A stretch of 63,164 nt of DNA, the filler included, from Octopus bimaculoides (taxonomy: Eukaryota), in the NCBI RefSeq assembly GCF_001194135.2. It is 7 parts of 6 records of this genome, joined end to end, with 100 filler letters (N's around TTAATTAATTAA, not from the genome) between each part and the next. Parts side by side here need not be neighbours in the genome. Positions count along the whole stretch, not along the records: positions 1 to 18,971 come from NC_069005.1; 6 more parts are not named here. The stretch is one strand, 5' to 3'. The notes under the pieces were generated by a model that saw nothing but the letters and a program-made list of their open reading frames with translations, was not told the DNA's origin and did no database searches. A program made the position numbers and the translations under genes. Shown here one piece after another: positions 1 through 63,164 of this stretch (within the stretch, counting starts at the first letter, position 1; every line of letters begins with the position of its first letter).

Positions 1-54
1 AAGTAACCTGAAAGCTGTGTTGAGTGCAGTTGAGGACCTGAAACTGGCTCACAG
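1..54 (+). CDS. CTR9: CTR9 exon (5' part outside window), ...SNLKAVLSAVEDLKLAHR
   Basis: Matches the CTR9 C-terminal TPR-region motif SNLKEVLNAVKELELAHR as I recall it from the vertebrate protein; donor ag|gtaaac at 55, phase 2. Confidence 0.93.
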
Positions 55-128
55 GTAAACTCTTTACACAATAGCTCATCCTTATTGCCTGTGTCCAGAT
101 AAAGATGGTTGTGTATATCTGATCAGTT

Positions 129-164
<36 letters not shown>

Positions 165-847
165 CTCCTTTTTGGTGAAATATTGCAACCTGTTATTGTT
201 GTCATTTAACCCCCAAATCAACCTTGATCAAACAGGCCTTTTGATCAAAGATGTTTCATTAACAACCAATCCTTCTATTTTTTTTATTTTTTATCTAGAA
301 CTACATTCTGTGAATCCAGGGGTTTTCAACCATCTTTTACCTATGGATCCCTTTGATAGCTATTTTATTCTGGTGCCCCCTCCCCCCTATAGCTATTCAG
401 TGTTTAAAAACTATGCAATAGTTTTTTTATACAATAGACATACAATAGGAATACAAAATACAAAATGGCTGATAGTTAGCACGGTGAGACACACATAAGA
501 AAGAAGAAAGCAAAGGACCACTGATGAGGTCACAGAAGTGTGACGAAAGAACTCTGGCTGAAATAGGATTAATGTAATGTAATGTAATATAAAGCTGGAG
601 CAAATTAACACCAAATATACAGTGCGTGTGTTTTTATTGGCTAAACTGGCAATATCACCATCCCCAAGTACAACAACGTTTAAAAACTAGTTTTCTAGAA
701 ACTTCTTTCAAGATTCCTATTTTGTTTTTCACTTGTGTAAGTTATGTAAAATGTGAGAGCAAGAAACCTAATTGTTTTTCTTGCAATACATACAAATACA
801 TACATCTAAAGCAACATTTTTTCAAGGGTTCTTAAAATACTATTGTA

Positions 848-1050
848 GCTTTCCATGCTAGCATGGGTTGGACAATTTGACTGAGGACTGGTGAAACCAG
901 ATGGCTGCACCAGGCTCCAATCTCATTTGGCAGAGTTTCTACAGCTGGATGCCCTTCCTAACGCCAACCACTCAGAGAGTGTAGTGGGTGCTTTTACATG
1001 CCCCCGGCACGAAGGCCAGTCAGGCGGTACTGGCAACGACCTCGCTTCGA
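848..1050 (-). mobile_element. RTE-LINE 3' UTR copy (5'-truncated)
   Basis: ttccatgctagcatgggttggac...ctacagctggatgcccttcctaacgccaacc core, shared with the copy at 19370 that carries the RTE ORF end. Confidence 0.8.
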
Positions 1051-1294
1051 ATGTCCAACCAACGTAAATCTCTATCAGTGAGGATTTCTATTATACATGG
1101 CAGTCCATAAAGATCAAGTAGACAAATTACATGCTTAGCTGTATTTTGTTCATCCTTTCAGGGTTGATAACCTAAGTACCAGAGTGGTCAGTGTAATCAA
1201 CCAGTCCCTTTCCTCAACATTGCTGGCCTTGTGACAAAATTTGAAACCAGTATTTTACTGACTTGATGTTACCGTTGTTGTTTTTTTATTCCAG

Positions 1295-1366
1295 ATACTT
1301 CATGTATCTCGGTCAACATGGAGACCGTATGAAGTTTGACCTGGCACAAGCTGCCATAGAAGCAGG
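1295..1366 (+). CDS. CTR9: CTR9 exon (R)YFMYLGQHGDRMKFDLAQAAIEA(G)
   Basis: Acceptor tttttttattccag, donor gtaagg; similar to CTR9 [24 protein letters not shown]; phase 2 to phase 2. Confidence 0.93.
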
Positions 1367-1933
1367 GTAAGGCTTCCTATATTTGTCCTGTTTTTTTTTT
1401 TGTATTTTCTAGTGTCAGGGACACTCTGGCCTGGAAGATGCAACTCTAATTTTAACTTGAAAAATTTTGCCAAAAAGACAAACATAAAAACAAACTTTAC
1501 CAATATCTACTGTTGGTAATTTACCAACTTAGCAGCATTTCTTCTGCCCTTTCATTTTAAGTTCAAATTCCACCAAAATCACATAACCTTTCATCCTTTC
1601 AGGACTGATAAAATAAGTAGCAATCAAGTACTGGGGTCAGTGTAATGAACTAGACCCTCCCACAAAATTTCATACATTGTGCTTATATAGTAAAAAGGCT
1701 TTTATAACACTGTTGTAACTGTATGCTTTTTTAAAGAACTGATTCATGCTCTGTGAAAAAGATTTCAAGCTGAAATTGTAATGTCACTATAAAGTTATGA
1801 AGTTACAACTTCACAGTTTCGTTCGCTGCATTCAAACAAGGGTTGCTTATGTAGAAAATCTATTTTATATAATAGAGAGGTTTTGTGTGATAGCATTTTA
1901 ATAAAGTTTGCTGTTCTGGTTCTTGTTTTATAG

Positions 1934-2069
1934 GCAATGTCATGATTTGCTGAGCCAAGCCCAATACCATGTGGCCAGAGCACGACAGATCGATGAACAG
2001 GAGAAGGAAGTTAGGAAACAACAGGAGCAAGCCAGAGAAGCCCATCACCAGAAACAGCAACAGATCATT
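1934..2069 (+). CDS. CTR9: CTR9 exon [45 protein letters not shown]
   Basis: Near-identical to the CTR9 motif [17 protein letters not shown]; acceptor ttttatag, donor gtaagt. Confidence 0.95.
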
Positions 2070-2382
2070 GTAAGTTTTTCACATCTTGCATTTGTTATTA
2101 TTACCTCTGCCTTAGGAAAGGCAGAGGAATTGTTTTCAGTTGCATTTGTTTGTTTGCCCATGGACAAGATATCTTGAGAACCACTGGATGAATTCAGATG
2201 AAACTTTGAGGGATGTTTGGCCTCATGACTGGCATAAACTGATTAGATTTTGGGATCGATCCGGTACTGGACAAGGATTCTGGATTATTTTTCCTGTTTT
2301 TTTTAATATTTTTTTTTACTCATACTCTGGCTCCATATCTCTGTCAATAACTAATTCTCTCTCTGTCCTATTTTTTTTCAAG

Positions 2383-2511
2383 ATGGAAAGGCAGAAAGAG
2401 AAAGAAGAAAAGGAGAGACGTCTAGCAGAACAGCGTGCTGTTATTGTACAGAAGGCCAAGAAACTGGCTCAAGAGGTTGAAGCAGCCGAGGAGGAGAAAC
2501 CCAAACGCAAG
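2383..2511 (+). CDS. CTR9: CTR9 exon MERQKEKEEKERRLAEQRAVIVQKAKKLAQEVEAAEEEKPKRK (coiled coil)
   Basis: Acceptor ttttttttcaag, donor gtaaga; 129 nt, phase 0/0; matches the CTR9 charged 'LEQRAQYVEKTK' region. Confidence 0.9.
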
Positions 2512-2519
2512 GTAAGAAG

Positions 2520-2680
2520 TTTGCTTCCCAACCACACATGGTTTCGGGCTCAGTCCCACTACATGGCACCTTGGGTAAGTGTCTTCTACAATAGCCCCAG
2601 GTCGGTCAAAGCCTGAGGTGGAGGAAGAGAACTTGGTAGGTGGAAACTGAAAGAAGCCTGTTTTGTACATGTGTGCGTTA
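2520..2680 (+). mobile_element. SINE fragment (major tRNA-derived family of this window)
   Basis: gggctcagtcccact...ggcaccttgggtaagtgtcttctacaatagcc...ggaaactgaaagaagcc core repeated throughout the window. Confidence 0.7.
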
Positions 2681-2799
2681 CAGTTTCCTTGTCTTTGCAT
2701 CAAATGGTAGTTGTAAAATGATTGTTATTGTCATACAACCAGTGTTGTTCATTCCCAGTTTTCAGCAAAGACATTTCTGAGCATGGGAAACATTACCTT

Positions 2800-2905
2800 A
2801 CAAGTGAATGTTGGCAACAGGATGGGCATCTGACTGTAGAAAGTTTGCCTCGATAAACTCTGTCCAACCCATGCAAGCATGGAAAATGGTCATTAAAATT
2901 ATGAA
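2800..2905 (+). mobile_element. Degenerate RTE 3' UTR copy, opposite orientation to the other copies
   Basis: gtccaacccatgcaagcatggaaaa and gggcatctgactgtagaaa are the reverse complement of the RTE tail consensus. Confidence 0.65.
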
Positions 2906-3864
2906 AATCATATATATATATATATGTGGGTGGGTGGGTGTAAGAATGGGTTTCAGGGTTGAAAATGCACTGGCTTTTAAAACAAAATGCTTAAAATGCT
3001 TTTTTTTTTTTTTNNNNNNNNNNNNNNNNNNNNNNNNNNNNNNNNNNNNNNNNNNNNNNNNNNNNNNNNNNNNNTGTTTTACAAATTTATTAAAATCTCA
3101 TACCAGTTTCAACAATTTTTGTTTTTCAGTGGTAAATATATAAAAAAGTAAAAGTTTATGAGAAAATGAATGTACAGGACAAAATTTCATAGCAATAAAA
3201 TAAGCTAAAAAAAGAAAAAACCCAAATATTCAACGAAGTTCATGGTAATAGGAAATGATAAAAGTTGAAATGTTCGGATTTCATAATAATACTTGATTGA
3301 GAAGGGTTTGATAGGTTTCAAAGTAATAAGTTATATTAGCAATTAGGATAGGATGAAGTTTTAAAATAAGTAAAACAATTTTTACCAGTTCTGTCACAGT
3401 TTAGGAAGGAGAATTGTTCATCTCTTGCTCTGCTGCTGCTGGAAGCCATTTGTGTGTTCGAGATAAGTCTGCCAGATTACTAACCATAGGATCATAAGTT
3501 CAATCCTTATTACACACATTGTATTATATTACTGAGCAAGGCATTTTGCATTTCTTCATCCAAATTTCCATGTCTGAACAAAAGCCCATGATTTCTTACT
3601 AGTGTGAGAGCCTTTATGCATTGTTCAATCTGTTAGAAATAGTAGTTAAATTTCCCTCGAATTACACTATCATCATTAAAAAAAAACAGATATTTTAAAT
3701 AAGAAATAAGGTAGTCCTACATGCTGAAAAAGCAGGCTAGGATGGTTACAGATGCTTTCCAACATAGGTCTGCATGAAGCAAAACAACAGCAGCCATGTT
3801 TCACTGCCGTTTGATAGCCCAATGGACAATTGTCGGAATTACAAATTTCACTTGCCCTGCATCA

Positions 3865-4049
3865 TTAACCCATTAGTGTTTAAACTGGCCAGATGTGGCC
3901 TCTCGCACCAACCCTATAATATCATTCTAAAAATTAACAGTTGCCTCATCAAAATCTCAGAGCTATAAGATAATGTATAATTAATTCAAAAGAGTGTGAA
4001 TAAATAAGCAGAACATTTGACAGAATAATCTGAAGGCTAAAGGGTTTAA
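3865..4049. mobile_element. TTAA-bounded MITE (piggyBac-like ends)
   Basis: ttaacccattag...ctaaagggtttaa inverted ends; similar to 30628-30855. Confidence 0.65.
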
Positions 4050-4054
4050 GTTGA

Positions 4055-4340
4055 CCAAATTAAGGGCCAGCTATGAGTATCTCCCCTTATTCTCAAACCG
4101 GACCAAATTAATTCTCACAAAACAAAATTAAGGCCAGTATTGGGTCTGTCACCCAAACTTCACACCCAGTTAAATTAGGGCTAGCTCTGGGTCTCTGCCC
4201 CGATTCTCATACCCAGTTAAATTAGGGCTAGCTGTGGGTCTCTGCCCCAATTCTCACACCTAACTAAATTAAGACCAGTTGTAGGTCTCTGCCCCAATTC
4301 TCACACCCAGTTAAATTAGGGCTAGCTGTGGGTCCCTGCT
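4055..4340. repeat. 47-bp minisatellite, about 6 units
   Basis: cccagttaaattagggctagct(g/c)tgggtctctgcccc(a/g)attctcaca repeated in tandem. Confidence 0.9.
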
Positions 4341-4424
4341 CAGTCTTCATATGCCGTTTAATAGGAGGAGGAATCTTTTTTAAAAAATGTTTTTCTTTTT
4401 TTTTCTTTTTTTTTTTTTTCACAG

Positions 4425-4570
4425 AAAAAGAAATATGACGATGAGATCGTGACAGATGGTTCCGGTGATGAAATGCCACGTAAGAAGAAGAGACGTAAGG
4501 GTGGCGGCAGTGGATCAGAAGAGATGGGATCTGATGGCGAAATGAAGAAGAAGGTGAAACGAAAGAGAAG
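4425..4570 (+). CDS. CTR9: CTR9 exon KKKYDDEIVTDGSGDEMPRKKKRRKGGGSGSEEMGSDGEMKKKVKRKR(R), basic NLS-like
   Basis: Long poly-T tract then cacag acceptor, donor gttggt; matches CTR9 KKKKRRKGSGSE; phase 0 to phase 2. Confidence 0.88.
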
Positions 4571-5289
4571 GTTGGTGATTATGATGATGATGATGATGAT
4601 GTTGTTGAATAAGTTACATTGGATGTTATCTGTGATGCTAGTGATGCGGTGATGATAGGCATGAGTGAAAGATGGTGAGAATCAGATATAGATAATGGGG
4701 AGGGAGTAAGACTAACGACAGTGATGGACAAAGGTGTTTATCTGTTGCTGATGATGATGAGGGTGGGGTTTTGGTGACAACAGTGTATAACATTTTTTTT
4801 TTTTTGTGTGTATGTGTGTCGGTAAGTGTTTTTTCTGTTCCCTTCAAACTTTGCTTTTCTGACCTGGATATTAATGTTTTGAAACAGACTTATTTTCCAT
4901 TACATTTCAAACAGATTCAGCACAGAGTTGCTGAAGCAGAAATATCGTTATGGCAAATATTCTGCTCAATACCACAGATTTACTTGTCAGTTGCTTGACC
5001 TGAAACCAGTTGAGCATGTCCCTTAGTGGCTGACGATATGTGCATCTCTGATCATGAGCAGAAGTAGTGGGGGAGCATCATAGCCATGTGTTGAGAGGGA
5101 TTCTTTGGGATTTGAATAAATGTAAGAAAAGCAAAGTTTGAAGGAAATATTAACCATTTCTCATATTTTCTAGCAGTAAGCAAATAGGAAATAACAGTTG
5201 CTACCTAAGGATAATAATTGTATTACACAGTGTGACCAAAGCTGGCAAAAGTTATGATACGAATAATCTTTTCTACTCTAAACACAAAG

Positions 5290-5605
5290 CCCAAAATGTT
5301 TGTGGGGAGGTGGTCAGTCAATTAGATCGACCCCAGTATGCAACTGGTGCGTAATTTATCAACCCTGAAAGGATGAAAGGCCAACCAAAACCTCCTGAGT
5401 GGATGATTGAAACTGAAAAAAGCCTGTCATATATGTGTGTGTGTCTGGTTGTCCCCCCCCCCATCACTGCTTGATAACCAGTGTTGGTGTGTTTACGTCC
5501 CTGTAACTTAGCAGTTTGACAAAAGAGACCAACAGAATAAGTGCTAGACTCAAGGAAAAAATCCTGGGCTTGATTTGTTCAACTGAAACAAGTAAAAGAA
5601 TAAAA
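5290..5605 (+). mobile_element. Composite SINE fragments
   Basis: gaccccagtatgcaactggt...gaaaggatgaaagg, then gtggat...gaaactgaaa...gtccccccc catcactgcttgataacc...gaataagt...gaaacaagtaaaaga. Confidence 0.7.
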
Positions 5606-5736
5606 GAACATACATGCTAATACCTACTTTATGAAATGTGTAACCTCTGCCTCCACTGTGTGATGTGATGGAAATTGGTGGCGTCAGCTCTGTGAGTATT
5701 TCTTCCCTAAATTGTCTTAACTTTCTTTGATTTCAG

Positions 5737-5919
5737 GCCACCGAAAGAGCCGCGTCAGCGAAGACCCCGCCAACTGAAGGAGTCGAAAAGGAAACTCCGA
5801 TTGGAGGAGGATGATGGCTTGACAGCTAAACAGAGGCGTAAAGTTGTGTCGAAGGCACTCATTTCCTCAAGCGAAGGCAGTGATTCTGATGATGGAGAAA
5901 AACTACAGATTGACGAAAA
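5737..5919 (+). CDS. CTR9: CTR9 exon PPKEPRQRRPRQLKESKRKLRLEEDDGLTAKQRRKVVSKALISSSEGSDSDDGEKLQIDE(K)
   Basis: Acceptor tttcag, donor gttagt; SKALISSS..SD..KLQI matches CTR9 [20 protein letters not shown]; phase 2/2. Confidence 0.9.
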
Positions 5920-6194
5920 GTTAGTTGCTGTCTTCATTTATTATATATATATATACACTTGGTGTTTTTCTTTGATGTCTTAAAATTTATGTAGGAAGTT
6001 TTTAGCTTCTGTGTCTCTCATCTCTGTCTGTCCATGTGAACTAGATTAGCATTAATCAGGTTACCCAAGAAAAGTTAGTATCTATCTCCATTTATTATAC
6101 AGGGTGTCCACAAAGTCTAGGTACATGGAGTAAATGAAATCATAACATAAACAATTAAATATAAGAAGTAATAATCTCATATATGTTGTGTGTG

Positions 6195-6543
6195 TTGGCA
6201 CTCCGTCGCTTACGACGTTGAGGGTTCCAGTTGATCCGATCAACGGAACAGCCAGCTCGTGAAATTAACGTGCAAGTGGCTGAGCACTCCACAGACACGT
6301 GTACCCTTAACGTAGTTCTCGGGGATATTCAGCGTGACACAGTGTGACAAGGCTGGCCCCTTTGAATTACAGGCACAATAGAAACAGGAAGTAAGAGTGA
6401 GAGAAAGTTGTGGAGGAAGAGTACAGCAGGGTTCGCCACCATCCCCTGCCGGAGCCTCATGGAGCTTTAGGTGTTTTCGCTCAATAAACACTCACAACGC
6501 CCGGCCTGGGAATTGTGACCACGAGTCCGCTGCCCTAACCACT
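6195..6543 (-). mobile_element. tRNA-headed SINE, little diverged
   Basis: The minus strand starts agtggttagggcagcggactcgtggtc (A-box-like); CpGs are retained; the gtgacaaggctggccc motif recurs degenerate near 31925. Confidence 0.7.
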
Positions 6544-7249
6544 NNNNNNNNNNNNNNNNNNNNNNNNNNNNNNNNNNNNNNNNNNNNNNNNNNNNNNNNN
6601 NNNNNNNNNNNNNNNNNNNNNNNNNNNNNNNNNNNNNNNNNNNNNNNNNNNNNNNNNNNNNNNNNNNNNNNNNNNNNNNNNNNNNNNNNNNNNNNNNNNN
6701 NNNNNNNNNNNNNNNNNNNNNNNNNNNNNNNNNNNNNNNNNNNNNNNNNNNNNNNNNNNNNNNNNNNNNNNNNNNNNNNNNNNNNNNNNNNNNNNNNNNN
6801 NNNNNNNNNNNNNNNNNNNNNNNNNNNNNNNNNNNNNNNNNNNNNNNNNNNNNNNNNNNNNNNNNNNNNNNNNNNNNNNNNNNNNNNNNNNNNNNNNNNN
6901 NNNNNNNNNNNNNNNNNNNNNNNNNNNNNNNNNNNNNNNNNNNNNNNNNNNNNNNNNNNNNNNNNNNNNNNNNNNNNNNNNNNNNNNNNNNNNNNNNNNN
7001 NNNNNNNNNNNNNNNNNNNNNNNNNNNNNNNNNNNNNNNNNNNNNNNNNNNNNNNNNNNNNNNNNNNNNNNNNNNNNNNNNNNNNNNNNNNNNNNNNNNN
7101 NNNNNNNNNNNNNNNNNNNNNNNNNNNNNNNNNNNNNNNNNNNNNNNNNNNNNNNNNNNNNNNNNNNNNNNNNNNNNNNNNNNNNNNNNNNNNNNNNNNN
7201 NNNNNNNNNNNNNNNNNNTTGAAATGTGTGCACATGTACACACACATCA

Positions 7250-7460
7250 ATTGCTTCCCAACTACGTGGTTCCAATTTCAGACCCACTGCGTTGCCCACC
7301 TCGGGCAAGTGTCTTCTATAGCCTCAGGCCAACCAAAAACCGCGTGAGTGGATTTGGTAGACGGAAACTGAAAGAAGCCCGTCGTATATGTGTTTGTGTG
7401 TCTGGTTGTCTCCCCCCCCCCATCACTGCTTGATAACCAGTGTTGGTGCACTTGTCTCTT
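7250..7460 (+). mobile_element. SINE (major family)
   Basis: gggcaagtgtcttctatagcc...gagtggatttggtagacggaaactgaaagaagcccgtcg. Confidence 0.75.
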
Positions 7461-8411
7461 TTTGCTCGCCATTGTCAGCCTATCAAGACAATCCAAGGTG
7501 ATTTGTAGCATGGATGCAAGGCATTTGTACCGATTCTTGAAAGGAAGAAAGAAGAGCATATTAGATAGTGTTGTAGATGGTTTGGTCGTGATGGGGTTGT
7601 CTTAGAGTCAGGAGCGTCCGAGTGCAGATCATCCTGAGGATGTAGGGATACAAAGTAAGAAGTTTGCTTTACAACTACGGGTTTCCAGTTGAATCTCACT
7701 TTACGGCACCTTGAGCAAGTGTCTTCTACTCAAGCTTTGTGTGTTGCATGGAATTTGATAGATGGAAACCGTGTGGAAGCCTCTTGAATGGTAGACTTAA
7801 TTCGTCACCTACTTAAAACTACTGCTTGACTCTTGGGTGCCTTAATAGAGTCTCTTGCAAAGACTCGAGCCAAGTCAGAGTTCTGAGGATCATTTTCTCC
7901 CATTTGTCTCAGAATCTCGGTGCTGACCAAGTTATGTACAAAAAGAAATATAGAACTACGTTACCCTTCCTGCCTGCCTTCAAGACAGGAGAATTTGATT
8001 CGATGGAGATTTAGCTACAACTCATTTTTTTTTTACCATATTTATGTTGAAATACACTGCTTTTATTTTAATTAATTTTGAAAATAATGAAGAATTTAGT
8101 AATATAACGATGTCGTTATGAAGTTGGTGTTTAGAACATAAATTAGCACGGAATTTTGACGGAAGATTTTTAATTAATTAAAACGGGAAGTTTCTATTAT
8201 AGAACCAGGGGCAGTCTAGTATCAGAAGGGTTAAGGACTCCCTTATTAGCTCATATGATGAAGAGTTGTGATTTTTGTGTAGTTCCTGGTCAGTTGCTTA
8301 CACAGGGCAGCCCCGGTTAATCAGCTGAATAACAAGGTGCAACCCCCACAACCATCTTTCTAGATATTTTGTCTCCACTTCACTGAGAATCATAGTGCAT
8401 ACTCCAACATA

Positions 8412-8585
8412 CATCATTGTCATCATTTAATGTTCACTTACCATGCTGGCATGGGTTGAACTGTTTGACCATAGCTAGTAAGGCCAAGGGCCGCACCAGA
8501 CTCCATTGTCTCTTCTGGCATGGTTTCTATGCCTGGATACACTTTACAGTGTATATTGGGTGCTTTTTATGTTCCACCAGCATCA
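8412..8585 (-). mobile_element. Degenerate RTE 3' UTR copy
   Basis: catcatttaatgttcacttaccatgctggcatgggttg motif. Confidence 0.6.
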
Positions 8586-8829
8586 GTGCTTTTAAATCAT
8601 TAATGCATAGCTCCAGAAAAATGGACACAGGAAAAATTACTATTGCTTGTTAAGTAAACTACCTATTGAGCTTATATTTGGTATAGTCTGCCTCTAAACT
8701 AGTGCTCTGTGAGTGAGCAGGCGCTGCATACAAACAAACCAACTATACACACGTATGAAACAAGTAATAGCAATTTTTCCTACATCCATTTTTCTGGACA
8801 CTATGCATTAATGAGTTAACGTGGTACCA

Positions 8830-9345
8830 GCCACATAGCTTCTTCTTCTTGCCTTTCACCCTCCAACGCGGAGTATAGGCCACTTATAATTGAATTCCAT
8901 GTCGCATAATTTCTCGCTTCTGTACTTATACTCTGCCATGAATGTCCCCCTTTCTCTAGTTCCTTTTGTGTTGATCTACGCCACGAGTTCTTAGGCCTAC
9001 CCCTCTTTCTATATCCATCCGGATTCCACTGTAAAGCACTTTTCGCTGCATTTGGTGTGTCCTTTCTAATTGTGCTACCAATCCACTTCCATTTTTTCTT
9101 AAATATCTGCTCTCTAATCGGAACTTGATTTGTTCTTTGCCATAACTCCATATTGCTTACGTGTTCGGGCCATCTGATTTTAAGTATACTACGCAAGCAC
9201 CTGTTGATGAATGATTGTATTTGCTTATTTGACTTAACTGTTGTTCGCCATGTCTCAGCCCCATACAATAACACCGCCTTTACGTTAGTGTTAAAAATTC
9301 TTATTTTGTTCTTTATTGAAATTACACTTGCGCTCCATCCTTTTT
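8830..9345 (-). mobile_element. 5'-truncated RTE-clade LINE (C-terminal part of RT ORF), antisense in a CTR9 intron
   Basis: Open frame KIRIFNTNVKAVLLYGAETW...RCLRSILKIRWPEHVSNMELWQRT...WKWIG...ALQWNPDGYRKRGRPKNSWRRS, typical of RTE C-termini; short (GAA)n tail. Confidence 0.9.
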
Positions 9346-9419
9346 TTCACACCCACAGAGCAGTAATGAATTATTTGTACAGAGATGCAGTGTGACTGGA
9401 CAGCTTCTCTCTATTTCCT

Positions 9420-9670
9420 GGTCTGTTTCTTATTTCGTTATTGCCCACAAGGGGCTACACATAGAGGGGACAAACAAGGACAGACAATAGGATTAAGTCG
9501 ATTATATTGACCCCAGTGCATAACTGGTACTTAACTTAATTTATTGACCCCAAAAGGATGAAAGACAAAGTCGACCGCAGTGGAATTTGAACTCAGAACG
9601 TAACGGCAGACGAAATACCGCTAAGCATTTCGCCTGACATGCTAACGTTTCTGCCAGCTCACCGCCTTAA
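9420..9670 (-). mobile_element. tRNA-derived SINE (second family)
   Basis: The minus strand starts ggcggtgagctggcagaaacgttagcatg; gttctgagttcaaattcc B-box-like; related copies near 39.5, 44.9, 59.4 and 60.6 kb. Confidence 0.7.
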
Positions 9671-9807
9671 CTTCCTGGTCTGTTTCTGTATTCCTGCAAA
9701 TACTGCAGAGGTGTTGATGTGTGGTGTGGTGTGCCTGAATTACTAATGAATTGTTTCAGTATTTAGCTTGTGTCGTATCTGATGGTCATCTTGTTCCTTT
9801 CTTTCAG

Positions 9808-10504
9808 GGGAGACGACAGCAGCACCGAGGGCCGGTCGAAGCAGCGTNNNNNNNNNNNNNNNNNNNNNNNNNNNNNNNNNNNNNNNNNNNNNNNNNNNNN
9901 NNNNNNNNNNNNNNNNNNNNNNNNNNNNNNNNNNNNNNNNNNNNNNNNNNNNNNNNNNNNNNNNNNNNNNNNNNNNNNNNNNNNNNNNNNNNNNNNNNNN
10001 NNNNNNNNNNNNNNNNNNNNNNNNNNNNNNNNNNNNNNNNNNNNNNNNNNNNNNNNNNNNNNNNNNNNNNNNNNNNNNNNNNNNNNNNNNNNNNNNNNNN
10101 NNNNNNNNNNNNNNNNNNNNNNNNNNNNNNNNNNNNNNNNNNNNNNNNNNNNNNNNNNNNNNNNNNNNNNNNNNNNNNNNNNNNNNNNNNNNNNNNNNNN
10201 NNNNNNNNNNNNNNNNNNNNNNNNNNNNNNNNNNGGGCGTGGACGTGTCCGGCGCCAGAAGCAGAAGAGGAAGAGGAATAGCAGCAGTAGCAGTGGCAGT
10301 GGTGACGGTGGCGACAGGTCATCTGGTGCTGAAAGTGGCGGCGGCGGCGGCGGAGGCGGCAGCGGCAGTGGCAGCGAGGGCGGCGGCGGCGGTGGTAGCC
10401 CTGTAGCTACATCTCGTGCAGGAGGAGACAGTGGAAGTGCCAGTCCATCAGGTGGTGCTGCCAACAGCAAGGCAAGCAACTCTGATGATGACGACTCAGA
10501 TTGA
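9808..10504 (+). CDS. CTR9: CTR9 terminal exon(s), Ser/Gly/Arg low-complexity tail ending SDDDDSD*; interrupted by N gap 9848-10234
   Basis: Acceptor ccttttctttcag-type tract, phase 2 fits the previous donor; terminus resembles CTR9 ...GSDDSD*; TGA at 10502-10504. Gap content is unknown and may hide an intron. Confidence 0.8.
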
Positions 10505-11524
10505 GTTGTGTCCCTTGTTATCCTCTCCTTCCTCTCTTTCCTCCTCTCTCTTTCTTTCACCTCAGACTGAGAAATTCGCATCATTTATCTTACATCCGCT
10601 GTTTTAATCACAGCTCTGTAAATCTGCCTTCTCCTCCCTTCCACCCTAAAGAACTATATAAACTGTATACTGTGAGGACCTCAGACCTCCACTTTCCATA
10701 TTACTTCTCATTCACAAACGCACACACATCTATGTAGATGCATACATTGATGTATATATATATATATGGGAGAATGTACGAAAAAAAACACAACAGACGA
10801 GGACAGGTGGTGTAAACAACAAAAGGATGTATTAGTATGACGCTCGGGAATACGGAAAGTCTTTAACGTTTCGAGCTACGCTCTTCAACAGAAAGAATAC
10901 GGAGAAAACAAGGAGAAAAACACGGAGAAAAAAAATTGAATGGTGTTTGGTCAACGATCTATCATATATATATATATACATACATACACACTCACACGTT
11001 TAACATAGATGCATAATATCAAAGTGCATTCACCAACAAGTGCACATACACACACACACACATACATACATACATTCATATATATATATGTGTGTGTGTG
11101 TTTGATTCTGGTAATTCCGTCTCATTGTTATTCAGTTTCACACACAATGCAATCTTTCAGGTGACAAGAAAACATACTCCACGAACATGTATTGAGTACT
11201 TTATCTGTTGTTTGTAAAACAAAGTGTGCGTGTGTGTGTAGAGAGAGAGAGAGAGAGAACAGTCATGGGCCACATGCAACAAGCAGGACTTTGATTGTCA
11301 CACCTAAAAATAAAAAATTGTCTCAAATTTATTTGTTTTGTGGTTTATCTGATGTTGAGTCGTGTCTCCAGCGGCCCACTGATTTTCCCCACCATGCCTG
11401 GTTTACAGAATTACTTGTGAAGTTAAGATGACTCGTTAATGACTACATCAAGACAACTATCATATGTCTGTCTATCACTGCAGATAACTAACTCAGTTGA
11501 TTAGCTACAACAGGTACATCTCTC

Positions 11525-11543
11525 CCATATATATGTATGTATG

Positions 11544-11574
<31 letters not shown>

Positions 11575-12070
11575 TTGTATTTATGTATGTATGTGTATAC
11601 ATATGTATGTATGTGTACATATATGTATAAATATATGTATGTATGAATATATGTATGTATACATGTGTATGTAAGTATGTATGTATATATATATCTATCT
11701 ATATATATGTGTGTGTGTGTATATATATATGTGTATATATATGTATGTATGAATATGTGTATGTATGTATATATATGTTTGTGTATGTATGTATATATAT
11801 GTTTATATATGTATGTATATATATGTTTATGTATGTATATGTATATGTATGTATATATATATGCATATGTATATATATGTATGTATATATATATATATGT
11901 ATGTATGTATATCTATATGTATATATGTATGTATGTGTATATATATGTATATATATGTATGTGTATGTATGTATATATATATATATTATATATGTATGTA
12001 TGCATATATTATTTATATATGTATGTATGCATATATTATTTATATATGTATGTATATTATATATATATGT
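11525..12070. repeat. Compound (TA)/(ATGT)/(TG) microsatellite
   Basis: Seen directly; the YV/YI-rich ORFs here are artefacts. Confidence 0.95.
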
Positions 12071-12084
12071 ATCTCTTTTATTTG

Positions 12085-12165
12085 TTTCAGTCATTTGACT
12101 TTGGCCATGCTGGAGCACCACCTTTATTTGAGCAAATCGACCCCAGGACTTATTCTTTGTAAGCC
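12085..12165 (-). mobile_element. SINE 3' end (major family)
   Basis: ttttatttgtttcagtcatttgactttggccatgctggagcacc...tcgaccccaggacttattctttgtaagcc. Confidence 0.7.
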
Positions 12166-12265
12166 NNNNNNNNNNNNNNNNNNNNNNNNNNNNNNNNNNN
12201 NNNNNNNNNNNNNNNNNNNNNNNNNNNNNNNNNNNNNNNNNNNNNNNNNNNNNNNNNNNNNNNNN

Positions 12266-15200
12266 TTACGTACGGACGTATGTACGCTCGTTCCTTCGTT
12301 CGTTTGTTTTTTCTTTCGTTCATACGCACGTACGTTCGTTCGTTCGTTCCTACGTACATACGTACTTTCGTTCGTTCGTATGTATATATACCTACATTTG
12401 TTCGTTAAATCGTTTGTTCTATCTTTCGATCCTTCTTTCGTACTTTGATTCTTTCGTTTATTCGTTCGTACGTATGTTATTTCATTCGTTCGTTCGTTCA
12501 TTCGTGCGTACGTACATAAGTAAGTAAGTACGTACGTTCGTTCGTTCGTTCGTTCNNNNNNNNNNNNNNNNNNNNNNNNNNNNNNNNNNNNNNNNNNNNN
12601 NNNNNNNNNNNNNNNNNNNNNNNNNNNNNNNNNNNNNNNNNNNNNNNNNNNNNNNNNNNNNNNNNNNNNNNNNNNNNNNNNNNNNNNNNNNNNNNNNNNN
12701 NNNNNNNNNNNNNNNNNNNNNNNNNNNNNNNNNNNNNNNNNNNNNNNNNNNNNNNNNNNNNNNNNNNNNNNNNNNNNNNNNNNNNNNNNNNNNNNNNNNN
12801 NNNNNNNNNNNNNNNNNNNNNNNNNNNNNNNNNNNNNNNNNNNNNNNNNNNNNNNNGTACGAACTTTCGTTCGTTTGTTCGTTCGTTCATTAGTTAGTTC
12901 GGTCGTTCCTTCGTTCGTACCTACGTATGTACGTACTTATGTATGTACGTCCGTACGTCCGTTCGTTCCTTTGTTTGTTCGTACTTACGTACGTTCGCTC
13001 GTCCATCCGTTCGTTCGTACGTACGTACGTATGTACGTTCGTTCGTTCGTTCGTTCGTACGTACGTACTTTTGTATGTACGTACGTACGTTCGTTCGTTC
13101 CTTTGTTTGTTCGCTCGTCCATCCGTTCGTTCGTTCGTACGTACGTAATTACGTTCGTTCGTTCGATCGTTCGTTTGTTGGATCGTTTGTTCGTACTTAC
13201 GTACTACGTACGTACGTTCCTTCGTTCGTTCCTACTTACGTACATACGTAGGTACGTACGTAAGTACGAACGAACGAACTAACGAACGAAAGTTCGCAAA
13301 TACGTACGTAGTAACGAACGAATGAAGGAACGAACGAACGAACGAACGTACGTATGTGTGAATCAACGAACGAACGAAGGAAGAAAGAATTAACGAACGA
13401 ATGAATGAACGAAAGAAGGAATGAACGATAGAACAAACGATTTAACGAACAATCGTAGGTACATACGTACGAATGAATGAACAACCGTACGTACGAAGGA
13501 AGAAACGAACGAATGAACGTACATACGTAGGTATGTACGAACGAACAAAAGATCGAACAAAACAACGAACGAACGTACGTACGTACGTAGTACGTACATT
13601 AGAATGAACGAACAAACGAACGAACGAACAAACGATCGAACGAACAAACGAACGAACGAAAAAACGAACGAACAAACGAACGACCGAACGAACAAACGAA
13701 CGAACGTACGCACTTGCGAACGAAAGTAAGATCGAACAAACAAACAAACGAAGGTACGATCGAACGAACTAACGTACGTACATACATCCGTTCGTAGGAA
13801 CGACCGAACGAGCGAACGAATGTACGTACGTACGAACGAATGAACTAGCCCATGTACGTACGTACGTACGAACGACTAAACGAACGAAATTAAGGAACAA
13901 ACGGACGTACATTGTACGAATAAACTAACGTACGTATGTATGAACGTTCGAACGAAAGAACGAACGTACGTACGAACAAACGACTGAGCAAATGAACGAA
14001 CGAACAACGAACGAACGAACATACGGAATAACGAACGAACGTACGTACGGATGTACGTTCGCAAGTACCTACGTACGAAAGAATGAAAGAACGTACGTAA
14101 AAACGAACGACGAACGAACGAACGTACGTTCGTACGTAAGTACAAACGAACTAACGTTCGAACAAACAAAAGACAGAAAGAATGATGGAAAGAACGAACG
14201 TAAGTATGTACGTAGGTACGATCGAACGAACGAACGAAAAAACGAACTAACGAATGAACGTACGTACTTACGAATGAACGACCGTAATTACGTACGTACG
14301 AACGAACGGATGGACGAGCGAACGTACGTACGTACGAACAAACAAAGGAACGAACGGACGTACGGACGTACATACATAAGTACGTACGTACGTACGTACC
14401 AACGAAGGAACGAACGAACTATCTAATGAACGAACGAACAAACGAACGAAAGTTCGTACATACGTACGTAGTAACGAACGAACGAATGAACGAACGAACG
14501 TACGTACGTATGAATCAACGAAAGAACAAATGAAGAACGTACTTACGCACGTACGAACGAACGAACGAATGAATGAATGAACGAATGAACGAAAGAAGGA
14601 ACGAACGATAGAACAAACGATCTAACGAGCAGTCGTAGGTACATACGTAAGAACGAACGAACAACCATACATACGAAGGAACAAACGAAGGAATGAACAT
14701 ATGTACGTACGTAGGAACGAACGAACGATTGATCGAACGAACGCACAAACGAACAAACGAAAGAAGGAACGAACGATGGAACGAAGGAACAAAAGAACGA
14801 TCGAAAGTACGTAGGTACGTACGATCAAACGAACGAACGAACGAACGAAAGAACTAACGAACGACCGAACGAAAGAACGTACGTGTATACGTACGAAGAA
14901 ACGAAACAACGAACAAACGAAGGTACGTTTATACGTACGTTCATACGTAAGAATGAAGGAATGAACAAATGTAAGTACGTACGACTGAACGAACGTACGT
15001 ACGACCGAACGAACGTACGTACGTAAGAACTAACATGCGTACGTATGTACGAACGAACGACCAAACGATCGAAGGAACGAACGAAAGAACGAACGATCGT
15101 ACGTACATACGAACGAACGAATGTACGTACGTACGTACTAATGACCGAACGAACGAAAGAACGAACGTACGTACGAACAAACGACTGAGCAAATGAACGA

Positions 15201-18200
15201 ACGAACAACGAACGAACGAACATACGGAATAACGAACGAACGTACGTACGGATGTACGTTCGCAAGTACCTACGTACGAAAGAATGAAAGAACGTACGTA
15301 AAAACGAACGACGAACGAACGAACGTACGTTCGTACGTAAGTACAAACGAACTAACGATCGAACAAACAAAAGACAGAAAGAATGAAGGAACGAACGAAC
15401 GTAAGTATGTACGTAGGTACGAACGAAAGAACGAATGAACAATCGAAGAAACGAATGTACGTACGAAAGAACGAACGATCGAAAGATCGAACGTACGTAT
15501 GAGGGAACGGAATCATATACATACGTCCGTACGTACGAAAGAACGAACGAACGTACGTACGTATGTACGAACGAACGATAGTACGTATGTACGTATGAAG
15601 GAACGAATGAACGAAGAAACGAAATGAATGAACGAGCGAAAGTGCGAATGTACGAACGTACGAAGGAACTAACGATTGAATGTACATACGCACGTACGTA
15701 CGTACGAACGAACGAATGAAAGAACATACGTACGTAATTACGTACGTACGAACGAACGAACGAACGGATGGATGAGCGAACGTACGTACGTACGAAAAAA
15801 CAAAGGAACGAACGAACGTACGTACGTACGAACGAGCGTACGAACGAACGTACATACATACGTACGTACGAACGAACGAACGAAAGAACTAATGAACGAA
15901 CGAACTAACGAACGAAAGTTCGCAAATACGTACGTAGTAACGAACGAACGAACGTACGTATGTATGAATCAACGAACGAACGAACGAAGACAGAATTAAC
16001 GAACGAATGAATGAACGAAGGAAGGAACGAACGACAGAACAAACGATTTAACGAACATTCGTAGGTACATACGTACGAATGAATGAACAACCGTACGTAC
16101 GAAGGAAGAAACGAACGAATGAACGTACGGATGTACGTACGTAGGAACGAACGAACGATTGATCGAACGAACGAACAAACGAAAGTAGGAACGAACGATG
16201 GAACGAACGAAGGAACAAAAGAACGAACGAAGGAACAAAAGAACGAACGAAAGTACGTAGGTACGTACGAACAAACGAACGAACGATCAAACGAACGAAT
16301 GAACGAAAGAAAGAACGTACGTACGTAATTACGTTCCTTCGTTCCTACTTTTGGACGTACGTATGTTCTTTCTTTTGTTCGTTCGTTCGATCGTTCGTTC
16401 ACTCGATCTTTTGTTCGTTTGTTCGATCGTTCGTTCGTTCGCTCGTACGTACCTTCGTTCGTTCGTTCGTTCGTTCGTACGTAGCTACGTACGTACTTTC
16501 GTTCGTCCTGTTGTTCCTTCGAACGTACGTCAGTACTAACAAACGAACGTAATTACGTTCGTACGTACGAACGAATGAATGAACGAACGATCGAACGAAC
16601 GAACGAATGAAAGAACGTATGTACGTACGATAGAATGAACGAAAGAATCATAGAACGAAAGAATCATAGAACGAAAGAAGGACCGAACGATAGAACAAAC
16701 GATTTAACGAACAAATGTAGGTACATACGTACGAACGAATGAAAGTTTGAACGAACGAAAGTACGTATGTAAGTACGAACGAAAGATCGAACGAACGTAC
16801 GTTCGTACGAACGAAAGAAAGAACAAACGAACGAAAGATCGGAATGAAGAAAGGACGAACGTACATACGTACGTTTATACGTACGAACGAAAGAACTTAT
16901 GTTCGAACGAACAGACGAACGAAAGAACGATCGAACGAAAGAATTAACGAACAAACGTTCGTACGAACGAACGGAAGAACGTACATACGTTTGTAAGAAT
17001 GAACGAACGAACGACCGAACGATCGAAAGAACGAACGAATGAACGAAGCAACGAACAAAAGGTGGTACGTCTGTACGTACGTTAATACGAAAGAAGGAAC
17101 GAACGTAGGAACGTAAGTACCTACGAACGATAGAACGTACGTACGTACGTACATAAGTACGTACGAGTGAACGAACGATCGTAGGTAAGTACTACCTAAG
17201 TAAGTATGCACGAATGAACAAACGAACGTACGTACCTACGAACGAACGAACGAACGAACTAACGAAAAAATGAACCAACAAATTAACAAACAAACGTACG
17301 TACGTACGATCGAGCGAACGAAGGAACGTGCGTACATACGTCCGTACGCACAAGCGAACAAAAGAACGAATGTCCGAACGTACGTACGTACGAACGAACA
17401 AAAGAACGAACGAATAAAAGAATGAACGAACGTACGTACGTACGTAGTACGTACATTAGAATGAACAAACAAAGAAACGACCGAACGTACGCACTTGCGA
17501 ACGAAAGAAAGATCGAACGAAGAAACAAGTGAACATACGTACGAACGAACGAACGTACGTACATACATCCGTACGTAGGTACGATAGAACGAGCGAACGA
17601 ATGTACGTACGTACGAACGAATGAACGAACAAACGTACATAGTACGAATAAACGAACGTACTTATGTACGAACGTTCGAACGAAGGAATGTACGTACGTA
17701 CAATCGATCGAACGAACGAACGAAAAAACGAACTAACGAATGAACGTATGTACTTACGAATGAACGAACGAATGAACGAATGTACGTAAGTAGGAACGAA
17801 CGAAGGTAGGTAGGTACGTAGTACGAATAAACGAACGTACGTATGTACGAATGTTTGAACGAACCAATGTACGTACGTACAATCGAACGAACGAACGAAC
17901 GACCGAACGATCGAAGGAACGAACGAAACAACGAACGTACGTACGTCCGCACAAACGATCGTATGTACGTACGTACATACGAACTAACGAACGAACGTAC
18001 GTACTTACGTACGAACGTACATACATACGTACGTACGTACTTATGTACGTACGTTCGTACTTACGTAAGAACGTACAAAAGAACGTACATAAGAAGGAAC
18101 GAACTAGCGAAAGCACGAACGAACGAAAGAACTAACGAACGACCGAAAGAAAGAAAGTACGTGTGGAAGTACGAAGAAACGAACGAACGAAAAAACGAAA

Positions 18201-18971
18201 CAACGAACAAACGAAGGTACGTTTGTACGTACGTTCATACGTAAGAATGAAGGAATGAACGAACGTACGTAGGTAAGTACGGACGAACGAAAGTTCGTAC
18301 GCACGTAAGTACGTAAGTACGAACAAACGAACGAACGAACAAACGTAATTACGTACGTACAAACGAACGAACGAACGAAAGAACGAACGGATAGACGAGC
18401 GAACGTATGAACGTACGTACGAACAAACGGACGAAAGAACTAATGAACGAACGAACTAACGAACGAAAGTTCGCAAATACGTACGTAGTAACGAACAAAC
18501 GAACGAACGAACGAACGTACGTACGTATGCATGAATCAACGAACGAAGGAACGAAGAAAGAAATAACGAACGAATGAATGAACGAAAGAAGGAATGAACG
18601 ATAGAACAAACGATTTAACGAACAATCGTAGGTACATACGTACGAATGAATGAACAACCGTACGTACGAAGGAAGAAACGAACGAATGAATGTACGTACG
18701 TAGGTATGCACGAACGAACGTACGTACGTACGTATTACGTACATTAGAATTAACGAACGAACGAACAAACGAACGAACGAACAAACAAACCAACAAAAGA
18801 AGGAACGAACAAACGAACGAACGTACGCACTTGCGAACGAAAGAAAGATCGAACAAACAAACAAACGAAGGTACGATCGAACGAACTAACGTACGTACAT
18901 ACATCCGTTCGTAGGAACAAACGAACGAGCGAACGAACGAACGTACGCACTTGCGAACGAAAGAAAGATCG
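12266..18971. repeat. CpG-dense tetramer satellite (ACGA/ACGT mosaic) with inversions and higher-order blocks
   Basis: Continuous 4-nt-register array: TTCG polarity 12266-~13250, CGAA to ~16328, TTCG ~16329-16520, CGAA to the gap at 18972. Confidence 0.97.
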
Positions 18972-19369
18972 NNNNNNNNNNNNNNNNNNNNNNNNNNNNN
19001 NNNNNNNNNNNNNNNTTAATTAATTAANNNNNNNNNNNNNNNNNNNNNNNNNNNNNNNNNNNNNNNNNNNNACACGAAATGACAGAAACAGTATAATGAA
19101 ATTGCTGTGGAAGTGGAATACCCAACATCTTGGACAGAGTCCTTGTTCAAGATAAAGTTGACAGGATGAATATTATAGAAAGAAACTAGAATTTTACATC
19201 CTCTATGACAAATTGGCAGCGACGAGAGAAGACTGTAAGATGTGCACATCATTATGTAGTCAGGAAGTAGCAGGAGAGAGAAACTTGGTGAGGGAGGGAA
19301 AAGGAAAACAATTGAATTGAAAGGAGAGCTGAAGGGTAAGAGAGATATTACTGAACTAAGAGGAGATCA

Positions 19370-19851
19370 TCATCATCATCATCATTGTTTAACGTCCGCT
19401 TTCCATGCTACTAGCATGGGTTGGACGACTTGACTGAGGACTGGTGAAACTGGCTGGCAACACCAGGCTCCAATCTAAATTTGGCAGAGTTTCTGCAGCT
19501 GGATGCCCTTCCTAACGCCAACCACTCAGAGAGTGTAGTAGGTGCTTTTACGTGTCACCTGCACGAAAGCCAGTCAGGCGATACTGGCAAAGGTCATGCT
19601 CAAAATGGTGCATCTCATGTGCCACCCGCACAAGAGCCAGTCCAGGGGCACTGGCAACGATCTTACTTGGCTTGCCTGGTCTTCTCATGCACAGCACATT
19701 TCCAAAGGTCTCGGTCAGTAGTCATCGCCTCGGTGAGGCCCAATGTACGAAGGTCTTGCCTCACCACCTCAGCCCAGGTCTTCCTGGGCCTACCTCTTCC
19801 ACGGGTTCCCTCAACTGTTAGGGTGTGGCACTTTTTCACGCAGCTATCCTC
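19370..19851 (-). mobile_element. RTE LINE 3' end: ORF tail (19663-19851) plus 3' UTR plus (ATG)n tail
   Basis: Minus frame EDSCVKKCHTLTVEGTRGRGRPRKTWAEVVRQDLRTLGLTEAMTTDRDLWKCAVHEKTRQAK*; identifies the parent of the recurrent catcatcgtttaacgtccgc repeat. Confidence 0.9.
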
Positions 19852-21164
19852 GAAGAAAAATCATTCACTTAAAACTGTCAGTGACATGGCACCAAGTCCA
19901 AATACTAAAGATTGTTCGTTCTCTTTCCTTGAGTATGTGGATCCATGATGTGTACAGATGCTGCACACAAATATAAGTGGGTAATGAAATGATCTGTTGT
20001 ATTAAGTGGGTGGTGACAGGTTGGCCAGCCAACAACACCCTGTTTCCCCAATATGAAAAGAGCACTGCAAAGTTTGCAGACGATGCAGTATATGAAGTTG
20101 GAAGATATACAACAGAAGCCTTGGATAATCCGGTACTGAAGTGTAATGCTAGTAATTTCTGAAGTGTTGTTAGTGTAGTGGCAAGTGTTGCAGTGTCAGC
20201 AAGTACACTTAAAAGTGCTTGGACACTAAGGAGCATCAAATTAGGAGGTGAAGGAGAGAAGAGGGTATGTGGGGAATATTGAAACAGTTGTGGGGGTCAA
20301 AAAGTAGAATTCAAAGGTTGCAGATGAGTGTGTTTCAATCAAACAATGGACAGGACAGGTGGAAGGTGGGAGAGACTGAATCTGGTCTGTAGAGAGGGTA
20401 GAAGAGTGGTGGCACGGTCAATGGCCTGTGGCCCAGTGAGGTGCAGGGGCCACAACTGATTGAGGATATCTTGATTTAGTCAGAAATGTTGCATTCTCTC
20501 ACATTAGGAATTGATATACGAGTCAATGCTGCAGAACCAGTGAAGCCAAAAGAATTGAGAGAATGGTTTGGTAGATTTAATGTGTCTGAGGTGAGAGAGA
20601 GAGAGCAGCGGAGATAAGAGTCGGAATGATATTTCAACTTGCATCGCATTATTGAAGAGGTAAAGTGCATACTTTTCCTTCTACTCTTACACATCCTCTT
20701 AGTTCAATAATTCTTCTTTCATCTTTCAGCTCCCTCTCTCAACTTATTTTCCCCTCTACCTCACACTCACTCACTCACTCCTTTTTCTTTCCATCTTCCT
20801 CGCTCACCCAGTACCCCTCTCCCATTACTCCCTGTCTATATATGCAAGCTCACACAATCTTCTGATCCCATCAGTTGCAACCAGTTTCTCAACCATTAGA
20901 GAATCTAAAACTCTGATGTCTTTCTTTTATTTTCTTCCTGTTAACTTTACCCCCCAAAAAGGACTGAGCAAAACATTGGGTACTCCACTCCCCATGGCAA
21001 TTTCACTGGTCTCATTTTGTTGCATTTTTCTTTTACCTGTATATTATACATATACACGAGCATATACCTATAAAGATACATACATACATACATATACCCA
21101 TATACATACATATACCCATATACATACATATACCCATATACAGAGCAATAACTTCTTATTGTAG

Positions 21165-21661
21165 CAGTATTATAAATCGTAATTCATTCCCAGAAAAATA
21201 TTTTACCTATAAAATGTATAATACTCATAAATAAATGGCAATAAAACAACAGTAGAATGTAAAGAATATTTTATGTGAAGTAAAAAGAATGTCAAGATCA
21301 TTTATAATAAAAAATATTATTATAATCATTTTCTGAATCACTTTCACTCACACTAGACTCGCATGCACCATCACTTGTAGATGTGATTGCCAATTCATAA
21401 GCACTCATAGACGGACTTGTAGATTTCTTTTTAAAAAAGAAGTCTTAGACTTGTTTGCTTAGAAGTTTTTTACGCTTTCTATAAATTTCTCTCTAACACA
21501 CAGATGCATTTGTTATGGTAGTGGAAACCTTTGCACTTTGTTCAAAATTTAGGTCTTGTGCTTGAAAAATTTCAGCTCACCATACAAAAGTAAATTGAAA
21601 CATAAAACTCGTTAACCGGGGGTCTTGTAAAGCAGATCCTTGTAAAGTGAGGTATTACTGT
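21165..21661. mobile_element. Possible Tigger/pogo-type non-autonomous remnant
   Basis: Right end ...gtaaagtgaggtattactg|ta resembles a Tigger-type TIR; no matching left TIR found, so the left boundary is a guess. Confidence 0.35.
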
Positions 21662-21788
21662 ACTTATATAAAAAATGTTCAGGATTCAAGCGAATCAGGT
21701 ACTTAAATAGTAAAGCACAAAGATCAGGTTGGTGATAATGCTATCATCTACAAACAGTATTTAAGGTCAAATATGTACTTACTCAAGA

Positions 21789-22445
21789 AGTGATTCTTAA
21801 CCTGGGTTCGTTGAGTCAGTCTTAGGGGTTCGGCTGGGGTCAAGACACACACAATATAGCCTGGTTCACACAAGCAATGTTGGGCTGTTTTTGTTGGCCA
21901 TCAAAAAAAATCACTGCCAACAATTTGGCAACACAATTTTTCTTCACCATGTTAAATTACAAACATTGGCTTTGATATCTGTGCTGAAGGGAATTTGGTG
22001 CACTCAGTAGTCGACTTGTGGCTGCTGTGATTTTCTATTAATCTTCCAAATCCTTCATACTATGGCGATCAAAAACAGGAAGTGGTTGGATGAGTACTTA
22101 CAATATGGATTCACGAGTATAAAGGAATGTGATGGGAGTCAGTGTCCTCAATACATGATTTGCAATGCCAAGTTGAGCAATTCTAGTCTAGCACTGGCAA
22201 AACTAAGGGAACACTTCCTAAAGCTGCATGGAGATGGGAAATACAAGAACACAATGCTCACTGAATTCAAGGTGAAGAGAGCCAGGTTCGATGAAAAGGC
22301 TGCTCTGCATGTTCTTGGCTTTGCATCCATCGACAAACTGAGTTTCACAGCATTGTATGAAGTTGTGTATCTGATCACAAAGCAGGGCAAACCACACACC
22401 ACCGGTGAAACACTTGTAAAACCAGTTGCATTGAAGATGCTGCTG
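21789..22445 (+). mobile_element. hAT (Buster/Charlie, ZBED5/SCAND3-like) transposon 5' fragment
   Basis: ORF MAIKNRKWLDEYLQYGFT...PQYMICNAKLSNSSL..AKLREH..KLH...YEVVYLITKQGKPHTTGETLVKP; TIR-like agtgattcttaacctgggttcg upstream; truncated by (TA)n. Confidence 0.88.
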
Positions 22446-22446
22446 A

Positions 22447-22447
<1 letters not shown>

Positions 22448-22498
<51 letters not shown>

Positions 22499-23184
22499 GC
22501 ACAGTGATAGAGACACACACCTACTTACACACAAACACACACACCCATATATACGCGGATGCCTACATACACAGCCACATACATATATACACACACACAA
22601 TAAAACACACATACCTGGCACACATCTTTACGCTCTCACACACACATACGCACGCACACACACATACACACACGTACACACACATACACACACGTACACA
22701 CATACACACACCTCACATACACATACACCTCTCACATACACAACACACAAACACGCATACAACTACACACCACAAGGGGCATAAATGACACACGCACGTA
22801 CGTAAGCAAACACATGCACACACATCCACATACACCCATACACACGCACCCCCTCCACACACCGGCACAAACGAACCCACATATACACACATACAAATGA
22901 ACCCGCACATAACTCCTACACATACACAACACGCACTCACACACACACACACACACCCAAGTATACATACATACACACACGCACACATACACACACATGT
23001 AGAAACGAACTCACTTACACACACATGCAAATGAACCTACACACACACACACACCCAGGTGCACATACATGTACACACACGCAAATGAACCCACACATAC
23101 ACACACAACAAACAGTGACACATACACGAACACATACTACGCATATACACGCACACACACACACACACACGAAATAACCCACGT
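22448..23184. repeat. (TA)n then degenerate (CA)n compound array
   Basis: Seen directly. Confidence 0.92.
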
Positions 23185-23796
23185 NNNNNNNNNNNNNNNN
23201 NNNNNNNNNNNNNNNNNNNNNNNNNNNNNNNNNNNNNNNNNNNNNNNNNNNNNNNNNNNNNNNNNNNNNNNNNNNNNNNNNNNNNNNNNNNNNNNNNNNN
23301 NNNNNNNNNNNNNNNNNNNNNNNNNNNNNNNNNNNNNNNNNNNNNNNNNNNNNNNNNNNNNNNNNNNNNNNNNNNNNNNNNNNNNNNNNNNNNNNNNNNN
23401 NNNNNNNNNNNNNNNNNNNNNNNNNNNNNNNNNNNNNNNNNNNNNNNNNNNNNNNNNNNNNNNNNNNNNNNNNNNNNNNNNNNNNNNNNNNNNNNNNNNN
23501 NNNNNNNNNNNNNNNNNNNNNNNNNNNNNNNNNNNNNNNNNNNNNNNNNNNNNNNNNNNNNNNNNNNNNNNNNNNNNNNNNNNNNNNNNNNNNNNNNNNN
23601 NNNNNNNNNNNNNNNNNNNNNNNNNNNNNNNNNNNNNNNNNNNNNNNNNNNNNNNNNNNNNNNNNNNNNNNNNNNNNNNNNNNNNNNNNNNNNNNNNNNN
23701 NNNNNNNNNNNNNNNNNNNNNNNNNNNNNNNNNNNNNNNNNNNNNNNNNNNNNNNNNNNNNNNNNNNNNNNNNNNNNNNNNNNNNNNNNNNNNNNN

Positions 23797-23985
23797 CAAA
23801 CACATACATATACATATATACGACGGGCTTCTTTCAGTTTCCATCTACCAAATCCACTCACAAGGCTTTGGTCGGCCCGAGGCTATAGTAGAAGACACTT
23901 GCCCAAGATGCCACGCAGTGGGACTGAACCCGGGACCATGTGGTTGGTAAGCAAACTACTTACCACACAGCCACTCCTACGCCTA
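23797..23985 (-). mobile_element. SINE (major family)
   Basis: gacgggcttctttcagtttcc...gaagacacttgcccaag...gggactgaacccggg. Confidence 0.8.
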
Positions 23986-24414
23986 TATATATGATACATA
24001 GAGAAGATAGTCAGAGGTATAACAACAGTATGATCAATCCTGGGTTGTTGTACTCACCAAATTTATCTCTTGCTGGTTGAAGGTCTGTGTATACTCCAAT
24101 GGCTCTCAGAATATCTGGTTTGGTTATGTCAGGGTATTTATACTGGAAATGTAAGAAACAAAGTAGCACTTTAATATTATTCTACACACATAAACAAAAT
24201 ATTGTTAGGTTGCTTTTGAGAACTACTAGTAACATGTAACCCAGTACAGCCTGTTGCATGTTTGGGTTATCAGCAACTAAACTGGTAACCCCACCGGGTT
24301 TGCTTGGTGAGGAGGGTGATTGTTGAACTGGGTGAAAAACAAGACCTGTCAAAGAATGGAAGAACTCATGAGTAGTCAATGGCCATTCAACAATAAGTAC
24401 ATATGCGTGTGTAT

Positions 24415-24634
24415 CATCATCATCATCATCATCCTTTAACGTCCGCTTTCCATGCTAGCATGGGTTGGACGATTTGACTGAGGACTGGTGAAACCGGATG
24501 GCAACACCAGGCTCCAATTTAATTTGGCAGAGTTTCTACAGCTGGATGCCCTTCCTAACACCAACCACTCAGAGTGTAGTGGGTGCTTTTACGTGTCACC
24601 CGCACGAAAACGGCCACGCTCGAAATGGTGTCTT
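24415..24634 (-). mobile_element. RTE 3' UTR copy (repeated at 25489-25633 across a gap)
   Basis: (CAT)n plus ctttaacgtccgctttccatgctagcatgggttggacg. Confidence 0.85.
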
Positions 24635-26149
24635 NNNNNNNNNNNNNNNNNNNNNNNNNNNNNNNNNNNNNNNNNNNNNNNNNNNNNNNNNNNNNNNNNN
24701 NNNNNNNNNNNNNNNNNNNNNNNNNNNNNNNNNNNNNNNNNNNNNNNNNNNNNNNNNNNNNNNNNNNNNNNNNNNNNNNNNNNNNNNNNNNNNNNNNNNN
24801 NNNNNNNNNNNNNNNNNNNNNNNNNNNNNNNNNNNNNNNNNNNNNNNNNNNNNNNNNNNNNNNNNNNNNNNNNNNNNNNNNNNNNNNNNNNNNNNNNNNN
24901 NNNNNNNNNNNNNNNNNNNNNNNNNNNNNNNNNNNNNNNNNNNNNNNNNNNNNNNNNNNNNNNNNNNNNNNNNNNNNNNNNNNNNNNNNNNNNNNNNNNN
25001 NNNNNNNNNNNNNNNNNNNNNNNNNNNNNNNNNNNNNNNNNNNNNNNNNNNNNNNNNNNNNNNNNNNNNNNNNNNNNNNNNNNNNNNNNNNNNNNNNNNN
25101 NNNNNNNNNNNNNNNNNNNNNNNNNNNNNNNNNNNNNNNNNNNNNNNNNNNNNNNNNNNNNNNNNNNNNNNNNNNNNNNNNNNNNNNNNNNNNNNNNNNN
25201 NNNNNNNNNNNNNNNNNNNNNNNNNNNNNNNNNNNNNNNNNNNNNNNNNNNNNNNNNNNNNNNNNNNNNNNNNNNNNNNNNNNNNNNNNNNNNNNNNNNN
25301 NNNNNNNNNNNNNNNNNNNNNNNNNNNNNNNNNNNNNNNNNNNNNNNNNNNNNNNNNNNNNNNNNNNNNNNNNNNNNNNNNNNNNNNNNNNNNNNNNNNN
25401 NNNNNNNNNNNNNNNNNNNNNNNNNNNNNNNNNNNNNNNNNNNNNNNNNNNNNNNNNNNNNNNNNNNNNNNNNNNNNNNNNNNNNNNNGTATCATCATCA
25501 TCATCATCATCCTTTAACGTCCGCTTTCCATGCTAGCATGGGTTGGACGATTTGACTGAGGACTGGTGAAACCGGATGGCAACACCAGGCTCCAATTTAA
25601 TTTGGCAGAGTTTCTACAGCTGGATGCCCTTCCTATACATAGCGTATATTTTCAGCACATGGTGAGGTGTTTTGCCATCCCTTGTTATAATTATGTATAC
25701 TAGCTGGACGTGTAAAAAATTCACGGAAAACATAAAAAATGAAAGCATCTGTAAACAGTGTGCTGGTGTCATGAGAAATGTTTGTATATTATGACTGTCT
25801 GTCTTTATGTTTGGAGTTCAATTTCTGCCAAGGTCGACTTTGCCTTTTGTCCTTTCAGGGTCAATAAATTAAGTACCAGTAGTATACTGGGTCGATCTTA
25901 TCAACTGCCCCCCCCCACACCCCCAAAAAATTTCAGGCCTAGGAAAGTATATTGTGACAGTTACAGAATATAGAAAGTAATGTAACACCAATGTGTAACT
26001 GAGATTGATATTTTGGTTGGATTTATAATCCAACCAAAATATCTGAGTTACACAAACATAGATGGAATTACTATTTAATTTTAGAATACATCATACATAT
26101 TCAAAGAACTTTCATGGTTTAATGGTACAGAATGTTTTTCTGGCATTCT

Positions 26150-26375
26150 TTTATTCTTTTACTTGTTTCAGTCATTTGACGGTGGCCATGCTGGAGCACC
26201 ACCCTTTAATCAAAGAAATTGAACCCTGGACTTAATCCCTATAAGCCTGGTGCTTATTCTATCAGTCTCTTCTGCTGAACAGCTAAATTACAGGGACGCA
26301 AAGACACCAACATTGGTTGTCAAGCAATGGTGGTTGGGGGACAAACACACACAAAGACGCACACATACATATGAC
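26150..26375 (-). mobile_element. SINE 3' part (major family)
   Basis: cttttacttgtttcagtcatttgac..ggccatgctggagcacc...cttattctatcagtctc. Confidence 0.7.
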
Positions 26376-27638
26376 GGGCCTGGAGGTAGTGGTGAGGCTG
26401 GCTGGTGTGATTTTGTGGTTTGCTGGTATGCCGAGAAAGATCCAGTGGGCCCCTAACTGGTTCCCCGATCTTAAAGGTGTAATGTGGTTGTGTAATGATA
26501 ACACATCAACAAATGAGCCAGAAATTCTAACTTAAAAAATGTAGAAAGAAAAAGACAACGTCGTATCTCGAAGCCAAAAGATTTTTTTTAGCCAAGGAAT
26601 AATTTTATAATGAAAACAAATTCAAAATTTAAATTTTGGAGCAAATCACCATGTTTTTTTATGTATGGCTGCAGTTGAAATGGGTTAAAACAGATGTGTG
26701 TGTGGTTGGGACTTTAATGGCAGTTTAAGGTCAGTCGCAGAAAGGAATTCAAAATGGCAACACTGTCGTTGTTGTTGTTGCTGTGATGGTAGTGGTGGTG
26801 ACGATGGTTTTGATACAAACATACACATATACAAACACATACCTAGAGACAGGCAGACAGACAAACAGTGTCAGATAGTCCACAATGAAGTCTTCACCTC
26901 TCTCTCTCTTTCTCACCCTCTCTTCCTACCTATTGCTTTGCCACTGACTGGAATTGTAATTGTGTCTTCAAGCTCTGTCTCTCTCTCTCTTTCTCTTGCT
27001 ATTAAAACAACAAATATCCAAAATGATTCAGTGTTTCAAATTGAAAAACACATACGAATGTATTAGACAGTTTTTGATTAGGATACAATATCCAGTATTT
27101 GCTGTGGTTGAAAACACAAAACAAACACCACAATCCTTTGAGTCACCACTCACTCCTCTCTCATATATATCTGTCTAGAGTTGTAGCTGTAATTCAAAGT
27201 TGTAGTCATATTCTGTGTGAGGCTGAATCTCCCTGAGAACTACGTTAATGATATGCATGTCTGTGGAGTACTCAACCATTTGTGAGTTAATTTTATCCTC
27301 GTGTGCTAATGAAAAGTGAAATTGACATCCAATATTTGCTGTGTGTATGTATCTATGTATGAACCTTTCTTTGGAATTATGTATCTACTGTCTCTCTCAC
27401 TTTCTCTCTTTCTCTTTCACTTCCTTTGTGCTCCTCTTCGCTCCTGCTTTTGATTTAACAATGTGTATATGTATCTATGTATCTACTTCTCTTGCAACGA
27501 ACGCCGTCACCACTCACTATCTCTTTCACTCTCTCATTTTCTCTCTCCCTCTCTCTCACTTTGCCACTTCTTTGAAGTGTGATGCACACAACTACATACA
27601 AAAATAAAAAATTAGTGTACTAATATTATTGATATGTC

Positions 27639-27701
<63 letters not shown>

Positions 27702-27879
27702 GCAAATCAAAAATAAAGACAAAAGTGTCAAAAGGACGCACATAATATTATGTTGATGCTCAGTTTAAGGTGGAAAAAGAGGGTGTGTGTGTGTGGCATC
27801 TCGAGCATGGCTCTTTGTTGGAAACAGGATAGGTCAGGAAAGAAGGAAAAGGATAGTCAGAGGAAAACAAGTATGGTTA

Positions 27880-28040
27880 CATGGCTACACGCACACACAA
27901 TAGACTTCTTTCAGCTTCCCCTCACAAGGCTTTTGTTGGCCTGGCACTATAGTAGAAGACATTTGTTCAAAGTGCTATTTAGTGGGACTGAATCGGGAAC
28001 CATGTAGTTGGGCAGGAAAGCTCCTTACCACACAGCAATG
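27880..28040 (-). mobile_element. SINE (major family), degenerate
   Basis: ttctttcagcttcc...cactatagtagaagacatttg...gtgggactgaatcgggaacc. Confidence 0.65.
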
Positions 28041-28714
28041 TCTGTCCATAATTGTTTAATAGGTTTGATATTTGCTTGATAGTGAAGCAAAAGCCAGTGC
28101 TAGTCCATTGTGGTCTTTTGTTAGCCAGTTTACAGCTGGTTCTCCTACACTTTGCAGCTGTGTCTTGAATGTCATTAGACAACTTTTGCATATTTGTACT
28201 TTAGTTGAAATCTAAGTCTTGTTATTTAAATACAGCAGCAAAATGAATAGTAGAAAAGCTTGAATCAATGAGTAATAAGAAAAATGAACTTTTATTGTCA
28301 GTACTTCAGGAGTGCCCTTGTGAATTGTTTGTGAAACTAGTTTCTCCTACCATAAAAAAAGAAAAGATCTTAACAGGATACTACTAAATACAACTTCAGT
28401 CTAAGACAGAAGGAAAACTGAAGCCAGAGCTGGATAAAGAAAAAAGAGCAAAAATCAAAAGACACTGAAATAGATTTGTTGAAAGTTGTGAAACTTTGAC
28501 AATGAAAGAGGCATCCTATGAAATTGTTTAACATTGACCCCAAAAAATTGATGGAGAAATTGTTTAACATTGACCCCCAAAAATTGATGGAGAAGAAATT
28601 GTTACAATGTCTAAGTATTTGTAAGATGTCTCAGTAATAAAGATATTGAAAGAAAAGTAGTTAAGAGAACACTGAAGAACTCTCATGACACATATTTTAT
28701 AAATTTGAACAAGA

Positions 28715-29035
28715 AGTTTGCTTCTCAACCACCACATGGTTCTGGGTTCAGTCACACTGCATGGCACCTTGGGCATGTGTCTACTATAGCTTTGGGTTGA
28801 CTAAAGCCTTGTGAGTGGATATGGTAGATGGAAACTGAAAGAAGCCTGTCATGTGTGTGTGCAGTTATCTCCCCCCACTGCTTGACAACCAGTGGTGGTT
28901 AGTGGTTTGGCAAAATAGACCAACAGAATAAGTACCAGGCTTTAAAAAGAAATAAGTACTGGGGTTGATTCATTTCACAATATTACTGAAGGTAGTGCCC
29001 CAGCATGGCCGGAGTCTAATGACTAAAACAAGTAA
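28715..29035 (+). mobile_element. SINE (major family), near full length
   Basis: gggttcagtc...ggcaccttgggc...aaagccttgtgagtggat...gaaactgaaagaagcc...ccagcatggcc...aaacaagtaaaa. Confidence 0.75.
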
Positions 29036-30627
29036 AAAGTTTCTATGTTTAGAAGAATCGATTAAAATATGGTGAAAAGAATTAGGTCATTAGAAACTTG
29101 TTATCAAGATTTTGCAAAACAAGGATGGCATAAACCTATTTTTTCACTTAGGGAATGACAATGTTATCAGCCACTCTGATGGGCATGATGGTAAGGAGTC
29201 ACCTAAATCATTTAATTCCTGTGTGAAACTTATTTGTAAGATTAGCTGAAAGGGGTCTACAAAACTTTACATTATTAAAATTACTACACACACACATATG
29301 TATTCTTGTTTTTATACTATTCATTTGATTCTTTATAGATTATTTTAATAGATAACTTATTTAACACTATATTATTTAGAAGTTATAGTTTCATTTCAAC
29401 ATATTAGAACTTCGATTGGAATAGTGTTGATATATTTTCGATTATTTTTGATTAATTACTAATCTTTATAGTTTATAATATCGTTAAAGTTTTTTTTAAA
29501 TCAAAACTTTGTATATATATATAAAGTTTAACCTTTTATTCTTAATAATTTTTTCTTTCCTAATTTTTTCATTCATAATTTTTTCCATTCATAATTTTTT
29601 CATTCATATTTTTTATTATTACGTTTGTANNNNNNNNNNNNNNNNNNNNNNNNNNNNNNNNNNNNNNNNNNNNNNNNNNNNNNNNNNNNNNNNNNNNNNN
29701 NNNNNNNNNNNNNNNNNNNNNNNNNNNNNNNNNNNNNNNNNNNNNNNNNNNNNNNNNNNNNNNNNNNNNNNNNNNNNNNNNNNNNNNNNNNNNNNNNNNN
29801 NNNNNNNNNNNNNNNNNNNNNNNNNNNNNNNNNNNNNNNNNNNNNNNNNNNNNNNNNNNNNNNNNNNNNNNNNNNNNNNNNNNNNNNNNNNNNNNNNNNN
29901 NNNNNNNNNNNNNNNNNNNNNNNNNNNNNNNNNNNNNNNNNNNNNNNNNNNNNNNNNNNNNNNNNNNNNNNNNNNNNNNNNNNNNNNNNNNNNNNNNNNN
30001 NNNNNNNNNNNNNNNNNNNNNNNNNNNNNNNNNNNNNNNNNNNNNNNNNNNNNNNNNNNNNNNNNNNNNNNNNNNNNNNNNNNNNNNNNNNNNNNNNNNN
30101 NNNNNNNNNNNNNNNNNNNNNNNNNNNNNNNNNNNNNNNNNNNNNNNNNNNNNNNNNNNNNNNNNNNNNNNNNNNNNNNNNNNNNNNNNNNNNNNNNNNN
30201 NNNNNNNNNNNNNNNNNNNNNNNNNNNNNNNNNNNNNNNNNNNNNNNNNNNNNAAATTTCTTTTCTATTTGAAAATTGGTTATGAAACACGTGTAATCTT
30301 TTTATTATATTTATCTTATGATATTTACTTTACTTTATATTATACTCATTTATTGTGCTTTTAATTATTAATTTTTCTATATGTGATAGTGGATTTTCAT
30401 CGATGAGTTCTTGAAAATTGGTTATTTTCCCTAAAACTATATATATTTTATATATACTTTATCTATAAGGCTCAATTTAATTTTAATTTTTTATAAATTG
30501 ATTTTAATTGAGTTTTTTACCTGTAATTTTGGATTTTGTCCCTAATAATATTATTATATATATATATATATATATACATACACATATATAGACATACATA
30601 TTGATTGTGTTAATGTGTGTTATTCTA

Positions 30628-30855
30628 ATAACCCTTTAGCATTTAAACCATTCTTATCCGGTCCAAATATTTTATCTGTTTTCTGCACAGACTGGCCATA
30701 TTCAGCCTCTCACACCTACTCTATGATGTCAAACTAAAAATAAACAAGCACATCATCAAAATCTAAGCACAAAAAGATGATGCATGACAAATTCAAAACA
30801 AAGTGAATACATGAATATTACGTTACGGAAACTAATCTGAATAATAAAGGGTTAA
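30628..30855. mobile_element. TTAA-bounded MITE
   Basis: taaccctttagcattt...aataataaagggttaa. Confidence 0.65.
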
Positions 30856-32324
30856 ACACGACTCAAATACGATGTGTTTTAATATTCAAACATTTTCCCT
30901 GTTCATGAACAATGCAACACTGAAGGAGGGAAGTTCACACGCACACACACACTTGTAGGTAAAAGAAGTGAGAGCCCACAAGGATGTCATCTTAATAATA
31001 AGTCAAGGTCACTGCAGACACTCCCATTTTTCCCTAAAGTCCATGACCCTTACCATGGTTACCAGATATCACACCCCTTCCATCTCTGTTAGTTTCATTC
31101 TATAAGTCTTTGACAATCACCCCTACTTCCAGTCAGTGCAGTCAAGGCTACATTGCTCACCACCAGGAGAATTAATACTACTTTTATTCTGTTACTAGTC
31201 TTACAATTACCATCACTACCACCACCTCCATCACTATTACTCAAATAACCACTGCTACTACAATTATCATCATCATTACTACTAAAATTGCAACTACAAT
31301 TACCACATTTGTCATTACTACTATCACCACCACCACCACCACCACCACCATTTCAACTAACATTGCTATAAATATAAGGCAGGAAGGGAATGTACATGTT
31401 TCTATATGTGAATGTATGTGTGTGTGTGTGAAAGAGTGAGAGAGAAAGACAGAGAGATTGAGTGAGACGGGTGGAGAGGAGCAGTTAGAATCTGAAATAC
31501 TTATCTGCCATTACAATTGCACCAAACCAAAAGTATGTCCTGTCAGTACCATTTTCACATAATTACTGCCAGGAATGTCAAACTCTTTAACTATTCTCAC
31601 CTTGTAATAACTAACAGCCAGCTGCTACACACAGCCTCAGATATAGCTTCCCCCTTCAGTTGGATCGAGCATCACTTTTCAACAATCAGTATTCCTGTTG
31701 TTACCTACTCATTTACTAATAATGCTAAGTGGCTCAGTATTCTACAGGCCTTTGTGCCCTTAATGTAAAACACAAGCACAAGAAGTATACGCTAGAAGAG
31801 GTTTGTACATCACACATACTTGCACATTTCACAATTTCCATGGAAACTTAGTATAATATTGCATGTGGCTGAGTATTTCATAGACACTAGCATTCTTTAA
31901 TGCAGTACACAAGTGGACTCAGCATGACAAAGCTGGCCCTTTGAAATACACTTAACCTTCCAAGAGGCTTCGATACAGTTTCTGTTGACTCACTTTCACT
32001 CACAAGACTTGAGTCGATGCTAGATGATGCCTGTTCAAATGCTGTGCAGCTGAATTGAGATTGGTACCTTCAGGATTGCAAATTGATTTTGTAACCATTT
32101 GTGTGATTTGAAACTGTTCTGTACAATTGGTCAGGATCACAGACTACAGAAATGGAAATGTCTGGAGTGACAGTGACTTTTGGTCAGTTAACTGATCAGA
32201 ACATATTTTGGATTCCACCAATGGAAAGTGATTTCCAAAACAACCAAAAACATGACCAAATGAGCCACTCAACAAACAATATGCATGGGGAAAATCTTCA
32301 ATGTCAGCCGTTTAATATTAGAAA

Positions 32325-33185
32325 CCATCACCATCATTTAATATCCACGTTCCATGCTGGAATGAGTCAGACAGTTTAACGGATCTGTTGTGACTAAGTA
32401 TGATCCAGTATCTGCTTTAGCATGGTTTCTACAGTTGGATGCCCTTCCTAACATAAGCCATTAAACAGCATGTACTGGATGTTTTTTTTCTTTTTTGTGC
32501 CACGAAGCGGCTTGCCAGATTGTGCACTCCAAGAGAAGGGGTGATTGGTTTTATGCTAGGGGTTGAGGGGTTAAAGTATGACAGAGGAGGAGCAAGCAGG
32601 TTCTTGTAGAACGGCTGCATGGTCATTAACATTTAGTAGGGGAGTAGGAGAGGCAGAAAGTGATCAGTAGCAGCTGCAAAAAGATAAAATATGGAAAGGT
32701 AAAAAAAAAAAAGTATATATTTCAAACAGAGACTGTAGGTATCTTGGTTTTAGAAATAGTGCATCATGACTCATATCATATGGAGCAAATAAAAGAGTCA
32801 ACAACAAGAAGGGTGGCCAGATGTAAAATTCTGGCTGGGTAACTTTGATGACTATTGTTATGGGGTTTGCAAGGCTGTTCCTTGTTTTAGTGTGGCAAAT
32901 GATCTTAAAACAATAGTTGTTCATTCAATGTCCATGTTTCCATGCTGGCAAGGTTTGGATGGGAACTGATGTTGATGCTAGATTTTATGGCCTAATGCTC
33001 ATTCTGTTGCCAACCCTAAAATGTGTTTTTGATAAGGGATTTAGATTTCAAATATTTTTTAACCATTACATACTTGGTACCACAAGGGCCAGTAGGAAGA
33101 AGGCTGTTAGGCAACAGAGGTTGCCTCAAGATGGCCGTCATCATCGTTTAACGTCTTCCTTCCATGCTGGCATGGGTTGGAGTGT
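32325..33185 (-). mobile_element. Cluster of three degenerate RTE 3' UTR copies (~32325, ~32920, ~33138)
   Basis: ttccatgctgg.atg and ctacagttggatgcccttcctaac motifs. Confidence 0.6.
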
Positions 33186-33518
33186 TTGAACAGGAGGCGC
33201 AAACCCTGGAAGGGGCAGTGTTGACTGGACAAAAGCTGGGGCTTGATCAATCCTACCTGAGTCATCTAATGATCCTCCAGGAAACATCACTGACAATATG
33301 TCAAGGTGCATCACAGTATGATGCATATAAAAAAAGTTCAAGAATTTTTTAATGTTTTGAAATAAAAGAAGGTAATTTTCCAGAGTAACCTAAAAGAAAA
33401 GGGGCTTTTAGATTCTTGTGTTCTAGAAACAAGAGGCTGAAAAAACTGAAAGCAGTGCCCCAGAAAGGATGCATTCCAATAACTGAAACCAGTATAAGGA
33501 TAAGAGAGAGAGAGAGAG

Positions 33519-33562
<44 letters not shown>

Positions 33563-33565
33563 TGA

Positions 33566-33735
33566 AGGCGCATGGCTCAGTGGTTAAAGCGTCGAGCTTA
33601 CGACCGTGAGGTTGTGAGTTCGAATCCCGGACCGGGTTGCGTGTTGTGTTCTTGAGCAAGACACTTTACTTCACGTTGCTCCAGTTCATTCATCTGTGGA
33701 AATGAGTTGCAACATCACAGGTGCCAAGCTGTATC
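33566..33735 (+). mobile_element. tRNA-derived SINE with intact Pol III A and B boxes
   Basis: A box tggctcagtgg, B box gttcgaatcc, then the gtgttcttgagcaagacactt core; no acceptor stem or CCA, so not a tRNA gene. Confidence 0.85.
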
Positions 33736-33849
33736 NNNNNNNNNNNNNNNNNNNNNNNNNNNNNNNNNNNNNNNNNNNNTTAATTAATTAANNNNNNNNN
33801 NNNNNNNNNNNNNNNNNNNNNNNNNNNNNNNNNNNTATATATATGTACA

Positions 33850-34075
33850 TTCTGGCGTGTCTGTGTTTGTCCACCCCCCGCTCAAGCGTCGCTTGAAATC
33901 GATTTTTGTGTGTTTATGTCCCTCTCATTAGCTTTTCAGCAAAGGAGACCGATAGAAGAAGTACTAGGCTTACAAAGAATAAGTTTTCGGGTCGATGTGC
34001 TCGACTAAAGACGATGACCAGCATGACCGCAGTCAAATGACTGAAACAAGTAAAAGAATAAAGGAATATAAAAGA
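33850..34075 (+). mobile_element. SINE 3' part (major family)
   Basis: gcaaaggagaccgatagaagaagtactaggcttacaaagaataag...cagtcaaatgactgaaacaagtaaaaga. Confidence 0.75.
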
Positions 34076-35339
34076 ATATATGATCATATTTTCAGGAGCC
34101 GAAAGAATCAGGTGTTTAAATAGTAAAAGCACCAAAGTAAAGTCGGGTATAACGCACCTGTTCACTAACAGTTTGTACGGACAATCCATACTTCACTAAA
34201 GTAAATACGGAATTGGCGTTCGAGTTATGCATACATCCACACGCACTGACTGAATCCCCATGTCATCAATGTCACACATGGATACACTCACTGCACGTAC
34301 TCCACAGTCGACAATAAACTCCAGATCCAAACTTATGGAAGGTTCGGAATTAGGTGAAGAATAAAGAAATAATGCAAATGTGTTGTACACACATACACAC
34401 TCAAACTCACGCACGCACATACAAACATACATGCATACATACATACATACATACATACACACACACATATATCATATATACATAAATACATACAAACACA
34501 TATACATATATCTATCTATATATATATATTTATATATATANNNNNNNNNNNNNNNNNNNNNNNNNNNNNNNNNNNNNNNNNNNNNNNNNNNNNNNNNNNN
34601 NNNNNNNNNNNNNNATATATATATATATATATAAATACGCATAAACACATTGCTTGTAATTACCTGTATATATTGCAATGTTAAGCATTTCGGGTATCAC
34701 AGCACCCTCTTAGTAAGTGTAGTTTATAGACAACAAAGAAGAAAGAACCTTCTAGCTACCTATAATGGGAAGTCCTACTATAAATTCATGTCTTACTGTA
34801 TCATATATGCATTACCATAGAAGCATACTAATTGGCCATGGAATCAGTTAATCTTTATTGCTTTAAGGTCAGATTACTTCAGTCATGCCGAGAATTTCTT
34901 GGGTTTAATGGACACACTAAAGCATGCTCATATATATATGGAGTACAATATACACATTGCATAGATATAACATAGTTACGTATGAGCTGTACGGATGCTT
35001 TGTCGCCTTGCAAACAATAGGTTTTCGAAGAATATAAATCTACAAATAATGTGTTTTATTTAGAAATAAATAAAAGCACAATCAGTGAAAATGAATTTTC
35101 GATAGCCTATTTGATACCTTGTACAATGTCATAGCATTTATTTTGTATCTTGCCACAAATACAACGTACTCTGCAATGTTCATACGGAATAAAATACTTC
35201 GCGTGGTTACAAATTGCCTGTAAACATAATCGTGATCAAACCATATTGTATATTACAGATATTAAAATGTGGAGAGAAAATAACCCAAAAGTCTCAGAAC
35301 ATCAGTATATATTAATTGAAATATATAAAACACATATGC

Positions 35340-35352
35340 ACACACACACGCA

Positions 35353-35394
<42 letters not shown>

Positions 35395-35845
35395 AACACA
35401 CGTTCATGTACGTCTCTATGCATGTAGGTTAAACATAATTATTGCAAGTATTTCTGTACGTATATGTTGTAAATTACCCATCGCGTGTAACATAGAATTG
35501 CATTAAATTACGAAAGATGTAGTTTGATTAAATATTCACTAACAAACCATGGAACTGATGCTGCATGCTTATGCTGATATTCATGTAATTACATATATAT
35601 CAAGATAAGTATGCAGCATCAGTTCCATGTTTTGTTAGTGAATATTTAATCAATCTACATCTTTTGTAATCTAATACAGTTCTATGTTACATGCGACGGG
35701 TAATTCAGAATGTAAAAGTACGCACATATATACGATAATTAAGCTTAACTTACATGCGTACTGACGTACATGAACGTATGTGTGTGTGTGTATATATGTG
35801 TGAGTGTGTGTGTGTGTGTGTTTGCGTTTGTGTGTATACACACAC
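35340..35845. repeat. ~500-bp imperfect palindrome centred on atgtaattacat (35583-35594)
   Basis: Left arm ...tcactaacaaaccatggaactgatgctgcat pairs with right arm atgcagcatcagttccatgttttgttagtga; pairing extends out to (CA)n/(TG)n. Confidence 0.92.
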
Positions 35846-36674
35846 ATACACAATACTATAGCTTGCTCCATATTTTTTTTTAAAGACCTTGCCCTGCAAT
35901 TCATTTATTTTATTAGGTTCGCTCTAGCTGCAAGGATTAACATTACTTATACTACTTATGGCGATAGAATGAGGTGGAAATAGAAATTAAAGCTATCGAA
36001 AATGATGGAGTAATATTGTCGTGGAAGTTTTCTACAGAAACTGAAGAAAAGCACAGCAGACCAGATATAAGAAATTATGTTACAATCTATAACAGTCTAT
36101 GTTCATTTCCCACCAGACTAAAAGAAAAATAAGGCTTTATACTAACTTGTCATGTGAATTCTTCAAATGTTGGTACAATACATGATATAGCCCATCAATC
36201 TTGGCCCTTGGAACCATGTCAAACAATATTTCAGAACCATCCTGGAAGACTGCGACATAATCTGGGACTATTCAGCAAAAATTATCCGAATAGTTCTTAG
36301 TGTAATGTGAAGAAGATATGTGGAACAGAAAAATATCGGTAAAAGGCTCAAAATACTCTCCATCCTACAACAACAGTTGTTCCGAAAAATGATACGAATA
36401 CAATTCACATGAAATGTACATTACATGAATACCCAATAAAATAACACAGCGTACATTACATACTCCACACAAAACACAACAAAACACTAAAAAATACAAA
36501 CGTTTCGAAAATCAGATATCAAAATAAAATGATGCACTACGACAATAAGAAAAATCGATATATATTTAACAAACACAAAAACGCTTCCTTAATAATAATA
36601 ATACTAGTAATAATAATAATAATAATAATAATAATGATAATAATAATAATAATAATAATAAGCGCCGAGGCCGT

Positions 36675-36969
36675 GTTAAGAACTGTTTTTTGGTTACCAT
36701 GGATGTTTCCTCCTTATATCCTAATATTGACCACAATGAAGGAGTAGAAGCATGCATGGATGCCTTTGAAAAGCGGTCAAATAAAAGTGTTCCAACAAAT
36801 TTGCTCTGTAGATTATTGAGGTTTGTGTTAGAAAGTAACACAATGCAGTTTCGACAAAGATTCTACCACCAGACGAAGGTTTGCGCCATGGGTACCCCCA
36901 TGGCAGTTAATTTCGCTAATGTCTTTATGACAAATTTTGAGACAAAGTTACTGAAGACATTCAAATCCC
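36675..36969 (+). mobile_element. Penelope-like element RT fragment
   Basis: LVTMDVSSLYPNIDH...FYHQTKVCAMGTPMAVNFANVFMTNFE, PLE-type RT motifs; runs into a gap. Confidence 0.88.
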
Positions 36970-37272
36970 NNNNNNNNNNNNNNNNNNNNNNNNNNNNNNN
37001 NNNNNNNNNNNNNTTAATTAATTAANNNNNNNNNNNNNNNNNNNNNNNNNNNNNNNNNNNNNNNNNNNNAACTACACGCGTGCCGTTGGCGATTACTTCA
37101 CCCTCTTTGGTCTTTTTCCTTTCCCTTTCTGACGAAGAACTCTGCTTGAAACGTCTGACTCTCTCATTTCACCAAGCGTCTTTCTTATTCGTTTCCTGTG
37201 TACGTCCACACGTTTGTTTTCTTTTTTTCGTTTTTTTATTCGTTCATTTGAACTGTGTGTTTAATTGAACTG

Positions 37273-37309
<37 letters not shown>

Positions 37310-37604
37310 ACAGAGAGAGAGAGACAGAGATTGCATGGCTATGGTAGAAAGGGAAAAGTGAGAGAGCACGGTAAAGAGACTTAAATTCATTCATACAACC
37401 ATAGAAATTTACTCACACGCACATATGCATTAATTCGTCTTTATGTAATGTAATCTTATGTGCAAGTATTGATGCATATATGCGTTAATGTTCACACGGA
37501 TTCTCCTCTCTCTTTTTTTCTTTCTTTCTTTGTTTCACACACATACATACACATATGTATATATACATATAAGTGTAAAGGATAAAGAGTAAAGAACCCC
37601 TCCG

Positions 37605-37900
37605 GTCATAAATAACCATGGTACTCCACCTAGAAATTTAATCTCTGAGGCATAAGTCCGAGCAAGATTGTTTATGGAAGATCAGAAGTCACCCGTGCAT
37701 ACCAGCCTTCCCTCTGCACGCCACCGATGTTATCCAAGGGAAGGCAAAGGACGATACAGCTTGGCACCAGTGAGGTCGCAATTCATTGCAGCAGCTGAGT
37801 GAACAGGAGGAACGAGAAATTATGTATCTTACTCAAGAAAGCTAAACAAAGCCTGGTCCGAGTATTGAACCCATTACCTCTAACCACTGAGACATGTGCC
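37605..37900 (-). mobile_element. SINE of the 33566 family, degenerate
   Basis: gatacagcttggcacc is the reverse complement of ggtgccaagctgtatc at 33720-33735; cctctaaccactgagacatgtgcc head remnant. Confidence 0.7.
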
Positions 37901-38051
37901 TTATCCGGACTTGTGCCTCGGAAGGGAACTTTTTAGGTGCAATCCTATTGTTATTTATGATCAAAGGCAGCCTTACTCTTTAATATTACTATATTATATC
38001 AATATATTATATTATTGTTGCTAGACACACATATATTTACATGCATGTACA

Positions 38052-38084
<33 letters not shown>

Positions 38085-38659
38085 TTATATATTATAATAT
38101 ATATATATATATATATATATCATATTATATTTATATACGTACACGTATACATATATATGTGTGTGTGTTGATACATAGATGGATAGCCTATTTTATACCT
38201 CTACGTACAATTACGTGTGTGTGTGTGTGTGTGTGTGTGTGAGTGTGTATGCGTGTGTGTGCGTGCGTGCATGCATGTTATGAATCTTGTAAGTCCCATT
38301 ATTCTCCTGTACTCTTGTCCATCGTTGACACCAACAGACGAATATTATTATCATATTACGAAAATATACTTTAGAGCTAACCATACATTACTTCTTTACG
38401 GGCGTACCTTAATCACTTTTCTAAATTTTTCATTTTAAAAATCTGCTGCTGTCTAAATTTTCGTTCAACCTCCCGAACTGTCACTTCTCAACAATCAGTA
38501 ATTATCTCTAAATTTATGTTTTAAAGCAGTATTTGTAACACAATTTTAGAGATAACTATTAACAACATATGAACCATCACCTTTTACTTTCCATTGTTGT
38601 GTCGTTACAGCTGATGAGAGAGACAAAAATGTGATACTTGGTACATGTTGATCTATAAT

Positions 38660-39075
38660 ATTTTTGTACTTGTTTCATTCACTGGACTGCGGCCATGCTT
38701 GTACGTTGCATTGAAGATTTTAGTCGAACAAGTTGACTCCAGGGCGGATGTTTAAGTCTGTCATTTACAGTATCTCACTTATTTGCTGGAATGCTAAATA
38801 ACGGAGGCGTAAACAAACCGACACCTGTTCTCAAGAAGTGTGGCGGCATATAGAAACGGACGGACACACAGACATACACACATACACACACATGCATACA
38901 TACATACATACATACATACATGCATACATACATACATACATGCATGCATAGACGATGGGCTTCTGCGCAGTTTTCCTCTACGATATATACTCACCAGGAA
39001 TTAGTCGGCCCAGGTCTTTTGGAGAAGGTACTCGCCCAAATATTACACTGCTGTACTAAGCCCAAAATTACGTAG
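38660..39075 (-). mobile_element. SINE (major family) with internal (CATA)n
   Basis: gactgcggccatgct...gacgatgggcttc...cagttttcc. Confidence 0.6.
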
Positions 39076-39648
39076 TTACGAAGGGAATCTCAACAACTCA
39101 GTCATACCTGCCCATGAGGTGTATAGAAAGAAAAAAAAACAAAGCTCCTTTTCGTGCCAGATAAACCCATAGCACCTGATTTCCGGTTTCTACGACATAT
39201 ATGACCCATCCTAACTCCACCCACTTGATGGGACGCCGTTCCTTCACAAGATTACTCATTTTTATCAACTGAGTGGATTGGAAATGAAGAGTGTTGCTCA
39301 AGAACAAAGCACTGCCCGGTACATGAATTAAGACCACAGAAATCACGCGAAGATGATTTCAACACCCTAATCATTTAGCCATGTACCTCTAGCACGAGTG
39401 ATATGTTTTCATTAATTGTATATAAAGGAGAGGTCTCATTGGTTTCACTTATTGCTTTCAAATTTTGGCACAAGGCTAGCAATTTCGAGGAAAGGGTTTA
39501 CATCAATTACATTGAGCCCAGTGCTCCATTGGTAGTTGTTTTGCAGACTCCGTAAGGATAAAAGGCAAAGTCGGCCTCGGGAGAATTTGAACTCAGACTA
39601 CAGACGAAATGCCGCGAATATTTTCTGTCGTGTTAAGGGCACCGCCAG

Positions 39649-39914
39649 TGGAAATGCGTGGCTTAGTGATTACGGTGTCAGCACTATGATCGTAAGATTG
39701 TGGTTTCGATTCCTGAACCGGGCGACGCGTTGTGTTCTTGGGCAAAGCCCTTCATTTCACGTTGCTCCTGTCTACTCAGCTGGCAAAAATGAGTAACACT
39801 GCGATGGACTGGCGTCCCGTCCAGCTGGGGAACGCATACGGCATTGAAACCGGGAAACCGGGCCCATGAGCCTGGCTAGGCTTTAAAAGGGCGCATTTAT
39901 TATTTTTATTTTTA
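39649..39914 (+). mobile_element. tRNA-headed SINE nested in another SINE (host ~39460-39940, minus) with a 14-bp TSD
   Basis: aagggcaccgccag at 39635-39648 and 39915-39928; head gtggcttagtg...ggtttcgattcc. Confidence 0.8.
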
Positions 39915-40707
39915 AAGGGCACCGCCAGCTAGCCGCCTCCTTGGCATTAGTTAAACGGGAACATATCTTTCATGCCCAATTATAGAAGTGAATAGAAAAA
40001 TACTTTTCGGACTTTAGCTGTTTACATAATTACAACATAATGTAACAAACTTTTGGATATCTTCTATAAATATGTAGTATAAAAGACAGTAACCGTGATT
40101 AACAAAGTATTAATTAAAGTTGTTAATCAATGATTAATTCTATTAAAGACAGAATGACATTTGGAGCCCAACCGAAGGAAGCAACAATAGGCATGGTTTA
40201 TAAATAGTTAAGTTATTCTTTCCCTCTTCGTCAGACACGTACGTACACGCGCGCGCGTGCAACACACACGCACACATATGCGCATGGGCGCACATGCGTA
40301 CACATCGACTAGTAGCTAATAAAACAAGTGTCAGGTAAACAGCTTCAGTAGCCTAAAGTTGTTACTGCTATAGAGAGCAGTATACTCAGAGCTGAGTGCT
40401 TGTTCCTCATAGCAGAAACTGTTGCAAGCTAATGAAAGTGAATGAAAATCTCCAATACATTTGAAATCCGTTAACTGATATTATGCTCTCTACCATCCTG
40501 ACACTTTACTCTAAACGATAATTATATTGAGTTCTCACAACTAGTTATTAATATCACATCGCCAAAGCGAAATCATAGCGTATATACATATGTGCTAAAA
40601 TAATCTCAGAGATATTCCATCCATAATTAGTTATATTTTGTCGGACTAACGATTACATATTAAACAAGTATGTTTGTCTAACAAGATTGTTGCTTCCGAA
40701 CGACATG

Positions 40708-40984
40708 ATTCCGGGTTCAGTCCAACTATATGCCACTTTGTTCAAGTGTCTTCTTCTACAGCCTTGGGCCTCCAAAGACTTGTGAGTGGATCTGGTAGAT
40801 AAAAACTGATAAGACATATGCTGTATAATCGCATATAAATCTAAACCTATCTACCTATCAATCAATCAATCAATCAATCAATCTATCTATCTATCAATCT
40901 ATCCACTCACAAGTCTTTGGAGGCCCAAGGCTGTAGAAGAAGACACTTGAACAAAGTGGCACATAGTTGGACTGAACCCGGAAT
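40708..40984. repeat. Local inverted duplication of an 84-bp SINE segment (40708-40791 / 40901-40984)
   Basis: Arms are reverse-complementary with one mismatch I could find; the spacer contains (ATCA)/(ATCT)n. Confidence 0.93.
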
Positions 40985-41384
40985 GTAGAAAGGATGGTAC
41001 GTGTGAACGACGGAGCCATCTTGAGCATAACCCTATGAACAAGAAAAAAAAACAAAAAAACAAAAAGGCAAAAGAGAGTCACTTCCTGTTATAGTTTCTT
41101 CAATGAGAATATTGACCAAGGTTACCGTGGTCTTTTCCGTAGGTTTTCCTTCCACGGCTAAACCTAAACTGTCCTCCCCTCTTTTACACGAGAACATTAC
41201 TGTGTGATACACGATCCCTATTGATCGGCCTTTCCTTTTTTTTTTTTTCGATCCCTTTTGATCGACACCACCACCTTTTTTTTTTCCTTCCTTCCCCCTC
41301 CCAAAAAGAAAAGCTCTACATTGTATTTGTCCCATCTTCGTTGAGCCCTGTGTGGCTAATAAAAGAGATGTGTCTATCTATCTA

Positions 41385-41541
41385 TCTAGGAAGGGCGAAT
41401 GGCACCGCGAGTGTCGCGCTGCTCTTCGGCAACTCCAACAACCCGGGTCAACCTTGAGCGACTGCATCACAACTAACGCATTCTATAGTGGATTAGTGGA
41501 GGGAAGGTACGACGACGATCTCGGGGCGAACCTGGGCGTCG
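41385..41541 (+). mobile_element. Probable Tx1/L1 ORF2 C-terminal fragment
   Basis: GC/CpG-rich open frame RKGEWHRECRAALRQL...NAFYSGLVEGRYDDDLGANLGV next to the Tx1 contig; assignment from recalled similarity only. Confidence 0.45.
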
Positions 41542-41641
41542 NNNNNNNNNNNNNNNNNNNNNNNNNNNNNNNNNNNNNNNNNNNNTTAATTAATTAANNN
41601 NNNNNNNNNNNNNNNNNNNNNNNNNNNNNNNNNNNNNNNNN

Positions 41642-42694
41642 GTGGGCATCTACGCACCTAGTAATGCAGGCAAACGGGTTGGCTTCTTTCATCGCCTGGA
41701 GAATTTCCTGGTAACATCAAAGACAGTAGTGGTACTAGGTGACTTCAACGCTATACTGGATGCACGCCTGGATAGCGTGGGCTCAACAGATAGAAAAGGA
41801 AACTCTTGCCTCATCGATCTGCTGAAGCATTTCAGGCTGGCAGATCGATACAGACTTGACCTCCCGAACACTCCAGTGTGGACCTGGACAAGAAGTGACG
41901 GAATGGTCAGGTCTTACATAGACAGGATAGTGGTAAGCACTAGAGATAGACACAGTTTTAGTTGACCACAATTTACATACGTACGCTACACAGATCACAG
42001 GTTAGTGACATGTAGGGTGATTATAGATAAGATACATAGACAGGGATCTGGCTACTGGAAACTGAACAAGACTTTATTGGATTGCGAGGCTTACCGTAGC
42101 CAGATTAAGGAGTTAGTGAAGAGGGCACTTACCGGCGCTGTTATCAACAACCGGTGGTGGAGTGCCCTCAAAAGAGCCCTTCGATTCGAGTCAATTAGAT
42201 TTAGCAAACAGTTAAGTCTAGAACAGACTAGAATAGAAAGGGATTTAGTTAAGGCATTAGACGAGGCATTGAAAACGGTGTTGGCGGTGAGATCGTCACT
42301 GGACCGACACCCCAATGCCAAACACGAAGGATACAGAGTCCGAGCTAGGACACGTGCAATGAACCGTGAAGGTATCAATGTTGCTAGATGGGCTCGCTCG
42401 GAAGAAACCCGTCGTGGCATTGATGCTACGATCGGGTCTTTGACTGATGAATCCGGACAGGAGATCCAAGGACAAGAGATGTGCAAGGCCTTTCACAAGC
42501 ACTTTGCCACGTTGTTTGGGAGGGACGGGACTTTGGCCCATGGGGATGCCTTACGGCATTTTCTGGGCAGCGGCTCGCGTCTTTTGACTCGTGACACTGA
42601 GCACTGCGAGGGACCAATCACAGCCAAGGAGATCAAAGAGGTGCTGTCCGAGAGCCCCGGGGTCAAGTCGCCGGGTCTGGATGGTCTGCCCTAC
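41642..42694 (+). mobile_element. Tx1/L1-clade LINE ORF2 fragment (APE endonuclease to RT start), with at least one in-frame stop
   Basis: IYAP...VVLGDFNAILD...WTW...SYIDRI...TDHRLV, GSGYWKLNKTLL, KSPGLDGLPY. Confidence 0.92.
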
Positions 42695-42872
42695 NNNNNN
42701 NNNNNNNNNNNNNNNNNNNNNNNNNNNNNNNNNNNNNNNNNNNNNNNNNNNNNNNNNNNNNNNNNNNNNNNNNNNNNNNNNNNNNNNNNNNNNNNNNNNN
42801 NNNNNNNNNNNNNNNNNNNNNNNNNNNNNNNNNNNNGCCCATAACTCTGTTAGACACAGAGTTAAAGATTTT

Positions 42873-43203
42873 GGCAGTTTCCGTAAAAAGTGTTGGGCTA
42901 GGGAAGCGGGAAAGGACGCGAAAGAGACAGAGAGAGTACGATTTCTTTTGAAGTTGGCATGCTAACAGTGTCCGTGTGGTAAGCAGCAAGCAACAAGCAA
43001 TCTCCCTCCCTTACACACACATGCCAGTTATCTCTCACCTTCTCTCTCTGGCATGTGTGTGTAAGGGAGGGAGATTGCTTGTTGTTTGCTGCTTACCACA
43101 CAACCACTGTTAGCATGCCAACTTCAAAAGAAATCATGCTCTCTCTATATGTTTCGCATCCTCTTCCCACTTCCCTAACCCAACACTTTTTATGGAAACT
43201 GCC
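42873..43203. repeat. Foldback with ~155-bp arms and ~20-nt loop (MITE-like)
   Basis: ggcagtttccgtaaaaagtgttggg...catgccag / ctggcatg...cccaacactttttatggaaactgcc. Confidence 0.93.
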
Positions 43204-44819
43204 GAATTGATGTAAATAAAGAGATGACAAAAAAAGGACTAGTATCTCTTTATTCATCTTTACCGGTTGTGTCTCTCTCTTTTCCTTGTTGGCACTTCCT
43301 CACATTCACATGTGAGTTCACTTATATTATTATATTTGTGTTGACCGTGCGACGCGTTAAAAGGAGCCGTTCCATTTGTCACCATTCTCCTTGGTTCGTA
43401 CGGTCTTTCTACAGGGTCGATGTTGTAGATGTTCTTAGTTTTATCCAAGTGTGTTAGTTTCTATTTTTTGTATCAAGATCACGAATCAGGTTCTTAAGCT
43501 TTCTCTGGTACGGGCTGTATCTGAGGGGGTAGTTCTTAAATTTAATGTTCTTAATGATATTTCATGGTTCTTGTTCAAAATTATCTAGGTCCTTGTTCGT
43601 TGGTGATGTTTTTTTTAGATTTAAAGATGTGCTTGGTAAATTCATTCATTTCTGTGTTACTGGTATTTGAAGTGTTTGTAGTGTTATAAGTGTTTAAATC
43701 CAACTGTGATAGTTTCCTTTCGTGGTGGTATACTTTCCATTGTAGCCTATGACTGAATTCATTAATTCTAAAAATGATTTACTGAGACAGAACAATAGTA
43801 AGCATTTGGATATAAATACATAGGTATACATCCAGTAGTATAAAAAGTTATCTATTTAACTAAATGTAATAAAATTCTTGATTATTTTGAACATTTACTG
43901 AATTAGAGAGTCATTAGAAATTTGGTGGTGAAAGAGTTTTAAGACACATGATTATGGCAGCAACATACAAAAGTTTATGGATGCAGAACAAATCAGTCCA
44001 TGTGTCTGTGTAGACACAAAAGCAGGAGTAGGTGTGCACACACACACACACACACACGTGCACGCACACAAACAATTTTGTCATTTGAGATGTTTTTTAA
44101 CATTCCTGTTATTTCATATTTGCATCAAACTGTTGTATTTGAAAGTTTCAAAAACTGTTTATTACATTTCATAGAAAATCAACACCTCTAATGAATTAAA
44201 TTCACATGATTAAAAAGAAGTTAGAAAATTAGATGTTCACATAGCTTTAATGAAAAAAATATATTAGGTATCATATACAAAAATATGTTACAATCTTAGT
44301 ATAACAAAAAATCTCTTATTAGATTTGTAGAAAAGTAAATCAAAAGTAGCAAATAAAACAAGCATTGATTTGCTATAAAGAATTCATGGCAGACACAAAA
44401 TATCAATTCTTTCTAGTTTTGGCAAAAGGCCAGCAATTTTAGGGGAAAAGTGTTAGTTGATTACACTAACCCTAGTACTAAACTAATACTTATTTTGTTG
44501 ACTCTAAAAAAATGAAAGGCAACGTCAAAGATGAAGAGCTAGAAAAAATGTCCAGTAAGGTAAAAATTTAGCCAGCTGACCACCATAATAATAGTTTCTG
44601 ATTTCGGCACAAGGCTAACAATGTTGAAGAGAGAGGGTTAATCAAAATCACTGACCCCAGTACTTGACTGGTACACATTTTACTGATCCTGAATTTATAC
44701 TATAATGAAGAAAACTGCTTATTAATTAGTTAAGAGTATGTTAACTTTTACTAAAAGAAAACAATCCATAAAGTTTACACTCTCTAGTAAATCTTTAAAA
44801 ATTCCTATTGGTGTTATAA

Positions 44820-44990
44820 GTATGCTAACCTGACAGAATTGTTAGCATACTGGACAAAATGCTTAGCAGCATTTTATCCCATCTTTACACTCTGAGTTAA
44901 AATTCCAACAAGGTCAACTTTGCCTTTTATCCTTTCAGGATCGATAAAATAAATACCAAATGGGTACTGGGATTGATGTAATTGACTTAC
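44820..44990 (+). mobile_element. SINE (second family), degenerate
   Basis: ctggacaaaatgcttagc...ctgagttaaaattcc...ctttgccttttatcctttcagg. Confidence 0.55.
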
Positions 44991-46760
44991 CATAGCCACT
45001 ACCACAGTATATATACATGGGAGTGTGGGTGAGTGTACACAGAAGCAGGAATAGGTGCACAGACACACACACACACACACTATAATGCACACATACAAAC
45101 ATACAAATGCAAATGTATTCATAGCACTGCACATCCACACATGTACACAGACACACACACACATGCAGACATACTGATGAAGATACTCATATGACTATAT
45201 TACATATGCATACCCATGCATAAAAATGCACACATGTAAGGAAACACTGCCATACATATACAAACATACACTCACTCACAGAACTGACTTAACCACACAC
45301 ACACACAAGCTCACTTACACGTGCACAAGCCCAACTCCCTTCAATTCCCTCCCCCTCCTTTAATAGGGAACTCAATGAACCCATAAATCTTTATGAGATG
45401 ACAAACAAGTAGATTTGAAATAAAACTGACCTGGTATAGAGAGGCCAGGTCACTAATGGCCAATGCATACATGATCTTAAGTCTGCTCAATGAAGGTTAA
45501 TTTGGGATTAAAAAGTAACAATATAGCGACATGAGACTGGCCACTCAGTTGGCTATACATCAGTCAACAAATCAGTCATTTGAACCTTATCACAAATACA
45601 GTTTAATTTTATGTCATATCCTCCAGAATCACTGACACACACCCAAACTATAGCACACCCTCCAAAAACTACTATGACACTACAAATTATAAATTTGTGC
45701 TGATTTGATTGTGTTAGGATTCCTTTTCAAAGAGAAAGTTAATTATATTTGCAAAAATAGCCATATATTTGTAGGATAGGTGGATGAGTTGCAGTATGTA
45801 ATTACTGTTTATTTTATTAACTACTAGGATTTGAACTTAGTCTGATGCCTTAACATTTCTATCTATCTTCACTTCCTTTGCATTAGTTAATAATGATTCC
45901 TCACATTAACCTGCTGAAATCATTTCTGGTTCCATAATATAAACTCCCTGTTTTAAAATTGTCTTGATTAAAACCTTCCATTTCATACTACTTTATGTTC
46001 CAAACACCAGCTTAACAATGGCAAAGTTATTTTGATAAATTCTCTATTATTTTCAAAACAAATTGAAACAAAGACTGTGTATTTCAATAGAAATATGGTA
46101 ATGAAATGGTTAACTGAAGGCCATAATTTGCAGTGGGTGATTGAAGCGATAACATCAGTACCTCTTCAGTAATTATATTTTATTGATCTATAGACTAAAT
46201 CTATCAAAGAAATACTGGGAATATAAAGACTCATTGCTAAATATTGCAATGCACTTTGGGTGGTTTGGACAACAATCTATCTCAGCTTTGCCATTTGTTG
46301 TCATCTCTTATTTTGATACAAAGAAACAAAACTATCAGTCTGTTCTTTGTGTACAACATTGTGATTTCTAACATATATTTGGGGTGAGGTGACAGTGTAA
46401 GCTAGGGTATGTTCATATCAGTACTTGATTGGTTCCACCACCACTTCTCAGAGTAAGGAAAAACAAAGACAGCACAGAGGAGATTTGAACTCAAAATATT
46501 AAGTGATCCAATATTAAGGTATTTCTCTGACACTCAAATAATAGCACCAGATTTTACCTCATAATCTGATAGCAGGTAGTACAATACCTAATCCGCTTGG
46601 GGATTACTTTCTACAGCATCTTGCAATTTGCTGTCTCTTGTAATCAACATAGTAACTCAGTTTTCTTATTGGAGATGCCACATGATTTATTGTTTGCTGG
46701 ATATCTGTATATGCATATATATATATGGTGTGTATTTTTTACGTATATAGAAGATAGATT

Positions 46761-46821
<61 letters not shown>

Positions 46822-46825
<4 letters not shown>

Positions 46826-47696
46826 TCCCATAAATAATGTGATTTTTTATACTTCTTTTCTAAGCAAAGTTCTTTTTTAATCTAAAAGATACTCTCCTTC
46901 ATTTTCTACAATGCTCTTCCATCTATCTGGTAGACTTGCAAGGCCCCGCTTCCAAAATTCACTTATCTGTGATGAAAAATACTCCTCCAGTACTGTTCTG
47001 ACATCATCTACAAAATTCATATTTTTTCCCTTCAAATGATTTTGAAGACTGTGGAATAAATGATAATCAGATGGGGTAATGTCTGGCGAATATGGCAGGT
47101 GGGGCATCATTTCCCATTCAAACTGCTCCAGCCTTTGAAATGTCATCTTCACTGTATGGTCATTTTTCTTCTAGCACTGACTTAAGCCTCTCAAGCTGCT
47201 TGCAGATCTCCTTTGTTATCATTTGGTTTGGGTTTAAAAGTTCAAAGTGGACTAAACCTTTCATATTCCATCAAACAGATAACAACACCATATGTGGTTC
47301 AAGGTCTTCTTTAGCCTGGGGTGCCAGTGTTTATCCTTTCCCTACCCACTATCGTCAGTGCTTGATGTTTTTATAAAGAACCCATTTCTCGTCACTATTT
47401 GGTTCAAAAAAGGTTTATTCATGAGACGTGACAGCAAAGAAGAGTACACATTCACTCTCTGTGCATGATTAGACTTGTGAGGAACCCTTTGACCCAATTT
47501 GCTGACTTTTCTGATGAGATGCAGGTGTCAATGAATGATTGAATGACCAAATCCAAGCTTCTCTACTAGTTCCTCAACAGTTACAATGGGATTTTGTTTC
47601 ACCAGGGTTTGCAGGACATTCTCGTCAAGCTCTACAGATTGTCCAAGATGAGGCTTGTCTTCTAGGCTGTAGTTTCCGGCTTGGAATTTCTGGAAC
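46822..47696 (-). mobile_element. Mariner transposon, 3' part (decayed transposase, left TIR 46822-46847)
   Basis: QKFQAGNYSLEDKP..., SDEKWVLYKN, WNMKGLVHFELL, HLPYSPDITPSDYHLFHSLQNHL; TIR atcatcccataaataatg next to (TA)n. Confidence 0.93.
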
Positions 47697-48114
47697 TGTG
47701 GAATGACATCAGTGGCTGGGGAGCTGACCAGAACTTGAGAGCTGACCAGAAGAGGAAGGGCACATGCACAGGCGGGGGATGATTGCACCCTTTTCGATCG
47801 GGGAAGCTGCGAGTGTTGGACGTGTGATTGCTTCGACAAGGTGAGGGATAGCAGCTGCTATTTTTAGAGTTTCAGACTGCTATTTTTAGTGTTCGTAAGT
47901 GGGTTCCATGATGATGTAGGGATTCAACTGCAGCAATTGCCCAGGGGCAAAAAGATGGCACTGAGCGAACTTGTGGCTCAAGCTCATGTGTTGACATGAA
48001 ACACTGGATGGAAGGCGATAGCGATGGAGGTAACGGAGGCACATAAAGATAGACGATGGCCGGAGAAAGATGTGAAGAAGCCTACCATGCAATGACAGTA
48101 GCTATTCTCAGGCT

Positions 48115-48400
48115 GGTGTTTTAAATGTCAGGGGTCACACATGGCGAGGGAATGTATGCAACCGGGGCCCGTCTGCTATTGATGCAGGCAGACAAGGCAC
48201 ATCGCCCATGATTGTGACCAGGGAAATGACCATGGGGAAGTTGCTGCCTCTCAAACTTTCCCCGCAAACGAGTAGAGGCGCTTTTGGAGACGCTGCCCAT
48301 AATTGATGTTGAGGCCGAGGGAAAGACATTCAAGCCCCTCATGGGTACGGGTTGCACGACCACCCTTGTGACTCCAAGGATGATGAAGAAATGGAATCGC
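48115..48400 (+). pseudogene. Gypsy gag zinc knuckles and aspartic protease remnant
   Basis: CFKCQGSHMAREC...CY*CRQTRHIAHDC; LMGTGCTTTLV corresponds to a D(S/T)G motif with the Asp lost. Confidence 0.8.
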
Positions 48401-48789
48401 AGTCGACGGCAGCAAAATCCAATGCAAGAGCAGCAGCAATGTAGAGATAGCGGTGTGAGGCACGACACTAAGGCTGCAAGTAATTGTGATCGAACACGTG
48501 ATAGATGGGGTTGATGTGGTGATGGGGATGGATGCCATCAACCGCCTCGGTGGTGTCAGTATTGCAGGAGATGAGGTCACGTTCAGAAGCGTGGGGGCGT
48601 TGTGCGCTGTGAGTCAGGATTGCCAGAGAGAGCAGAGGACAAGAATTTTCAGGTGGTGTTTGATGGTCAGCGGTGGACGATAGAGTGGCAATGGAAAAAC
48701 GAGCCCCCGATGCTGAAGAATAGGGTGAGCTGCTACCAGCATACCCTGAAAGGTCAAGCCAAGGTTGAGTTCGAAGACGAGGTAGAGAG

Positions 48790-50455
48790 ATGGATCAAGT
48801 GCTTAAGTCCATCCTAGGGAATGAGGACAAGATAAGAAAGGCCACCAGTTCCTACATAGATGATATTTTGGTGGACAAGACTGTAGTGCCAGCCAATGAG
48901 GTAGTACCAGCTAAGTTCGGGCAGATTGCAAAGCCACCAGAGTCGATGGCGGGGGGGAGCTGCGCTGGGGCTGAAGCTACGAAGAGATAGATCGGGTGAG
49001 TTGGTGTTCCGGAGAGGAAATGAAATCCCAGAGCTGAGTTCCAGCGTCAGCAGGAGAGAGCTGTTCTCGGTGTGTAGGAAGTTGGTTGGTCACTACCCGA
49101 TCGCTGGATGGCTGCGCACAGCATGCAGTTACACAAAGAGACAAGCGGAGGGGAAGAGCTGGGGCGACAATGTGGGAGAAGGGATGGTGGCAATGATGCA
49201 GGAAATCCTAGAGAGGACAGGAGCAGAAGACCCGGTCAGGGGGAACTGGTATGTGCCCAAGATGGAATGCAGGACCATTTGGTATGATGGTAGGGGTTGC
49301 ATTGGAGATCGAAGTGGGTGAACTTGGCCCTGAAAAGAGGGCTGCGCTCAATCGAAATCCAGACAGATTCGGCCACTGTGCTGGTTGGGTAGGATCAGTG
49401 ATCACCGGTGAGAGGAAAGTTCAGACAAAAGGTGCCATGGAGATGTTGGTGAAGCGCCGCTTAGGAGTTCTAAGAGAGCTGATTGCTGAGTTCAGACTGA
49501 AGCTGAATGTAGTTTTTGTGCCTTCAGAGAGAAACAGGGCAGACGCACTGACCAGGGTGAAAAGAGCATGGTTGGAGGAGCTGGAGGAGGCAAAGAAAGA
49601 GATAGCTGTGGCATGTCAGTTGGATGACTCTGAACTGAAGAGACTACATGCTATGCATCACTTGGGGATGGATAGGACCCTGTATCTCGCAAAGATGATT
49701 GATGCTGATGTCACTAGGAGAAGCATCGGGAAAGTGGTTGGGAGCTGTGACAGGTGCCAGTCCATTGACTCTATTCCATGTGGGCATGAGCAAGGAAACC
49801 TTTCAGTGGAGCACAACTGGAAGAGACTAGCTGTGGATGTGATGCACTACCATCAGGGAATGTATCTCTCCATAGTCGACTGCGGGCCAGGCCGGATAGC
49901 CATTTGGAGGGAGTTGAGGATGGGCATTACTGACGAGATTGTGCAGATTTTGAACGGGAATTTTTTAGAGAGGGGTCCTGTGGAAGAACTGCTAATGGAC
50001 AATGGGGCGGCATTTTGTTCGGAAGCGTTGAGGGATATGCTTAACTGGTGGAAAGTGTGTCGCTTCTTCAGAGCAGCGTATAGGCCAAGTGGTAACGGAA
50101 TCATAGAGAGGCACCATCGAACAATCAAGGCCATAGTGGAATGAGAGCACATTTCGCCACTGGAGTTAGTTTTCTGATATAACATGTCTCCCCGATCTAG
50201 ACAAGCTGAAGAATCTGTGTCACACAGAGCAGTATTCAAGTACGAATGAAGGCATCCCAATAAAGCACTGGAGTGTTACGAGGAAGAGAAGGAACCCACC
50301 TGTGTGAAAATAGGGGAGGAAGTCTGGGTTAAGCCACCAAAGGTGCGCTGTACATCTCAGTGGAGCCGAGGAATGGTGATGACGGTCAATTCCAGAAACA
50401 ACGTCTCCATGGATAGAATGTCGCAACACATTTTGGACCTTTGCACGATTGTAGA
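48790..50455 (+). pseudogene. Gypsy pol remnant: partial RT (YIDD at 48853-48864), RNase H-like region, integrase
   Basis: LHAMHHLG...CDRC zinc finger, WKRLAVD, LLMDNGAAF, GNGIIERHHRTIK; frameshifts and stops; RT N-terminal part missing. Confidence 0.9.
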
Positions 50456-50835
50456 GAGGAGAATGAGGTGCCTAGCTTGAGGAGATCTTGACATGCAAGG
50501 CACCCACCCAGTGGAGTATGGGGGATGTGATCTTTAAGATCAGGGTGGCATGTGAGATGATGTCAGCGGCTGGGGAGCTGACTGGAATTTGGAAGCTGAC
50601 CGGAAGAGGAAAAGCGCGCAAGTGACACTCGCACAAGTGTGGAGCAATTGCGCCCTTTTCGATCGGGTAAGCCACGAGTGCTGGACATGTGAGCGCTTCG
50701 ACAAGGTGATAAATAGCAGCTGCTATTTTTAGCGTTTCAGGACGGGCTATGTGGAATGGTATGTTACCACCGGAGATGTATGCGTCAACGAAGAGAAGGT
50801 AAGTGTCTTACATCTAATCTCCCGCATTCACCACA

Positions 50836-51083
50836 GGAACCACCATTGACACTGGCTTATGCTTATAGTCCGATGCATTAATATCCCTCGCATTTTCCGT
50901 TGTGTTGTTGCTTTTATTGAACTCATAACGCAAAATATGCTGAATATGCTTCTTTGTCACATCCATTGTAGATTTGAAAAAATAACTGTTAAAATCAAAC
51001 TGCATTCTTCAAAACTTGCACTAAAAATAAGTACTTTTAGTTCAGGCAATTGAAAAAACCGCATCATTTATGGGATGACCAAA
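50836..51083 (-). mobile_element. Mariner transposon, 5' part (N-terminus and right TIR)
   Basis: MDVTKKHIQHILRYEFNKSNNTTENARDIN; ...SQCQWWF joins FQKFQAG across the TSD; TIR catcatttatgggatgacc matches the left TIR. Confidence 0.92.
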
Positions 51084-51119
51084 TATATATATATATATAT
51101 CTATATTTATATTTTATAT

Positions 51120-51492
51120 ATCATCGTTTAACGTCCGCTGTCCATGCTAGCATGGGTTGGACGATTTGATTGAGGACTGGCAAGCCAGAAAGCTGCACCA
51201 GGCTCCAATCTGATCTGGCAGAGTTTCTACAGCTGGATGCCCTTCCCAATGCCAACCACTCTGAGAGTGTAGTAGGTGCTTTTATGTGCCACCTGCACGG
51301 GAGCCAGTCCAGTGGCACTGACAATGACCTCACACGAATGAATTTTCTAACGTGCCACCACCACAAGTGCTAGAAGGTGACTCTGGTAACAATTACGCTC
51401 AAATGATGTTATTTACGGGCCACTAGCATGGAAGCCAGACAGCTGCTCTGGCAATGAACACGCTTTGACAGTGCTGCTAGTGCTCCACTAGC
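51120..51492 (-). mobile_element. RTE 3' UTR copy
   Basis: tcatcgtttaacgtccgctgtccatgctagcatgggttggacg... Confidence 0.85.
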
Positions 51493-52519
51493 NNNNNNNN
51501 NNNNNNNNNNNNNNNNNNNNNNNNNNNNNNNNNNNNNNNNNNNNNNNNNNNNNNNNNNNNNNNNNNNNNNNNNNNNNNNNNNNNNNNNNNNNNNNNNNNN
51601 NNNNNNNNNNNNNNNNNNNNNNNNNNNNNNNNNNNNNNNNNNNNNNNNNNNNNNNNNNNNNNNNNNNNNNNNNNNNNNNNNNNNNNNNNNNNNNNNNNNN
51701 NNNNNNNNNNNNNNNNNNNNNNNNNNNNNNNNNNNNNNNNNNNNNNNNNNNNNNNNNNNNNNNNNNNNNNNNNNNNNNNNNNNNNNNNNNNNNNNNNNNN
51801 NNNNNNNNNNNNNNNNNNNNNNNNNNNNNNNNNNNNNNNNNNNNNNNNNNNNNNNNNNNNNNNNNNNNNNNNNNNNNNNNNNNNNNNNNNNNNNNNNNNN
51901 NNNNNNNNNNNNNNNNNNNNNNNNNNNNNNNNNNNNNNNNNNNNNNNNNNNNNNNNNNNNNNNNNNNNNNNNNNNNNNNNNNNNNNNNNNNNNNNNNNNN
52001 NNNNNNNNNNNNNNNNNNNNNNNNNNNNNNNNNNNNNNNNNNNNNNNNNNNNNNNNNNNNNNNNNNNNNNNNNNNNNNNNNNNNNNNNNNNNNNNNNNNN
52101 NNNNNNNNNNNNNNNNNNNNNNNNNNNNNNNNNNNNNNNNNNNNNNNNNNNNNNNNNNNNNNNNNNNNNNNNNNNNNNNNNNNNNNNNNNNNNNNNNNNN
52201 NNNNNNNNNNNNNNNNNNNNNNGAAACATAGGCTGAATCCCCACAGGTATACTTTTAGAAATAGAAATAGGAGGAATACTACAGGATTAAGTGAGTATAT
52301 ATGGGAACTAAAGGATGGAAGAATTAACTATATTTTGCATTGGAAAATCTTAACAACAGCACCAGCGTATAGTACTAGAAATAGAAAATATATGTTATGT
52401 ATTAATGAAATTTTGTTGATTGATTAGGTAATTGGTTGATTAGTTTACTATCTGATTGTTTAAGTATTTTATTATACAATTTCTAGCTGTGAATCAAAGA
52501 GTTATTCCCCTTCAACTAA

Positions 52520-52728
52520 CCAAAATATTACACAAAAACTGGCACAACATAAACATCCCATCATTAGCCTGACTCTCCCACTCGAATAAAACGCTGAAAT
52601 TTGCAGTGTGGGGTCGTGCATTGTCCTGATGAAACATCACTCCTTTTTGATTCACTAAAGCAGGTCTTTTTTACTTCAAAGCTTGGTTAAAATGCTCTAA
52701 TTGCTGACAGTAGACTTGAGCATTGATT
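52520..52728 (-). mobile_element. Mariner transposase fragment
   Basis: INAQVYCQQLEHFNQALK*KRPALVNQKGVMFHQDNARPHTA; absent from the ORF track. Confidence 0.88.
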
Positions 52729-52738
52729 NNNNNNNNNN

Positions 52739-52795
<57 letters not shown>

Positions 52796-53186
52796 ATATG
52801 AGTGAGTGTGTGTGTGTTATATATGCATGTATATATAAATATATGTATATATGTGGGTATATTTATGTATGTATATATGTGTGTGTGTGTGTATCTATAG
52901 TGTATGTGTGTGTATCTCCACTGTCCTGTTTTTGTTCCCAACTTTGACCCTCCATAAATTCCAATTTTTATTTTGGGACTTATGGGAGCAATTGTCTTCA
53001 AAGACTCATATTGTCATTCAATGCTTGAAATGAGGAGTAGATAGACAGCCGACAAGGGTCGTTATTTATGTTACTTGTCCTGTTTTCCATTTGTTTCTCT
53101 CTTTGTTTGAGTATTGAACTCAATCTTTTCATATTTCATGCTGTTTACTGTTGGTGATGTCCTGTACCCATATATGCATGTGTGTA

Positions 53187-53236
<50 letters not shown>

Positions 53237-53886
53237 TATACAAAAATTTAGATTCAGGTACTTAAGTTGAGGCACCAGAATCTAGTACAGTATTATCCAT
53301 ACAGTTTCAAAATAAGGTGATTAAATTCAAAATAAGCAACAGGATATCCAAAGGTAATGCAGTATGATCGTTTCAAGCGACTCCATTTAATTGAGCAATG
53401 CAACCATTACATCAATTTAAATGCAGAGCAATCCTCAGCTGCATAAATACATAGAATTAAATTAAATTGAAACAGATGGACACATGTGTATAATTTTACC
53501 TAAAACCTCAAAGAAGGTAAGGAGATAGACAAAGAACATGCTGCCTTCACTTCAGCTTAGAAGCTACTAAGGTATCAGGAAGAAAGACTTGTTACTGTTT
53601 TTTGGGGTCAGTTTTAATTTATAGTCTTGTTTATCAAATCTTTGCATATCAAAATTTAAGGCCAAAGAACAAGGAGCAGTGTGTTAGGAAATGGGCTGAG
53701 GGAGTCGACAGAAATCATAGTGGGTATAGTCATAAAACTATCAAGATTAATTTGAAGCAATATGATGAGATTTGGTAAAGGAAATCTTAAATCAAGATGT
53801 TAGCTGACAATTGAAGGGGCAAGACTCTAATAAACCAATGATGATAATACAAGGGAAATTTTATCATGGGATACTATAGTTAAATA

Positions 53887-55560
53887 TTTTAAACAATATT
53901 GCCATATTGTATAAAGTTAAAATTTAGGGTTATTCAGAAGATTATTAAGAAGAATTTAATAACAAAAGGATAAAATTTTTTTGAATACTTTTGAGTATAT
54001 ACCAAATTTTACCACAACAGAGGGAGGAAAATAAATTACATAGAAATAGTTTAATATTTATATATATTATGTACTTAAATACTAACTTATTAGATGGTAT
54101 TTATGAAAATTGATCGTTGGCATTTACTGGTATTTAATAAAGGAGTACTCAGGCGAAAGAACATGCTAAGTATATATTAATTAAATTATAATCTAAGCAG
54201 TTTATTTTAAGTTGTGAAGATACCAGTATTGTTTTATATAAGCTAAATATGAATTTATAGGGGTACAAAAATTAGGTTTTTTTTATAAAGGCTATTAAAA
54301 AATAATAAAATGATCAGGTAGGGTAGAACACCATAGAAAAGGAATAAAATAGCTTAATCACTAAAAACTACGATAAAGTATATACACCTTAGTAACATCA
54401 ATAGAGAAGATTTATAGAAAATGTATAATAATTTAAGTCTTTAAACTAAAAATTGTTTATTTACTTATTTAGCTTGTATCAATAAAGACTGATACCTGAT
54501 ATTAGCTAAAGGAATATTGATGTTATAGAACATGCTGACTATATACTAATTATAACTTAAGAGGTATATTACAGGTTTTAAAAGTTATTAGTGTTAATCC
54601 ATACCTGATATTATAATTTCTTAGGGGTATTAAATTAGAAGGGCTACTTACAAAAAGGCCCTTATAAATACTAAGATCAGTAGGGTGGAACACTTTAAGA
54701 AAGGGATAAATAAAGTAATTACTAAAACCATTTTAAACAATATTGCCATATTGTATAAAATTAAAATTTAGGGTTATCAAGAAGAATATTATAACAAAGA
54801 TAAAATTTCTTTGAATACTTTTGAGTATATACCAAATTTTACCACAACAGAGGAAAAGAAATTACATAGAAATAGTTTAATATTTATATATATTATGTAC
54901 TTAAATACTAACTTATTAGATGGTATCTATGAAGATTGATCATTGGCATTTACTGGTATTTAATAAAGGAGTACTGAGGCGAAAGAACATGCTAAGTATA
55001 TATTAATTAAATTATAATCTAAGCAGTTTATTTTATTTTAAGTTGTGACGATACCAGTATTGTTTTATATAAGTTAAGTATGAATTTATAAGGTTACAAA
55101 AATTAGGTTTATTTCATAAAGGCAATTATAAAGTATTAAAATGATCAGGTAGGGTAGCACACCATAGAAAAGGAATAAAATAGCTTAATCACTAAAAACC
55201 ATGATGAAGTATATATACCTTAGTAACATGAATAGAGAAGACTTATAGAAAATGTATAATAATTTAAGTATTTAAACTAAAAATTGTTTATTTATTTATT
55301 TAGCTTGTATCTACAAAGACTGATACCTGGTGTTAACTAAAGGAAGATTGATGTTATAGGACATGTTAACTATATGCTAATTATAAACTGAGAGGTATAT
55401 AATAGGTTTTAAAAGTATTTTGTGTGTTAATCCATATATGATATTGTAGTTTCTTAGGGGTACTTAATTAGAAGGGCTATTTACATAAAGGCTCTTATAA
55501 ATACTGAAATCAGGAGGGTGGAACTCTTTAAGAACAGGATAAATAAAGTAATTACTAAAG
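53887..55560. repeat. Direct tandem duplication, ~840-bp unit x2, AT-rich and purine-skewed
   Basis: ttttaaacaatattgccatattgtataaa at 53887 and 54731; collinear to 55560; roughly 85% identity by eye. Confidence 0.92.
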
Positions 55561-55864
55561 CTATGATGAAATTTGATCAACTAGGCAGGAAAAATTCATA
55601 TGGATTTTATACTAACTTTGTTTAGCACACCAACTAACTATACTACATAGCTTTTATTATATTGTAATATATGCAATGTGCTTTAATTTCAGACTGAAAA
55701 TATTAAAAGTAAGTATCCATCAAAATCAGTTGAATCACAAGACCTATAAAGTGCTACTTTCGAAATTATTTAAAAGTTTGTAGATACATCAATTATGTAT
55801 GCATGATACCCTATGGTTTAATCTATTATTAATCAAGTTGCCTTTATCTTTATGTTTAAAAATT

Positions 55865-56190
55865 TCATGTTTCCATAGAGCACAGCTCACACCCATATCT
55901 ACTATTTCTATAAGGCTGTGCTTTTCTTATTATTTCCCATTTAAGGCTAAACCCAATTCTACTTTCCTTTAATTCCCAAATCTTACTGGATAATGATGCA
56001 CAATTCGCCTTATGTTTAAGTTTAAAAGAGGACAAGTGGTTATATTGACGTTGTTTCATATTAATCGAACAACCAATATATATAAAATTACTAGGTGTAG
56101 TTATTATTGTACATTTATAAATTACATTCCAAGTAAGACATCGGCCTAATAATGGACAGCAGGATTTAACTCTATAATTGCAAATAGGAA
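55865..56190 (-). mobile_element. Penelope-like GIY-YIG endonuclease fragment
   Basis: CNYRVKSCCPLLGRCLTWNVIYKC...YIGCS...RQYNHLSSF...LSSKIWELK...KWEIIRKAQPY...CELCSME. Confidence 0.88.
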
Positions 56191-56343
56191 AAATATTACT
56201 ATTAATATTAGTATTATTAAGATTCATATTATTATTATTAATATTTTCACAATTAATATTTCTATTATCAAGTATGTTATGTTCACGTCTGTTATTTTCT
56301 ACCTCCCCAGCAATCGCAGTATCATTTACATATATATATTTAC

Positions 56344-56384
<41 letters not shown>

Positions 56385-56477
56385 TGCATGTATGTCTGTC
56401 CTTCTGTGTCAGCATCTTTTGTTTTCTGTTAGTATGTATAGTGTATATATATGCATGTGTGTGTGTATATGTATATA

Positions 56478-56616
56478 TCATCATCATCATCATCGTTTAA
56501 CGTCCGCTTTCCATGCTAGCATGGGTTGGACGATTTGACTGAGGACTGGTGAACCAGATGGCTACACCAGGCTCCAATCTGATTTGGCAGGGTTTCTACA
56601 GCTGGATGCCCTTCCC
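56478..56616 (-). mobile_element. RTE 3' UTR copy (another at 57510-57564)
   Basis: (CAT)n cgtttaacgtccgctttccatgctagc. Confidence 0.85.
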
Positions 56617-57049
56617 ACACCTGCAGTAGGTAGTATCTAAAATATGAACAGGGGCTATAGATCTCCTTTCTGGCGTTTAAGAGCATCCCTGGAGCAAGTG
56701 AATCTTTAAAGATCCTTGCCTGCTCTGCTACGCAAAGCTTGTATTGCCGCTCCCATATATATAGAACCCCGGTTGGTTTATGAGCCTTCATTTAATTTCG
56801 TATGGAGTTCCTTCATCTTTAAAGTGCCACATGTGGCTGGCCAGGGATGTGACATAATGCCTTTCCAGAATTTTAAAAGAGGACCTATGGTTGTAGATGC
56901 ACTGCTTTGAGGTAGTTCCAGCTGAATTAATGTATCTACAAACTTGCGTGCTGATTGTGTTCCCATCGCTGGTGTTTCTTCTGTTGTCCCAGGCCTGGTG
57001 TTGGTGTTGTAGCTGCTGTTATTGCTTGGTGTATGGACATTGTATATTG

Positions 57050-57218
57050 AGAAAGAGAAGGCAATCAGAAATTTGGATAATTCTTTATTAGCACTTTCAT
57101 TCATTTAACAAACTCATCAAGACAAAATCAAAATTTTGATTTTATCTTGACAAGTTCAATAAACGAACAAAAGTACTAATAAAGAATTATCCAAAATTCT
57201 GACTGCCTCCTTTTTCTT
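57050..57218. repeat. ~170-bp loopless imperfect palindrome centred at 57133/57134
   Basis: ttggataattctttattag...caagacaaaatcaaaa|ttttgattttatcttga...ctaataaagaattatccaa. Confidence 0.9.
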
Positions 57219-57438
57219 AACCCTTTTGTTACCAACCTGGCTGAAACTGACTCTGAGTACAAATGTCTTGTTTTCATAAGTTTTGAATTAAAATCTTCCA
57301 CTAAACCTTAGTCCCAATTTATGTTCCTAACACTAGCTGAATGATAACTAAGTTATTTTACTATATTCTTTGTTATATTTAAAGTAATTGAAAGAAACAC
57401 AGAGCATCTCAAAATAAATACAGTAACAAAAGGTTTAA
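57217..57438. mobile_element. TTAA-bounded MITE
   Basis: ttaacccttttgttac...gtaacaaaaggtttaa TIRs. Confidence 0.75.
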
Positions 57439-57477
57439 TATACATGTATAAATACACACACACACACACACACACGC

Positions 57478-57511
<34 letters not shown>

Positions 57512-57764
57512 CATCATCATCATCATCATCATCGTTTAACGTCCGCTTTCCATGCTAGCATGGGNNNNNNNNNNNNNNNNNNNNNNNNNNNNNNNNNNNN
57601 NNNNNNNNTTAATTAATTAANNNNNNNNNNNNNNNNNNNNNNNNNNNNNNNNNNNNNNNNNNNNATATATATATATATATATTTGGACATATGTGTATGT
57701 ATATATATATGTGTATGTATCTATATATATGCACACACACGTATACATGTACATGTAAGAGGTA

Positions 57765-58060
57765 CTGTTAAAAGTGCTAGGACTAGTTATACTTTAAAAC
57801 TAAATTCTTATTTACTTTAGATTTAACATCGCCTGCTTCGAAATAGTCACCTCGGGTTTCAATGTTCCTGTCGTGTTTGGAATCCGGCTTCGACGTCGTT
57901 TTCTGCGTGTCGAGGGCCCCATGCGATCAGCTGTTGGACTCGGCAACGGTGTTAAAACGCTGACGTTTGAGCTGCCTTTTCGTCTTGTGGAAGAGATGGA
58001 AGTCTGGGTGTGATAAATCTGGCGAATAGGGCAGGTGCATAAGCCATACGATGTTTATAG
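57765..58060 (-). mobile_element. Mariner 3' fragment (different subfamily)
   Basis: HLPYSPDLSHPDFHLFHKTKRQLKRQRF...IETRGDYFE. Confidence 0.8.
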
Positions 58061-60499
58061 CGAGAAACGCACGTGTGAAGACAGCTCAGGGACATCAGCG
58101 TTTTTATCCTTTTCCTGACCGGGCTTCCGATATGGAATTATTTCAGCATTCTTTTTTTGTATAGTCTCAGATATCACTACCCTTTGATCATACATCCGTA
58201 TGCCGTCGCATGTTGAATATATGTTTAATTGTTGCTGTTTTTTTTTATTTACCGAAGCCATTTTTCCTTTTCTGTAGCTCACCACAGAATTTCTTTTGTT
58301 TCATTAATGAACTTACCTTTTGACGGGGTTCGCATTATTTTCTCCAGATTTCTTGGTAACTCTCGTGCAATGTTCATCATTATGTGTTTAATTTCCTCTA
58401 CGGCTCTTAGGGCTACTATTATTGCGTCCTGGAATGGTTCACCATTTATGGGTATTAACCTGGATTGGCCGTAAGCATGTTCTAGCTTTTCCGAAGGTAA
58501 CGTATTGATCAGACCTCGTATACATGATGGGATTATGTAAAAGAAGGTGATGGACTGATATATGCAGCGTTACGTTTTACTACGTTATTTTGATGTAATA
58601 TTATGGGGCTGTTATCAAATCGTGCGACGTGTGTCGTTGTTGCTCTTATCCACTATGATCCAAAAAGCTCATTTTATAATAAAACGCTTTAATATATTAA
58701 TATATGTCGCTAGGCATTTCTATGTTTCTACGTTCTAAATGCAAGTTCATGTTTTACTGATTTTGCTATATCCGTTATACGTCTGTTTTTTTTCTATAAA
58801 GCATACTCGATTCTACTGACCATATCAAGATTTCTACTGTAAATTCATCTTAAGCGAAGCAAAAGCGAATCGATATTATTTTAGAGTGAAGCGTTTCTGC
58901 ATTTGCAATTTAAGCTATTGACGAATCAGCGGTTAGTTGAAGCAGGGGGTACAATATCATGTTATGAAATTCTATCAAGGTCAACATCACTTAACCTATT
59001 CTTGTTGTTGCTAAAGAAACATAGAAGTTAAGTACCTATGTCAACCCATTCAACTAAACACTCAACAAAATATGGGATCGAACGTAAATACTGAAAATCA
59101 ATATAATGATATAAGTAATGCAAGTTTACCTTTTCATGACAGAGTAAATGTATTTGAGATATATATTTCGAAACCATTTTGCATCGAAGTTAGAGCTGTG
59201 TCATGTTTTGGCTTGTTCCATCTACATACAATATAATGAAATAAAAACCACAATTTCAGTGTAGATTCTGCTCAGTGTTTTCAAATTTTGTGCAAAAGAA
59301 TGTATAACTATTTATGATAAAGCGGCGTGTTGGTAGAACCTTTAGCACAGGAGCCACAATGCTTAGCGGCAGTTTCTCCGTTTGTTCCTTCTGAGTTCAA
59401 ATCACACCGAAGTCGACTTCATGTTTCTTCCTTTTGGGGTCGAAAAAAGAAGTACCAGCTGAGTACTGGTGTCGAGAAACTCGATATAACTCCTTTCCCC
59501 GACGTTGCTAGCCACATGGCAAAATTTGAAACAAATATGATTTTCTTGATATTTGCTGGTCTCTTATTTTAAGTTTTAAAAATAATATTCAGAATTCGAG
59601 AAAACTTGTGATGGTCTAACTCTGCAAACTTTAATGCAAGCTTATTTGTCGCAAAACCCCACAAAATTCAGGAGGTTTTATGTACTCAAAAGATCGAAAA
59701 ATTTAACGTGTGAGGACACATGGTTCCTCTGCAAACAAAAAAATGTATACGGAGGATATTGCGTCGACTGCAGAATAGAGAATGTGAGTAAAAAAGGTTA
59801 ACGAGTAATATATTCCTAGAAACATAGTCTTAATATAATTATTTTCCTTTTTAGATTTATATTGATAATACATAAAGACCCAGACAAGCAATTTTCCATC
59901 ACCTATAACACTAATGATTCTTTTCTGCTTAAAAATCAATAATGATTCTAGAATTATGAGCATTTTGTCAGGGTGGGCCTAATATTCGACAAAAATATAT
60001 TGCACAATCATATTTTAAAGACTTCCTTCAATATTACTTGATTAGCTCTCTTGATTGAAACTCATTAGATATTTTCATTTATTGCAAAAATAACTTGATT
60101 ATGGAACTGCCACAATGTAATAAACTTCAGGAATTAGTGTATCGAATTTTGTCTTACTGTCTCGTCTGTCAATTACTTCTACAATCAATTACAAATGATT
60201 TTGAATGGCATTTCGTTTGTACAAAACATTCCGTCACACAATGTTTCTTAAACATTTAATAGGAACTCCACTGTCTCTATCGCTTAAAAAAATATCTTGG
60301 AAAATGACAAATAAAGTGAAGAGGTGAAAAGAATATAGAGGAAAACAGTTTTTAGCTCCTTATATAATAAATATAACAAATATTGAAAACATATTTAATA
60401 TAACTAGTCTTTTTTTCCTGAGTAAAATGACGAATAATTCAGCTTCTTGAGATACGTTAGAGTGATTTAACAAAAACATTTTTATACGATATCACAAAT

Positions 60500-60715
60500 A
60501 TCGGTTTCAAATTTTGGTCCACGCCAGCAATATTGTGGCAAGGGTCCACTGGACTACATCGTCCCCGTGGTACTTATTTTATCAACTCTGAGATTATTAC
60601 AGACAAAAATCAATCTTAGCAGAAATTGAACAACACTGAATATGAAGATGGAGGAATAGCGAGTAAGCGTTTTGCCCGGCATGCTAACGATTCTGCCAGC
60701 TGACCACCGCCATAA
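60500..60715 (-). mobile_element. SINE (second family), degenerate; a + strand relative at ~59320-59540
   Basis: cgcccggcatgctaacgattctgccagct-type head motif. Confidence 0.6.
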
Positions 60716-61014
60716 CCATATTACAATTAATGAAAGTGTGAACAAAACATTTCTAACACTTTTTACATACAATTCATCACCGCCACCAATCTCCTGCAAG
60801 CCCAAATATTTTCTTTTATATATATGAAATGTTCTATAATATACAGAGCCTTGTTTTTTTAAAACTTATTGCGAAAAGTAAATCCTTATATACGTATGTA
60901 TTTATGTATATATANNNNNNNNNNNNNNNNNNNNNNNNNNNNNNNNNNNNNNNNNNNNTTAATTAATTAANNNNNNNNNNNNNNNNNNNNNNNNNNNNNN
61001 NNNNNNNNNNNNNN

Positions 61015-61050
<36 letters not shown>

Positions 61051-62639
61051 CACACACGCATATACATATATATATATATATATGTATATGCACGTGTTTT
61101 TGCGCGCGTGTTCATGTATCTGATGCGTTTGTGTATATGTATGTGTGTGTATCTATATCATACGGTTATATATATTTCATGTATACAACATACATACATA
61201 TTTTCCGAAGTGGCAACTGACCGTTTCGAAATTGAAGAAGTTTTGGCAAGCATTATATATTTACATCGTTTATCTTCTCACAGTATAGAAATGTATGTGT
61301 CAAATATACATATATATCATCTAACTAGTATACTTTTTTCTTTGTTTTTTCCTATATACTTGTTTCTTTTCCTGATAGTTGACCAATGGGAGTCTCACGC
61401 CAGTGAAGATTTACTGCAAATCTCTGGCGAATATATGCTTTGCGACCATTCACTGATCGTCTATTATGGATGAGCACTTTTAGTTACCCACCGAAGGAAA
61501 TAATCACACGATCGATTAAGTCATGGCATCTGACACCACTTTAAAATGATGTGGTCGGTGGATGTTTCTGCTGAAAAGCTCTACTTGTGTTCCAATGAAT
61601 TTTGAAAATTATGAAAAATAATTAGTGAAGTAATCGTGCTCGCATTAATACAAACTAATATGAAATTATTATCGGAGATTTTAATTTAAATCGCTTTTAA
61701 ACCATAAAATTCATAATATAGAATCATAGCAGTATCGGGCGGGACGATATGCTAAGGGTTAGCACATTCTCTGGTAACTATTGGTATATGATCGGTAACT
61801 CGATCTTGTTGAGAATATACACGTCGTATAAATGCCTCACCTGTTCTGATCTTGTGAAGGGGCTGTTCATGAAATTGTTCTTGTGTCCAACTAATAGGAG
61901 AAGTATTGCATATTTGCACAACCAAGCGAATGTAAGGAAACTTGTTTCGTCATTCATGAAAAACGCCATGTTATTCGTTCAAATTTTAAGATTTCTTGTG
62001 TAGACGTTTCCTGGTTTTCGCAATTACGTAAAGTTATTCCTAAACAATCGTAATCTTATAAGAACGAAGATTTCAGACAAGGTGCAGTTATCCTTCGCAC
62101 ATAACAATGTGAAATGCCGAGTGTATACTTTGTAAGAAAAATGTAGGAAAAAGATGTAGGAAAAATGGCGATAAATGCTTTCTAAAGTCTACCTGATGCA
62201 ATGAGTACCATTTGGTATAGAGGTTTGACTCGCTTATCAATGATGACCCGGTCATCATCGATGTATGTAATAGACAGAATTTTTCTGTCTATTACATTAT
62301 CCTAAGAAAAGTTCTCCATGATAGTCCACAGTGAAATACAAACAGAGATTTCCATGCGTTTGAGTTGCCGAAACACCGCTTAAAAAAAAAAAAATTACAA
62401 AAAAAAAAGAAAAAATTCAACGTTTCGATCAGAAAAGCACGATATCGTGTAGTCCACCGTTTTCATATGAAATGAAATGGCGTCATGTATACTGCTCAAC
62501 ACAACCAAGCACGTGACTCCTCTCACCGTTATTCAAATTACCGCCATTTTATATAACAGATTTCCTATACATATATATATATGCGTATATACATGCATAC
62601 TTATGTATAAACATTCATACATACAAACATATACATACA

Positions 62640-63164
<525 letters not shown>

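What the first reader, a model, noticed from the sequence alone, without database searches (positions are those of the whole stretch)
12266..18971. 6.7-kb CpG-saturated tetramer satellite just downstream of CTR9
Seen: nearly every 4-mer is ACGA or ACGT, so about one CpG per 4 nt in an otherwise AT-rich window. The variant units (ATGA, ACAA, ATGT, ACAT) are what CpG deamination would produce, yet CG units still dominate. Palindromic TACGTA, CGTACG and CGTAATTACG sites are dense. Known: methylated CpG decays, and ACGT is the core bound by bZIP factors. Inference: slippage or conversion keeps regenerating CpG. The array could act as a methylation sink, an unmethylated-CpG platform, a factor sponge, or a boundary ending CTR9 transcription. 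I do not recognise it as a named satellite.
Basis: partly seen in the sequence, partly recalled or inferred. Interest (0 to 1): 0.75.

Follow-up and report, generated by a model that had tools for sequence, protein, structure and literature searches.

The report
Degenerate CpG-rich tetranucleotide repeat array
This is a real stretch of at least 6.4 kb built from decayed AACG and TACG four-base units and enlarged by copying bigger blocks; it is most likely an ordinary, germline-unmethylated simple-repeat satellite, and only a scaffold join places it next to CTR9.

Summary
The array is real. Period 4 holds from 12266 to the end of the piece. There are 939 CpGs in 6,405 read bases, with CpG observed/expected 3.28 against 0.47 in the flank, and 98% of CpG-to-CpG distances are multiples of 4.

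Only 51% of in-phase units are exactly AACG or TACG. There is one CpG per 6.8 nt, not per 4. Transversion variants (AAAG, AAGG) are as common as deamination variants. CGTAATTACG occurs six times.

Perfect runs never exceed five units. 69% of the array has an internal paralogue of at least 85% identity, some of them inverted. Growth was therefore mainly by duplication of 0.1-2.6 kb blocks, with some whole-unit indels.

CpG transitions between young copies are only about 2-3 times more frequent per site than other transitions. The simplest reason CpG persists is lack of germline methylation, not regeneration.

A 100-N gap separates the array from the CTR9 contig, so the linkage is unproven. An orthologous CTR9 locus shows no such array in the 2.7 kb available after its stop codon. 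The 301-N gap cannot be resolved. No reads were available. The proposed functions remain untested. Ordinary kind, modest interest.

The parts
12166..12265 (.). 100-N scaffold gap between the CTR9-bearing contig (which ends in a SINE-like fragment) and the array contig
   Evidence: The adjacency of the array to CTR9 rests on this join alone.
12266..12555 (-). Array segment in CGTT/CGTA orientation (reverse complement of AACG/TACG), more decayed than the rest
   Evidence: TRF period 4 at 12288-12555, 69% matches; CpG o/e 3.52; orientation map
12556..12856 (.). 301-N assembly gap inside the array; continuity undetermined
   Evidence: same repeat type and orientation on both sides, no colinear paralogue, no overlap, nominal phase shift of 1
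12857..13255 (-). Array segment in CGTT/CGTA orientation; 12857-13027 is a 96.5% inverted copy of 14289-14459
13256..16328 (+). Main array segment in AACG/TACG orientation
   Evidence: TRF 13266-18965, period 4, 1426 copies; orientation map
16329..16527 (-). Short inverted (CGTT-oriented) segment; its left junction is at the palindrome AACGTAATTACGTT
   Evidence: inverted repeat I1 with arms 16052-16305 / 16316-16569, 70% complementary; single-strand fold of 16230-16420 gives dG -58.1 against -32.8 kcal/mol for shuffles, z -8.2
16528..18971 (+). Array segment in AACG/TACG orientation, cut by the end of the piece, so its true end is unknown
13268..13546 (+). Copy 1 of a higher-order block. Other copies: 14428-14727 (88-92%), 15860-16129 (96% over 190 nt) and 18445-18719 (94.6%)
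   Evidence: Landmark motif positions 13288/14448/15914/18465 and 13455/14635/16061/16717/18628.
13949..14264 (+). Youngest direct duplicate pair, 96.5% identical to 15150-15465 (offset 1201)
10235..10504 (+). Context: last CTR9 coding exon after a gap (Ser/Gly/Asp-rich tail), stop codon at 10502-10504
   Evidence: The orthologous tail in L123 ends ...SDEDSD*.

Best explanation
This is a neutral, microsatellite-derived satellite. An old compound tetranucleotide repeat of AACG units and self-complementary ACGT (TACG) units decayed to about 51% canonical units. It then grew mainly by unequal exchange or segmental duplication of blocks of about 0.1 to 2.6 kb, with smaller gains and losses of whole units. 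Some blocks were copied in inverted orientation. This is plausibly because (ACGT)n tracts are their own reverse complement and can promote hairpins and template switching; that last step is inferred. CpG stays dense because this DNA is not methylated in the germ line, as is usual for intergenic and repeat DNA in invertebrates with mosaic gene-body methylation. CpG therefore decays at close to the ordinary substitution rate and needs no special regeneration. The array has no demonstrated role in CTR9 expression, and its position next to CTR9 is a scaffolding statement only.
For: SHOWN.
- Strict period 4 with decayed units.
- Perfect runs of at most 5 units.
- Internal paralogues of at least 85/90/95% identity cover 69/44/24% of the array, against a background of about 70-72% between unrelated in-phase stretches.
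- Loose higher-order spacing of 1.16-1.47 kb and 2.55-2.6 kb.
- Inverted copies.
- Indels between copies of 4, 20 and 28 nt, i.e. whole units.
- A weak 32-36 nt sub-period.
- Strong in-silico hairpin potential at an orientation switch (z -8.2) and between ACGT tracts (z -6.9).
- Mutation spectrum: transitions equal transversions at the CpG positions, 344:344. Among young copies, CpG transitions are 0.048 per site against 0.018 for non-CpG transitions, and transversions are 0.035 against 0.032. Polarised changes: 5 destroy a CpG, 0 create one, 8 are other.
- The flank (CTR9 gene body) has CpG o/e 0.27-0.57, so the genome does methylate some DNA.

FROM THE LITERATURE. [quoted passage not shown] They are concentrated in gene bodies, and intergenic DNA and transposons are largely unmethylated (PMC9476566).

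FROM OTHER SEQUENCES. Short arrays of the same unit types exist elsewhere. L001 has about 310 bp of a TACGTTCG repeat and L002 has (TACG)n. At least 120 metagenome contigs carry 7 or more perfect WACG units.
Against: - No methylation data and no reads could be examined. 'Unmethylated' is therefore inferred from substitution patterns based on small counts: 32 CpG transitions and 13 polarised changes.
- The paralogous blocks overlap and are not independent samples.
- The same octopus paper reports relatively higher methylation on 'satellite' repeats than on other repeats.
- The species of the window is not established. Octopus is my recollection of the SINE-like fragment at 12073-12165, not a test.
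- CpG transitions are still about 2-3 times elevated, which would allow partial methylation.
- The strand-asymmetric excess of AAAG/AAGG over AACT/AACC (88+46 against 24+about 5) is not explained by point mutation alone. It suggests that variant units are amplified or that a purine-rich strand is favoured.
Confidence: 0.6

Rival explanations
1. The array is methylated and losing CpG by deamination, but replication slippage or gene conversion between units regenerates AACG/ACGT units fast enough to keep CpG dominant.
For: Whole-unit indels (4, 20, 28 nt) distinguish paralogous blocks, and run lengths of AACG differ between copies. A<->T differences are the commonest non-CpG difference between young copies at 27 of 73; I did not check whether they fall at unit position 1, where they would interconvert AACG and TACG. 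CpG transitions are about 2.8 times enriched per site. Satellites are the repeat class with somewhat higher methylation in octopus (PMC9476566).
Against: Perfect runs are at most 5 units, and there is only one perfect 8-unit run in 6.4 kb, which is a poor substrate for slippage. Transitions and transversions at CpG positions are equal, not the roughly ten-fold or greater transition excess expected (from general knowledge, not tested here) for methylated CpG. None of 13 polarised changes creates a CpG. Most similarity within the array comes from block duplication.
Confidence: 0.12
2. The array is a functional element: an unmethylated-CpG platform, a binding-site sponge, or a boundary/terminator that acts on CTR9.
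For: CpG density is very high, at o/e 3.28 over more than 6 kb. There are 291 ACGT cores. Hairpin/cruciform potential is strong, and there are 68 alternating purine-pyrimidine runs of at least 12 nt.
Against: Adjacency to CTR9 rests on a 100-N join. The array starts at least 1.76 kb after the stop codon, and an AATAAA lies at about 11309. The orthologous CTR9 locus L123 has no AACGAACG or TACGTACG anywhere in the 20 kb held, which include 2.67 kb after its stop. Canonical animal bZIP sites are absent. G+C of 42% fails the usual CpG-island criterion. The sequence is evolving like decaying repeat DNA. There are no Rfam matches.
Confidence: 0.06
3. The sequence type is real, but this representation is partly an assembly product. 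It may be collapsed, mis-ordered or mis-oriented within the array, and/or the array contig may be wrongly placed beside CTR9.
For: Two gaps lie at or within the array (100 N and 301 N) and four more in 12 kb of flank, so this is a gap-rich draft. Internal copies at 94-96.5% identity, some inverted, are classic causes of mis-joins. No paralogue bridges the 301-N gap. The last 40 nt of the piece repeat 18812-18852 exactly. The flank contig ends in a dispersed repeat.
Against: The contiguous 6.1 kb from 12857 to 18971 has enough unit-level variation to give unique k-mers. The higher-order copies differ by ordinary substitutions and whole-unit indels, not by abrupt chimeric breaks. Nothing tested here shows an error.
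Confidence: 0.25

Closest known systems
Compound/imperfect tetranucleotide microsatellites, (AACG)n and (ACGT)n, as labelled 'Simple_repeat' by standard repeat maskers
   Same: Four-base unit, head-to-tail, strict phase; the same two motifs. Short examples were found in unrelated public contigs: L001 with about 310 bp and L002, and at least 120 metagenome contigs with 7 or more perfect units.
   Different: About ten times longer than any AACG/TACG-type example I retrieved. That comparison set is short-read metagenome contigs and is not a fair ceiling. The array is much more decayed (51% canonical units, runs of at most 5), has block-level duplicates and strand inversions, and sits in a genome whose flank is CpG-depleted.
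Simple-unit satellites with higher-order structure, for example human HSat2/HSat3 built on degenerate (CATTC)n (my own knowledge, not tested here)
   Same: A very short unit that has diverged. The array is then amplified as larger blocks with a loose higher-order periodicity and occasional inversions.
   Different: Those satellites are megabase-scale, pericentromeric and methylated. Here only at least 6.4 kb is seen. Genome-wide copy number, chromosomal position and methylation are unknown. The unit contains CpG and is half palindromic.
(AATG)n/(AACG)n mixed arrays that turn up as spurious 'SFIHSFVRSF' proteins in many eukaryotic assemblies
   Same: Same parent unit and stop-free reading frames. 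Hits P0010-P0018 to the array's 344-aa ORF are translations of such arrays.
   Different: In those arrays the deaminated AATG (IHSF) unit dominates. That is what a methylated AACG array would be expected to become. In this window AACG outnumbers AATG 499 to 78.
CpG islands / non-promoter CpG-rich tandem repeats
   Same: CpG observed/expected far above 0.6 over more than 200 bp, next to CpG-depleted DNA.
   Different: G+C is 42%, below the 50% criterion. There is no promoter or gene association. The CpG excess is a by-product of the repeat unit, not of base composition.

Membership tests
Tetranucleotide microsatellite (simple sequence repeat) | Tandem head-to-tail repetition of a 1-6 bp unit | tested here: met
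   TRF period 4, 1426 copies; 98% of CpG spacings are multiples of 4
Tetranucleotide microsatellite (simple sequence repeat) | Largely uninterrupted runs that change length by replication slippage | tested here: not met
   Longest perfect runs are 5 units (AACG) and about 4.5 units (ACGT); one perfect 8-unit mixed run. Only 51% of units are canonical. Whole-unit indels do occur between copies.
Satellite DNA with higher-order repeats | Kilobase-scale or longer tandem array | tested here: met
   At least 6.4 kb of read bases, cut by the end of the piece
Satellite DNA with higher-order repeats | Blocks of several units more alike to each other than neighbouring units are | tested here: met
   Blocks of 83-316 nt at 88-96.5% identity against a 70-72% background; landmark spacing of 1.16-1.47 and 2.55-2.6 kb, but irregular
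Satellite DNA with higher-order repeats | Many copies or loci in the genome, typically heterochromatic or (peri)centromeric | not testable with these tools
   No genome or reads of the species were available. Searches of the protein database with array ORFs found no near-identical copies.
CpG island | Length over 200 bp, CpG o/e above 0.6, G+C at least 50% | tested here: not met
   o/e 3.28 and length are met, but G+C is 0.42
CpG island | Unmethylated in the germ line | tested here: inconclusive
   Indirect only: CpG transitions are about 2.8 times non-CpG transitions, and ts:tv is 1:1 at CpG positions. No bisulfite or nanopore data.
bZIP binding-site cluster | Canonical palindromic sites (CRE TGACGTCA, PAR/E4BP4 TTACGTAA, G-box CACGTG) | tested here: not met
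   0, 1 and 0 occurrences. ACGT cores sit in GTACGTAC / TACGTA contexts.
3' boundary / terminator element of CTR9 | Physically contiguous with the CTR9 3' end and conserved there | tested here: inconclusive
   A 100-N gap intervenes. The orthologue L123 lacks any such array in the 2.67 kb held after its stop, but its species and distance are unknown and the flank held is short.

The most novel reading that the evidence does not exclude
The array belongs to a lineage-specific family of germline-unmethylated, CpG-saturated, hairpin- and Z-prone tetramer satellites. These would act as non-promoter CpG platforms (recruiting CXXC-type or Polycomb/Trithorax factors) or as structure-driven boundaries or fragile sites. 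The palindromic ACGT tracts would drive their own inversion and spread.
Probability: 0.06. Interest if true: 0.6.

Novelty: new member of a known kind. Interest (0 to 1): 0.25.

Why it matters
Mostly as a caution and a small natural experiment.

(1) It shows what an AACG/ACGT repeat looks like when CpG is not being eroded. In arrays from other public eukaryotic assemblies (source organisms not identified) the deaminated AATG unit dominates instead. Such arrays could therefore serve as internal reporters of germline methylation state in mosaic-methylated invertebrate genomes.

(2) The array has stop-free frames of up to 344 codons that gene callers turn into false proteins.

(3) Any claim linking it to CTR9 would be built on a scaffold gap.

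If long reads showed it to be one locus of an abundant, positionally specific family, it would be of more interest for chromosome biology in this lineage.

Tried and rejected
Depth, long-read support, RNA and bisulfite signals could therefore not be examined.
- Rfam at gathering threshold over 1-18971: nothing. tRNA scan: none.
- Pfam on the 344-aa array ORF and on the intronic retroelement-like ORF: nothing. I treat the array ORFs as artefacts of stop-free units.
- Species identification. The CTR9 fragment search gave only unnamed fragments at up to 93% aa identity. A literature search for the SINE string found nothing. The species remains unproven.
- Literature search for a named AACG/ACGT satellite in cephalopods or molluscs: nothing specific.
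- Bridging the 301-N gap by colinearity with a paralogous block: failed. The two flanks have different best paralogues.
- The idea that the neighbouring (TATG)n array at 11527-12072 is the deaminated remnant of (TACG)n. I rejected it as unsupported, because decay on both strands should also give TACA units, and that array has almost no C (1.6%).
- A perfect palindrome centred on the orientation switches. I found only background-level (70-72%) arm complementarity apart from short cores. The inverted segments are copies of distant blocks, not mirror images of their neighbours.
- Search for same-family arrays through translated ORFs. The plus-strand ORF gave 2 weak low-complexity hits.

Full report
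WHAT IS THERE

From 12266 to the end of the piece (18971) the sequence is a four-base tandem array interrupted by one assembly gap. TRF reports 13266-18965 as period 4, 1426 copies, 69% matches, consensus ACGA. It also reports two shorter stretches (12288-12555 and 12866-13276) with TCGT/TTCG/CGTA units. The array holds 939 CpGs in 6,405 read bases. CpG observed/expected is 3.28, against 0.47 in bases 1-11500. 98% of distances between successive CpGs are multiples of four, and the phase changes only 17 times in 5.7 kb. Dinucleotide-preserving shuffles never produce the array-type patterns I tested. The core observation is real and far beyond chance.

I cut the array into 1,534 in-phase units, after turning the inverted parts. 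AACG makes up 32.5% and TACG 18.8%, so about half of the units are canonical, not nearly all. CpG density is one per 6.8 nt.

The variant units are not just deamination products. At the C position C>T is 160, C>A 165 and C>G 92. At the G position G>A is 184, G>T 64 and G>C 23. Transitions and transversions at the CpG are therefore equal at 344 each. AAAG (88) and AAGG (46) are as prominent as AATG (78) and AACA (93).

TACGTA (181) and CGTACG (177) are indeed dense. CGTAATTACG occurs only six times, several of them at matching positions in duplicated blocks. G+C is 42%, against about 38-40% in the flank, so the contrast is in CpG and not in base composition.

ARCHITECTURE

The array is not uniform.

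- Orientation switches three times. 12266-13255 and 16329-16527 read CGTT/CGTA. 13256-16328 and 16528-18971 read AACG/TACG.
- Perfect runs are short: at most five AACG units and about 4.5 ACGT units. Only one perfect run of eight mixed units exists.
- There is a weak 32-36 nt sub-period (TRF period 32 at 12857-13249; a lag-identity bump at 32).
- The array is a mosaic of larger duplicated blocks. 13949-14264 matches 15150-15465 at 96.5%. 13268-13546 matches 18445-18719 at 94.6%. 13333-13522 matches 15939-16128 at 96.3%. 12857-13027 is an inverted 96.5% copy of 14289-14459. Unrelated in-phase stretches agree at only about 70-72%.
- Internal paralogues of at least 85%, 90% and 95% identity cover 69%, 44% and 24% of the array.
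- Landmark motifs recur at 13288/14448/15914/18465 and at 13455/14635/16061/16717/18628. This gives a loose higher-order spacing of about 1.2-1.5 kb and 2.55-2.6 kb.
- Aligned copies differ by substitutions and by indels of 4, 20 and 28 nt, that is, whole units.

THE GAPS

The operators asked that the 301-N gap (12556-12856) be tested first. Both sides are the same repeat in the same orientation. However, the right side's close paralogue (14289-14459, inverted) is not continued by the left side, whose best match lies at 16654-16835 (83.5%). The only colinear match is at background identity. There is no suffix/prefix overlap. With 301 taken literally, the CpG phase moves from 3 to 0 mod 4. Continuity, order and distance across this gap cannot be decided from the sequence.

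A second gap matters more for the finding's title. 100 N at 12166-12265 separate the array from the contig that carries CTR9. That contig ends in a (TATG)n tract and a SINE-like fragment.

CTR9 itself is confirmed. Translated exons match human CTR9 residues 819-913 at E 6e-11. The Ser/Gly/Asp-rich tail ends at a stop codon at 10502-10504. 'Just downstream of CTR9' is therefore a scaffolding statement, not a read-through observation.

AN ORTHOLOGOUS LOCUS

A CTR9 fragment search returned a protein on a 241-kb ENA contig. Its locus, L123, carries four CTR9 exons in the same order, at about 79-81% nucleotide identity. One exon is 97.5% identical at protein level. The homologous acidic tail ends ...SDEDSD* at L123:17590-17592. 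The 2.67 kb after that stop, and the whole 20 kb held, contain no AACGAACG, CGTTCGTT or TACGTACG and no period-4 array. The species is unknown and the flank is short, so this is only modest evidence that the array is not a conserved companion of CTR9.

WHY CpG PERSISTS

The substitution data do not show strong methylation-driven decay.

- Among the young duplicated blocks, CpG transitions are 0.048 per site against 0.018 for non-CpG transitions. Transversions are 0.035 against 0.032.
- In the three close copies that can be polarised against a fourth, 5 changes destroy a CpG (4 of them transitions), none creates one, and 8 are elsewhere.
- A two- to three-fold excess of C:G>T:A is what unmethylated DNA commonly shows. 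Methylated CpGs typically show ten-fold or more (established knowledge, not tested here).
- The counts are small and the blocks are not independent, so this is suggestive rather than decisive.

The flank, which is CTR9 gene body, has CpG o/e 0.27-0.57. That fits a genome with mosaic gene-body methylation. For Octopus bimaculoides, published bisulfite data show fewer than 10% of CpGs methylated. These are concentrated in gene bodies, with intergenic DNA and transposons largely unmethylated, although 'satellites' were somewhat higher than other repeats (PMC9476566). I think the window is from an octopus or another mollusc because I recognise the SINE-like fragment at 12073-12165, but that is memory and not a test.

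Arrays in other public eukaryotic assemblies that hit the translated array are dominated by the deaminated AATG unit ('IHSF' in translation). Here AACG outnumbers AATG 499 to 78.

MOST LIKELY MECHANISM

An old compound (AACG)n/(ACGT)n microsatellite decayed. It was then enlarged mainly by unequal exchange or segmental duplication of blocks of 0.1-2.6 kb, with minor whole-unit slippage. It stays CpG-rich simply because it is not methylated in the germ line.

The inversions are shown. Their cause is inferred. ACGT tracts are self-complementary. The +/- junction at 16230-16420 folds as single-stranded DNA at -58.1 kcal/mol against -32.8 for shuffles (z -8.2). ACGT tracts also pair with each other within one strand (z -6.9). 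68 alternating purine-pyrimidine runs of at least 12 nt occupy 17% of the array. Such DNA is prone to hairpins and template switching.

One feature is unexplained. AAAG/AAGG greatly outnumber their strand-mirror variants AACT/AACC, which suggests amplification of particular variants or a purine-strand bias.

FUNCTIONAL PROPOSALS

None could be tested directly.

- Against a bZIP sponge: TGACGTCA occurs 0 times, TTACGTAA once and CACGTG 0 times.
- Against a CTR9 terminator: the scaffold gap, a distance of at least 1.76 kb from the stop codon, an AATAAA at about 11309, and the orthologue without an array.
- Against a classical CpG island: G+C is 42%.
- No Rfam family, tRNA or Pfam domain is present.
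- The long ORFs on the array (up to 344 aa at 14825-15859, minus strand) exist only because AACG/TACG units contain no stop in those frames.

COMPARISON WITH KNOWN THINGS

Any repeat masker would label this (AACG)n/(ACGT)n simple repeat, so in that sense it is 'already in repeat libraries'. Short arrays of the same units are common. At least 120 metagenome contigs carry seven perfect units, but the AACG-type stretches there are about 0.5 kb or less. L001 and L002 are examples. In behaviour the array resembles simple-unit satellites with higher-order structure, such as human HSat2/3 (my knowledge). Copy number, chromosomal location and methylation, which define that class, could not be tested. 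I found no named satellite matching it. I file it as a new member of a known kind.

VERDICT

The array is real and unusually CpG-dense, and it is a structurally interesting mosaic. It is most probably a neutral, unmethylated, microsatellite-derived satellite. The link to CTR9 and the functional ideas are unsupported. Interest 0.25.

Noticed in passing
window 11527-12072: A 546-bp (TATG)n/(TA)n array with zero CpG and 1.6% C. TRF also reports a 68-bp higher-order period. It lies just before the SINE-like fragment and the 100-N gap. TATG is a one-strand deamination product of TACG, but the partner TACA is absent, so it is probably an independent microsatellite.
   Followed up: partly
window 12073-12165: A 93-bp unique-looking fragment (gtcatttgactttggccatgctggagcacc...) at the contig end. 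It resembles, from memory, a very abundant octopus SINE. No literature or database confirmation was obtained.
   Followed up: partly
window 18812-18852 and 18931-18971: The last 40 nt of the piece exactly repeat a stretch 119 nt upstream. This is either a recent tandem duplication or an assembler loop at a contig end.
   Followed up: no
window 14825-15859 (-) and other array ORFs: The array has stop-free reading frames of up to 344 codons (YVRSFVRS... and NERTNERT...). Public protein collections contain many such spurious 'proteins' translated from AACG/AATG arrays, for example P0010-P0018. One is even named an ABC transporter by its source.
   Followed up: yes
window 8816-9274 (-): A 152-aa ORF in a CTR9 intron (LLYGAETWRTT...RKRGRPKNSWRR) looks like the C-terminal part of a non-LTR retrotransposon ORF. 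It has no Pfam hit.
   Followed up: partly
window 4160-4339: A 47-bp minisatellite, 3.8 copies, 84% matches, inside a CTR9 intron.
   Followed up: no
window 10337-10392: A (GGC)n tract of 18.7 copies encodes a poly-Gly run in the CTR9 C-terminal tail. The tail is Ser/Gly/Asp-rich here and in the orthologue L123.
   Followed up: partly
window 3014-3074, 6544-7218, 9848-10234: Three further assembly gaps (61, 675 and 387 N) lie inside the CTR9 region, one of them inside or next to the last coding exon. The assembly is a gap-rich draft, so gene models here are incomplete.
   Followed up: no
L123 18800-18890: A tRNA-like SINE head (ggcccattggtttagtgggtagag...ggttcaatccc) lies 1.2 kb downstream of the orthologous CTR9 stop. 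L123 overall has CpG o/e 0.30.
   Followed up: no
L001 1180-1495 and 2380-2499: A G+C-rich eukaryotic metagenome contig carries about 310 bp of a (TACGTTCG)n-type array within a called ORF and ends in ccctaa telomere-like repeats.
   Followed up: no
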